UHGV virus genome: UHGV-0040082
Source of the DNA: a virus
Length of the DNA: 33,970 nt
Strand: one strand, 5' to 3'
How positions within the stretch are numbered: position 1 is the stretch's first letter; each line of letters opens with the position of its first letter. The translations under genes were made by a program, and so were the position numbers. This document shows, piece after piece, positions 1 through 33,970 of the stretch. The notes under the pieces are model-generated. The model had not been told where the DNA came from. It did no database searches and was given only the letters and a program-made list of their open reading frames with translations.

Positions 1-2
1 GC

Positions 3-440
3 TCAGAGGAAGAAATAGGCCCGTTATTGGGTGAATGCAGGTTTACTACTTCGGGTAAGTTGAGACTAAAACCCGGATTGATGCCTACCAGTGACGTTAT
101 CACGCTGGCGCAACACTGTATGTATCACGGTTTAATTGGTGACGGTCCAGAGGAAGACACGGGCGAAAACCATGATGGCGAGTACAAGCCCGCATTCGAC
201 ATCCTTGAATACGTTTACTCCGCCGTTGCTCACCTTGGATTGTCTGAGTCTGAAGCGTGGGGCATGACAATGACCGGATACAGGGCCGCAGTACGCGCTA
301 AAACGCCTCCAGACGAAAGAAACGAGAAACGTAAGCCAAACGTTCAGATAAATAAACGTGATTATGATGAGCAAATGGAGGCCGCTAAGAGGGTGCTGGA
401 ATTTATGAAAAAACGCGAGCAAGAAAAAGCCCGGAATTAA
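3..440 (+). CDS. Hypothetical phage protein, possibly tail assembly chaperone (5' end outside window)
   Basis: Frame is open from position 3 to the TAA at 438-440. Acidic middle, Lys/Arg/Glu-rich C-terminus. Assignment is positional only (upstream of tape measure gene). Confidence 0.35.
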   Translation, partial: SEEEIGPLLGECRFTTSGKLRLKPGLMPTSDVITLAQHCMYHGLIGDGPEEDTGENHDGEYKPAFDILEYVYSAVAHLGLSESEAWGMTMTGYRAAVRAKTPPDERNEKRKPNVQINKRDYDEQMEAAKRVLEFMKKREQEKARN

Positions 441-456
441 CCGGGCCTTTATCTTT
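429..456. terminator. Bidirectional rho-independent terminator
   Basis: Hairpin gcccgg-aattaa-ccgggc (429-446) flanked by an A-run upstream and a T-rich tract downstream; sits between convergent ORFs. Confidence 0.6.
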
Positions 457-757
457 ATTTGTATGCCGCAAATCTGCATCTTGCTTCATCCAGGTCATGA
501 ATATCGTACACGTTATCGTAAATGTAAGTTGCGACCTGTGCTTTCTGTACGTCAGTTGCGTTCGGGAACTCCATGCTTACGAAAGTAACTGCATCAACGT
601 AGTGTTTGAACATCTTTTTGTTAACGCACAGTGCGTAAATCAATACAGCAGGCCAGCAAATCAGCGCACCAAAGAATGCCAGGAGCATATTAAGATGTTT
701 TTTCTGAGCTACAACCATAGTTGCGATAAAGCCGATGAAGCAAATTACCAGTTCCAT
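455..757 (-). CDS. Small membrane protein (two predicted TM helices), moron
   Basis: 100-aa ORF with two hydrophobic stretches near the N-terminus; RBS AAGGGG about 7 nt upstream of ATG; opposite strand to tail genes. Confidence 0.5.
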   Translation of the reverse strand: MELVICFIGFIATMVVAQKKHLNMLLAFFGALICWPAVLIYALCVNKKMFKHYVDAVTFVSMEFPNATDVQKAQVATYIYDNVYDIHDLDEARCRFAAYK

Positions 758-875
758 GATACACCCCTTAATTACGTTTGTCTTCGGTTGTCATTGCCAG
801 CGCCAGTACAGCCATCACATTAAATGCTAACCATGCTGTAATATATACATCTATAACCGTTTTGATTGTTTCCAC

Positions 876-1226
876 TTATGCACCAGCCTTGATCCTGTTA
901 TGGATTGCGAACCCCTTAATTTCGCCGTCATGAATAACTTTGAGTACGTCAGGATCTTTTATTCCGTCAATCATATCTTTGTATTTTTCGTGGATCCTGT
1001 GTTTTTCTACAACCTCTTTATGTAGGAACGGTACTACCGCCTTATAATTGCACGCTGCGTTGTATATGACCTCCATGTACCCCATCCCTTCGCCGTATCT
1101 TATGTCGTATAGTTCTGCAGCAAATGCGCATTCACGTTCCGCTTTTTCAATCTTGTTATCTGCGTTCGCGTTGAATGCTAAACCAACCATTAACGCTACC
1201 ATTGCCGCTTTGATTAACCGTTTCAT
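876..1226 (-). CDS. Secreted/periplasmic protein with signal peptide, moron
   Basis: N-terminus MKRLIKAAMVALMVGLAFNANA-D looks like a Sec signal peptide with an AxA cleavage site; no recognisable domain. Confidence 0.5.
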   Translation of the reverse strand: MKRLIKAAMVALMVGLAFNANADNKIEKAERECAFAAELYDIRYGEGMGYMEVIYNAACNYKAVVPFLHKEVVEKHRIHEKYKDMIDGIKDPDVLKVIHDGEIKGFAIHNRIKAGA

Positions 1227-1238
1227 AATCCACCCCGC

Positions 1239-1325
1239 TCATTTCTTGTTTTTAAGTGCTTTCAGCATTTCTTCGATAAAGTCGGTATAGCGTTCATGCT
1301 CGTTGGGTCGGTAGTAGCCTTTCAT
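1239..1325 (-). CDS. Possible 28-aa small ORF
   Basis: ATG preceded by GAGGA at ~8 nt; TGA stop 13 nt upstream of the next gene start. Too short for confidence. Confidence 0.25.
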   Translation of the reverse strand: MKGYYRPNEHERYTDFIEEMLKALKNKK

Positions 1326-1401
1326 TTTCTTATCCTCTTTTGCTTCCTCCGGTTAATCCGGCCTTTTAAGTCCCTTTACTCTATCCCTTTCCTTTAGCCT
1401 C

Positions 1402-1430
1402 TTTATACAAAATGGAGTCGTTATAGTAAA
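1402..1430 (-). promoter_or_regulatory. Candidate sigma70-type promoter for the minus-strand cassette
   Basis: On - strand: TTTACT, 17-nt spacer, TATAAA. Weak -35. Confidence 0.3.
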
Positions 1431-1482
1431 GACAATTTGTATAAAATAGAGATCTAGATCACACTTTTCATGAGGTTAAATC

Positions 1483-3831
1483 ATGGCAACTAGTTTAGGT
1501 ACAATTTACTACGAAGTTGATGCAAAAACTGGTCAACTTCTCGTTGCTCAACGACAGGCAGACCAGGCTTTTGACAGCATCGAGCGTGGCGCAAAACGCG
1601 CTGACCGCCAGGTGAACACGCTTAAGACTTCAATCAAAGCGCTATCCAGGGTTATCCATTTGCTACTTGCTGCGGAGGCTGTACGCCAGTTTATTGACAT
1701 GGCGGAGCAAGCGAAAATGCTTCGCGTAAAAATCAAAATGCTTACTGGTGATACGGAGGCTGCCGGACGTGTTTTCGATGGCCTGAAAGAAATATCAAAA
1801 GAAACCGGGCAAAGCATGAAGGATACTGGCGAACTGTGGCAAGGCCTTGCTATATCGCTAAAAAACACATCCGCTACTGAAGGCCAATTGCTAAACCTGG
1901 TCGGTACGATTCAGAAAATGGGTGCATTAGGCGGAGCGTCAGCGGAACAGATGTCTAACTCTATGCGCCAGTTCCGCCAGTCTATAGACGGCGGCGTGCT
2001 GCGTGCTGAAGAGTTTAACAGTCTGCTTGAAAACACGCCAACCATCGTACAGACAATGGCTCGCCATATGGGGTTGTCAATGGGCCAGTTCCGCGCCGAA
2101 ATGCTGGACGGCAAGATCACGGCTGAAAGGATGGTTAACGCGATTCAGGCGGCTACACAGGAAACAAACGAGAAGTTCGCACAGTTGCCGCGCACATCCG
2201 GCATGGCCTTCAATGAGCTAAAAGTTGAGGTGATGGGACTTGTCGAACAGCTTGACGATCTTTTCGGCATATCTGACGGCGTTGTGTCAGCAATAGACTT
2301 AATCACTGGCGGCGTTGAGGGATTAGGTAAGGGCGCAAAATTCGCCGCAACATGTTTCAATACACTCAAAACCGCTGGTAGCGAGTTCATCGACATGTTT
2401 GACGATGTTGCTGTTAAGGCTGGCGAGGTTGCTGAAGAGATTATCAGGATGGTAACGCCAATCAAGGCGCTAATGGATGGGTACAAATGGATGAAGGAGA
2501 TCATTGACAAACGCAAGGAAGAGCTAAACAGCAACAACGAGAAGAAATTCGGCCCCACCATTGGCAAATTCATGACATTCAAGAATGACATAGAAAAAGC
2601 CACAGCCGCCTATGACGAGTTCATGCAGAAACAGGGTGAGGCTGACGATGGCAAGATCACCGGATTCGATCAGCCAGTTGGTAAGCCCAAAAAAGGCAAA
2701 AAGGGCAAAAATGACAAGAAATCTGAAGCTGATCGGCTTGGTGATGAAGGCATAAAAGTGTCCGACCAGTACAACAAGGACGCCGCCGCCATGCGTAAAG
2801 CGCTGGAGAACGGCAAGGCCATTGATGCTGCGTTCGCTCAGGGCAAAATAACCCTCCTTGAGTACAAGGCCGCGCAGAAAGGGATAGGCAAGGAGCTGAA
2901 GGACGAATTGGCGCAAATCCCTGTTGATGAGCTACGCGACAAATGGGATCACATAGTCAGCCCGATGGATCAGCTTAAGGGAGAAATTGACCCAATCAAG
3001 CAGGCGCAAAATGAATGGGCCGTTCGAAAACAAATGCTGATAGACCTTGGCGCTACAGAGGCGCAACAGAAACAGGCGCTATTGGAATACGAACAACAGA
3101 TCAGAGATCTGAAATGGGAGCAATGGCAGGCGCAAAGCGAAACAAACGGCCTGATTGGTGCTTGCGTTAGTGGCCTGAAAGGTGGAATGGGCAACGCCCT
3201 TACCGGCCTACTAAACGGTACTCAATCGTTAAGCGAGGTTTTCGCCAACCTGGGAAGTAGCATACTTAACACTGTTGGCAACAAACTATCAGAAATTGCC
3301 GCCAACTGGATAGCAGATCAGTTGATGATGGAAACGCAAAGCAAGGCTACCCAGGCAAGTACAACGGCTGGCGCTGTTGCTGCCCAAGGCGAGATTGCGG
3401 CGGCGGCTATCCCGGCGGCGGCGGCAACGGCTGCGTCAACTGGTGGTAGCTGGGCGGCGGCTGGTGCTGCGGCGCTTTCTGCGATCATGTCACTGGCAAC
3501 GTCAATCTTTGGCGGCGGGCGTTATAATGGTGGCTCTGTTAATGGTGGTAGTCTGTATCGCGTAGGGGAACACGGGATTCCTGAGTTATTCCAGACTAGC
3601 AACGGGCGTCAGTATATGATTCCTGGCGAGAATGGTAGGGTAATTCCTGGTCGCGATCTCTTCAGTGGTGGCGGCATCAACATGCCTGTTAACATCACTG
3701 TCCAGACCACAAACGGATTTAGCGACGAAGACAGTCGCAGACTTGAACAGACGATGGAACGCGTCGCAATGAAAATGATGGCAAGGGAATCGCAACGGCC
3801 CGGAGGGATGTTACAACCTCGCAGGAAATAA
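1483..3831 (+). CDS. Tail tape measure protein
   Basis: 782 aa, largely helical/coiled-coil composition, Ala/Gly-rich hydrophobic segment (AAIPAAAATAASTGGSWAAAGAAALSAIMSLA), located upstream of M-L-K-I-J homologs; RBS GAGGT. Confidence 0.85.
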   Translation: MATSLGTIYYEVDAKTGQLLVAQRQADQAFDSIERGAKRADRQVNTLKTSIKALSRVIHLLLAAEAVRQFIDMAEQAKMLRVKIKMLTGDTEAAGRVFDGLKEISKETGQSMKDTGELWQGLAISLKNTSATEGQLLNLVGTIQKMGALGGASAEQMSNSMRQFRQSIDGGVLRAEEFNSLLENTPTIVQTMARHMGLSMGQFRAEMLDGKITAERMVNAIQAATQETNEKFAQLPRTSGMAFNELKVEVMGLVEQLDDLFGISDGVVSAIDLITGGVEGLGKGAKFAATCFNTLKTAGSEFIDMFDDVAVKAGEVAEEIIRMVTPIKALMDGYKWMKEIIDKRKEELNSNNEKKFGPTIGKFMTFKNDIEKATAAYDEFMQKQGEADDGKITGFDQPVGKPKKGKKGKNDKKSEADRLGDEGIKVSDQYNKDAAAMRKALENGKAIDAAFAQGKITLLEYKAAQKGIGKELKDELAQIPVDELRDKWDHIVSPMDQLKGEIDPIKQAQNEWAVRKQMLIDLGATEAQQKQALLEYEQQIRDLKWEQWQAQSETNGLIGACVSGLKGGMGNALTGLLNGTQSLSEVFANLGSSILNTVGNKLSEIAANWIADQLMMETQSKATQASTTAGAVAAQGEIAAAAIPAAAATAASTGGSWAAAGAAALSAIMSLATSIFGGGRYNGGSVNGGSLYRVGEHGIPELFQTSNGRQYMIPGENGRVIPGRDLFSGGGINMPVNITVQTTNGFSDEDSRRLEQTMERVAMKMMARESQRPGGMLQPRRK

Positions 3832-3835
3832 ACAA

Positions 3836-3866
3836 AACCCCGGTACAATGCCGGGGTTATCTTTCG
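3836..3866. terminator. Rho-independent terminator after tape measure gene
   Basis: Hairpin aaccccgg-tacaatg-ccggggtt followed by a T-rich tract. Confidence 0.55.
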
Positions 3867-3975
3867 TATTTATAACCGACCATTCCGCACGATATATCCT
3901 CTTCCGAAAATTACCTGTCAAATATTCCAGTTCCCCCCGCCTGGTGAATTTATCGTCATCCATATTTCACCTCAT

Positions 3976-4500
3976 TTATGTGCCATGATTAACACCATAA
4001 TATTTTTCTTCTAAAAACATCCTGTAAGCTACTGCATCACCGAAATCGTCAAAGTATTTATTGCTTTTTCTTTTTCCGTTCACAGCTATATACACCCTCC
4101 ACTGCTCCCTAGACTTGCACCACGATACACCACGAAAACCGCTAGTATTGTTTGACTTTATTTTCCCACTCCTTACGAAATCAGCACAGTTATCAACCTG
4201 ATAACCTATGTTAAGGTTTTCTATTCTATCATCACCCCTTACGTCGTTAATGTGCCTTATTACATGCTCATCAGGTATCGGGCCGTGATGCATTACCCAT
4301 ATAACTTGATGTCTATAGTAATTTCTCTTTTTATACGTGAATATGTAGTAACCGTTTTTATTCCTGGCGCCCACCGGACCCGGTTTTCTTCTTCCTCCAT
4401 TTTCACATATTAAAGTTTTCCAATATATGTTCCCTTCACTGTATATAAACAAGTCATTCCAGTTTATGCTATTGACCATGTCGTGATTTATTTGTGACAT
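3976..4500 (-). CDS. HNH homing endonuclease with C-terminal AP2-like DNA-binding domain
   Basis: HNH-type motif (HINDVRGDDRIENLN) followed by an AP2-like segment (GFRGVSW...W.V.I..NGK...); AT-rich relative to flanking tail genes; paralog of the ORF at 22125-22631. Confidence 0.8.
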   Translation of the reverse strand: MSQINHDMVNSINWNDLFIYSEGNIYWKTLICENGGRRKPGPVGARNKNGYYIFTYKKRNYYRHQVIWVMHHGPIPDEHVIRHINDVRGDDRIENLNIGYQVDNCADFVRSGKIKSNNTSGFRGVSWCKSREQWRVYIAVNGKRKSNKYFDDFGDAVAYRMFLEEKYYGVNHGT

Positions 4501-4742
4501 CCCTTAACCCCTGATAATTCATTAAATTTATGGTGCTCAACTATTGCCCACACTTTTAGATCCTTGCTGTACACTCGCCAATCAAGGTTGGCACGGAATG
4601 CGTAGCCGTATCCGTCTTTCAGTTTTTTGGGTGCTACGTCTTTCCTCAAGAACGCGTCCAGAAGTTCTTTTGCTTTTTTGACTACATGATCAGGTGCGTT
4701 TTTCTGTGCTTTCAGATTTTTACCAATCGCTACCAATTTCAT
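4488..4742 (-). CDS. Hypothetical protein (84 aa) upstream of and overlapping the HNH gene
   Basis: ORF overlaps the HNH start by 13 nt, suggesting an operon; no domain recognised. Confidence 0.4.
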   Translation of the reverse strand: MKLVAIGKNLKAQKNAPDHVVKKAKELLDAFLRKDVAPKKLKDGYGYAFRANLDWRVYSKDLKVWAIVEHHKFNELSGVKGCHK

Positions 4743-5085
4743 AACCCACCCCGCAATCCATTAGTTGACCACTTTCAGGAAGAAATCACGGTACTCATTT
4801 TCCTTCGCGTTCATCATGAATTGACCGTATTTGAATGCGTCATCAAAGCCTTTGACTATCGCCACCTCCACCTGTTCGAATGCGTTGTTCAGCATTACCA
4901 CTACATAACGCTTCATGTTGGCCTCCTTTGTCGGTACTGCTTTTTCTTCTTGCTTTCTATATACATCTTGTCACGCCATATGTGAAGCCATTTTGTAAAC
5001 TGGTTATAATTCTTGTGATGAATTTCTCATTTTTCGCGTAGGAGCGCGTAAAGATGTATGCAATATGTAACTTATAGGGGGAATC

Positions 5086-5439
5086 ATGCCGGAAGTTTTC
5101 AGATGGACGCCGCAAAGAAGCTACAGCGTGACCAGGGAACCAAACGTATCTGTCATTAAACTTGGTGATGGGTATGAACAACGCCAGGCGAAAGGGATTA
5201 ACACATTACTTGATAGTTACACCCTGGTTTTTAAAGGCAGTAGTGCAGGATGCGGCGATGGTGGGAATGTAGCAATCCAGGCGGAAGCATTCTTGAGGGC
5301 GCGCGGCGCGGTCGAGGCTTTTTACTGGTCGCCGTCGATGGATAACGTGCAGAGGCTTTTTGTTTGTCGTAGCTGGAGTATGACCAAAGACGGGCCTGTG
5401 TATACGCTAAATGCAACATTTGAGCAAGTTATTAATTAG
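5086..5439 (+). CDS. M: Minor tail protein M (lambda gpM-like)
   Basis: 117 aa; recalled lambda gpM pattern matches (FRW.P...., GDGY.QR, C..WS, FEQV.N at the C-terminus); good RBS. Confidence 0.8.
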   Translation: MPEVFRWTPQRSYSVTREPNVSVIKLGDGYEQRQAKGINTLLDSYTLVFKGSSAGCGDGGNVAIQAEAFLRARGAVEAFYWSPSMDNVQRLFVCRSWSMTKDGPVYTLNATFEQVIN

Positions 5440-5449
5440 GGGAGGGGAT

Positions 5450-5632
5450 ATGCCTTATTTTTGTGTAGTGGAGCGCACTGGCGCTTTTACATTATTCGCC
5501 GACTATGAAATTAATGATCTTACTGTCCGGGCTGATAACGGTGAGACGTGGTATCTTCATGATATGGGTGATGGATATATCGGCTGTACGACTTGGGATG
5601 GCAAAGAAGTAGCATTTCTATCCTACGATTAA
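5450..5632 (+). CDS. Hypothetical small protein (about 60 aa) inserted after gene M
   Basis: Strong RBS GGGGAGGGG before ATG at 5450; followed by the hairpin at 5639-5660. Confidence 0.35.
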   Translation: MPYFCVVERTGAFTLFADYEINDLTVRADNGETWYLHDMGDGYIGCTTWDGKEVAFLSYD

Positions 5633-5660
5633 AAAAAACACCCCGCCACGGCGGGGTTTA
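5631..5660 (-). terminator. Rho-independent terminator (strongest on minus strand; bidirectional)
   Basis: Hairpin ccccgcc-acg-gcggggt; on the - strand it is followed by a run of eight T. Ends the minus-strand three-gene cassette. Confidence 0.7.
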
Positions 5661-5733
5661 TAGTGTCGATAGTAGAATGCATAACAATCCAATGATGATA
5701 ATAATCATTTCTAGAACGTAATGTTCGCACATC

Positions 5734-5982
5734 TCATAACGCACCCTTCAAATATGCCAATCCCTTATCGGTGACGAATGAATGGTTAACCTGGTTTTCA
5801 TCCGTCATGATGATGAATAACTTTTCCTGTAGGTATTTCGCTTTCGGGTACAGCGTTAAACAGACCTGGTACAGTATCCCGCGCTCAATCAGCAAATCAA
5901 TAAATTCGTGTTCATGATAACCGACGAGGCGGGCGGCCTGTTTCAACGTGTACACATAATCGCCGTGATTGCGCCGCCCCAT
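5734..5982 (-). CDS. Hypothetical protein, cassette gene 3 (82 aa, possible HTH)
   Basis: Third ORF of the minus-strand cassette; the segment YTLKQAARLVGYHEHEFIDLLIERGIL is HTH-like. No family recognised. Confidence 0.45.
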   Translation of the reverse strand: MGRRNHGDYVYTLKQAARLVGYHEHEFIDLLIERGILYQVCLTLYPKAKYLQEKLFIIMTDENQVNHSFVTDKGLAYLKGAL

Positions 5983-5991
5983 GTTGCCGCC

Positions 5992-6344
5992 TTATTTATC
6001 GAACGCAGACAAATTGTCGATACAGAAATCTTTTGCCGCTTTTTCGTATTCGCGTTTTGCTTGCGGATTGTCTGCCGGGAAACCTTTTGCGTGTATTTCA
6101 CCAGGGCAAGCCTGATCCATAGAGTCGGCAAATTCAACATTGACGTTAAAGTTAATATCTTTCGGGTTCATCTCTTCCACCTTATCCGGCACTTGCACCG
6201 GAATAACATAATAATCACGAGCACCAGACCAACAGCGGAGCAATTCACAACCTTCATTACGCGCTGATTCGAATGTGTCAAATAGTCCTATGCTTTCCCA
6301 CTCACATTTATCAGTCCACACGTCTAATCTGTATTTTTGCATTT
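5992..6344 (-). CDS. Hypothetical protein, cassette gene 2 (117 aa)
   Basis: Start placed at the internal ATG (MQKYRL) that has an AAGG RBS; no domain recognised. Confidence 0.45.
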
Positions 6345-6355
6345 TTGTTAACCTT

Positions 6356-6541
6356 TCATTTGGCAGGTTCGATCCTGTATCCCAAAACGCGGTCATCTTC
6401 AGTAAGTAAAAGCGCGTCAGTCAGTGCCTCGCCTTCGTCTTTATACAGAGCCACAGTCATTTCCCTGCCGCCTGACAGGAATACCGTCAACCTCCACACC
6501 TTATCATCCATATCACACCTCCGCGCCATTTTGTTAACCAT
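6356..6541 (-). CDS. Hypothetical small protein, cassette gene 1 (about 57-61 aa)
   Basis: First ORF downstream of the minus-strand promoter; short leader and no clear SD, so the start (6541 or 6529) is uncertain. Confidence 0.35.
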   Translation of the reverse strand: MVNKMARRCDMDDKVWRLTVFLSGGREMTVALYKDEGEALTDALLLTEDDRVLGYRIEPAK

Positions 6542-6557
6542 GCTTACTTTTGAGTAC

Positions 6558-6586
6558 AATATACATATTGTAAAAATCGCTATCAA
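6558..6586 (-). promoter_or_regulatory. Near-consensus sigma70-type promoter driving the minus-strand cassette
   Basis: On - strand: TTGATA (6586..6581), 17-nt spacer, TATATT (6563..6558); ATG about 16 nt downstream of the -10. Confidence 0.6.
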
Positions 6587-6639
6587 CCGTTTTGGTATGA
6601 TTTAGCGTGACGGCGATCACAAAATGACAAGGTGAAAAA

Positions 6640-7344
6640 ATGCGCAGCATACCTACAGAAATGATTATTGATTCCGTCGATGCCGGAGTCGGCGCGGTAA
6701 TTGATTTGTTTGAATTAGACCTCACGCCCCTGGGTGGCGAGGTTATCCGCTTCCATTCCGGCGCGAATGGTTATTACGGCCCGGTTATCTGGAAGGGAGT
6801 GACTTACAACAGCTACCCAATCGAGGCTACTGGCTTCGAAATGAAAAACGAAGGTGTTTACTCGCGCCCGCAAATGGTAGTAGCCAACATTGGCGGGCTA
6901 ATCACCGGGATGAACAACGATTTTAACGACCTGCGAGGAATGAAGGTTACGCGCCGCCAGGTGGAAGTAAAATACCTGGACGCTGTTAACTTCCCCAACG
7001 GCAATCCAGATGCAGATCCATCTATTGAGGCTGTATCTTTTTACGTCGTTGAGACGATGAGCGAAGAAACAGCCGACCAGGTGCAATATGAACTGTCAAC
7101 GCCAATTGATGCTGACAAGGCGGTTATCCCCGGGCGCACAATTCTCGCTGACGTTTGCCAGTGGCAATATCGCGGCGACGGTTGCAGATACAGTGGCGGC
7201 CCCGTAGCTACTGACAAAGACGAGCTAACCAGTGATCCGAAGCTGGATAAATGCAGCCACCGCCTAAGCGGTTGCCGTTTGCGTTTTCCGCGCCCTAATC
7301 CGTTACCAATTTCCTGTTTCCCTGGATCCAGCAAGGTGGGTTGA
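6640..7344 (+). CDS. L: Minor tail protein L (lambda gpL-like)
   Basis: 234 aa; recalled lambda gpL features present (ELDLT..GGE, VNF.NGN..ADP, cysteine cluster C.W.YRGD.C.YSG...KC...LSGC); RBS AAGGTGA. Confidence 0.85.
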   Translation: MRSIPTEMIIDSVDAGVGAVIDLFELDLTPLGGEVIRFHSGANGYYGPVIWKGVTYNSYPIEATGFEMKNEGVYSRPQMVVANIGGLITGMNNDFNDLRGMKVTRRQVEVKYLDAVNFPNGNPDADPSIEAVSFYVVETMSEETADQVQYELSTPIDADKAVIPGRTILADVCQWQYRGDGCRYSGGPVATDKDELTSDPKLDKCSHRLSGCRLRFPRPNPLPISCFPGSSKVG

Positions 7345-7346
7345 TT

Positions 7347-8078
7347 ATGGCACTTGAAGATAAAATGATTCGCTATGCAGCGGCCCACCCTGACGAGGAA
7401 GTATGCGGGCTGGTGATAGATAACGATTATTTTTACCCGTGTTTAAACGTGTCTGAAACGCCGCACAACAGCTTTAAAATCTCGCCTGACGATTATATCA
7501 AAGCTGACGAATTAGGCGTTATAACAGCCGTTTTCCACTCACATACTAACGATTCATTGGTATTGTCAGCACGGGATCGACAACAGCAGGTTATTTCCGG
7601 CCTACCGTGGTTTTTATGTTCCGGTGGCAGGGTAAGAAAATTCCGCCCGGTAGCGCACCTGTTAGGCCGTAAATTTGAGCACGGGAAAACAGACTGCTAC
7701 TCGCTTTTTCGTGACGCCTATCACCTTTGCGGCGTGGATCTGCCTGACTTTGAGCGCCGCGATGGGTGGTGGCTGCGTGGGGAAAACCTGTACATAAAAA
7801 ACCTGCCATTGAACGGGTTTTTCATGGTTGACGCGCAAAACATTCAGCCCGGTGATGTGATTATCCGCCAGCCGTTTAAAGGCGCTGACCCATGCCACGC
7901 GATGATTTACCTGGGCGATAACACTGTTTTGCATCATGACAATGCCGGACTGTTAAGCCGCCGCGAGCAAATGCGGCCCGCGTATGTTCGACAGACCAAT
8001 TCAATATGGAGATCTGACAAATGCTCAAATTTAGATTTACGGGCAATCTTCGAAGATATTACGGCAAGGTGTGTTTAA
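7347..8078 (+). CDS. K: Tail assembly protein K (JAMM/Mov34 plus NlpC/P60-like)
   Basis: HSHTN (HxH metal motif) in N-terminal half, Cys/His-containing C-terminal half; position between L and I; ATG at 7347 with GGTGG RBS. Overlaps next gene by about 58 nt. Confidence 0.8.
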   Translation: MALEDKMIRYAAAHPDEEVCGLVIDNDYFYPCLNVSETPHNSFKISPDDYIKADELGVITAVFHSHTNDSLVLSARDRQQQVISGLPWFLCSGGRVRKFRPVAHLLGRKFEHGKTDCYSLFRDAYHLCGVDLPDFERRDGWWLRGENLYIKNLPLNGFFMVDAQNIQPGDVIIRQPFKGADPCHAMIYLGDNTVLHHDNAGLLSRREQMRPAYVRQTNSIWRSDKCSNLDLRAIFEDITARCV

Positions 8079-8551
8079 ACGTTGATACGCCAGCACAAGG
8101 ACTTAGCCTATTGACCGCGCAGGATCAGGAGTTCAAGAAGGCTTTTTTAAATACACCTTTGCGCTTACGAATTGCCGGAAAAGATTATGACGAAAAGACC
8201 GCGCCCGCAGCGGTTAACAGTAAATACCCTGACGGAACAACCATCATTATTGCCCCAGTGGTTGAAGGTGGTATTGCGGGGATTGGTGTTGTGGGTTGGA
8301 TCTTGATTGGTGTTTCAGTGGTTAGCGTTGCGTTCTCGATCTTTATGTCACGCAACATGAAGATAAAAACATCAGCAGAAAGCGCACAAGATAACACCAT
8401 AACGAACAACACCTACACCAGCATTGAAAACAAGGTGGGACAGGGCAGGCCAGTGCCAATCCTGTTGGGTGAAATGAAAATAGGTTCAAACGTCGGATCG
8501 TTAGGCATAGACACAAGCAACAACAAAGACGCCTTAGACGTTGTAAGTTAA
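8021..8551 (+). CDS. I: Tail assembly protein I (lambda gpI-like)
   Basis: 176 aa; hydrophobic Gly/Ile/Val-rich centre and LLGEMKIGS motif resembling lambda gpI (YGEMRVGS); position between K and J. Confidence 0.8.
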   Translation: MLKFRFTGNLRRYYGKVCLNVDTPAQGLSLLTAQDQEFKKAFLNTPLRLRIAGKDYDEKTAPAAVNSKYPDGTTIIIAPVVEGGIAGIGVVGWILIGVSVVSVAFSIFMSRNMKIKTSAESAQDNTITNNTYTSIENKVGQGRPVPILLGEMKIGSNVGSLGIDTSNNKDALDVVS

Positions 8552-8565
8552 CAGGAGAAAAAGCC

Positions 8566-11500
8566 ATGAGTAGCGGCGGCGGCAAAGCCAAAACACCAAC
8601 ACTATTGAACGATAACCTGTATCACAAACAGTTTTATCGTGTTTTAGATATTCTCAGCGAAGGGCCGATATACGGTCCGGTAAACCAGAAAGCGCCACTG
8701 AATGACGTGATGCTTAATGACACACCTGTTACTGACGCAAACGGGAATACATCAATCCCCGGGATTAGTGTAGCCTGGCGCAACGGCACGGCTGACCAGT
8801 CGCCGATTAATGGTTTTAATGCCATTGAGTCAACCGTTATTGTCAACGCAAAGGTAACTCACGACACGCCAATAATCAGGACTGTTTCAGATCCAAACGT
8901 TACCCGCGTCAGGTTAAATCTTGGTGTTGACGCTCTCGTCCAGTCAGATGAAAAGGGCAATCAATACAATACATCCGTCATGTTGATGGTTGATGTTAAA
9001 CCGTCATCTTCTTCTACGTGGTCGCTGATTAAAGATATACACATTGGTCCCGGCAAACAAAGCGGTGAGTATCTGGAAGCCCACATCATTAAAGCACCGG
9101 ATGAAAAACCGTTTGATATTCGCGTTCGTCGCGTGACAGCAGACAGCCACGGCGATCTATTGCGGAACGATACGCGGTGGAGCAGTTACAGCGAAATAAT
9201 TGACGATAACCTGTCTTATCCCCATACCGCTGTAGCTGGCGCGGTAATTGACCACGATCAATATACTGATACGCCTACACGTACCTATCACCTTCGCGGC
9301 CTGATTGTTGATGTTCCTGATAACTACAACACAGAAACGCGCGCGTATTCTGGTTTATGGCTTGGCGGATTCAAAAAAGCGTACACCAATAACCCTGCGT
9401 GGATTTTCCGGTATCTGGTTAAAAACGAGCGCTTCGGGCTTGCTAAACATGCTGGTTACATTGATGTTGATGATGGCGCTTTGTACGTGCTCTCCCAATA
9501 CTGCGATCAGTTGGTTGATGATGGCTATGGTGGCCTTGAACCTCGCATGACGCTTAACGCTTACATTACGGAGCAAATGAGCGCCCGCGACCTACTGGAT
9601 AACATTGCAGGTATGTTCCGTGGTATCGCGTTATGGGACGGGCAACGCCTTACCGTGATGATTGATGCACCACAGGATCCAATTGCCACCATCACAAACG
9701 CAAACGTCGTTGATGGCGCGTTTACTCGCTCAAGTCTTCCGCTTGCAGAGTGTTACAACGCCGTGATCGTATCATGGACTGACCCGGAAAACGGCTGGGA
9801 GCAATCAAAAGAATACGTGGCAGATGATGAACTAATCGCCCGCGATGGTTATAACGAAACCACGTTGGAGGCGTTCGGGTGCACGTCACGCGGGCAAGCG
9901 TACCGCGCTGGTAAATGGCTGATAGAAACAGCAAAACGCGAGCCGTCTAAATTCACGTTTAAAATGGCCCGTGACGCAATTCACTTCACCCCTGGTGATA
10001 TTATCGAGATACTCGACAATAACCGCGCTGGCGCTCGTTTAGGCGGTCGCATCGTGGCAAACAACGGCAGGGTTATCACTGTCGATAAGGTTGATTCTGA
10101 ATATATCGCCCCCGGCGACACCATTAGCCTGCTTGATAGTGACGGCAAATTTAAAAAACACCAGATCACCGGAGTTAGCGGAAACAAAATTACCCTTGCA
10201 TCTGCCCCGGCATGGATTCGTAACGGTACTGTGTTTGCCGTGTCAACTAACGCAGCAAAACCCGTATTGTGTCGAATCGTCAGCGTGGCGGAAACTGAAA
10301 ATAACAGCGTGTACACCATAGAGGCTGCACAGCATGATCCGCACAAACAGGCTGTAGTAGATAATGGCGCAATCTTTGAGGTCAACAACGATACGCTTAA
10401 TCACTTCCGCGTGCCAAACATTGAAAACCTGAAGGTGTTAAACATTGGATCTGAAACAGTTCAATGCCGCGCAACATGGGAAACACTGACGACAACTCAT
10501 CGCCTGACCTTTGAAATCCGCGTATACAATTCAGCGGGGGCCGTAGTTAAAAGCTACGAAACTACTAATTACAGTTATGATTTTTATGGCATTGATGCGG
10601 GAACCTACTCATTAGGCATCCGTGGCAGAAATGACACGGGCATGAAGGGTGCTGAAAGCATTGTGGATCTGGTTATTGGTGCACCAGCGGCCCCGGTAGG
10701 AGTTAACTGGGTTCCCGGTGTATTTCAGGCTACAGTTTACCCGATCAGCAGAACAACGCTTACCACTGACACCAGTTATGAGTTTTATTACTCAGGTGAA
10801 AAACAGATCACCGATCCGGCATCAGTAACCACTAAGGCACAATATACCGGGCGTGGTCATCAGTGGACTTTTGGCGGCATGAACACGGGGCACACCTATT
10901 ACGTTTATGTGCGCACACGCAATGCTTTTGGCGTGTCTGACTTTGTGGAGGCATCAGGTAAGCCGACAGAGAATTTTGATGAAATCAGCGATTACGTCAC
11001 CAAAGACGTGATGAACTCAGAACAGTTCAAGGAAATGATTGGTGACATCAAAGATCTTGGTGATCGCACGGATGTTATTGAAAATGCCACAAATGAACTA
11101 AAAGCAGCTACCGACAACCTCAAAACTGCAACTGATAATCTGACCAACATAACTGACGATTTAAGAACTGAAACCGACAACCTGACTAACATAACCGAAG
11201 ATTTAAGAAATGATACTGACAACCTGATTACAGAAACAGGATCAATAAAAGCTGATACAGATACGCTAAAAAAAGAAACAGAAGATCTTTATAAAAAAGT
11301 TAAGGAAAACGCCGATGATATTGGTCAGCATGAGTCAAGAATTGATTCATTAGAAGTGTCCAGCGAAAAAGTTGGCAGCGAACTGGCGCAAGCAAAAGCA
11401 AGCCTGCAAAACGCGTCATTGGCGCTTATCAACAACTCGCTTGCACAGACAAACACGCGCGTTACCCTTACCGCCCAGTACAAAAAAGGCAGAACGGAAA

Positions 11501-14115
11501 CGAAAGCGGAAATTGACCGTATTGACAACGTTATCGCTGAAGAGAAAAAAGCAACGGCTGAATCACTGAAAACCATCACGGCAGAAATGAACACGATGGA
11601 TTCCAACCTTAAAGGTCAGATCTCCAGTGTGGAACGCGCAGTGGCTGACGAGGCTAGTGCCCGCGCTGAAGCTATTAACGGTGTGAACGCCTCAATAAGC
11701 AATCTCGACAAGAAAACGGATGCCAGCGTCAATAGGCTTGATCAGGCTATTGCAGATGAAACGAACGCCCGCACACAGGCGGTCAGTGACGTTAACGCAA
11801 GTATCTCGGTACTTGATAAGAAAACTGACGCCAGCGTTAAACGCCTGGATCAGGCAATCGCTGACGAAACCAGCGCAAGAACCGAAGCTATCAGTGGCGT
11901 GAACGCATCAATTTCAACGCTTGATAGCAAAGTGGAAAGCAATATAACGCGCATAGATAAAGCTATTGCAGATGAAACGCAGGCGCGTACAGACGCAATA
12001 AGCGGCGTCAAAGCGAGCATTAACACACTTGAAGGCAACACCAATTCAGAAGTTAAACGTCTGGATCAGGCAATCGCTGACGAGGCCAGTGCCCGCACAC
12101 AGGCGGTAAGTGATGTAAAAGCATCAGTAAGCAACCTTGAAAGCAAAACTGACGCCAGCGTTAAACGCCTGGATAAAGCTATTGCAGACGAAACAAGCGC
12201 ACGCAGCGAAGCTATTAGTGGGGTAAATGCCTCAGTATCAGCGCTCGACAAGAAAACCGATTCAAGCATAAGCCGCCTTGATAAAGCCATTGCGGATGAA
12301 ACAAGCGCGAGAACCGAAGCCATCAACGGTGTGAATGCGTCAATTTCCACACTCGACGGCAAGGTTACAAGTAACGTTAGCCGCCTTGATAAAGCAATAT
12401 CAGACGAAACGAAGGCAAGAAGCGACGCAATAACAGAGGTTAAAGCAGACTTAACAACGCTTGAGAACAGCACAAACGCCAGCGTTAAGCGTCTTGATCA
12501 GGCAATTGCCGATGAATCAAGCGCCCGCGCACAAGCAATATCAGGACTCAGCGCAAATCTTGGCACTGTTGAAAATAATGTTGGCAAAAACAGCGACGAA
12601 ATAAATCAGGCAAAAGCAAGCCTGCAAAACGCATCTATTGCACTTATCAATAACTCAATCGCTCAAACCAACACGCGTGTTACTCTTTCAGCCCAATACA
12701 AGAAAGGAATCAGAGAAACCAACGCGAAAATTGACCGCATTGACAATGTTGTAGCAGAAGAGAAAAAAGCAACGGCAGAAGCCATTAGCGGGGTAAGCGC
12801 ATCGATCACCGATCTTGATAAGAAAACTGAAGCAAGCGTTAACCGCCTTGACAGGGCGATTGCAGACGAAACAAGCGCCCGCAGCGAGGCTATCAGCGGC
12901 GTGAATGCGTCAATTTCCACGCTTGATAGTAATGTGAAAAGCGACATTACCAGGATGGACAAAGCCATCGCCGATGAAACAAAAGCACGCGCAGACGCAA
13001 TAAGCGGCCTTAGCGCATCGCTTACCAGTACGATCAACTCAAAAGTGTCTGAAGTGTCAACGGCACTTTCTACGCATGAGGAATCAAGTGCAGAAAAATT
13101 TAGCCAGATCTCGGCGTCTTTCGAATCAGTAAACTCAAGCATTACAGAATGGTCGCAGGCAATGGCTACAGCAGATAAGGCGTTGTCAACGAAAATTGAT
13201 CAGCTAACAGTGACTGTTAACGGGAATAAGACGGCAATAGAGACGACATCTAAAGCGTTAACCGACTTTAAGGGTAATGTTGATGCGTCATATTCAATTA
13301 AGCTCGCCACCGACAACAACGGCATGAAATACGCAACAGGTATGTCACTTGGCCTTACTGGTGATGGGACCAACTTTCAGTCGCAGTGTATTTTCCTTGT
13401 TGACCGCTTCGTGTTAATGACTGACGCTAACGGTTCGTATCAAACGCCTTTCTATGTAACTAATGGCGCAATGTATGTAAGAGAAGCGTTTATTAAAGAC
13501 GGCACTATCAACTCCGCCAAAATAGCTGATCTAATACAGTCAGTTAATTATAGCTGGGAAGGCGCGACAGGATGGGCGATAAATAAAAACGGTAACGCAG
13601 TATTTAACCAAGTAACCGTAAGGGGGACGGTATACGCTAATGCTGGTGTGTTTAACGGTACTGTTTACGCAACTGGCGGTAAATTTACTGGAGCAGTTGA
13701 AGCCACAAGTTTTGTTGGTGACGTAGCAAGTATGTCAGTGATAAACGAGAAAGTATTTCCGTCAATGAGGGGGAGCGGCAGCAGGGAAACTTCAAAAACT
13801 TATCTTGATTCAAGTTCATCAAGTTTATCAAAAACCGTTTACGTTATGATTCCGTATGATTTGTCATACTATACACATAGTGAATCTTCTCGTATCAGCG
13901 TAACTATAAACATAAACGGACACGCAAAAACAATTAATATAGAAAGGCCAGCATCAGGTCCATCAATGTCATCTGTCGCGGTGCACTGTGTACATGACCT
14001 AACATACCCAACAATTACAGTCAAGGTTACGGAAAACTTTACCAATACATCCGCTGCATCAATAAGAAAACCAGGCTTGATACTTATAACAAGAAGTTCA
14101 GGAACATGGGTATAA
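8566..14115 (+). CDS. J: Host specificity protein J (central tail fiber / tip attachment), with a large repeat insert
   Basis: 1849 aa. N-terminal ~800 aa and C-terminal ~330 aa follow recalled lambda J (e.g. ILSEGPI.GP, YHLRG.I..VP.NYN, AFGCTSRGQA.RAG.WL, HFTPGD.IEI.D, AAQH.P.K.A.VDNGA). Residues ~830-1510 are a repeat-rich insert not in lambda J. Confidence 0.9.
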   Translation: MSSGGGKAKTPTLLNDNLYHKQFYRVLDILSEGPIYGPVNQKAPLNDVMLNDTPVTDANGNTSIPGISVAWRNGTADQSPINGFNAIESTVIVNAKVTHDTPIIRTVSDPNVTRVRLNLGVDALVQSDEKGNQYNTSVMLMVDVKPSSSSTWSLIKDIHIGPGKQSGEYLEAHIIKAPDEKPFDIRVRRVTADSHGDLLRNDTRWSSYSEIIDDNLSYPHTAVAGAVIDHDQYTDTPTRTYHLRGLIVDVPDNYNTETRAYSGLWLGGFKKAYTNNPAWIFRYLVKNERFGLAKHAGYIDVDDGALYVLSQYCDQLVDDGYGGLEPRMTLNAYITEQMSARDLLDNIAGMFRGIALWDGQRLTVMIDAPQDPIATITNANVVDGAFTRSSLPLAECYNAVIVSWTDPENGWEQSKEYVADDELIARDGYNETTLEAFGCTSRGQAYRAGKWLIETAKREPSKFTFKMARDAIHFTPGDIIEILDNNRAGARLGGRIVANNGRVITVDKVDSEYIAPGDTISLLDSDGKFKKHQITGVSGNKITLASAPAWIRNGTVFAVSTNAAKPVLCRIVSVAETENNSVYTIEAAQHDPHKQAVVDNGAIFEVNNDTLNHFRVPNIENLKVLNIGSETVQCRATWETLTTTHRLTFEIRVYNSAGAVVKSYETTNYSYDFYGIDAGTYSLGIRGRNDTGMKGAESIVDLVIGAPAAPVGVNWVPGVFQATVYPISRTTLTTDTSYEFYYSGEKQITDPASVTTKAQYTGRGHQWTFGGMNTGHTYYVYVRTRNAFGVSDFVEASGKPTENFDEISDYVTKDVMNSEQFKEMIGDIKDLGDRTDVIENATNELKAATDNLKTATDNLTNITDDLRTETDNLTNITEDLRNDTDNLITETGSIKADTDTLKKETEDLYKKVKENADDIGQHESRIDSLEVSSEKVGSELAQAKASLQNASLALINNSLAQTNTRVTLTAQYKKGRTETKAEIDRIDNVIAEEKKATAESLKTITAEMNTMDSNLKGQISSVERAVADEASARAEAINGVNASISNLDKKTDASVNRLDQAIADETNARTQAVSDVNASISVLDKKTDASVKRLDQAIADETSARTEAISGVNASISTLDSKVESNITRIDKAIADETQARTDAISGVKASINTLEGNTNSEVKRLDQAIADEASARTQAVSDVKASVSNLESKTDASVKRLDKAIADETSARSEAISGVNASVSALDKKTDSSISRLDKAIADETSARTEAINGVNASISTLDGKVTSNVSRLDKAISDETKARSDAITEVKADLTTLENSTNASVKRLDQAIADESSARAQAISGLSANLGTVENNVGKNSDEINQAKASLQNASIALINNSIAQTNTRVTLSAQYKKGIRETNAKIDRIDNVVAEEKKATAEAISGVSASITDLDKKTEASVNRLDRAIADETSARSEAISGVNASISTLDSNVKSDITRMDKAIADETKARADAISGLSASLTSTINSKVSEVSTALSTHEESSAEKFSQISASFESVNSSITEWSQAMATADKALSTKIDQLTVTVNGNKTAIETTSKALTDFKGNVDASYSIKLATDNNGMKYATGMSLGLTGDGTNFQSQCIFLVDRFVLMTDANGSYQTPFYVTNGAMYVREAFIKDGTINSAKIADLIQSVNYSWEGATGWAINKNGNAVFNQVTVRGTVYANAGVFNGTVYATGGKFTGAVEATSFVGDVASMSVINEKVFPSMRGSGSRETSKTYLDSSSSSLSKTVYVMIPYDLSYYTHSESSRISVTININGHAKTINIERPASGPSMSSVAVHCVHDLTYPTITVKVTENFTNTSAASIRKPGLILITRSSGTWV
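11629..13080 (+). repeat. Tandem 108-bp (36-aa) coding repeats inside J, about 11 copies in two arrays
   Basis: Repeating unit RLDQAIADETSARTEAISGVNASISTLDSK.....VK visible in protein and DNA; the segment AKASLQNASLALINNSLAQTNTRVTLTAQYKKG...IDRIDNV.AEEKKATAE occurs twice (DNA ~11386 and ~12604). Confidence 0.8.
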
Positions 14116-14121
14116 AAATAA

Positions 14122-14149
14122 CCCCGCTTCGCGCGGGGTTTTCTTTTAG
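14122..14149. terminator. Rho-independent terminator after J (bidirectional)
   Basis: Hairpin ccccgc-ttcgc-gcgggg followed by ttttctttt; A-run on the other side. Confidence 0.7.
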
Positions 14150-14385
14150 TAGTTAGCTACACAGTTAGAAGGGCTACCGATGCGGCGCATGTTGTGATCG
14201 AGTTCATGACACCATTGACCAGTATAAGGCAGTTTTTCAGTGTCATAGACAAGATGACCTTCACCATCATAGACAACATCTTGTGGAATTACTCCGCTAT
14301 TCGGCAGGTTATGCAATGCGGCCTCTTTGTCAACAGCGCAACCAGTAAGAGCTACGGCCGCAGAGAATAAAACCACTTTGAACAT
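14146..14385 (-). CDS. Small lipoprotein (candidate Cor/Llp-type superinfection exclusion protein)
   Basis: 79 aa; N-terminus MFKVVLFSAAVALTGC = signal peptide plus lipobox; small mature part with two Cys; opposite strand between J and the side tail fiber. Confidence 0.55.
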   Translation of the reverse strand: MFKVVLFSAAVALTGCAVDKEAALHNLPNSGVIPQDVVYDGEGHLVYDTEKLPYTGQWCHELDHNMRRIGSPSNCVANY

Positions 14386-14572
14386 GTTTTTTCATTTTTT
14401 AATCCTCGTTCTTGTTAGCTCGTCCGGTTCATCCGGTGTCTTGAATATCCGACAAAACAACATTTCGTATATTGATATAAATCAACAAATACATTTTGTG
14501 TAAGCAGAAAATGCAACACAGATCACAAAATGGTAGAATTATTCCGTTAATTAACAAAATGGAGTCATCGAG

Positions 14573-17500
14573 ATGATTTACACAACTGGAACAGTTGCCA
14601 TTAACGGCAATACTGTTAAAGGCACGGGAACAAACTTTTCCGCGCCGCTTTCTCTTATTCGTGTAGGTTGCACGCTCATTGCTGTTGGCAATCCTGTGCA
14701 GATCTTTACCATCACGGAAATTAAAAGCGGCACTGAACTGTTAGTGACGCCAGCAGCTAACCCCGCAATCCCTGCCGGGACAAAATTTAGCATCCTGCTA
14801 TCTGATTCGATCTCAGTTGATGGGCTTGCTCAGGACGTAGCTGAAACCCTGCGTTACTACCAGAGCAAAGAAACAGAAATCGCCTCCGCCGTAGAGTGGT
14901 GGAATGAGATCGGCGGCGAAGGTCAGTTGGATCAGCTTCTTACCAACATTCGCGCAGAAACAGCCAAATCAACCGCTAACGCTCAAAAAACAGAAACTGA
15001 CAAAAACGCAGCAGAAGCGTCAAAAACAGCGGCTGCAAAATCCGCCACGGCAGCGAAAACATCAGAAACCAACGCTAAGGCAAGCGAGACGGCAGCGAAA
15101 ACAAGCGAAACCAAAGCCAAAACATCAGAGGACAGGGCGCAAGAATATCTGAATCAAATGGGAAGGCTTACCAGCCCAATGGTCCAATGTGCTTGGCCTG
15201 TTGAAACTAGCGGTAATGGCGCTTACGTTAAGATTGCTAAACTTAGCGATCCAAAGTCATCAGACTGCCACTTAACGCTAATGGTTACAAATGGCGGTGG
15301 CTACGGTTTAAGTTACGGGAATATTGACTTTATAGAGATCTCCGCTCGAGGTCTTAACGACACAGGCGAAGTAACCAGTGAAAATATATCTAAATTTTTA
15401 AGTATTCGCCGACTCGGTTCACCAAACCTTCCCAATAATAGTCAAATGTGTTACGGCCTGGTTAAAGGTGACGGCTATATCGAGGTCTGGTGCTACCAGC
15501 GATCTTATATTAAAAACACAAAAGTAGCGGTGCTGGCGCAGACTGGCAACACGGAATTATACATTCCTGAAGGATTTGTTAAGCAAGCCGACGCACCCGC
15601 TGGATATATTGAAAGCCCAGCAGCAAGGATTTACGACCAGGTAAACAAACCCAGCAAGGCAGATCTGGGCCTTTCTAATGCTATGCTTACAGGCGCTTTC
15701 GGTCTTGGCGGTAGCGGGATATCAACAACCGGCAAGATGAGCGATGTAGAGATCTTAAAAGCTCTGCGTGACAAAGGTGGTCATTTCTGGCGCAGTGATA
15801 GGCCGACCGGAAGTACGGCGACCATTTATAGCCGCGGTTCTGGTATATTCTCGCGGTGCGGCGATACGTGGTCGGCGATCAATATCGACTACGGAACAGG
15901 TAAAGTCAAGGTTTACGCTGGTAACGATGGTGGACTTAATAGTGGTAATTTTTCCGTCAATGAGCTATACGGAACCAAAAATAAACCGTCGAAATCGGAC
16001 GTTGGACTTGACAACGTAACCAACGATGCACAGGTTAAAAAATCCGGCGACACCATGACTGGCGACCTGTCGATCACTAAAGCAACACCTTCGATATACA
16101 TTCGTTCAAAAAGTGGAACCGCCCATGTATGGTTCCAGAATGAGGATCAATCGGAACGCGGTGTTATCTGGGCGCCTACCAATTCCGAAGGACTTGGCGA
16201 AGTTCACATCAGGGCCAAAAATACAAAAGGTGAATCAACTGGTGAACTCATTGTTCGTCACGACGGGGAAATTAGGGTTCCCAGTCTCACAGCGAGTAAA
16301 AAAATAAAAGGCGCAACCGCAGATTTTACAAACACATCAGAAACCACGACGGAGAACACGTTAAAAATCAGCGGTAAGCAGCATACACCGTTAGTTTTAA
16401 CGCGTACCGGGTATTCTGAAAACCTGTCCATTGGCTTCAAGGTTGATAACGTTGTTCAAAAATACCTCGGTATTAATAGCGGTGGGGATCTGTGTTTTGG
16501 TGATTATGCCGATCACAAAACAAACAGCAAAGTTATCACGCAAGCAGTGCTTGATAGCGGTGTGACGGTAGGCGGTCAGACAACCTTTTCTAAACTTGCC
16601 ACATTTAGCAAAGGCATGACCGGGCCTATCGTACCGGAAGGGCTTGACTCACGTACCATTGATCTTAATGACCTAATCATCAATGGTTCAGATATAGGAT
16701 CGGTCAAATACTATCAATGTACATCTTCCAGTGGTGGAGCGAACATTACCAACAAGCCTGACGGCGTAGGCGGTAACTTCTTGCTGCGTGTAGAGTCAGT
16801 CCGTAAAGTTAGTGATACTGACTATATAAGTATGCAAACACTGACTAGTGGCGACAAAGAACGCGTATTTGTTCGTTTTAATACTAATAGTAAGTGGACA
16901 GCATGGTGTGAACCTGTTGTATCGGGATGGAAGCAGGATGTGTCTGTTAAGACGCTAACAGCAGCCGAAGACGTCATCCTTAAAAACAGTGATACTGGTC
17001 CGCGCCTTATTTTAAGGAACTCTAACACATCGGCGCAGTCGTGGAGTGTAAGGGTGTGGGGTGAAAGCGGAAGGGAAAGCGTTTTTGAGGTTGGTAACAG
17101 CAATAGTTACATGTTCTATGCTCAGGAAGATGCAGCAGGAAACAAGAAATTTGACTTTAACGGTGATATTTCATGTAAGACGCTATATCAAACTTCTGAC
17201 CAGAGCCTTAAAGACAACATTAAGGTTATAGGTGACGCCACCGAATCCATCCGCAAAATGAATGGGTACACCTACACGTTTAAGGACGATGGCCTGCCTT
17301 ACGCTGGCGTTATTGCACAGGAAGTAATGGACGCGCTGCCTGAAGCGATAGCGTTTACCACTCTTTGCGGCAAGGAGCTACAAGGACCAACAACTGACGG
17401 CAACATCTTACGCGAGGAAATGAAGTGCCTCAGCGTTGACTATGCGGCGGTGACTGGTTTACTTGTCCAGGTGGCACGCGAAACGGATAACCGCGTCACC

Positions 17501-17608
17501 GAACTGGAAGAGGAGAACGCAAGCCTGAAAGCTAACATTGCCGCAATGGATGAGCGGATAGCAAAACTTGAAGCGCTTATCAGTCAGTTGACCGGAAGCG
17601 AAGAATAA
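14573..17608 (+). CDS. Side tail fiber with C-terminal intramolecular chaperone (peptidase S74-like) domain
   Basis: 1011 aa; Ala/Thr/Lys-rich heptad-like N-terminal repeats; C-terminus has SDQSLKDNI...GVIAQEV...P.A motif typical of self-cleaving fiber chaperone domains, then a coiled-coil tail; RBS GGAG. Confidence 0.8.
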   Translation: MIYTTGTVAINGNTVKGTGTNFSAPLSLIRVGCTLIAVGNPVQIFTITEIKSGTELLVTPAANPAIPAGTKFSILLSDSISVDGLAQDVAETLRYYQSKETEIASAVEWWNEIGGEGQLDQLLTNIRAETAKSTANAQKTETDKNAAEASKTAAAKSATAAKTSETNAKASETAAKTSETKAKTSEDRAQEYLNQMGRLTSPMVQCAWPVETSGNGAYVKIAKLSDPKSSDCHLTLMVTNGGGYGLSYGNIDFIEISARGLNDTGEVTSENISKFLSIRRLGSPNLPNNSQMCYGLVKGDGYIEVWCYQRSYIKNTKVAVLAQTGNTELYIPEGFVKQADAPAGYIESPAARIYDQVNKPSKADLGLSNAMLTGAFGLGGSGISTTGKMSDVEILKALRDKGGHFWRSDRPTGSTATIYSRGSGIFSRCGDTWSAINIDYGTGKVKVYAGNDGGLNSGNFSVNELYGTKNKPSKSDVGLDNVTNDAQVKKSGDTMTGDLSITKATPSIYIRSKSGTAHVWFQNEDQSERGVIWAPTNSEGLGEVHIRAKNTKGESTGELIVRHDGEIRVPSLTASKKIKGATADFTNTSETTTENTLKISGKQHTPLVLTRTGYSENLSIGFKVDNVVQKYLGINSGGDLCFGDYADHKTNSKVITQAVLDSGVTVGGQTTFSKLATFSKGMTGPIVPEGLDSRTIDLNDLIINGSDIGSVKYYQCTSSSGGANITNKPDGVGGNFLLRVESVRKVSDTDYISMQTLTSGDKERVFVRFNTNSKWTAWCEPVVSGWKQDVSVKTLTAAEDVILKNSDTGPRLILRNSNTSAQSWSVRVWGESGRESVFEVGNSNSYMFYAQEDAAGNKKFDFNGDISCKTLYQTSDQSLKDNIKVIGDATESIRKMNGYTYTFKDDGLPYAGVIAQEVMDALPEAIAFTTLCGKELQGPTTDGNILREEMKCLSVDYAAVTGLLVQVARETDNRVTELEEENASLKANIAAMDERIAKLEALISQLTGSEE

Positions 17609-17638
17609 GAGGTGATGTGCGAAGAACATCGCCGCGCG

Positions 17639-17666
17639 AAACGAGGCTAACGCCTCGTTTCTTTTT
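17639..17666 (+). terminator. Rho-independent terminator after the side tail fiber gene
   Basis: 9-bp stem aaacgaggc/gcctcgttt, loop taac, followed by cttttt. Confidence 0.75.
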
Positions 17667-17812
17667 ATGTACCAAATAGTGACCAAATACCCAAAACCAA
17701 AAACAAAAGCACTGTAACATACTGTTTTATAAATTATTATTCACAAAGCTAACCATTCCAAGCATACGGCAGATGGCAGGGCGACCAAGAAGAATTGTTG
17801 TCGTTTTATCCA

Positions 17813-18475
17813 TTATCTTTTCCCCGTGTATTCAACGTGTCCGATACATCCATCAATAATAGCTTGCGCCATATTGCGATAATCGCACGAAAAATCATTG
17901 TCACGGCTAAAGTCAATCTCGCTTGCCGCATCTTCACCCATTACCTTAGTGGCAAGTGCGAACGCTATTTCAGCGAGCGCCTTTTCTTTCGGGTCAATGT
18001 GAATGCGGTAAGAGTATTTCTTCCATGCTACAGTTGTTTCCGTTTCTGATACTAATTTACTGTGAGCGATAGCCCAATTATCACCGAGATATAAAAACTT
18101 AACGACATCGATAACCGTTCCGCTCGTAAGTCCTACACAATCAAGCCACACACCAACCGGAGGCTTTTCACATGCCAGCCATTCCGTTTTTTCAGGTTGT
18201 GTTTCGCAATCATGGTGCTCATCTTCGATTAATTCATCAATAATTTCACTTTCTTTATTCATACCGTCATCATCCTTATTCGATAAATTGGCGTATTTAT
18301 CAAATTTCCAGCTTGCAGCCATAACCGAATAAGTGCCGCCAGTGTCAGCGCGAACACCCAATAAATAGTATGATCCAAAATTATATTCCGTGTGGCATGT
18401 TGTTACCTCAAACGATGGGTAACACTCAGGGTTGGCGCGATGGCTAATCACGCCAATTGCTTTAAGTTTATTCAT
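17813..18475 (-). CDS. Hypothetical protein (220 aa), last gene of the minus-strand early operon
   Basis: Good RBS (GAGGA); no domain recognised; acidic central segment. Confidence 0.5.
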   Translation of the reverse strand: MNKLKAIGVISHRANPECYPSFEVTTCHTEYNFGSYYLLGVRADTGGTYSVMAASWKFDKYANLSNKDDDGMNKESEIIDELIEDEHHDCETQPEKTEWLACEKPPVGVWLDCVGLTSGTVIDVVKFLYLGDNWAIAHSKLVSETETTVAWKKYSYRIHIDPKEKALAEIAFALATKVMGEDAASEIDFSRDNDFSCDYRNMAQAIIDGCIGHVEYTGKR

Positions 18476-18489
18476 TTGCTTATCCTCAA

Positions 18490-18666
18490 TTACGCCACAG
18501 TTACATTGTCAACTTTGATAAAATATTCAGGATGGTTTTCTATTTCGTGCTGAAAGTGCGCGTGGCACAATCGCCAATCACGCGCCTGGTTGTGAAAATA
18601 GTAAACATATTCGCCATCAATCTTATATAAAATTCCTGTAGGTTTAGCCATGTAGTAACGAACCAT
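18490..18666 (-). CDS. Hypothetical small protein (about 58 aa)
   Basis: ATG overlaps the NinB stop (TAATG) suggesting translational coupling; start choice uncertain. Confidence 0.4.
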   Translation of the reverse strand: MVRYYMAKPTGILYKIDGEYVYYFHNQARDWRLCHAHFQHEIENHPEYFIKVDNVTVA

Positions 18667-19097
18667 TATCGCCCCCAGCGTTTTATAAATTCCTCGTTTA
18701 ACTTCGTATCGCCAGACCACTGAACACCATGTTCCGCGCCGAACGAGTAGATCAGTTCGATTAATTCGCTAAATTCTGCTTTACTCATCCGGCTGGTTGA
18801 CGTACCCAGCACAACAAAACCTGATTTATCCAGGTTAGGGACAACGCCATATTTCTTAAGCCCGGCAGTAAATACCGCTTTCCAGTCTTCCGACGACAGC
18901 TTTTTGCCGTACCAATTAACCTGATCGCTAACGTCTGTCAGCAGCGCCCAAAGCAACGCGTTTTGACTCAGCGAGCGGGTTTTCTCCTTGATGGTAATTA
19001 CCAGCGGGCTTTTGCTATCAGGCTGGATCTCCTTTATCTGTCTGATAGCGTTTTCTTTTACGGCGTCGTTAACTATTTCAAACCTTATTTGCCGCAT
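18666..19097 (-). CDS. ninB: NinB / Orf-family recombination protein
   Basis: 143 aa; matches recalled lambda NinB along its length (ERNRSLDQN..LWA.L.DVS.QV.W.G; VVPNL...GFVV.G.STSRM...EF.EL.ELI..FG.E.GV.WS). Confidence 0.8.
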   Translation of the reverse strand: MRQIRFEIVNDAVKENAIRQIKEIQPDSKSPLVITIKEKTRSLSQNALLWALLTDVSDQVNWYGKKLSSEDWKAVFTAGLKKYGVVPNLDKSGFVVLGTSTSRMSKAEFSELIELIYSFGAEHGVQWSGDTKLNEEFIKRWGR

Positions 19098-19106
19098 AAT
19101 ATCAAC

Positions 19107-19667
19107 TCAAAACAATTGCAATTGAAAACGTTCGCTGACTTCTTTCATTAACTGCTTAACATGTTTCTTATCACGCTTTCGCTGAGTTAACAGGCGGCTT
19201 CCAACCTTGCCGACCGTTTCGCTATCAGTAGCAAAACTGCTTACTGCATTCATTACCTGTTCACAGCTTGCGCCGCAACAAATAAGACCCTTAACGTGTT
19301 CAGCCATGTCATCATGTGTTTTAGGTTTTTCTCCGTAATAGCCATTATGACGAATAGATGGCAATACTTCCTCAAACACCCAATCCTGGAAGCGTTCGGC
19401 TGATTCAAGTTTTGAATGCATAATCAAGCGGAAAACATCCGGTTCGTAAATCAGGCCAACTCCTTTCGGCTTGAATCCGAATCCTAATTCTCGCGTTTTG
19501 CGAGAATCAAGTTTAATCAATGATTTACAGTGTTTTTTAATAGCATCATGCTCGTTCTTATAACCTAACGCGCGAGCAACATTAACAGCAACAAAAGCTG
19601 GCTTATCTGCATAAATAACCGTTTGCACTTGTTTATCATCAAACGAGAATTTAACAACCTTATTCAT
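19107..19667 (-). CDS. Bro-N domain protein (antirepressor-like)
   Basis: N-terminal Bro-N-like segment (AVARALGY..EHDAIKKHCKSLIKLDS ... SKLESAERFQDWVFEEVLPSIR); paralog of the ORF at 23783-24520. Confidence 0.7.
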   Translation of the reverse strand: MNKVVKFSFDDKQVQTVIYADKPAFVAVNVARALGYKNEHDAIKKHCKSLIKLDSRKTRELGFGFKPKGVGLIYEPDVFRLIMHSKLESAERFQDWVFEEVLPSIRHNGYYGEKPKTHDDMAEHVKGLICCGASCEQVMNAVSSFATDSETVGKVGSRLLTQRKRDKKHVKQLMKEVSERFQLQLF

Positions 19668-19857
19668 GTTTTACCCCTTTATAACTTTCGTTTCGCGCCT
19701 TCATAATCATTTGAAGGCTGATTAATTTAGAAGAAGTCATAAAAGCGCTTTTTAAGTACCTCATATCAACAACAACAGGATTATCAGGATCGCCGCCGCG
19801 CATGTATTCCGCAATTGTGCTTAAGTCTTCAACTGTCAATTCCAATTCACTGTTCAT
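19660..19857 (-). CDS. Hypothetical small protein (65 aa)
   Basis: Start placed at the internal ATG (MNSELEL) preceded by AAGGGGG. Confidence 0.3.
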   Translation of the reverse strand: MNSELELTVEDLSTIAEYMRGGDPDNPVVVDMRYLKSAFMTSSKLISLQMIMKARNESYKGVKHE

Positions 19858-19867
19858 GATCGCCCCC

Positions 19868-20074
19868 TTACACAATCCGCATTGTGTTTCGTAATTCTCC
19901 GCGCAACGCCCGTAATGCATCGCGCATCGGCACGAAAACCCGGTTAAATTTTACGTGTTTATATTTCCGCATTAGTGGCGGCGTATACACCATTGCGTCG
20001 TATACTTCCCACGGATAATAAACACGCGTATCGTCAACAAACGTTTCAACTGAATAAAAAATTACACGCCTCAT
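19868..20074 (-). CDS. Hypothetical small protein (68 aa)
   Basis: ORF with plausible RBS; no domain recognised. Confidence 0.3.
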   Translation of the reverse strand: MRRVIFYSVETFVDDTRVYYPWEVYDAMVYTPPLMRKYKHVKFNRVFVPMRDALRALRGELRNTMRIV

Positions 20075-20088
20075 AGTTCCAACCCCGT

Positions 20089-20598
20089 TTAACCGTTAAG
20101 TTTTTCAATCTCAAATACTGGTTTATCAGGCAGTAGGCCGTTATCTTTACGGTATTCGTTTAATAAGTTACTAAAATTAAATGCGACAACATTTGAATAA
20201 CCATAAAAACGCGCGTTTCTGAAAAAATATTTACCGTCAAACTTATTAACAGTTAGTAGGTTCTCACTTCCTAACATCCGCAATATTCTGCCGACCTTTC
20301 CTTTGTTTATATTAATATTCAATTCATTCTTAACATCTTCCGCTGAAAAATACCCGCTACTATTTGAAAACAAAGGGATTATATCCCTTATCGCCATTTC
20401 CCTTACTGACTTCAAGCAATATGATAATCTTTTACTATTTAGATCTACTTTTATAATAACGCCATCAGAAACCAAAGCATCCAAAGCGCAAATTATTTCA
20501 CCTTCCGGTCCAGGAATAGATTTAACTATCGTTCCCTCACCTGAAATAACAGCGTCATTTAAAAAATCAATTATTTGTTGCTGGTATGAAGTTTTCAT
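20089..20598 (-). CDS. Hypothetical protein in a strongly AT-rich island (about 169 aa)
   Basis: Start at MKTSYQQ with GAGG RBS; a sampled 60-nt stretch is ~25% GC versus ~50% in the neighbouring helicase gene. Confidence 0.5.
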   Translation of the reverse strand: MKTSYQQQIIDFLNDAVISGEGTIVKSIPGPEGEIICALDALVSDGVIIKVDLNSKRLSYCLKSVREMAIRDIIPLFSNSSGYFSAEDVKNELNININKGKVGRILRMLGSENLLTVNKFDGKYFFRNARFYGYSNVVAFNFSNLLNEYRKDNGLLPDKPVFEIEKLNG

Positions 20599-20674
20599 TT
20601 TTAGCCTCGTTTTAAACGCGAAAACAGCCACCAGAAAGCGGTAAACTTTCCGGCAAGCTGTTTGCTAATATTGA

Positions 20675-22090
20675 TTAAAAAGATGCGTTATTCTGATTGT
20701 TTCGTTGGTTAAATCGGCTTGCGCGATGATTCATAGACTGAATACATGCAGACGCTGCGCGGGCCTGGTCACAAGGGAGGATATTGCCGTTGTCATCAAA
20801 CCGCTGGTAAACAGTACCAGTTTTCCCGTGACGGTTTTTAGATACAATTATTTCCATGTATTCGCGTGCTACAGACTGCTCATCGTAATAACCATCGCGG
20901 TAAACCATGATGATCCTGTCAGCGTCTTGCTCAAGGTTCCCTGAATCTCGAAGATCTGAATTATTAGGGCGCTTGTTAGGTCGTTCCTCAACGCGGCGGG
21001 ATAACTGGGCCAGCGCCAACACTGGTACGCGCAATTCTTTCGCCATCATCTTCAACGACCATGACAATTGCCCTACAGCGAGATCGTGACGTTCGGCTTT
21101 AGCCAGCTTCATTAAACCGATGTAGTCAATCATTACCATGCCCAGGTTTGGGTGATCCTGCTTCATGCGTTCCGTTGTTGCGCGTATTTCCTCAACCGTT
21201 AACTGCGACGCGTCAACGATCCACACCTCAAGATTAGCAAGTGCGCTCATACCCTGGCCGACATGCGCCCAACCCTCATCATCAAGTTTTACCGGATTGC
21301 GCAGGCAGTCAGTTGATAAATTACCAGCGCCAGCAATGGCCCGTTCAGTCATCTGATCGAGTGACATTTCAAGCGTAAACAGCAAAACGCCTACCCGCTG
21401 ACCTTCGCCACCAGGGTAAGGGCGCTCGGCAGCCTCGCGAGCAATTGCAAGCGCCAACGCAGATTTACCAGACCCAGGACGTCCGGCGAGAAGTACCAAA
21501 TCAGTAGCGTTAATTCCGCCTAACATTTCGTCGAGTGGTTCTATACCTGTTTTGATGTTGTCAGAATTGACACCGCATTCCATGCGCTTGCTTAAAACGT
21601 CCGTATACTCCTGTACCGCATCACGCAACAGAACCGGAATGATCTTGTCTTTCGTTACCTTTAATTTTGAATACCGGGAATCAAAATCTTTCATCGTCTC
21701 TTTGACGACTTCAAGCGTCCCCGTTTCCAGCTTGTAGCGCATATCGTCGATGAGTTCCAACATCTGCCGCCGCTGGTGCTCTTCACGTAGTAGCTGTGCG
21801 TATCCCTTCAGGTTGGCAGCAGAAGGACACGATCGCGCCGTTTGCATTAGCGGTACAAAGTTTTCATTGCCAATCTCATCGCCAACTAATAACGCGTCGA
21901 TAAGATTCCTGTTTCTGGCTTGCGCCCGGATAACTTCAAACGCACGTTTATAAAGCGGGATCGTGAACACTTCAGGATCAAGTGTGGCGAGAACATCTTG
22001 CGCGTTAGGAGTAAGGCCACCTAACAGTAGCCCGCCGATAACTGACGCTTCACGTTCCTGCCGTAGTGAGTTTATTTGCTCAGTTACCAT
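20675..22090 (-). CDS. DnaB-family replicative DNA helicase
   Basis: 471 aa; N-terminal DnaB-like domain, Walker A GRPGSGKS, C-terminal RecA-like fold motifs. Confidence 0.85.
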   Translation of the reverse strand: MVTEQINSLRQEREASVIGGLLLGGLTPNAQDVLATLDPEVFTIPLYKRAFEVIRAQARNRNLIDALLVGDEIGNENFVPLMQTARSCPSAANLKGYAQLLREEHQRRQMLELIDDMRYKLETGTLEVVKETMKDFDSRYSKLKVTKDKIIPVLLRDAVQEYTDVLSKRMECGVNSDNIKTGIEPLDEMLGGINATDLVLLAGRPGSGKSALALAIAREAAERPYPGGEGQRVGVLLFTLEMSLDQMTERAIAGAGNLSTDCLRNPVKLDDEGWAHVGQGMSALANLEVWIVDASQLTVEEIRATTERMKQDHPNLGMVMIDYIGLMKLAKAERHDLAVGQLSWSLKMMAKELRVPVLALAQLSRRVEERPNKRPNNSDLRDSGNLEQDADRIIMVYRDGYYDEQSVAREYMEIIVSKNRHGKTGTVYQRFDDNGNILPCDQARAASACIQSMNHRASRFNQRNNQNNASF

Positions 22091-22124
22091 TATGTTATTG
22101 CCTCCGGTTTACAAAATGGAAAAT

Positions 22125-22631
22125 TCAGGGTAAAGAAATACCGTGATTGCTATGAAAGTTATACATTCTTTCAGCTTCTTTTCTTGCTTTTACGGCATCA
22201 TCAAATGAGTCACCGTAATAAACGTATATTGTTTTCTTTTTCCCATCAGACCCCCTTATACCTATTTGCGCGCGCCATTTATTAGTTTTCTTGTTCCATG
22301 TAACGCCAACGCATCCGCTGGTGTTACTTGATGGTATTGTTTTATTTCTGTTGTTCTCCCTCCTTGTAACCATCCTTAAGTTTTCGATTCTATCATCGCC
22401 AGGCACATGATTTATGTGATCTATTTCCATTCCATCAGGGATAGGGCCGTTAAACATTTCCCAAATAATGCGGTGACGCCATGTACAACACACACCATTA
22501 ACGCGGATAGTCCAATATCCGCTATGATGCCTACTTCCAGCAACGTCACCGGCTTTTGTTTTGTTATTTGCGCGGTTACAAGACCAATATAGAACACCGT
22601 CCCTATAGGTAAATAAATCATCCCACATCAT
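22125..22631 (-). CDS. HNH homing endonuclease with AP2-like domain (second copy)
   Basis: EIDHINHVPGDDRIENLR motif followed by GCVGVTW...W.A.I motif; start overlaps the stop of the upstream gene; paralog of the ORF at 3976-4500. Confidence 0.75.
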   Translation of the reverse strand: MMWDDLFTYRDGVLYWSCNRANNKTKAGDVAGSRHHSGYWTIRVNGVCCTWRHRIIWEMFNGPIPDGMEIDHINHVPGDDRIENLRMVTRRENNRNKTIPSSNTSGCVGVTWNKKTNKWRAQIGIRGSDGKKKTIYVYYGDSFDDAVKARKEAERMYNFHSNHGISLP

Positions 22632-23748
22632 GACACACCACCATTTCAGGCCTATATACAAAGCGACCAATTTCGCCATAATCAGGACTGTAAATGATAA
22701 CCGCCGCGCAACGTTGCGATCTCCATCCTCCATTAGTTGAATAAGCGTCTTTGCCCGCTAACGTGCCGTGGTGTTCAACTATGCCTATAGATGATTCTGT
22801 TACTGATTTATGGTGCAAATGTCCGACATGGACGTAAACATATTTCGACTTGCCGAAATCCTCGCGCCAGTCAGCTACGCAAGCAGCCAATAAATTTTCC
22901 GGCTTTTTAATAGTGTGCCCGTGGTGGTAAGCAAGAAATGTTTTACCGTACTGCGTGTGGTGGACGATAGCAGGTGACACATCAACCGTCACGCGCGGTT
23001 CATCTTCGTAAAAAGCCGCCAGCGCCGCACGTAGCCAAATCATGCCTGACTGATCGTGATTGCCTGACAACACCTGGATTTCAACATCCTTATGATTTAA
23101 CAACATTTTACCTACCGCCCGCCGGACAGACCGGATCGCCACATAAACAAGTTTTGCGTAGCGACTATCTTGATCAAGAATGTGCCCGCTTATTGGCGTC
23201 ACCGGGACCATACCGTCAGAATGAAGCAGATCGCCACCGAGGAGCAGTACGGCTTTTTCAGACATCGGAGCAGCGCCAACAGCGTAGTCAAAGAAGTCAT
23301 TCAACACGCGCTCAGCGATCCCAGTGTCGTAGCTCTCGCCGCATTCAGCTTTATGAGCAAGCGCCCCGATATGCAGATCAAACACCGGATAAAGGGCCAG
23401 GCTTTTTTGAAAATCAATTTCAGGCACTGGCACAGCCTCCGCGCGTGGTATTTCATCCGTGAAAGCGTCGCGGGCCGCTTCCATTAACTGTTCCATTTCG
23501 TCGCGGTCACGGGCTGTTTTAATCCAGCGCATGATCACATTGCCATCCTTATCGACGAGCAATGACTCAGCATTGACGCCAAAACCCGGTGCGCGACGCG
23601 TGGATATTAAACCGCGTTTCGCCAGTTTTGCGCCTAGCCGCTCGACGTTGCGTTTTGACATGCCATATTTTTCAGCGATCTGCTTGTACGTTAAACCGTT
23701 GTTATATTCAGCGATCAATTGCTCATCGCTGATTTTTCTTTGTGACAT
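22618..23748 (-). CDS. HTH domain fused to calcineurin-like metallophosphoesterase
   Basis: N-terminal HTH (LTYKQIAEKYGMSKRNVERL); then phosphoesterase motifs in order: DLHIG, GGDLLHSDG, GNHD, YHHGH, GHLHH. Confidence 0.7.
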   Translation of the reverse strand: MSQRKISDEQLIAEYNNGLTYKQIAEKYGMSKRNVERLGAKLAKRGLISTRRAPGFGVNAESLLVDKDGNVIMRWIKTARDRDEMEQLMEAARDAFTDEIPRAEAVPVPEIDFQKSLALYPVFDLHIGALAHKAECGESYDTGIAERVLNDFFDYAVGAAPMSEKAVLLLGGDLLHSDGMVPVTPISGHILDQDSRYAKLVYVAIRSVRRAVGKMLLNHKDVEIQVLSGNHDQSGMIWLRAALAAFYEDEPRVTVDVSPAIVHHTQYGKTFLAYHHGHTIKKPENLLAACVADWREDFGKSKYVYVHVGHLHHKSVTESSIGIVEHHGTLAGKDAYSTNGGWRSQRCAAVIIYSPDYGEIGRFVYRPEMVVCHDVG

Positions 23749-23782
23749 AGTGTCATTTCCTCACGAATAACAAATTGTATAC

Positions 23783-24520
23783 TTAGTTGCAAGTTAAAAG
23801 CTCAGTGATCCATACTTGTCCTTTAGCAGTGAATACAGCCTGCTCATATCCATCGTGAGTTACCCTCATTTCACCGTAGCCCTCATCAATAAACCACTGA
23901 CTGAATACACGGCGGCGACAGCGAAGATCATAAACACCAACCGCCGAAAGTTTTCTGTTTAATTTTACGGCTGACATTCCCAGCGGTTTAGCTACCTCTG
24001 AAGCCGTTCGGTGCATATCGTTTTTGACTATCGCGTCACATACAGCCGCTTTCGGAGCCAGCACTTTATTTTCAAGCGCAAGACGTTCATTTTCTTGCTT
24101 AACTAACAATTTTTGCTCGTATTCATTAGCCCACGCCCGCGCCGCTTCCGCAGGGTTAGAGAAGTCAGGCAAAGCAGGTTTGCAACCGTAACACCCATTT
24201 TCACGCAAAGCCGGAAGAACCTCCTCGCACACCCAATCCTGGAAGCGCTCGGCTGATTCTAATTTTGATCTCATAACAAGACGGTATATATCTGCCTCTC
24301 GAATTATAATTATGCCTTTTGGTCTGAACCCAAAACCTAATTCCGTTGTTTTAACGGAATCAAGTTTAATCAATGACTTACAATGTTTTTTAATGGCCTG
24401 ATGCTCGTCGTTGTACCCCAGCGCACGGGCCACATCAACCGCAACAAAAGCAGGTTTACCGTCATAAATTACAGCAGTGATTTTATTGTCATCAAAATTA
24501 AAACACATCAACTCAGACAT
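23783..24520 (-). CDS. Bro-N / KilA-C-type antirepressor-like protein
   Basis: Start at MSELM with GGAGA RBS; N-terminal Bro-N segment near-identical in places to the ORF at 19107-19667; longer C-terminal domain. Confidence 0.7.
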   Translation of the reverse strand: MSELMCFNFDDNKITAVIYDGKPAFVAVDVARALGYNDEHQAIKKHCKSLIKLDSVKTTELGFGFRPKGIIIIREADIYRLVMRSKLESAERFQDWVCEEVLPALRENGCYGCKPALPDFSNPAEAARAWANEYEQKLLVKQENERLALENKVLAPKAAVCDAIVKNDMHRTASEVAKPLGMSAVKLNRKLSAVGVYDLRCRRRVFSQWFIDEGYGEMRVTHDGYEQAVFTAKGQVWITELLTCN

Positions 24521-24652
24521 TGTAATTTCTCCGTAAAACGCTCTACAACGCAAAAATCCCACCGCGTAACCCGTTTGCACAGGTTGCAGTGTCTTATTGC
24601 GCCAGAGGCGCTATCAGGTGGCTAATTTTCGATTTACAGACTGGTATGTAGG

Positions 24653-24754
24653 TTATGGATTGATTAGCAGGTACAAACCGCCGAACAAAGCGACGTTAAC
24701 AGCGATTGCAGCAGCGATGGCAAAGGCCAGGGCGAAAACGTGTTTACCGTCCAT
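24653..24754 (-). CDS. Possible 33-aa hydrophobic peptide
   Basis: MDGKHVFALAFAIAAAIAVNVALFGGLYLLINP; RBS GAGAGGA; shares a 17-nt leader (CGTTTTAGAGAGGATTT) with the upstream AntA-like gene. Confidence 0.3.
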   Translation of the reverse strand: MDGKHVFALAFAIAAAIAVNVALFGGLYLLINP

Positions 24755-24768
24755 TTTTTAAATCCTCT

Positions 24769-25407
24769 CTAAAACGAATTATTAGAAACGAATTTTCTGT
24801 ATGGCTTAGGTAACGAAGGAGTGTTGCCGCCAAATAACAACCTTATCGCATTAACAGAAAACTCAACATACATAAACGGTTCACCATCAGCATGATAGCC
24901 AACCTGTTGGCGAGCAAGCCCGCGAAGCGCCATAGACGGCGTAACAATCCAGCCATTATCAACCTTTTGAACCATGCCCAGCTTTGCAGCAGCCTTATAA
25001 ACTTCACCAGACTTTCCAGGCAAGATTTTCCCTGGAGTAAGGAATACACCCTCAAGCATGTTGATCAGGCAATCATTTTCCTTGCGTAACTGCGCTGCCT
25101 CTTTCTCTCTTTCGATGAAGTAGTCACGAACCGCGCGCCCCTTAGGTGTGTGCTGGATCATCGCAATGTGTTTTGCTGCCTCAACAGTCAGAAAATATTC
25201 AGATGCTGGGCGGCCTCCATCCAGGTTATGAACATTTTTGTTCAAAACCTCAAAATCCAAAGACTTACGCAACCCGCACGCCTTTATCTGACGCTTTATC
25301 CACATGTGATAAGGAGTTTTAACACCCATTGCCTCATGTAACTGGCGACCGTCAACAGCCTCGCGCGTAACGCCGTCCATATCCTTAACAACAATATCGA
25401 ACTTCAT
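24769..25407 (-). CDS. AntA-domain antirepressor-like protein
   Basis: 212 aa; N-terminal region resembles the AntA/AntB family; RBS GAGAGGA. Confidence 0.5.
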   Translation of the reverse strand: MKFDIVVKDMDGVTREAVDGRQLHEAMGVKTPYHMWIKRQIKACGLRKSLDFEVLNKNVHNLDGGRPASEYFLTVEAAKHIAMIQHTPKGRAVRDYFIEREKEAAQLRKENDCLINMLEGVFLTPGKILPGKSGEVYKAAAKLGMVQKVDNGWIVTPSMALRGLARQQVGYHADGEPFMYVEFSVNAIRLLFGGNTPSLPKPYRKFVSNNSF

Positions 25408-25540
25408 TTCAAAATCCTCTCTAAAACGCTCTCTAACGAGCTAAACCGCTAAAGATATGCAATCGTAGCACCATGCGTGTTTTAGCTCGCTGGTGAGCTT
25501 GTTTTGTGGGTAATTTTTGATTTTTGCTGATCGTGGTTGG

Positions 25541-26587
25541 TCAAAGAGCGCCACATCGTGTATCACGTAGCGTTTTTGGTTTAAGTAGAAAATCCAGTGT
25601 CGCAGTAAAGCCATTGCCGAAGTAAAAATCTGAAGCCGTGTTTTTGAACGTTTCAAAGTAGGCGACAAAGCCGTTGATGCTTTTGTCTTTCAGGTAGTCA
25701 GTGAACGCATAAATCTTGCGTTCAAGATCCCTATCCAGTTCGGCAGGTGGCAACAGGCCATCAAACGTGCTGTTAAATGCCTCCACTACGTCGGCAGCGT
25801 TTGCAGTGGCTGACAGTTTGCGCCATTTTTCAGCATCAGCCAGATACCCATCAAATTTAGTTACCCGGCAAATGTTTATAGGCTTAGGTGTTCCACCACG
25901 GCTACGCCATTGCGTTAAAGCCCACTCAATCACTAATGTGATCTCATCCTCCGTATACGCTTTACGTGTTTTTGTTTCTGTCAGTAGTTCGATGAATGGC
26001 TTCGCATCACGACATTTGCATCCTGCCTTGTCGTTGTAGAAGGCCAGGCAACGCAACGCCGCTTCGTTTACGCCATCATGATTGACATGTTTTTCTTCTG
26101 GGGGGATATAAGGGGGTATATTTTTAATGTTCTCTTTACTGGTTATATATGACTGGTTAGGGTGACTCTGTGTCACTACCCCCGGTGACTCTGTGTCACT
26201 ACCCTGGTGACTCTGTGTCACTACCCCCGGTGACTCTGTGTCACTACCCTGGTGACTCTGTGTCACTACCCCCGGTGTCACAGTGACACTACCATGCAAT
26301 GACGGAAGGACTATTACATAGAAATTACTAGTTTGCTCTTTTCCTCCGATTAAGTATCTTGGTTGTTTAATCAACAACCCTTTTTCACAAAGTGAGTCTA
26401 CAGCCCTCATAGCTGTTCTTTTGCTGATCTCACACTCCTTTGCTATGTGATGGTAAGAAGGGTAACACTCGCCGTTATCATTAGCGTTATCAGCTAACTT
26501 CAACAGCACTAGTTTGTGCATTGGGTCGCCGACCTCAGTATGGAAGACCTCTACCATTAGCCGCATACTCATAAGCATTAACCTCAT
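25541..26587 (-). CDS. Replication initiator (lambda O-like) containing the origin iterons
   Basis: N-terminal winged-helix/HTH segment, internal peptide repeats GVVTQSHQGSDTESP x3 encoded by DNA iterons, gene sits upstream of the DnaB helicase. Exact start uncertain. Confidence 0.65.
   Translation of the reverse strand: MRLMLMSMRLMVEVFHTEVGDPMHKLVLLKLADNANDNGECYPSYHHIAKECEISKRTAMRAVDSLCEKGLLIKQPRYLIGGKEQTSNFYVIVLPSLHGSVTVTPGVVTQSHQGSDTESPGVVTQSHQGSDTESPGVVTQSHPNQSYITSKENIKNIPPYIPPEEKHVNHDGVNEAALRCLAFYNDKAGCKCRDAKPFIELLTETKTRKAYTEDEITLVIEWALTQWRSRGGTPKPINICRVTKFDGYLADAEKWRKLSATANAADVVEAFNSTFDGLLPPAELDRDLERKIYAFTDYLKDKSINGFVAYFETFKNTASDFYFGNGFTATLDFLLKPKTLRDTRCGAL
26161..26293. repeat. Origin-like iteron array: five 22/23-bp direct repeats plus one palindromic variant
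   Basis: ggtgactctgtgtcactaccc(cc/t) repeated five times (26161-26273), then ggtgtcacagtgacactacc; each unit has internal dyad symmetry GTGAC..GTCAC; AT-rich tract at 26100-26160 on the downstream side. Confidence 0.7.
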
Positions 26588-26593
26588 GACGAA

Positions 26594-26839
26594 CTAAAAC
26601 ATTAACTGATAAACACAGAAGAAACCTGGTAGCTGGCTGATTAGGCCGCTTCTTTTCAGTTGATGAAGTGCAGAGATAGTATCGCGTAACGGAATTTCGC
26701 ACATTTCAGCGATTTCTTCCGGCGTTACTTCGCTTTTGCCGTTGCATCCGGCCTTTGTTGCCAGTGCAATTAAGATGAGTTTTTGCGCCGGATCATTGTT
26801 ATTCAGGCGAATATCAAAAGCCTTGCGCACGTAATACAT
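26594..26839 (-). CDS. Small HTH protein at the Cro position
   Basis: 81 aa; first gene of the minus operon, divergent from the repressor; RBS GGAGA; its HTH resembles the N-terminal HTH of the adjacent O-like protein rather than a classical Cro. Confidence 0.5.
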   Translation of the reverse strand: MYYVRKAFDIRLNNNDPAQKLILIALATKAGCNGKSEVTPEEIAEMCEIPLRDTISALHQLKRSGLISQLPGFFCVYQLMF

Positions 26840-27143
26840 ATTCTATCTCCTATGATTAGAGTGAACGCGCGGGCGGGCATCCCATTAGCATTAGATAGCA
26901 GTGACTGACCGCTCAACAGATCCCGCCGTTGCGTGATATTTGTTTTTCGCTTCGCAGCGACACCGGATTTTTAAAGAGCTTAAGGCGTCGGCCTTTTTGT
27001 GCTTTCCCTTATCTTTTTCCTTGCATCATTGCAAGTATGGCTTTACCTTGTCAGCAAGTTTACAGAATGGCGCTAACGGGTCAAGACTTAAAAAACACGT
27101 TTTGTGACTTGCATCAAAATTTTTTAGGTTATAGGGTAGCGAC
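26840..27143. promoter_or_regulatory. Divergent control region between Cro-position gene and repressor gene
   Basis: 304-bp intergenic region between divergent starts; repeated element CTTGCATCA at 27019-27027 and 27109-27117, the first within inverted repeat TTGCA-N4-TGCAA; weak TTGCAT/TATAGG promoter-like pair just before the repressor ATG. Confidence 0.45.
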
Positions 27144-27647
27144 ATGAAAACAAAATGGTATGACTTAGCAAAACAACTCATGCGGGCGCAGGGCATGAGC
27201 CAGGATTCATTGGCTGATCTTATGGGGATAACCAAAGGCGGCCTTTCTCACTGGCTGAACGGTCGCCGTGAGCCGAATCTTGAAGATATTGCGCGTATCA
27301 TGCGGGCGCTTGGGCGTCGGCAATTCACTGTTACTCATGACGGAATGGTCATTGATGATTCTGTTTCTAACACGTTGCTGGGAGCGCCACCGCGTGATTT
27401 AGGCAGTTATCCGGTTGTTGACTGGAAGGATGTAGCAAACAATATGGAAGGCACACACCGATCAACATTGCCACACGTTGCTACTAGCGTTATTTGTTCG
27501 GATGATAGTTATTGGCTGGTTGCTAAAGGTGAATCAATGAACGCACCGCAGGGGTTAAGCATCCCGGCGGGGACTATGATACTCGTTGACCCGCACGCGC
27601 CAGCTATTGACGGAAAACTTGTTATAGCACAACTGGAGGAAGGGTAG
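27144..27647 (+). CDS. CI-like repressor (HTH plus S24 peptidase domain), ended prematurely by in-frame TAG
   Basis: N-terminal HTH (MSQDSLADLMGITKGGLSHWLNGRREP), S24 Ser motif GESM; TAG at 27645-27647 comes before the expected catalytic Lys segment. Confidence 0.75.
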   Translation: MKTKWYDLAKQLMRAQGMSQDSLADLMGITKGGLSHWLNGRREPNLEDIARIMRALGRRQFTVTHDGMVIDDSVSNTLLGAPPRDLGSYPVVDWKDVANNMEGTHRSTLPHVATSVICSDDSYWLVAKGESMNAPQGLSIPAGTMILVDPHAPAIDGKLVIAQLEEG

Positions 27648-27791
27648 ATACCTACGTTTAAGCAGTTGATTATTGATGGAGGCCGAAAACTTTTGCGTTC
27701 GCTTAATCCGCTGTATCCGCCAATCCCTATGAATCCAGAATCAAAAATATTGGGCGTGGTGGTTGATGCGAAGATCGTAAACCTGCCATAA
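27648..27791 (+). other. In-frame continuation of the repressor reading frame after the TAG
   Basis: Same frame translates to IPTFKQLIIDGGRKLLRSLNPLYPPIPMNPESKILGVVVDAKIVNLP, resembling the C-terminus of lambda CI (..FTFKKLI..LQPLNPQYP.I.....VVGKV..), ending at TAA 27789-27791. Confidence 0.7.
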
Positions 27792-27797
27792 ACATTA

Positions 27798-27818
27798 GCC
27801 GCCGGATGGCGGCTTTTC
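27798..27818 (+). terminator. Rho-independent terminator after the repressor frame
   Basis: Hairpin gccgcc-ggat-ggcggc followed by ttttctt. Confidence 0.65.
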
Positions 27819-27915
27819 TTCGCCCAAAAAAACACCAAAACGTAAACAGAAAACGCTATTTATTGTTTAGATATCAATAGCATATAAAATATTTTAAAAA
27901 AGTATACAAAATGGA

Positions 27916-27944
27916 TTGACTCGGTGTTTTACGGGGCGTATATT
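27916..27944 (+). promoter_or_regulatory. Near-consensus sigma70-type promoter (pL-like) for the plus-strand early operon
   Basis: TTGACT (27916-27921), 17-nt spacer, TATATT (27939-27944). Confidence 0.6.
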
Positions 27945-28198
27945 GCGAATCAAAGGAAGGGCGTAGGTAACAAAAGCAGCTTCCTGGCACTTTAAAAATC
28001 AGGCTTAACACCTTGTCAACCGTGGAGTAACTCCCCGATGGGGGACCGAAAGCGGCACTGATAACAAGGCGCATGGGGTGTTTAAAGCGTTACATCCCCC
28101 ACGAAACCGCACGCAAGGCGACGAGTCAGCTTGCTTGGAGTGAGCAAGGTCACACCGGAAACGGCGATGATTGCGGGATTAGTTGAAAGATGTTAAGC

Positions 28199-28236
28199 CG
28201 CTCATTAAAAATCTGGTCAGCCGCTGGAAGTGCGGC
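28199..28236 (+). promoter_or_regulatory. Candidate nut-like site (boxA-like plus boxB-like hairpin)
   Basis: CGCTCATTA (28199-28207; compare lambdoid boxA CGCTCTTA), then hairpin GCCGC-tggaagt-GCGGC at 28220-28236, about 55 nt upstream of the N-like gene. Confidence 0.4.
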
Positions 28237-28292
28237 AATTAACGAAGATGATTTTTTATTAAGTTTCATCAAGGATATACGGAGATCAGATT

Positions 28293-28583
28293 ATGAGCGT
28301 TACAATTATGTATGGAAAATGTGATAGCAAAATGAACGCCAGGGAACGCAGAAGGATAAAAAGAGAAAACGAAAGAAAATCATCACCTGCAATTAATAAA
28401 ACAGACAATGTGGATAAAGCTATTCGATTTGCAAACGAGGAAAGGTGCAAACCAAATAGCATTAAAGAACGTCGCAAAGGATCAGTAAAATGGTATACGG
28501 AAAATGAAAGCGGCAGCTACTACCACGCAACGCAACCACGCCATTTAGGGGAGAAACCCCTGGATAAAGTCCGTTACCATTAA
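28293..28583 (+). CDS. N-like antiterminator candidate (arginine-rich motif protein)
   Basis: 96 aa; N-terminal arginine-rich segment NARERRRIKRENERK; first gene downstream of the pL-like promoter and nut-like site; RBS GGAG. Confidence 0.45.
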   Translation: MSVTIMYGKCDSKMNARERRRIKRENERKSSPAINKTDNVDKAIRFANEERCKPNSIKERRKGSVKWYTENESGSYYHATQPRHLGEKPLDKVRYH

Positions 28584-28732
28584 TACAAAATGTAAACATT
28601 CGGAGGTGACATTATGGTTATTCAGGCGCTTCAATTCAAACTGGCAGTAGCGGAAATGCTTCACGATGCCGAAATGTGGAGCGCCGCGAATAAAGCCTTA
28701 TACATAGTGTTAACAGCGAAGGAGATTAAAGA

Positions 28733-29374
28733 GTGAAAACAGAGTTACACAAAAAGCTGTGGACGATTCAGCAAACACTGAACGCTCCAAAGGGGCAATA
28801 CAATAAGTTCGGTGGATATTCATACCGATCAGCGGAGGATATTTTAGAGGCTGTAAAACCACTACTTCAAAATGTCACGTTGATGGTTAGTGATGAAATT
28901 GTCCTGATTGGTGATCGCTATTATGTGAAAGCTACGGCAACACTAAGCGACGGTGAGGATTCAATTTCAGCAACTGCATTTGCAAGGGAAGAAAAAGAGC
29001 AAAAAGGGATGACGGCTGGGCAGCTAACTGGCGCGACATCAAGTTACGCGCGGAAATATGCCCTGAACGGCCTGTTCTGTATAGACGATGCGAAAGATTT
29101 AGATACTGACGCTTACGCTAAGCAGACTGGCCAGCAGCCTCGCCAGCAGAAAAACCCACCAAAACAACAACCACAGCAGCAGAAAGCGCCGCCAAATCCT
29201 GATGAGGTGTTAGCGCGTTTCTGTGATGCGGCAGCGAAAGCGCAGGACGCTAACAAGTTACGCGAGATCTTCGGGAAGTGCTGGAAACTACTTCCTAAAG
29301 ATTCAGAGCAGCAACAGAAAGCCAAAGACGTTTATGATATTCGCTTAAAAGAGATTAACGGGGAGATCGGTTAA
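28733..29374 (+). CDS. erf: ERF-family single-strand annealing protein
   Basis: GTG start with AAGGAG RBS; N-terminal two-thirds resemble recalled P22 Erf (LNAPK.QYN.FG.Y.YRS.EDILE.VKPLL, IVLIGDRYYVKATAT, GATSSYARKY.LNGLF.IDDAKD); Gln/Pro-rich linker. Confidence 0.8.
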   Translation: MKTELHKKLWTIQQTLNAPKGQYNKFGGYSYRSAEDILEAVKPLLQNVTLMVSDEIVLIGDRYYVKATATLSDGEDSISATAFAREEKEQKGMTAGQLTGATSSYARKYALNGLFCIDDAKDLDTDAYAKQTGQQPRQQKNPPKQQPQQQKAPPNPDEVLARFCDAAAKAQDANKLREIFGKCWKLLPKDSEQQQKAKDVYDIRLKEINGEIG

Positions 29375-29778
29375 TGAGCTTAAATTTAATCACACTTGGC
29401 GGTAATATCGGAAATGATATGGAAATTCATTACACGCAAAACGGTAAAGCTATTGGTAGCTTTCCGTTAGCTGTAACGAATGGCTACGGTGATAATAAAC
29501 GGACAATGTGGATCACTTGCCTGGTATTTGGCGAGCGTGCGGAAAAATTAGCGCCACATATCCGTAAGGGTGGAAAAATAGTGGTAAGCGGTCGCCTGGA
29601 TGTTCGGCAATATGACCGGAACGACGGCACGAAGGGAACTGCGGTAGAAGTGGCGGTCAATGAGTTTGAGTTCATGGCTGTTAACCAGCAAGGCCAGCAG
29701 CAGAAAGCGCCGCCGCAGCAGCAGAATAATAACGGGAATAATGTTCCTCCTGACTTCGATGACGACATCCCGTTTTAA
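29374..29778 (+). CDS. ssb: Single-stranded DNA-binding protein
   Basis: OB-fold-like N-terminal region, Gln/Gly/Asn-rich linker, acidic C-terminal tail DFDDDIPF as in E. coli SSB. Confidence 0.85.
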   Translation: MSLNLITLGGNIGNDMEIHYTQNGKAIGSFPLAVTNGYGDNKRTMWITCLVFGERAEKLAPHIRKGGKIVVSGRLDVRQYDRNDGTKGTAVEVAVNEFEFMAVNQQGQQQKAPPQQQNNNGNNVPPDFDDDIPF

Positions 29779-29793
29779 ATCAATAGGTTAGCG

Positions 29794-30072
29794 ATGGTTG
29801 ATTATTTAAAAACGCCACCGCCACCGCGAACAAAAGAGCAAGTATTAAAAGAAGCCCGTGATCAAATCGATCGCGGGCTTTTTTTATGCGGCACGGCAGC
29901 GGAACGGATGGCAAAAAGATTTAGTGACCTGTACGCAAAACAAATATGGTTCGACAACTGGCAGGCAAGTTTTTACCCACTGCAAAGAAAACCGGATATG
30001 CACTGGCCTGAATATGTCGATCCACGTATGCGCAAATATCGCGGGCGTATGGGCCAGGTCATTAACGATTAA
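29794..30072 (+). CDS. Hypothetical protein (92 aa)
   Basis: ORF in early-left operon; no domain recognised. Confidence 0.4.
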   Translation: MVDYLKTPPPPRTKEQVLKEARDQIDRGLFLCGTAAERMAKRFSDLYAKQIWFDNWQASFYPLQRKPDMHWPEYVDPRMRKYRGRMGQVIND

Positions 30073-30311
30073 TGAGGTATCAAATCATGATCGAAGAAAA
30101 AGAAGTTGATAAAGAAGTGCCTGACACGGCTGATGACTTTGTTACTTTTGACGGCGGTCTGTATGAGTCCGATACGTCGGCTGGGTGGACGGATAAGTGG
30201 CCGCAATTAACAAAAGAGGAGCTTCTAAGCAGAAACAGTTTTGGTAGTGACAAAGAACGGCTGGCTAATAACAAATGGCTTGATAAGTTAATTGCGGAGG
30301 GTGGCAAATGA
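30072..30311 (+). CDS. Hypothetical acidic protein (79 aa)
   Basis: ORF overlapping neighbours by start/stop; no domain recognised. Confidence 0.4.
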   Translation: MRYQIMIEEKEVDKEVPDTADDFVTFDGGLYESDTSAGWTDKWPQLTKEELLSRNSFGSDKERLANNKWLDKLIAEGGK

Positions 30312-30421
30312 GCTTTGCAAAAATTGCCGCATTGCTTGCGGCTTTATCTATCGCCGTGCTGTATCTCAGCGTATCTCTTTATATCACGGTAGCGATCATT
30401 AAACTCATTACTAACATGTGA
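30308..30421 (+). CDS. Possible 37-aa hydrophobic membrane peptide
   Basis: MSFAKIAALLAALSIAVLYLSVSLYITVAIIKLITNM; ATG overlaps the upstream stop (ATGA). Confidence 0.3.
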   Translation: MSFAKIAALLAALSIAVLYLSVSLYITVAIIKLITNM

Positions 30422-30429
30422 GGCCAATC

Positions 30430-30549
30430 ATGAAAGTCGGTAAGGATATTGTGACTGTCGCGTTTTGCATTATTTGCTTCCCGTTTGTGGTTGTTTCTTG
30501 TGGCGCATTTGCTGTGCTGGTTAGCTTTATTTTCAGAGGATTGCTGTGA
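30430..30549 (+). CDS. Possible 39-aa hydrophobic membrane peptide
   Basis: MKVGKDIVTVAFCIICFPFVVVSCGAFAVLVSFIFRGLL; RBS GAGG 6 nt upstream; stop overlaps the next start. Confidence 0.3.
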   Translation: MKVGKDIVTVAFCIICFPFVVVSCGAFAVLVSFIFRGLL

Positions 30550-30821
30550 TGAAAATATGGGATGCAAAGGCTGGTGATCTTGTTGTGTTGCCTGAATATC
30601 GTGATGACCCTGGCCTGGTTGTACTGAATAAGATGTATGACGATCTAGAGCGCCCGCTAGTGGTTAAATACCTGGACGGAACAATCATCGAACCGCGCTA
30701 CTTTGATGATATTGAACTGAAGGCCCGCAATGTTCGCGTTAAGCCGTTCCGGGCTTATGCTGAAAACCACTGGCGGAAATTGTTCGCCGGACTGAATGGG
30801 ATGTTCGGTGTATGGCTATAA
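30546..30821 (+). CDS. Hypothetical protein (91 aa)
   Basis: ORF; no domain recognised. Confidence 0.4.
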   Translation: MMKIWDAKAGDLVVLPEYRDDPGLVVLNKMYDDLERPLVVKYLDGTIIEPRYFDDIELKARNVRVKPFRAYAENHWRKLFAGLNGMFGVWL

Positions 30822-31003
30822 AATTAGTGAAAGTTAAAGATTTAAAAGGCGGCGAAAAGATCCGCACGTGGTATGGGTATAAATTTATTATAGCTGCCTT
30901 TTCTTTTGGGCCTGGTGGTCAAGTAACATTATTTGATGAGGAAGATGATGAGGTGGGGCAATGGCATCTTGAACAATATGTTGAGGTGTTAAATGAAAAT
31001 TAA
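30812..31003 (+). CDS. Hypothetical protein (63 aa)
   Basis: ORF overlapping neighbours; no domain recognised. Confidence 0.35.
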   Translation: MAIKLVKVKDLKGGEKIRTWYGYKFIIAAFSFGPGGQVTLFDEEDDEVGQWHLEQYVEVLNEN

Positions 31004-31325
31004 ATTTCATAAAGCGTATGATTCAGTTACTAACAAGTTATCGCTATTTATTGAGTTCGAGCGCAGGATCGTTGTTGTTCCTTATTCGCGTCGCTTCAAT
31101 GATGCGGCAGGGCGGCGACAGTTCGCGTTAGACATGCTGTTGCGCGGTTGCGGCCTTATGCGCCCGCTATCTGATTTAAAACGGATGATGCCTGGATCGT
31201 TCGGTCAGATTGATGAAATTGAAATAAACCAGGAAGAGCTAAAACGGGCGCGTGATTTGTTCCTTTCAAGCGAAGGAAACCCGTTCAATCCAGAAACTGA
31301 AATGAAATGGCATCACCCACTATAA
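30993..31325 (+). CDS. Hypothetical protein (110 aa)
   Basis: ORF; no domain recognised. Confidence 0.4.
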   Translation: MKIKFHKAYDSVTNKLSLFIEFERRIVVVPYSRRFNDAAGRRQFALDMLLRGCGLMRPLSDLKRMMPGSFGQIDEIEINQEELKRARDLFLSSEGNPFNPETEMKWHHPL

Positions 31326-31338
31326 AAGGATAAATATC

Positions 31339-31959
31339 ATGAAAGACATCAAAACGGCTTATTCACTCGGCAGCGAAGGCATGTTAATCACTCGCTACAC
31401 TGAAGATGCAAGTTTTCATGAAGTAGAAATTAAAGATTATCACGAAGTATTAAAAGATATGGAAGCTGGCGCGTATGACGCTGATTTGAATCTGGCGCTA
31501 CAGGTTGTTGATATTGTGATGGGTGCGTCAATCCGCGATTACGTGTCTTTAAGTATGGAAGAAAAAACATCGGTAGCGCGTTATGTATTCTCTCTTACTT
31601 TTGTGAAGCGCATGGAGGAAGAATTCGGACGCGTACCAGTGCTGGAAGAGGTTGATCCGCTCGCGTTCGGAAGTGCTGTTATTTTCCCGTTGAACAAGGA
31701 TCAGTTTGGTAGTGTTTCACTGCATTCTATGCGCGGCCTGATGAAAAACATCTTTGAAGTTAAGATGTTGCAGAAATGCATTGAGGAAGGCCACAAAGAA
31801 GAAGAAGTAAAAGCGTTTATGCCGCTGTTTTACGGTGAAATGGTTGGCAATGATATGCGCGCAAATGATTTCGGTGTACAGGCGGCTATCGCTGTGCTTA
31901 ATGATGCACGGAAAAACGCACAGCCGATGCCTGAACAGGAAAAACGTGTACTGCATTAA
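31339..31959 (+). CDS. Hypothetical protein (206 aa)
   Basis: ORF with plausible RBS; no domain recognised. Confidence 0.45.
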   Translation: MKDIKTAYSLGSEGMLITRYTEDASFHEVEIKDYHEVLKDMEAGAYDADLNLALQVVDIVMGASIRDYVSLSMEEKTSVARYVFSLTFVKRMEEEFGRVPVLEEVDPLAFGSAVIFPLNKDQFGSVSLHSMRGLMKNIFEVKMLQKCIEEGHKEEEVKAFMPLFYGEMVGNDMRANDFGVQAAIAVLNDARKNAQPMPEQEKRVLH

Positions 31960-32057
31960 CCGAGTGATTCCGATTACATAAATATACATTATGTATTGTG
32001 ATCGCATATCCGTTTTGTAAGCCAAAATCAAAAGGTTTACGGTGCGGAGGAAGCAAA

Positions 32058-32276
32058 ATGGAACGCGAATTGATGCTTTATTGTGTTGAGGGTGGAGTAG
32101 GTCACGATGCCTACGTCGCCGGGAAAGGCTATCCAGCCGATGAAGTGCTTTCTAATATGCACTTCCGGGAAAATGAAAGCCGGGTGTCTGTGTGGAAACG
32201 GTGCATTGATGGTATTGAGGTTGTAAGCATCGAACGGTATTTAGGCACGTTTGATTACGGTGTTATTGAGGCTTAA
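32058..32276 (+). CDS. Hypothetical protein (about 72 aa)
   Basis: Start placed at the internal ATG (MEREL) preceded by GGAGG. Confidence 0.35.
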   Translation: MERELMLYCVEGGVGHDAYVAGKGYPADEVLSNMHFRENESRVSVWKRCIDGIEVVSIERYLGTFDYGVIEA

Positions 32277-32374
32277 TTATGGACGACACATTGTTTTATA
32301 TGTGCTGTTGCTGGGGTTTTATTGCCTTATGCCTGTTTATCAGGTGGTTTATTGAATACCATATGAGGTGATAT

Positions 32375-32566
32375 ATGAAAAAGGTTGGCGAATACATGAT
32401 ACCGGATAACGCTAAATTAGCCGGAATCGGTCAATTTGGTTGTTATTACTATAACTGTGTCGGTGATATTTATCAGGTTAGTATTGTTGGTGGTGTACAG
32501 CATTTTCGTCTTATGCACTTTGAATTAAGCGCACTTAAAAAGGCGGTGTTAATGTATGAAGTTTAA
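32375..32566 (+). CDS. Hypothetical protein (63 aa)
   Basis: ORF; no domain recognised. Confidence 0.35.
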   Translation: MKKVGEYMIPDNAKLAGIGQFGCYYYNCVGDIYQVSIVGGVQHFRLMHFELSALKKAVLMYEV

Positions 32567-32759
32567 ACAATATAAAGAATGGAAGATTCCAGAATCAGCA
32601 ACAAAGGCAGCGCCCGGAATATTTTCGGGCGTTTATTTTTATATGGAAGGTAAATGGTATTTCGGCAGCAGGCCGGATCACTATTATCAAGAAGTGTGCA
32701 AATCTCACACATGGGACATTAATGAGCGCGTGCAAGGCGGTGTAATAGACGAGGTTTAA
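32556..32759 (+). CDS. Hypothetical protein (67 aa)
   Basis: ORF; no domain recognised. Confidence 0.35.
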   Translation: MKFKQYKEWKIPESATKAAPGIFSGVYFYMEGKWYFGSRPDHYYQEVCKSHTWDINERVQGGVIDEV

Positions 32760-32760
32760 A

Positions 32761-32997
32761 ATGGTTAAGAGCTTTTTTAACTGGTTGGGGGCGTGGCTTT
32801 TGGCTACGCTTTTTGTTTTCCTGGCGGCCCTGACTGCTATCGGTGTTATCATGCTGGGGGCTATGTTTATTACGTGGTCGCTGCCTGAATTTAACGACAT
32901 TGGGAATATTCTTTTTGCAGCCCGCGCTTTATTGGCTGTTAGCGCATTCATTGGTTTTTGCTGGACTGTAGCGCCTGATTGGGGTGATGAATGGTGA
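32761..32997 (+). CDS. Small membrane protein (two predicted TM helices)
   Basis: 78 aa with two hydrophobic segments. Confidence 0.4.
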   Translation: MVKSFFNWLGAWLLATLFVFLAALTAIGVIMLGAMFITWSLPEFNDIGNILFAARALLAVSAFIGFCWTVAPDWGDEW

Positions 32998-33235
32998 TCC
33001 TATGGCTTTGTTCAATATGTCAGAACTGCAATTTAATGCCGTAAAAGCTGCCGCCCGCGCTGCGCTTTCTGCCTGCAAAGCGGAGGTAGAAAGAAACGGC
33101 TACAGCGATAAAGCTACGCGGCTGATATTAGAAAAGCATTATCGCAAGGTCGCCCCACTAATCAGTATTGAGCGTTTTATCTGGTTGGTGGGATATTTGA
33201 ACAACCGTTGGGGAACGGAACAGGACTATTTCTAG
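32984..33235 (+). CDS. Hypothetical protein (83 aa)
   Basis: ORF; no domain recognised. Confidence 0.35.
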   Translation: MMNGDPMALFNMSELQFNAVKAAARAALSACKAEVERNGYSDKATRLILEKHYRKVAPLISIERFIWLVGYLNNRWGTEQDYF

Positions 33236-33247
33236 TGGGTGGTCATA

Positions 33248-33787
33248 ATGAAAAATGATTTTGGAGGCAGCAGTACGCCGAAGGAAATTAAAGACCTGTG
33301 GCAGACACCTAAACCAGTTTTTAGAGGAATGGATCGTGAGTTTGAATTTGTCGCTGACGTGGCGGCAAACAAGGCAAACGCATTAATCCCGCGATATATA
33401 ACCGAAGAAATGGACACGCTGCATTATCCGTGGGGAGCGGTGGCAATGCCTGGTGAGTATGTCTGGATGAATCCACCATATTCGAACCCGGGGCCATTCG
33501 TTGATAAAGCGGCGCTTGAACACAGCCGAAACCACATCGGTTGCGTAATGTTATTGCCCGCTGACATTTCTGTTAGCTGGTTTATGAACGGCGTTGAGAC
33601 GGCAAACGAATGCAGATTAATAACGCGCGGGCGGCTGGCTTTTATAAATGCTGCGACTGGTAAGCCAGTTAGCGGAAACAATAAAGGGAGCTTGTTTTTG
33701 ATCTGGCATCCACGGTGCAGACATGAATGTATTTTCACGCAGATAACACGTAAAGAGCTATATGCAAGAGGTGCAGATAATGACTAG
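33248..33787 (+). CDS. Phage Dam-type DNA N6-adenine methyltransferase
   Basis: NPPY motif (WMNPPYS) and surrounding sequence typical of the phage orphan N6-adenine methyltransferase family; ATG at 33248 with GGGTGG RBS. Confidence 0.7.
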   Translation: MKNDFGGSSTPKEIKDLWQTPKPVFRGMDREFEFVADVAANKANALIPRYITEEMDTLHYPWGAVAMPGEYVWMNPPYSNPGPFVDKAALEHSRNHIGCVMLLPADISVSWFMNGVETANECRLITRGRLAFINAATGKPVSGNNKGSLFLIWHPRCRHECIFTQITRKELYARGADND

Positions 33788-33970
33788 TGCAGCAGATTTA
33801 TTACGACTTGCAGCGGAAACAATTGAGCAAAGAGGCAAACAAAACGGCTACGACAGAAAAGAGGAAAAATCAGCGCCAAAAATAGCCACTATATACAACG
33901 CTAAGAAGGGGAAAAATTTAACCCCACTTGATGTATGGGATCTGATGATTTGTCTTAAGGAGGCGCGTTT
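33780..33970 (+). CDS. Hypothetical protein (3' end outside window)
   Basis: ATG at 33780 overlapping the upstream stop; frame open to the window end. Confidence 0.3.
   Translation, partial: MTSAADLLRLAAETIEQRGKQNGYDRKEEKSAPKIATIYNAKKGKNLTPLDVWDLMICLKEAR

Follow-up and report, generated by a model that had tools for sequence, protein, structure and literature searches.

Amber codon in the immunity repressor and loss of integrase in a probably lysogeny-defective mEpimmI phage lineage

The DNA analysed here, a stretch of 33,970 nt of the virus genome UHGV-0040082 (hereafter the window), carries a phage repressor gene whose reading frame is interrupted by an amber codon. As shown in Table 1, the repressor ORF starts with the ATG at 27144 and is closed after 167 codons by the TAG at 27645-27647; past this stop the same frame stays open for 47 more codons (IPTFKQLIIDGGRKLLRSLNPLYPPIPMNPESKILGVVVDAKIVNLP) up to a TAA at 27789-27791. 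The motif GESM was found at residues 129-132 and contains the putative nucleophile Ser131 (codon 27534-27536). The motif TFKQL lies in the continuation at residues 171-175, where the codon of Lys173 (27660-27662) comes five codons after the TAG. The stop thus occupies codon 168, between the catalytic residues Ser131 and Lys173, at the position equivalent to Asp187 of lambda CI. Behind the TAA, a hairpin with a T-run was located at 27797-27814 within the terminator of the gene, which is annotated as such in the phages mEp515, mEp010 and mEp021. All of this agrees with a preliminary description of the window made from its letters, which had reported a 167-aa ORF ending at this TAG, a 47-codon continuation to the TAA and a terminator just after it. 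Gene-by-gene comparison showed that the nonsense codon in the repressor was the sole internal stop among the conserved genes. Extra stops in the homologues of mEp010_104, 'K' and gp09 were also considered and were rejected as signs of pseudogenes, being explained by over-extended 5' annotations of the reference or by a variable C-terminus.

Table 1. Features of the repressor region and of the attP region in the window (positions are those of the window).
Feature	Position	Strand	Remarks
Retained attP P arm, type-I, mEp554-like	17609..17759	+	93% identity with the final 199 nt in the mEp554 record
Remnant of xis-like HTH gene, about the first 22 codons	17748..17813	-	tblastn E=0.018-0.05 against mEp010 and strain 190 proteins
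Deletion junction in the 9-bp att core TCCAGACAG	17757..17760	.	Window reads CATTCCA/AGCATACGG (slash, junction)
Divergent 81-aa HTH gene, first of the leftward replication operon	26594..26839	-	Intact, 99% identical to mEp010_17
Truncated repressor ORF, 167 aa	27144..27647	+	HTH_3 (residues 10-57) and first half of S24 with Ser131
Amber codon TAG	27645..27647	+	C to T at 27645, from CAG (Gln168)
3' remnant of repressor gene, untranslated, 47 codons and TAA	27648..27791	+	Encodes Lys173 and the C-terminal S24 strands
Intrinsic terminator of repressor gene	27797..27822	+	7-bp G+C-rich stem, 4-nt loop, T-run
Sigma-70-like promoter of the rightward early operon	27916..27944	+	TTGACT-17-TATATT, 10/12 matches, downstream of the repressor terminator

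The family of the repressor was examined with profiles and structures. Residues 10-57 matched HTH_3 (PF01381) with 48-49 bits against a cut-off of 23. When the frame was read through with Gln at position 168, Peptidase_S24 (PF00717, gathering score 23.3 bits) matched residues 113-207 with 65.7 bits and was covered from profile position 26 to its end (26-116 of 116), whereas the truncated repressor gave 31.8 bits over residues 113-165 and covered profile positions 26-74 only. Residues 15-208 of the read-through repressor could be aligned with lambda CI (3bdn; E=2.7e-18), Ser131 falling on S149 and Lys173 on K192, and several of the PDB entries that matched the repressor are named as cI K192A mutants, which identifies that Lys. 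In PHROGs the repressor fell into phrog_4, transcriptional repressor (E=1e-40), and the G-x-S-M signature of S24 repressors was present as GESM with Ser131. The general-base Lys is missing from the 167-aa product and is encoded in the ancestral gene. These matches identify the gene as an HTH-S24 repressor of the Rep021/CI family by descent, and they indicate that the open frame downstream of the TAG is a genuine C-terminal part of the repressor and not a chance frame. The preliminary description had proposed a CI-like repressor with HTH and S24 domains, an amber between the catalytic Ser and Lys, a downstream frame encoding the C-terminal S24 segment, and a product deprived of the Lys and of the C-terminal region; the Pfam matches and the lambda CI alignment bore out these proposals, with homology to the CI family found on both sides of the stop.

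In the linker of the repressor (residues 58-112; 27315-27479), V96-A97 aligned with A111-G112 of lambda CI, and no AG or CG dipeptide was found anywhere in these residues. A linker devoid of Ala-Gly is a trait of the whole mEpimmI group and not of the amber allele. Because the group has no Ala-Gly or Cys-Gly site in the linker, its induction may not go by canonical autocleavage, and it could rest on antirepressors instead.

With regard to the phage itself, the region was 90-95.5% identical at the nucleotide level to mEp515, mEp010, mEp044, mEp021, mEp554 and mEp013, and also to phage MagusPhagus. Each half of the window was covered to 62-81%, at 88-91% identity, by mEp554, mEp044, mEp010 and mEp021, and the coverage of the tail half by mEp013 and mEp515 was lower. 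Gene-by-gene orthology with mEpimmI members held across the window, and the Gp17-like 96-aa gene at 28293-28583 was 99% identical to mEp010_23. Matching prophages were found in 35 of 5426 complete E. coli genomes, and the mEpimmI group has been reported to be common in the human gut. The window comes from an E. coli siphophage of the mEpimmI (mEp021-like) group and is part of a free genome of about 54.5 kb. Compared with Rep021 and the other mEpimmI repressors, its repressor showed 91-99% amino acid identity, a length of 215 aa when read through, the same HTH_3 and Peptidase_S24 domains, and a divergent gene neighbourhood and terminator in common; the read-through Rep was 95% identical to Rep of mEp021 and 97.7% identical to Rep of mEp515 and mEp010. 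Immunity in common is the trait by which the group is defined. The window differs from the mEpimmI group as described (PMC11893012) by a TAG in place of CAG at codon 168 and by having no integrase.

The promoter allele at 27916..27944 was common to 14 intact relatives. A 17-nt element, GCWCWTTAAAAATCWGG, occurs in three copies, one of them inverted (26963-26979, 27987-28003 and 28200-28216); these copies lie to either side of the repressor gene, show high conservation among 34-36 relatives, and are candidates for operators or for regulatory sites of another kind. None of the three elements showed a change private to the lineage, and operator mutations of the lambda-vir type were rejected as a candidate lesion, as both the 17-nt elements and the rightward promoter carry alleles common in intact relatives. 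The head, tail, replication and recombination genes were intact, with normal lengths of the head and tail genes in contig L043; this holds for the window together with contigs L039 and L043, which cover all but about 11 kb of the scaffold (NinG to terminase). Genes of the antirepressor type (Bro-N/ANT/AntA) are present near the repressor at 19107-19667, 23783-24580 and 24769-25407.

Codon 168 was compared among the relatives, and CAG was found in 45 of the 45 outside the lineage, a count built up from four annotated relatives to 33 with the inclusion of 29 IMG/VR contigs, then to 36 full-length repressor homologues, all of them intact, and finally by nine more relatives with CAG. In each of the mEp and MagusPhagus records the repressor is an uninterrupted 648-nt gene. 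Furthermore, the exact protein with Q168 restored exists publicly (P0031), on one 52,850-bp contig (L058, Logan SRR25011068), and it shares both lineage-private residues, L79 and L203. This contig carries a 215-aa Rep, a 72-aa xis-like gene and a 411-aa integrase. Its cI differs from that of the window at one of 648 nt, with C and not T at 27645, and the 3' remnant of the window gene is identical to this intact allele. The change I203L, which lies downstream of the stop, is older than the TAG, so that no sign of post-stop decay is seen. By this comparison, the amber arose recently through the change of one base, and an intact allele just that step away still exists.

The exact 167-aa product was not confined to the window, being called also in ENA ERZ28614608, ENA ERZ27287485 and Logan ERR7745787, of which the last two are possibly one sample, and the independent samples number two to four. 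The contig in ERZ28614608 is scaffold_1096 (54,515 bp, sample SAMEA4969121), which contains no host DNA and has both ends in phage genes; judged from distances in mEp010, its length would fit a complete, circularly permuted genome. The amber-bearing contigs were 100% identical to the window around the repressor and at least 99.97% identical elsewhere, save for a 120-bp patch. At this mosaic patch (19911-20030), about 38 differences including small indels separate the window from scaffold_1096 and ERZ27287485, which have the same variant as each other. The patch coincides with, or immediately precedes, the start of a small early-left ORF, and it has the appearance either of a hypervariable segment or of a short tract left by recombination. 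Since the patch variants differ among the amber contigs, at least two haplotypes carry the TAG. Exact-pattern scans for the amber allele gave no match in IMG/VR, GTDB genomes and JGI metagenomes, and among the collections scanned only ENA and Logan assemblies contained the allele. The literature gave no match to the sample, run and assembly accessions.

A deletion was found at the attachment site. In the records of the mEp phages, which have been opened at attP, int lies at about 150-1400. The window has the end of its side-tail-fibre gene at 17608; the 151 nt that follow match the end of the mEp554 record to its final nucleotide, after which the window resumes at record position 1515. About 1.5 kb is missing, comprising what is left of the att core beyond the junction, the P' arm, int and all but about 22 codons of the xis-like gene. 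The core TCCAGACAG was set by comparing attB (K-12 dgcM/ydaM), attL (the prophage of strain MIN12), attP (mEp554) and the window. The junction was 100% identical in scaffold_1096 and ERZ27287485 (L039, L042), and a scan for the int-less junction in IMG/VR found it absent. When four integrases of two types were used in tblastn, no remnant of an integrase gene was detected, as no match in the window had an E value better than 0.3 and the scaffold parts gave no match at all; among the called genes of scaffold_1096, the precomputed Pfam matches included no recombinase, transposase or partition family. Integrase has been reported in 48 of 48 described mEpimmI genomes (PMC11893012). On these comparisons the window lineage is a derived, int-less member of mEpimmI by descent.

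The left breakpoint of the deletion is within the att core. If about 330 nt is taken as the interval open to it, chance would, by a rough estimate, place it there in about 3% of the int-removing deletions that spare the tail-fibre gene. This position suggests a deletion made by Int, with attP and a weak secondary site as the recombination partners, which is plausible but unproven; the left and right breakpoints share a 3-bp microhomology (CCA), which is also compatible with replication slippage or illegitimate recombination without Int. A comparable class is known from the att-anchored deletions of lambda (b2-type, aberrant excision), whose endpoint is likewise inside the attP core where Int cuts. 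Lambda b2-type deletions take the P-arm side and keep int, whereas the window lineage lost the P' arm and int itself.

We consider it most likely that the window represents a recent lysogeny-defective, clear-plaque-type, lytic-only derivative of a temperate mEpimmI phage, with two lysogeny lesions. By one of them, a C-to-T transition at 27645, codon 168 of the immunity repressor Rep changed from CAG (Gln) to an amber stop. The resulting 167-aa product, Rep(1-167), retains the HTH, the linker and that half of the S24 domain which contains Ser131, and it lacks Lys173 and the last 48 residues. In lambda CI, the segment lost here completes the C-terminal fold and carries the dimerisation and cooperativity surface. 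Owing to the loss of the general base and the C-terminal strands, Rep(1-167) is predicted to be unstable or a weak, non-cooperative DNA binder; it would form no stable cooperative dimers on the operators, and repression would be neither set up nor maintained. By the other, the deletion of about 1.5 kb anchored in the attP core, the phage lost its integrase together with the P' arm and most of the xis-like gene. A phage with neither stable repression nor integration would be expected to grow purely lytically and to form clear plaques. As the regulatory elements are unchanged, this phage should be blocked by Rep in mEpimmI lysogens, so it probably remains subject to the immunity that resident mEpimmI prophages confer and would be cI-minus, not vir. 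Plasmid-cloned Rep021 has been shown to block infection by all six mEp phages (PMC11893012).

Whether the truncated protein could itself be of use to the phage was also considered. In this reading, Rep(1-167) would be retained because it does something useful, for instance tuning early transcription by binding the operators weakly, without cooperativity and in a form that cannot be cleaved. Its HTH domain and linker are intact, and isolated N-terminal domains of lambda CI bind operators weakly. In addition, the CI of the unrelated phage TP901-1 still allows repression after C-terminal truncation (PMC4892519), and by this precedent some residual operator binding by Rep(1-167) is possible. The amber allele also persists in a few samples, but the lineage is nearly clonal, so that persistence of the allele tells little about selection. 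The truncation falls in the middle of the S24 fold and not at a domain boundary, which usually yields an unstable protein, and full length has been kept in all 45 relatives outside the lineage. We therefore regard a useful Rep(1-167) as improbable, although it is the least improbable of the alternatives.

Suppression of the amber was the other way in which the gene might still function, and the preliminary description had named a suppressing host as one of its alternatives. A supE/glnV host, a suppressor tRNA of the phage or natural read-through would each give a functional full-length repressor. The supE suppressor inserts Gln and would restore wild-type Rep exactly, CAG to TAG being the class that Gln-inserting suppressors revert, and the 3' part of the gene shows no further damage, although this is accounted for by the youth of the mutation. 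However, no tRNA genes were detected, either in the window and about 40 kb of scaffold_1096 or in five relatives spanning most of the remaining genome, which cover NinG to the lysis genes and, in mEp010 only, extend through the terminase. TAG is the terminator, at the normal position, of at least four other conserved genes of the window, and an in-frame TAG is present in no other conserved gene. Recoding of TAG and a phage-borne suppressor tRNA were rejected on these grounds. Moreover, amber suppressors are rare in natural E. coli, and with attP, int and xis deleted even a working repressor would still give no stable lysogen. Suppression is very unlikely, and the host-suppression alternative finds no support in the tRNA and TAG survey. 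A related possibility, to which we give even less weight, is that the amber makes the supply of repressor conditional, with rare read-through by near-cognate tRNA-Gln or in a supE host yielding a trickle of full-length Rep. If so, the int-less phage would alternate between lytic growth and a transient, non-integrated carrier state according to host genotype or physiology, and the allele would be retained because of that switching.

The remaining two alternatives had both been raised in the preliminary description, and each is scarcely credible. According to one, the true base at 27645 is C, the repressor is intact and the TAG is a sequencing or assembly error. A single substitution is at issue, the evidence consists of assemblies compared with one another, and the gene 3' of the stop is identical to the intact allele. 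Against this, the identical 167-aa product was present in three accessions obtained with different assemblers, which makes an error unlikely, and the TAG is carried on two haplotypes that differ in the 120-bp patch and a few SNPs. Position 27645 is in no homopolymer, and a Dcm or Dam hotspot or methylation artefact was rejected because its context, GGGCAGATA, contains neither CCWGG nor GATC. The second, independent lysogeny lesion in the same lineage also fits a real loss of function.

According to the other, which was the main reading of the preliminary description, the window is a resident prophage, either cryptic or non-inducible, whose repressor is crippled. The crippled repressor stands, given the homology and the lost Lys, and the group is usually met as prophage (35/5426 complete E. 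coli genomes). The prophage part does not: the genes run from the tail fibre into the early-left genes across attP, which is phage order and not prophage order, there is neither host DNA nor integrase, and the lineage assembles as a stand-alone scaffold of 54.5 kb with ends in phage genes. Besides, a repressor-less prophage with all its lytic genes intact would not be stably maintained. The tail/early-left junction devoid of host DNA and the free scaffold thus point to a lysogeny-defective free phage and not to a resident prophage.

The nonsense mutation of the repressor is in itself an ordinary, well-known kind of event. Classical cI(am) mutants of lambda form clear plaques, a repressor nonsense mutation abolishing lysogeny, and in this they parallel the window lineage. 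The lambda cI ambers are laboratory mutants, whereas the window is a natural metagenomic lineage. Although the repressor is homologous to lambda CI over residues 15-208 and conserves the Ser/Lys dyad, the sequence similarity is only distant, and the Ala-Gly linker site of lambda CI is not shared. In the PDB, lambda CI is represented by 3BDN, 1F39 and 2HO0. [quoted passage not shown] As in the phiLC3 mutant, the stop in the window is in the C-terminal third, and as in all three phages an otherwise intact temperate genome has its repressor knocked out by deletion or nonsense. The window differs from them in phage group and host, in that its repressor lesion is joined with an att-core-anchored loss of int and xis, and in that its phenotype is inferred.

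If the proposed reading is right, a temperate-to-lytic conversion has been caught one base from a surviving intact allele, with two independent hits on lysogeny, namely the repressor stop and the loss of int and xis, the latter possibly made by Int. The occurrence of this defective genome in more than one metagenome suggests that such ex-temperate phages are able to survive for at least some time outside the laboratory. The case bears on virome surveys that call phages temperate from repressor domains, and on the use of temperate-phage derivatives that are naturally lytic.

Another truncated allele of this repressor, independent of the amber, was also encountered. Its protein (P0014) is 207 aa long, ends in PESKNHWRGC and is encoded on five contigs, the longest of 55,331 bp. 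An extra A (+1) in an A5 run near the 3' end of the repressor gene would account for it. Inactivation of the repressor may thus be recurring in free phages of the mEpimmI group, for which P0014 is a hint.

Several further features of the window were recorded. The replication-initiator gene (25541-26572, minus strand) contains, at 26161-26293, about six tandem copies of a 23-nt unit; the same repeat can also be described as three copies of a 45-nt unit (95% matches) and encodes GVVTQSHQGSDTESP repeats. These repeats are iteron-like and probably place the origin inside an O-like gene. The initiators of relatives are 274, 314, 328 and 343 aa long, and from this range the copy number of the repeat may vary among them.

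The side-tail-fibre gene (14573-17608) encodes 1011 aa with a C-terminal Peptidase_S74 chaperone domain and is mosaic. Its ends match the mEp phages, and its middle resembles fibres of Ayreon, of Salmonella T5-like phages and the L-shaped fibres of T5 (76-90% over parts), which suggests a swap of a host-range module. Two ORFs of the HNH_3 homing-endonuclease type and one ORF of a ParE-like toxin family were found at 3976-4500 (-), 22125-22733 (-) and 4488-4742 (-). The ParE-like ORF is among the tail genes, and the HNH_3 ORFs are inserted in the tail and replication regions, with a third just beyond the window end in scaffold_1096. Relative to mEp010, the HNH_3 and ParE-like ORFs are variable accessory genes.

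Follow-up and report, generated by a model that had tools for sequence, protein, structure and literature searches.

A probable N-type antitermination module of the mEp021 type in a temperate coliphage genome, with a leader RNA that occurs in two natural forms

We analysed a 33,970-nt stretch of viral DNA (UHGV-0040082; hereafter the window) and found that the locus around gp17 is very probably the early-operon control module of a temperate coliphage of the mEp021 type (mEpimmI group), acting through N-type processive antitermination. The assignment draws on sequence elements, their conservation, covariation of a hairpin stem and the probable homology of the first gene product to the N family. 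Positions 27800-28600 share 98.3% nucleotide identity with mEp010, 96% with MagusPhagus and mEp515, and 93% with mEp021, and they recur in 35 of 5,426 complete E. coli genomes, always as a single copy in a prophage. The 96-aa open reading frame at 28293-28583 corresponds to mEp021_17 (gp17), and its product is 99% identical to the mEp010 protein and 94% identical to that of mEp021. The order repressor, gp17, kil-like gene, erf, ssb, abc2 is common to the window, mEp021 and mEp010, and gp17, nutR1, nutL and the repressor gene are each near-identical to their mEp021/mEp010 counterparts. Antitermination by Gp17 at nut sites is a system already described for mEp021, and the module in the window is that same system rather than a new one. 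The two differ only as alleles: boxA reads CTCATTAAAAATC in the window and mEp010 but CTCATTAACAATC in mEp021, the repressor gene of the window carries an amber codon (TAG at 27645) that no relative has, and nutR2 falls just past the window end for this phage.

PMC11893012, citing Valencia-Toxqui 2023 (Arch Virol 168:92), presents Gp17 as an N-lambda-like protein that was experimentally shown to act in early antitermination of mEp021. It names nutL, nutR1 and nutR2 as the targets of Gp17; these lie, respectively, upstream of the repressor gene, upstream of gp17 and downstream of a cytosine methyltransferase gene. PMC11893012, citing Valencia-Toxqui 2023 and Kameyama 1999, also reports that mEp021-type phages are Nus-dependent and that terminators are read through. 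The supplements of PMC11893012 contain no nut sequences; position and sequence logic suggest that the site at 28199-28236, which corresponds to 12222-12259 of MH706966, is the published nutR1, and we use that name for it here. The original prediction, which had been made from the letters of the window, proposed N-type antitermination of the plus-strand early operon, and this proposal is now supported by the Gp17 literature, by the match to phrog_271, by the nut copies and by covariation. Its description of the promoter as 'pL-like' fits the gene content of the operon (N, kil-like gene, erf, ssb, abc2), but the literature names the arm R and the site nutR1.

Table 1. Features of the early control region and their positions in the window.
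Feature	Position	Strand	Sequence or structure	Remarks
nutL	26947-26979	-	boxA and spacer GCTCTTTAAAAATCCGG (26979 to 26963); boxB UCGCU-GCGA-AGCGA (26960 to 26947)	
Candidate promoter of the divergent (nutL) operon	27057-27084	-	TTGACC-16-TAAACT	9 of 12 positions
Intrinsic terminator of the repressor gene	27797-27814	+	AGCCGCC-GGAT-GGCGGCT and T run	
Early sigma-70 promoter of the gp17 operon	27916-27944	+	TTGACT-17-TATATT	10 of 12 positions
Leader (5' UTR), long form	27951-28292	+		about 342 nt
Upstream degenerate boxA-like copy	27987-28003	+	GCACTTTAAAAATCAGG	about +36 from the start site
Self-closing structured RNA domain	28002-28199	+	closing helix GGCUUAACA/UGUUAAGCC	198 nt
nutR1 boxA and conserved spacer	28199-28216	+	CGCTCATTAAAAATCTGG	
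nutR1 boxB hairpin	28220-28236	+	GCCGC-UGGAAGU-GCGGC	-10.1 kcal/mol
gp17 coding sequence	28293-28583	+	Shine-Dalgarno GGAG 28281-28284	96 aa
Predicted intrinsic terminator within the gp17 operon	30326-30342	+	GCCGCATTGCTTGCGGC then TTTATCT	
Predicted strong intrinsic terminator, gp17 operon	32609-32633	+	11-bp stem then TATTTTT	
nutR2	mEp021/mEp010, between cytosine methyltransferase gene and ninF		TGCTCTTTAAAAATCCGG-CA-GCGC UGAAAU GCGU	

The near-consensus promoter that had been proposed past the repressor terminator is present, with hexamers at 27916-27921 and 27939-27944 and a 17-nt spacer, and it is the top-scoring promoter-like site within 26500-29000. Both hexamers are invariant across the aligned close mEp-type relatives, and the two most divergent relatives, L009 and L010, carry TTGACA, with TATAGT in L009 as well. 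Transcription probably starts near 27950-27952, so that the leader up to the ATG at 28293 has nearly the length of ~340 nt that had been given for it. Upstream, the last position of the repressor gene is 27791, and its terminator, annotated as TERM_1 in mEp021 and kept in relatives, comes next. An operator search returned a shared 15-nt motif and TTGCATCA-like half-sites and nothing more, so control of the 27916 promoter by the repressor is presumed here. On the minus strand, the region of the candidate promoter at 27057-27084 is conserved in relatives, and the replication genes lie on this nutL arm, in a divergent operon.

On the plus strand, gp17 is followed by a kil-like 40-aa open reading frame, erf, ssb and abc2, which is the gene content of the P22 left operon. 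Two predicted terminators lie within this operon: the one at 30326 occupies the position of TERM_2 of mEp021 and is presumably a target of read-through, and the one at 32609 is comparable in position to TERM_3. In mEp021 the gp17 strand runs on through nutR2 to ninF, ninG, rus and Q.

The promoter-proximal RNA of the gp17 operon contains a nut site with both boxA and boxB. The two elements named in the original prediction, a boxA-like sequence and a GCCGC-loop-GCGGC hairpin, are found as CGCTCATTA at 28199-28207 and as a predicted stem-loop within the layout CGCTCATTAAAAATCTGG-TCA-GCCGC UGGAAGU GCGGC. The boxA and spacer of nutR1 read GCTCTTTAACAATCTGG in relatives, which matches GCUCUUUAACAA, the sequence we take to be the rrn boxA core. 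A second copy, expected after the gene in the Cro position, was indeed found, but on the minus strand ahead of the first gene of the divergent replication-gene operon and not after Cro; a third occurs in relatives past the window end. Nut sites are thus present on both divergent early operons. At nutL the layout is GCTCTTTAAAAATCCGG-TG-UCGCU GCGA AGCGA, about 70 nt past the TTGACC-16-TAAACT candidate promoter, and this site is near-invariant in all relatives. In each of the three boxA-boxB sites, GCTCWTTAAAAATCYGG precedes a hairpin whose core is C-UGNRAN-G.

Single elements of these sites stand close to what shuffled or random sequence would give: the 9-mer boxA alone is within chance (21 matches with at most one mismatch, 16.6 expected), and the boxB hairpin by itself scores marginally (z = -1.9; an equally good fold arose in 8 of 200 shuffles). 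Of the extended 17-mer GCTCWTTAAAAATCYGG there are three occurrences where 0.5 would be expected, and its two perfect copies each lie downstream of one of the divergent early promoters. A perfect match to CGCTCATTA at 32720-32728, on the minus strand, was set aside as due to chance: the AAAAATCYGG extension is missing and the site is antisense within a coding region. In a distant relative, L092, the genes stand in the same order and each arm bears a nut site, with a CGCU-GAAA-AGCG boxB on the N side and a UUGCU-GAAA-AGCAA boxB on the other arm, directly 3' of a Cro-like gene.

The boxB stem covaries. Across nine orthologous and paralogous sites, changes occur on both sides in four of the five pairs, 87% of cells are paired, and the covariation score of 0.66, against 0.25 in shuffles, was reached by none of 500 shuffles and collapses in every slid register. 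Among relatives, the nutR1 boxB takes at least five stem forms (GCCGC/GCGGC, GCUAC/GUAGC, UGCAC/GUGCA, GCAC/GUGC and UCGC/GCGA), and nutR1, which PMC11893012 calls the most variable nut site, is variable because its boxB covaries. The loop-closing C-G pair and a U-G...A core are invariant. Inside that closing pair the loops measure 6-7 nt (UGGAAGU, UGAAAU, UGAAAA and UGCGAA), and none is a GNRA-like pentaloop of the GAAAA, GAAGA or GACAA kind. Most of them, of the form U-GNRA-N, could fold as a true GNRA tetraloop with U-A or U-U as the closing pair; the UGGAAGU loop of the window is an outlier, for which a clean GNRA fold needs a bulge. The original prediction had also named covariation between the arginine-rich motif of the protein and boxB. 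The UGGAAGU loop occurs only with motifs of the IKRENERK type and the 6-nt loops with the M/LKRA types, but the linked haplotypes are few and every Gp17 must read the invariant nutL, so we do not count this association as such covariation. A clean form of it is absent, one protein type having to read three different loops. The refuting outcome named in the original prediction nevertheless did not materialise, given the second nut copy in the window, the third in relatives and the covarying boxB stem. The boxB of the mEp group is a 4-5 bp stem with a U-GNRA-N loop rather than the pentaloop hairpin of lambda and P22.

Gp17 is a small basic protein with an N-proximal arginine-rich RNA-binding motif, NARERRRIKRENERK at residues 15-29, as had been read from the 96-aa frame, and N15, A16, R17, R20 and R24 are invariant across 20 family members. 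Translation from Met14, which would leave the motif N-terminal as in lambda, was considered and rejected: relatives carry Leu or Ile at residue 14, and a conserved GGAG precedes the ATG at 28293. Since Met14 is not conserved, we place the translation start at 28293. Over its full length Gp17 matches phrog_271 ('anti-termination protein N-like') with E = 4.7e-13; P22 gp24 belongs to the same family with E = 7e-40, as does lambda N with E = 4e-23. Against the Pfam N_peptide model PF25694, Gp17 scores 17.0 bits, below the cutoff of 27.9, and P22 gp24 scores 152 bits. A profile of 20 Gp17 homologues aligned by hhalign to P22 gp24 with E = 3.7e-4 at a probability of only 36%, covering 47 columns of the N-terminal half at 38% identity, and the aligned blocks are MxVxIxYGK, the arginine-rich core NA(K/R)xRR and DxVxKAI. 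Neither Gp17 nor its family profile had a sequence match in the PDB among solved N proteins and peptides. The most conserved part of the family is the C-terminal 30 residues, KWYxENESGNYxHATQPRxLGEKPLDKVRYH, which have no P22 counterpart and may contact the host machinery.

The Gp17 family is very narrow: a search of 5.8 billion proteins gave 31 clusters, at 61-99% identity. A scan of GTDB species representatives returned no Gp17 relatives, the 45 Gp17 loci in IMG/VR are all mEp-like, and tblastn of 50,697 phage records recovered seven mEp-type phages and no others. Searched exhaustively with HMMER, 1.84 billion representatives yielded the family and one distant relative, P0033, which provides no statistical bridge between Gp17 and P22 gp24; a further match, P0032, is a repetitive giant protein and was discarded as spurious.

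Gp17 and its nut sites resemble P22 gp24 and P22 nutR more than their lambda counterparts. Gp17 and gp24 fall in one PHROG, and both have a 13-residue N-terminal extension before the arginine-rich motif (MSVTIMYGK in Gp17, MTVITYGK in P22), the arginine-rich core NA(K/R)xRR and the DxVxKAI motif; both operons contain kil, erf and abc2. P22 nutR (CGCTCTTTACCAATCTGAACCGCCGACAACGCGG) and nutR1 have in common their boxA (GCTCTTTA), the AATCTG spacer and, next to it, a hairpin that is short and rich in GC, of the form CCGC / 7-nt loop / GCGG. There are also differences. Gp17 stays under the gathering score of PF25694, the Pfam family to which gp24 belongs, and the C-terminal halves of the two proteins are unrelated; the loops are UGNRAN or UGGAAGU in the mEp group, whereas P22 has a GACAA pentaloop; the mEp group has three nut sites and P22 two; and in the mEp group Q ends the operon that contains N, with the replication genes on the opposite arm. 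Lambda N resembles Gp17 in being small and basic and in its N-terminal arginine-rich motif (MNARERRRIKR in Gp17, MDAQTRRRERR in lambda N); each is encoded by the first gene past an early promoter beside the repressor gene, and both are placed in the same PHROG. No pairwise match between Gp17 and lambda N is detectable, however, and the motif is internal in Gp17 but begins at residue 1 in lambda N; the boxB loop type and the genome architecture are also unlike those of lambda, and the literature classes mEp021-type phages as non-lambdoid. The two systems agree in the composition of nut from boxA and boxB and, according to PMC11893012, in their dependence on Nus factors.

Together, these elements suggest the following course of events. 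Host sigma-70 RNA polymerase would start at the 27916 promoter and transcribe the leader, whose RNA would present the boxA and boxB of nutR1. Gp17, made from the first gene, would bind boxB through its arginine-rich motif and, with NusB/S10 on boxA and with NusA and NusG, would form a complex that stays on the elongating polymerase; which Nus factor contacts which partner is drawn here presumptively. The polymerase so modified would pass the terminators at 30326 and 32609, and others further downstream, without stopping, permitting expression of the kil-like gene, erf, ssb and abc2 and reaching, past the window, the methylases, nutR2 and Q. Gp17 would act likewise at nutL on the divergent replication-gene operon.

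The leader of the gp17 operon exists in two forms among relatives, a long one of ~342 nt and a short one of about 105-130 nt. The difference of ~213 nt consists of a 198-nt segment (28002-28199) and a duplicated boxA-like sequence. The long leader has a predicted folding energy of -113.8 kcal/mol (z = -4.6), and the 198-nt segment closes on itself as a domain with two multi-helix junctions and several hairpins (alifold energy about -70 kcal/mol). This domain is found in about three quarters of mEp-type phages and nowhere else, and it is missing from mEp013, PAR, L009, L010 and L089; where present it is 95-99% identical, against roughly 75-80% in its flanks. Its hairpin at 28130-28148 shows three compensatory pairs between two haplotypes and a U-A to U-G change, another helix shows a G-U to G-C change, and 14 of its 21 variable columns are unpaired. 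The domain is unannotated as RNA. Rfam gave no match at gathering thresholds across the whole window, nor any for the domain searched alone; with E values up to 10 in the surrounding 1-kb region, none lay inside the domain, and antisense_SR1 (28182-28326, E = 1.8), which clips its 3' end, was the sole match touching it. We also considered a MITE-like element, given the terminal inverted repeats GGCTTAACA/TGTTAAGCC and flanking direct repeats. A check of copy number in 31 E. coli genomes and 33 viral contigs found one copy per genome in one context only, so the domain is not a mobile repeat.

The two leader forms bear on which boxA copy belongs to the functional site. The upstream copy at 27987-28003 could be the functional one, acting with a hairpin from the 198-nt domain, and the elements at 28199-28236 would then be incidental. 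That copy lies where short-leader relatives and P22 nutL have boxA, it is invariant among long-leader phages, and PMC11893012 singles out nutR1 for its variability. It occurs only in long-leader relatives, however, and is missing in all short-leader phages, including the viable isolates mEp013, mEp044 and mEp554, whereas the downstream copy with its hairpin is present in every relative; no C-UGNRAN-G hairpin, common to nutL and nutR2, follows the upstream copy at the right distance; and the covarying boxB downstream fully accounts for the variability. The naturally occurring short leaders already imply that Gp17-dependent antitermination survives the loss of 27987-28199. We therefore regard this reading as very improbable and keep nutR1 at 28199-28236. 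It is also improbable, though slightly less so, that the middle of the leader is conserved for the 37-aa protein mEp021_16 (28073-28186) and not for RNA structure. No long-leader relative interrupts the frame, and the annotations of mEp021 and mEp010 include it, but PGAP calls no such gene in 31 E. coli genomes, its ribosome-binding site is poor, and conservation reaches beyond it on both sides (28002-28072 and 28187-28199). In its only variable block, five of seven codons are changed non-conservatively while the hairpin is preserved; among the remaining substitutions in the frame, third positions are not favoured (codon positions 1, 1, 2, 2, 3, 1, 3, 3), and the G-U pairs of the domain fit plus-strand RNA only. 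The frame was accordingly rejected as what keeps the leader conserved.

The role of Gp17 itself might also be read differently. In the minimum-free-energy fold, boxA and its spacer (28199-28218) can pair with 28284-28299, that is, with the stretch from the last Shine-Dalgarno G through the AUG to +6 of gp17, enclosing boxB, and analogous pairing between boxA/spacer and ribosome-binding site is found in six of eight leader variants, in differing registers. Lambda N reportedly represses its own translation through nutL, and a coupling of boxA to the ribosome-binding site of gp17 would resemble that autoregulation. Gp17 could on these grounds be chiefly a regulator of the translation or stability of its own leader, with the hairpin as operator and read-through not its role. 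We give this reading hardly any weight, the lowest of the alternatives considered: nut copies also occur at two sites far from gp17, each ahead of a long terminator-bearing operon; autoregulation by Gp17 would add to antitermination and not replace it; and antitermination by Gp17 is reported as experimentally shown in PMC11893012. The pairing may itself be partly incidental, because boxA is intrinsically complementary to the Shine-Dalgarno sequence. With N-type antitermination as the preferred reading, such pairing, if real, would couple translation of Gp17 to occupancy of nut.

The structured leader domain is the sole item at this locus that is possibly new. Tentatively, it could be an undescribed functional RNA, either a cis-regulator that tunes Gp17 synthesis or assembly of the nut complex, or a stable processed non-coding RNA; our best guess, held with low confidence, is that it modulates Gp17 expression or leader stability. 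The viability of the short-leader isolates mEp013, mEp044 and mEp554 implies that the domain is dispensable. The put RNA of HK022 consists of two promoter-proximal stem-loops that modify polymerase in cis and need no protein; the likeness of the 198-nt domain to it is one of position only, both being structured RNA close to a promoter.

As the Gp17/nut system has already been characterised, its recognition in the window chiefly validates the sequence-only reasoning behind the original prediction. For the biology of the group, the two natural leader forms amount to a ready-made deletion with which to test what long N leaders do, in phages that are as frequent in the human gut as lambdoid phages and that carry a textbook-style N/nut switch.

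The leader of gp17, the gene for the N-like antiterminator, is dimorphic across relatives, with a long form set against a short one. What distinguishes the long form is a 198-nt structured RNA domain, one hairpin of which shows compensatory changes; the domain is absent from the short-leader phages mEp013, mEp044, mEp554 and PAR and from the short-leader loci L009, L010 and L089. An Rfam search with the domain returned no match, and PGAP places no annotation within it. Further downstream in the leader, nucleotides 28199-28218 are predicted to pair with 28284-28299 through 7 + 9 base pairs that enclose boxB, bringing the nut boxA and spacer against the end of the Shine-Dalgarno sequence, the AUG and the first gp17 codons. 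Comparable boxA/spacer pairing, in shifted registers, was found in six of eight variant leaders, and such pairing with the gp17 start could serve translational coupling or autoregulation.

The sole distant Gp17 relative found was P0033 (115 aa), encoded at locus L092 (ENA ERZ27253218 k141_244742), where the surrounding gene order is the same as in the window. Sites combining a boxA with a GAAA-tetraloop boxB lie on both arms of this locus, and a Cro-like HTH gene immediately precedes the one on the arm opposite the N-like gene, the same arrangement as at lambda nutR.

Features of the early region and of the distant locus (window coordinates unless marked L092).
Feature	Position	Strand	Remark
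Replication initiator gene (O-like protein)	25541-26587	-	
First nutL-operon gene, 81 aa	26594-26839	-	Cro position
16-bp palindrome CTTGCATCATTGCAAG and half-site	27013-27028 and 27108-27117		in divergent region
15-nt motif AAGTTTACAGAATGG / AAGTATACAAAATGG	27056-27070 and 27900-27914		adjoins or overlaps both early promoters
CI-like repressor gene	27144-27791		HTH and S24 peptidase domain, 215 codons
boxA-like repeats around the 198-nt domain	27987-28003 and 28200-28216	+	
Structured RNA domain, 198 nt	28002-28199	+	self-closing; highly conserved in long-leader phages
40-aa ORF directly 3' of gp17	28614-28736		weak likeness to lambda Kil
boxA and GAAA-tetraloop boxB sites, both arms (L092)	1675-1715 and 2903-2934	- and +	

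On the nutL arm of the window, the first gene shares the position of Cro, but its 81-aa product resembles replication initiators rather than Cro, matching their N-terminal winged-helix part (phrog_4617, E = 1e-9). The O-like replication protein carries tandem 15-aa repeats, PGVVTQSHQGSDTES, in two full copies and a partial third (about 26170-26286); at the DNA level these are 45-nt direct repeats, which look like origin iterons within the initiator gene. On the gp17 side, the 40-aa ORF occupies the position of kil in the P22 left operon; its match to Pfam Lambda_Kil falls under the cutoff (E = 2e-4), and phrog_2055 matches at E = 0.0015.

The 15-nt motif, the palindrome and the half-site are all kept in relatives and are candidate repressor operators. 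Within the repressor gene itself, codon 168 is an in-frame amber TAG (27645-27647), whereas mEp010, mEp021 and all other relatives checked have CAG or CAA (Gln) there. Termination at this codon would yield a repressor lacking its C-terminal 47 residues, and the amber-bearing phage could be a variant that forms clear plaques or is defective, or could need a suppressor host; alternatively, the codon may reflect a sequencing error.

Follow-up and report, generated by a model that had tools for sequence, protein, structure and literature searches.

The locus considered here raises two connected questions: whether a pair of very short reading frames, lying between larger genes of a phage early operon, are genes in their own right, and, if so, what peptides of 37 and 39 residues would do for the phage. 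The window, the whole stretch of 33,970 nucleotides of UHGV virus genome UHGV-0040082 that was analysed, carries on its + strand ORF1 (30308..30421; ATG start, 37 aa, MSFAKIAALLAALSIAVLYLSVSLYITVAIIKLITNM) and ORF2 (30430..30549; ATG start, 39 aa, MKVGKDIVTVAFCIICFPFVVVSCGAFAVLVSFIFRGLL), both read directly from the sequence. Together they occupy the sole gap between the flanking genes, a gp22-like gene and a 90-aa gene designated ORF3 here, on the same strand as the operon. The starting point was a first-pass annotation that reported two small ORFs of 37 and 39 aa at 30308-30549 between larger early genes, and both are present as described.

The window derives from an E. coli prophage of the mEpimmI (mEp021) group. 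The region is 85–91% identical to temperate coliphages of the mEp021 group, and the closest genome is a prophage in E. coli NZ_OZ501612.1 (99.4% identical). It was found in 35 of 5,426 complete E. coli genomes. The gene order of the operon is that of mEp021 gp17–gp25. From the operon head, the + strand encodes an N-like antiterminator homologous to gp17 (28293..28583), a 40-aa gp18 homologue with a weak Kil match (28614..28736; phrog_2055, E = 1.5e-3), Erf (28733..29374), SSB (29374..29778) and the Abc2 anti-RecBCD protein (29794..30072), and then the gp22-like gene (30087..30311; phrog_28542, with a weak DUF2737 match), the stop codon of which overlaps the start of ORF1. In the mEp021 record, NinF, NinG, a resolvase and Q follow further along the + strand. 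Gp17 has two sites of action, nutR1 ahead of its own gene and a second, nutR2, that lies farther downstream (Negrete-Mendez et al. 2025, PMC11893012). With gp17 at its head, preceded by nutR1, and with erf-ssb-abc2, the Nin genes and Q in succession after it, the operon is the N-like rightward early unit in mEp021 nomenclature. The first-pass annotation had placed the pair in an "early-left operon", a label that does not apply to this unit and would be valid only as an analogy to the location of the recombination genes in lambda.

The junctions of the two ORFs are those of closely packed operon genes. The ATG of ORF1 overlaps the TGA of the gp22-like gene (ATGA) and the TGA of ORF2 overlaps the ATG of ORF3 (TGATG), while ORF1 and ORF2 are separated by an 8-nt spacer with a ribosome-binding site. 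The proposed chaining by overlapping stop and start codons thus holds for ORF1 with its upstream gene and for ORF2 with ORF3, but not between ORF1 and ORF2. A GTG at 30418 would restore a true stop/start overlap as the ORF2 start, but this candidate was rejected because it is out of frame in relatives with spacers of 3, 7 or 9 nt. The Shine-Dalgarno sequence of ORF1, GGAGG (30296..30300, + strand), stands 7 nt before the ATG and is kept at the same position in all 25 loci for which junctions were inspected. That of ORF2, (GT)GAGG (30418..30423, + strand), overlaps the ORF1 stop and stands 6 nt before the ORF2 ATG; its GAGG is kept in 23 of the 25 loci and replaced by GGGTGAG in the other two. 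The overlaps with the flanking genes are likewise retained in the 25 junctions read. The spacer between ORF1 and ORF2 measures 3, 7, 8 or 9 nt among relatives, and each frame is therefore maintained independently. In strain STEC308, a 714-nt KilA-N gene is found exactly between ORF1 and ORF2, both of which are still intact. ORF1 and ORF2 are tightly packed, and probably translationally coupled, members of the early phage operon.

Conservation was assessed with 24 GenBank/RefSeq loci (69–99% nucleotide identity) and 43 IMG/VR loci. Across the 68 loci, both frames are intact in 67 and the ORF2 frame in every one. The window and all 24 GenBank/RefSeq relatives keep both frames, at lengths of 35–39 aa for ORF1 and 38–40 aa for ORF2, and among the IMG/VR loci ORF1 is intact in 42 of 43 and ORF2 in 43 of 43. 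ORF1 is broken only on a metagenomic contig, by a 1-nt deletion within an A5 run. When loci were found independently through ORF3, both small ORFs lay directly upstream in 45 of 46 cases, the exception being the same metagenomic contig. The first-pass annotation had tied its proposal to the conservation of these reading frames in related phages, and on this point the outcome is decisive: the frames are kept.

The manner in which the frames vary also bears on coding. Variable sites at codon positions 1, 2 and 3 number 23, 16 and 33 in ORF1 and 19, 21 and 35 in ORF2. Pooled Nei-Gojobori dN/dS is 0.20 for ORF1 and 0.35 for ORF2, a selection signal that rests on limited divergence because all relatives belong to one closely related phage group; the shifted sense frames give values of 0.8–1.5 and contain stops in every sequence. 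Minimum-substitution counts, which are a crude per-column parsimony and not a tree-based likelihood, yield 72 synonymous against 60 nonsynonymous changes for ORF1 (35 unique sequences, binomial p = 2e-12) and 56 against 69 for ORF2 (43 unique sequences, binomial p = 3e-7), where the expected synonymous fraction is 0.24–0.26. By these counts dN/dS is about 0.29 for ORF1, and the overall range for ORF2 becomes 0.35–0.39. On this comparative evidence, we conclude that ORF1 and ORF2 are to be regarded as protein-coding genes under purifying selection.

Other kinds of content were considered for the same nucleotides. The antisense frame that shares the wobble positions has a low dN/dS, the expected mirror of the sense frame, and contains stops in 19 of 20 sequences over ORF1 and in only 2 of 22 over ORF2. 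An antisense ORF of 62 aa (30379..30567), open in most relatives over ORF2, was rejected on account of the stops in the same frame over ORF1 and for lack of promoter or operon logic on that strand. An RNA element was likewise rejected, as the region folds no better than shuffled sequences (z = 0.06) and Rfam returned no match inside ORF1 or ORF2.

The annotation of this pair depends on the pipeline. In the original mEp021 record the locus has no CDS, and a terminator prediction, TERM_2, falls within ORF1. PGAP calls neither gene in most E. coli genomes, among them the one 99.4% identical to the window, and calls only ORF2 in UMNK88. Records based on PHANOTATE/Pharokka annotate both ORFs as hypothetical, and this is the case for mEp010, mEp013, mEp044, mEp515, mEp554 and MagusPhagus. 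The earlier description of the ORFs as unannotated is accurate where the original mEp021 record and the PGAP annotation of the closest genome are concerned, but not for the five mEp phages and MagusPhagus, where both are annotated, or for ORF2 in UMNK88. The annotated pairs (mEp515_31/_32, mEp554_27/_28, mEp010_29/_30, mEp013_28/_29, mEp044_27/_28 and MagusPhagus CDS0113/0112) are direct orthologues in the same place between the gp22-like gene and the 90-aa gene. A 351-nt stretch over the pair has 88–91% DNA identity in the mEp phages and 74%, over its first half only, in MagusPhagus. These orthologues are uncharacterised, and the only difference noted is a private L18P substitution in ORF2 of the window. 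The supplements of PMC11893012 do not mention the ORF1 and ORF2 genes. For mEp021, mass spectrometry covered virions only.

Family searches with ORF1 and ORF2 returned no match in Pfam, PHROGs, NCBIfam or PADLOC. With the ORF1 profile, an index-free HMMER scan over 1.84 billion (1.84e9) representatives recovered 4 proteins, all of them family members or chimeras. Protein databases clustered at 90% identity hold 49 clusters for ORF1 and 71 for ORF2, nearly all of 35–40 aa with a few longer frameshift or chimeric products; the 71 clusters from the ORF2 profile search range from 37 to 48 aa. Contigs of about 54 kb, which is the genome length of these phages, carry many of the clusters, and those with names are E. 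coli or Caudoviricetes metagenome entries. With tblastn against GenBank phages, ORF2 matched mEp phages only and ORF1 matched nothing, and a search of the GTDB species representatives returned no relative. Over their full lengths, ORF1 is 49–92% identical to 11 diverse relatives and ORF2 is 42–90% identical to 12. As judged by these searches, both families are narrow and lineage-restricted.

The composition of the two products is extreme. With GRAVY values of 1.81 (ORF1) and 1.89 (ORF2), against a mean of 0.15 and a standard deviation of 0.70, they are the top two of the 115 ATG-initiated ORFs of 30–60 aa in the six frames of the window. Each consists of one hydrophobic stretch bordered by Lys or Arg: in ORF1, K5 and K32 enclose a hydrophobic core of 26 residues, and ORF2 combines a basic N-terminus (MKVGKD) with a helix rich in Cys and Phe and with R36 close to its end. 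For ORF2, AlphaFold2 predicted a single helix spanning residues 5–38 (pLDDT 88) from an alignment of 34 sequences. The description of each ORF as essentially a single transmembrane helix agrees with hydropathy for ORF1 and with both hydropathy and the AlphaFold2 model for ORF2, and the two products are predicted to insert into the inner membrane with one transmembrane helix each. A lipoprotein was rejected for ORF2, as no lipobox was seen by inspection ahead of any of its Cys residues. A holin/antiholin pair is not indicated either, since the ORFs lie among the recombination and accessory genes of the early operon and not in a lysis cassette, and beyond the last charged residue there are only 5 residues in ORF1 and 3 in ORF2, in contrast to the charged hydrophilic tail of holins and antiholins.

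Within these hydrophobic stretches, some residues change far less than others. The C-terminal half of ORF1, YLSxSLYITVAIIKLIT, is nearly invariant, while positions in its N-terminal half interchange Ala, Leu, Val and Ile. Four residues of ORF2, F12, C13, F17 and G25, are invariant. As read from the alignments, conservation is residue-specific and not merely hydrophobic. A one-sided helical face of conservation was not detected, with no significant moment for the two ORFs (p = 0.73 and 0.27). The variants of ORF1 and ORF2 combine in mixed fashion among phages, and an obligate ORF1-ORF2 heterodimer is therefore not supported.

The reading that we favour, to which we assign a probability of roughly 0.5 as a whole, including the specific binding of a membrane partner, is as follows. 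ORF1 and ORF2 are two separate protein-coding genes of an mEpimmI-type temperate coliphage that would be transcribed with the Gp17-antiterminated early operon, each having a Shine-Dalgarno site of its own for translation in close sequence with the gp22-like gene and ORF3. Soon after infection or induction, each product, a peptide of about 37–40 residues, would become an inner-membrane peptide with one transmembrane helix. There it would bind a specific partner within the membrane, be it a host inner-membrane protein, the other peptide or ORF3, and this binding would serve the phage early in lytic growth, in the way that small membrane proteins modulate larger partners. Partner binding is favoured because of the residue-specific conservation of the ORF1 C-terminal half and of F12, C13, F17 and G25 in ORF2. 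MgrB, AcrZ and MgtS are small bacterial membrane proteins that modulate larger partners in this manner. ORF1 and ORF2 resemble the class formed by these proteins together with CydX and YohP in having at most 50 aa and one (predicted) transmembrane helix, a likeness to a functional class and not to a homologous family; they share no sequence relationship with its members, and differ in being phage-encoded and in lying in a lytic early operon. Like ORF1 and ORF2, the members of this class have no enzymatic domain and are routinely overlooked by annotation pipelines (reviews PMC12648545 and PMC7549839). ORF1 and ORF2 add to a known sort of small phage-encoded membrane peptides and are, in this respect, an ordinary feature.

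The first-pass annotation had suggested instead that such small membrane peptides of early operons are often host-killing or division-inhibiting factors. The canonical division inhibitors lambda Kil, DicB and T7 Gp0.4 are soluble peptides that act on FtsZ or MinC, and the premise is weaker because they are not known to be membrane-spanning. ORF1 and ORF2 share small size and an early-operon setting with lambda Kil, Qin DicB, T7 Gp0.4 and YdfD, but are predicted to span the membrane, which Kil, DicB and Gp0.4 are not known to do. Family searches found no resemblance of either to Kil, DicB, Gp0.4 or any type I toxin family, and the sole Kil-like signal of the operon is that of the gp18 homologue at 28614..28736 (phrog_2055). 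Kil, DicB and Gp0.4, small proteins of early or PL-type operons of temperate phages, are toxic when expressed (PMC11323111). Toxicity of ORF1 or ORF2 would be plausible by analogy, though it is not indicated, because overexpression of ipe, a gene of the same operon, reportedly leads to cell death (PMC11893012) and YdfD, the lysis protein of the dicB operon, sets a precedent for toxicity of a small protein from the early operon of a prophage (PMC8835842). The main rival to partner binding is accordingly that one or both peptides would oligomerise and depolarise or permeabilise the inner membrane, arresting host growth or division early in infection. In length, extreme hydrophobicity and single-helix architecture, ORF1 and ORF2 do match type I toxins (Hok/Gef, Ldr, TisB, DinQ, Ibs/Sho), and the reportedly toxic ipe in the same operon and the PGAP name of ORF3, a toxin-antitoxin toxin, point the same way. 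Conversely, Pfam, NCBIfam and PADLOC hold no type I toxin family or defence model that matches them, and a consensus scan of 30300..30550, which is weak evidence, found no promoter-like site on either strand, neither a promoter of their own nor one on the opposite strand, and Rfam gave no match within the ORFs that would point to an antisense RNA antitoxin. Unlike type I modules, they are embedded in a polycistronic operon with coupled translation; the toxin name of ORF3 has no HMM support, and the strong conservation of particular residues in the C-terminal half of ORF1 speaks for something beyond a generic action on membranes. Taken together, membrane damage of this kind appears unlikely.

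The remaining rivals rank after the toxin, in the order exclusion, transcription, secretion. Several phage exclusion proteins are small inner-membrane proteins, and ORF1 and ORF2 could be early superinfection-exclusion or injection-blocking peptides that stop the entry of later phage DNA from the inner membrane, as T4 Imm and Sp do. The membrane location predicted from hydropathy and the early expression suggested by operon position would suit such a role, but the family searches found nothing resembling the known Sie, Imm and Sp families, no promoter was found from which a repressed prophage would express the pair, and PMC11893012 assigns mEpimmI exclusion, on experimental grounds, to Lpp/Cor-like lipoproteins encoded elsewhere. 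We regard an exclusion function as distinctly improbable. A role in transcription is brought up by a GC-rich hairpin inside ORF1 (30326..30342, + strand), GCCGCA-ttgct-TGCGGC followed by TTTATCT. Its 6-bp stem has 5 GC pairs, its tail is TTTATCTATC, it scores as terminator-like, and its position is that of TERM_2, predicted in the mEp021 record. The region could thus be primarily transcriptional, an intrinsic terminator read through by Gp17 antitermination in which the ORFs are incidental; terminators t1, t2 and t5 have been shown experimentally (PMC11893012), of which t2 may be this site. The hairpin is, however, encoded by the Ala-Ala-Leu-Leu-Ala-Ala codons of ORF1, and with its T-tract it occurs only in the closer relatives, having been lost in about half of the diverged ones, where the ORFs, Shine-Dalgarno sites and start codons persist; nine loci have lost the T-run, the stem or both and kept the ORF. 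The clustering of substitutions at third codon positions and a fold stability no greater than that of shuffles also speak against a transcriptional region, so that a terminator would be at most an added, lineage-specific function. As the main function of the region it was rejected for want of conservation; the hairpin most likely arises as a side effect of the Ala codons, any terminator activity being at most weak and confined to a lineage, and incidental ORFs are very unlikely. Least probable of all, and hardly to be expected, is that ORF1 would be the precursor of a secreted peptide, a reading of the alignment in which residues 1–23 would form a Sec signal peptide cut after S21-V22-S23 to release the 14-residue LYITVAIIKLITNM. 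The variable N-terminal and nearly invariant C-terminal halves of ORF1 would fit this, as would an invariant Ser at position 23 and an always small residue (S, A or T) at position 21, in keeping with the -3/-1 rule; but the 26-residue continuous hydrophobic stretch from K5 to K32 is typical of a membrane anchor, and the putative mature peptide is itself strongly hydrophobic, and short at 14 residues.

Partner binding, the reading preferred here, includes ORF3 among the candidate partners. ORF3 (30549..30821, + strand; 90 aa, phrog_28396) is start/stop-coupled to ORF2 and always directly downstream of it, and its protein family is equally narrow, with 47 clusters. Some copies carry the PGAP name "toxin-antitoxin system toxin subunit", for which family searches gave no HMM support. 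A PDB sequence search with ORF3 was empty, and its AlphaFold2 model (pLDDT 55) is too poor for use. ORF1, ORF2 and ORF3 could form a conserved three-gene module exclusive to mEpimmI phages, a novel device for host takeover or counter-defence at the inner membrane, in which a two-peptide membrane anchor or effector would act with a soluble, beta-rich protein bearing a C-terminal helix; this extension is speculative and we hold it to be rather improbable. Another conserved hydrophobic ORF, of 30 aa, lies at 32279..32371 and is apparently a third conserved gene skipped by PGAP and by the mEp021 record; it may work alongside the ORF1-ORF2-ORF3 module.

The analysis corrects the annotation of this phage group by adding two conserved genes that PGAP passes over in the majority of the group's E. 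coli prophages and that the reference mEp021 record lacks. The mEpimmI phages are reportedly as common as lambdoid phages in human gut isolates (PMC11893012), yet the greater part of their early operon has no explanation. Membrane peptides of this size, produced early in infection, could plausibly give a handle on the membrane physiology of the host and, should ORF1 and ORF2 be toxic or partner-specific, they would extend the short list of characterised phage small membrane proteins.

The operon that carries ORF1 (30308..30421, +; 37 aa) and ORF2 (30430..30549, +; 39 aa), both single-helix hydrophobic peptides, also holds a third small hydrophobic ORF of 30 aa (MDDTLFYMCCCWGFIALCLFIRWFIEYHMR; 32279..32371, +), situated between the gp26-like and gp27-like genes. 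The mEp021 counterpart of this ORF is present without annotation in the mEp021 locus (4527..4619), and among the 41 IMG/VR loci of sufficient length to hold the ORF, it is intact and little changed in at least 30. In the leftward operon, a hydrophobic ORF of 33 aa (MDGKHVFALAFAIAAAIAVNVALFGGLYLLINP; 24653..24754, −) occupies a gap that separates two genes on the minus strand, and may represent a further overlooked small membrane protein.

The ORF1–ORF2 junction is interrupted in E. coli STEC308 (NZ_CP091020.1), where a 714-nt KilA-N domain gene lies precisely between the two ORFs (positions 1668..2400 of the collected locus). The short junction bearing the Shine–Dalgarno sequence (…aatcATG) is duplicated, with one copy at each end of the insertion, and both ORFs are intact despite the intervening gene. 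Within ORF2 of the window, codon 18 (30481..30483) is CCG and places a proline in the middle of the predicted helix. All of the examined relatives, the 99.4% identical prophage among them, have leucine, valine or methionine at this position, with leucine in nearly all. By sequence comparison, Pro18 is a private change of the window, and possibly one that impairs the peptide.

The Kil-like candidate proper of this operon, as judged from a weak family match, is the 40-aa gene at 28614..28736 (+), a gp18 homologue (phrog_34942) immediately 3' of the N-like antiterminator gene, which matches the Kil septation-inhibitor family phrog_2055 at E = 1.5e-3. Some orthologues of ORF3, the 90-aa protein gene whose start overlaps the ORF2 stop (30549..30821, +), carry the PGAP name 'toxin-antitoxin system toxin subunit'. 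This name looks unsupported, as searches of the Pfam, NCBIfam and PADLOC models and of PDB sequences gave no match to ORF3, and AF2 modelled the protein with low confidence.

At the start of the abc2-like (anti-RecBCD) gene, an Rfam Thr_leader match (29785..29887, +) falls below threshold (28.7 bits vs a gathering score of 55). The site appears to correspond to the ARNold-predicted terminators annotated near the start of this gene in the mEp010, 013, 044 and 554 records, and the match is probably a hairpin and T-run rather than a leader. Ahead of the operon, the repressor-like gene is followed by a strong hairpin, bidirectional and bearing a T-run (27797..27814, +), which is the equivalent of mEp021 TERM_1. 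The N-like gene is preceded, at a distance of ~350 nt, by a sigma-70-like promoter (TTGACT-17-TATATT, 10/12; 27916..27944, +) that is a candidate for the early promoter of the ORF1/ORF2 operon.
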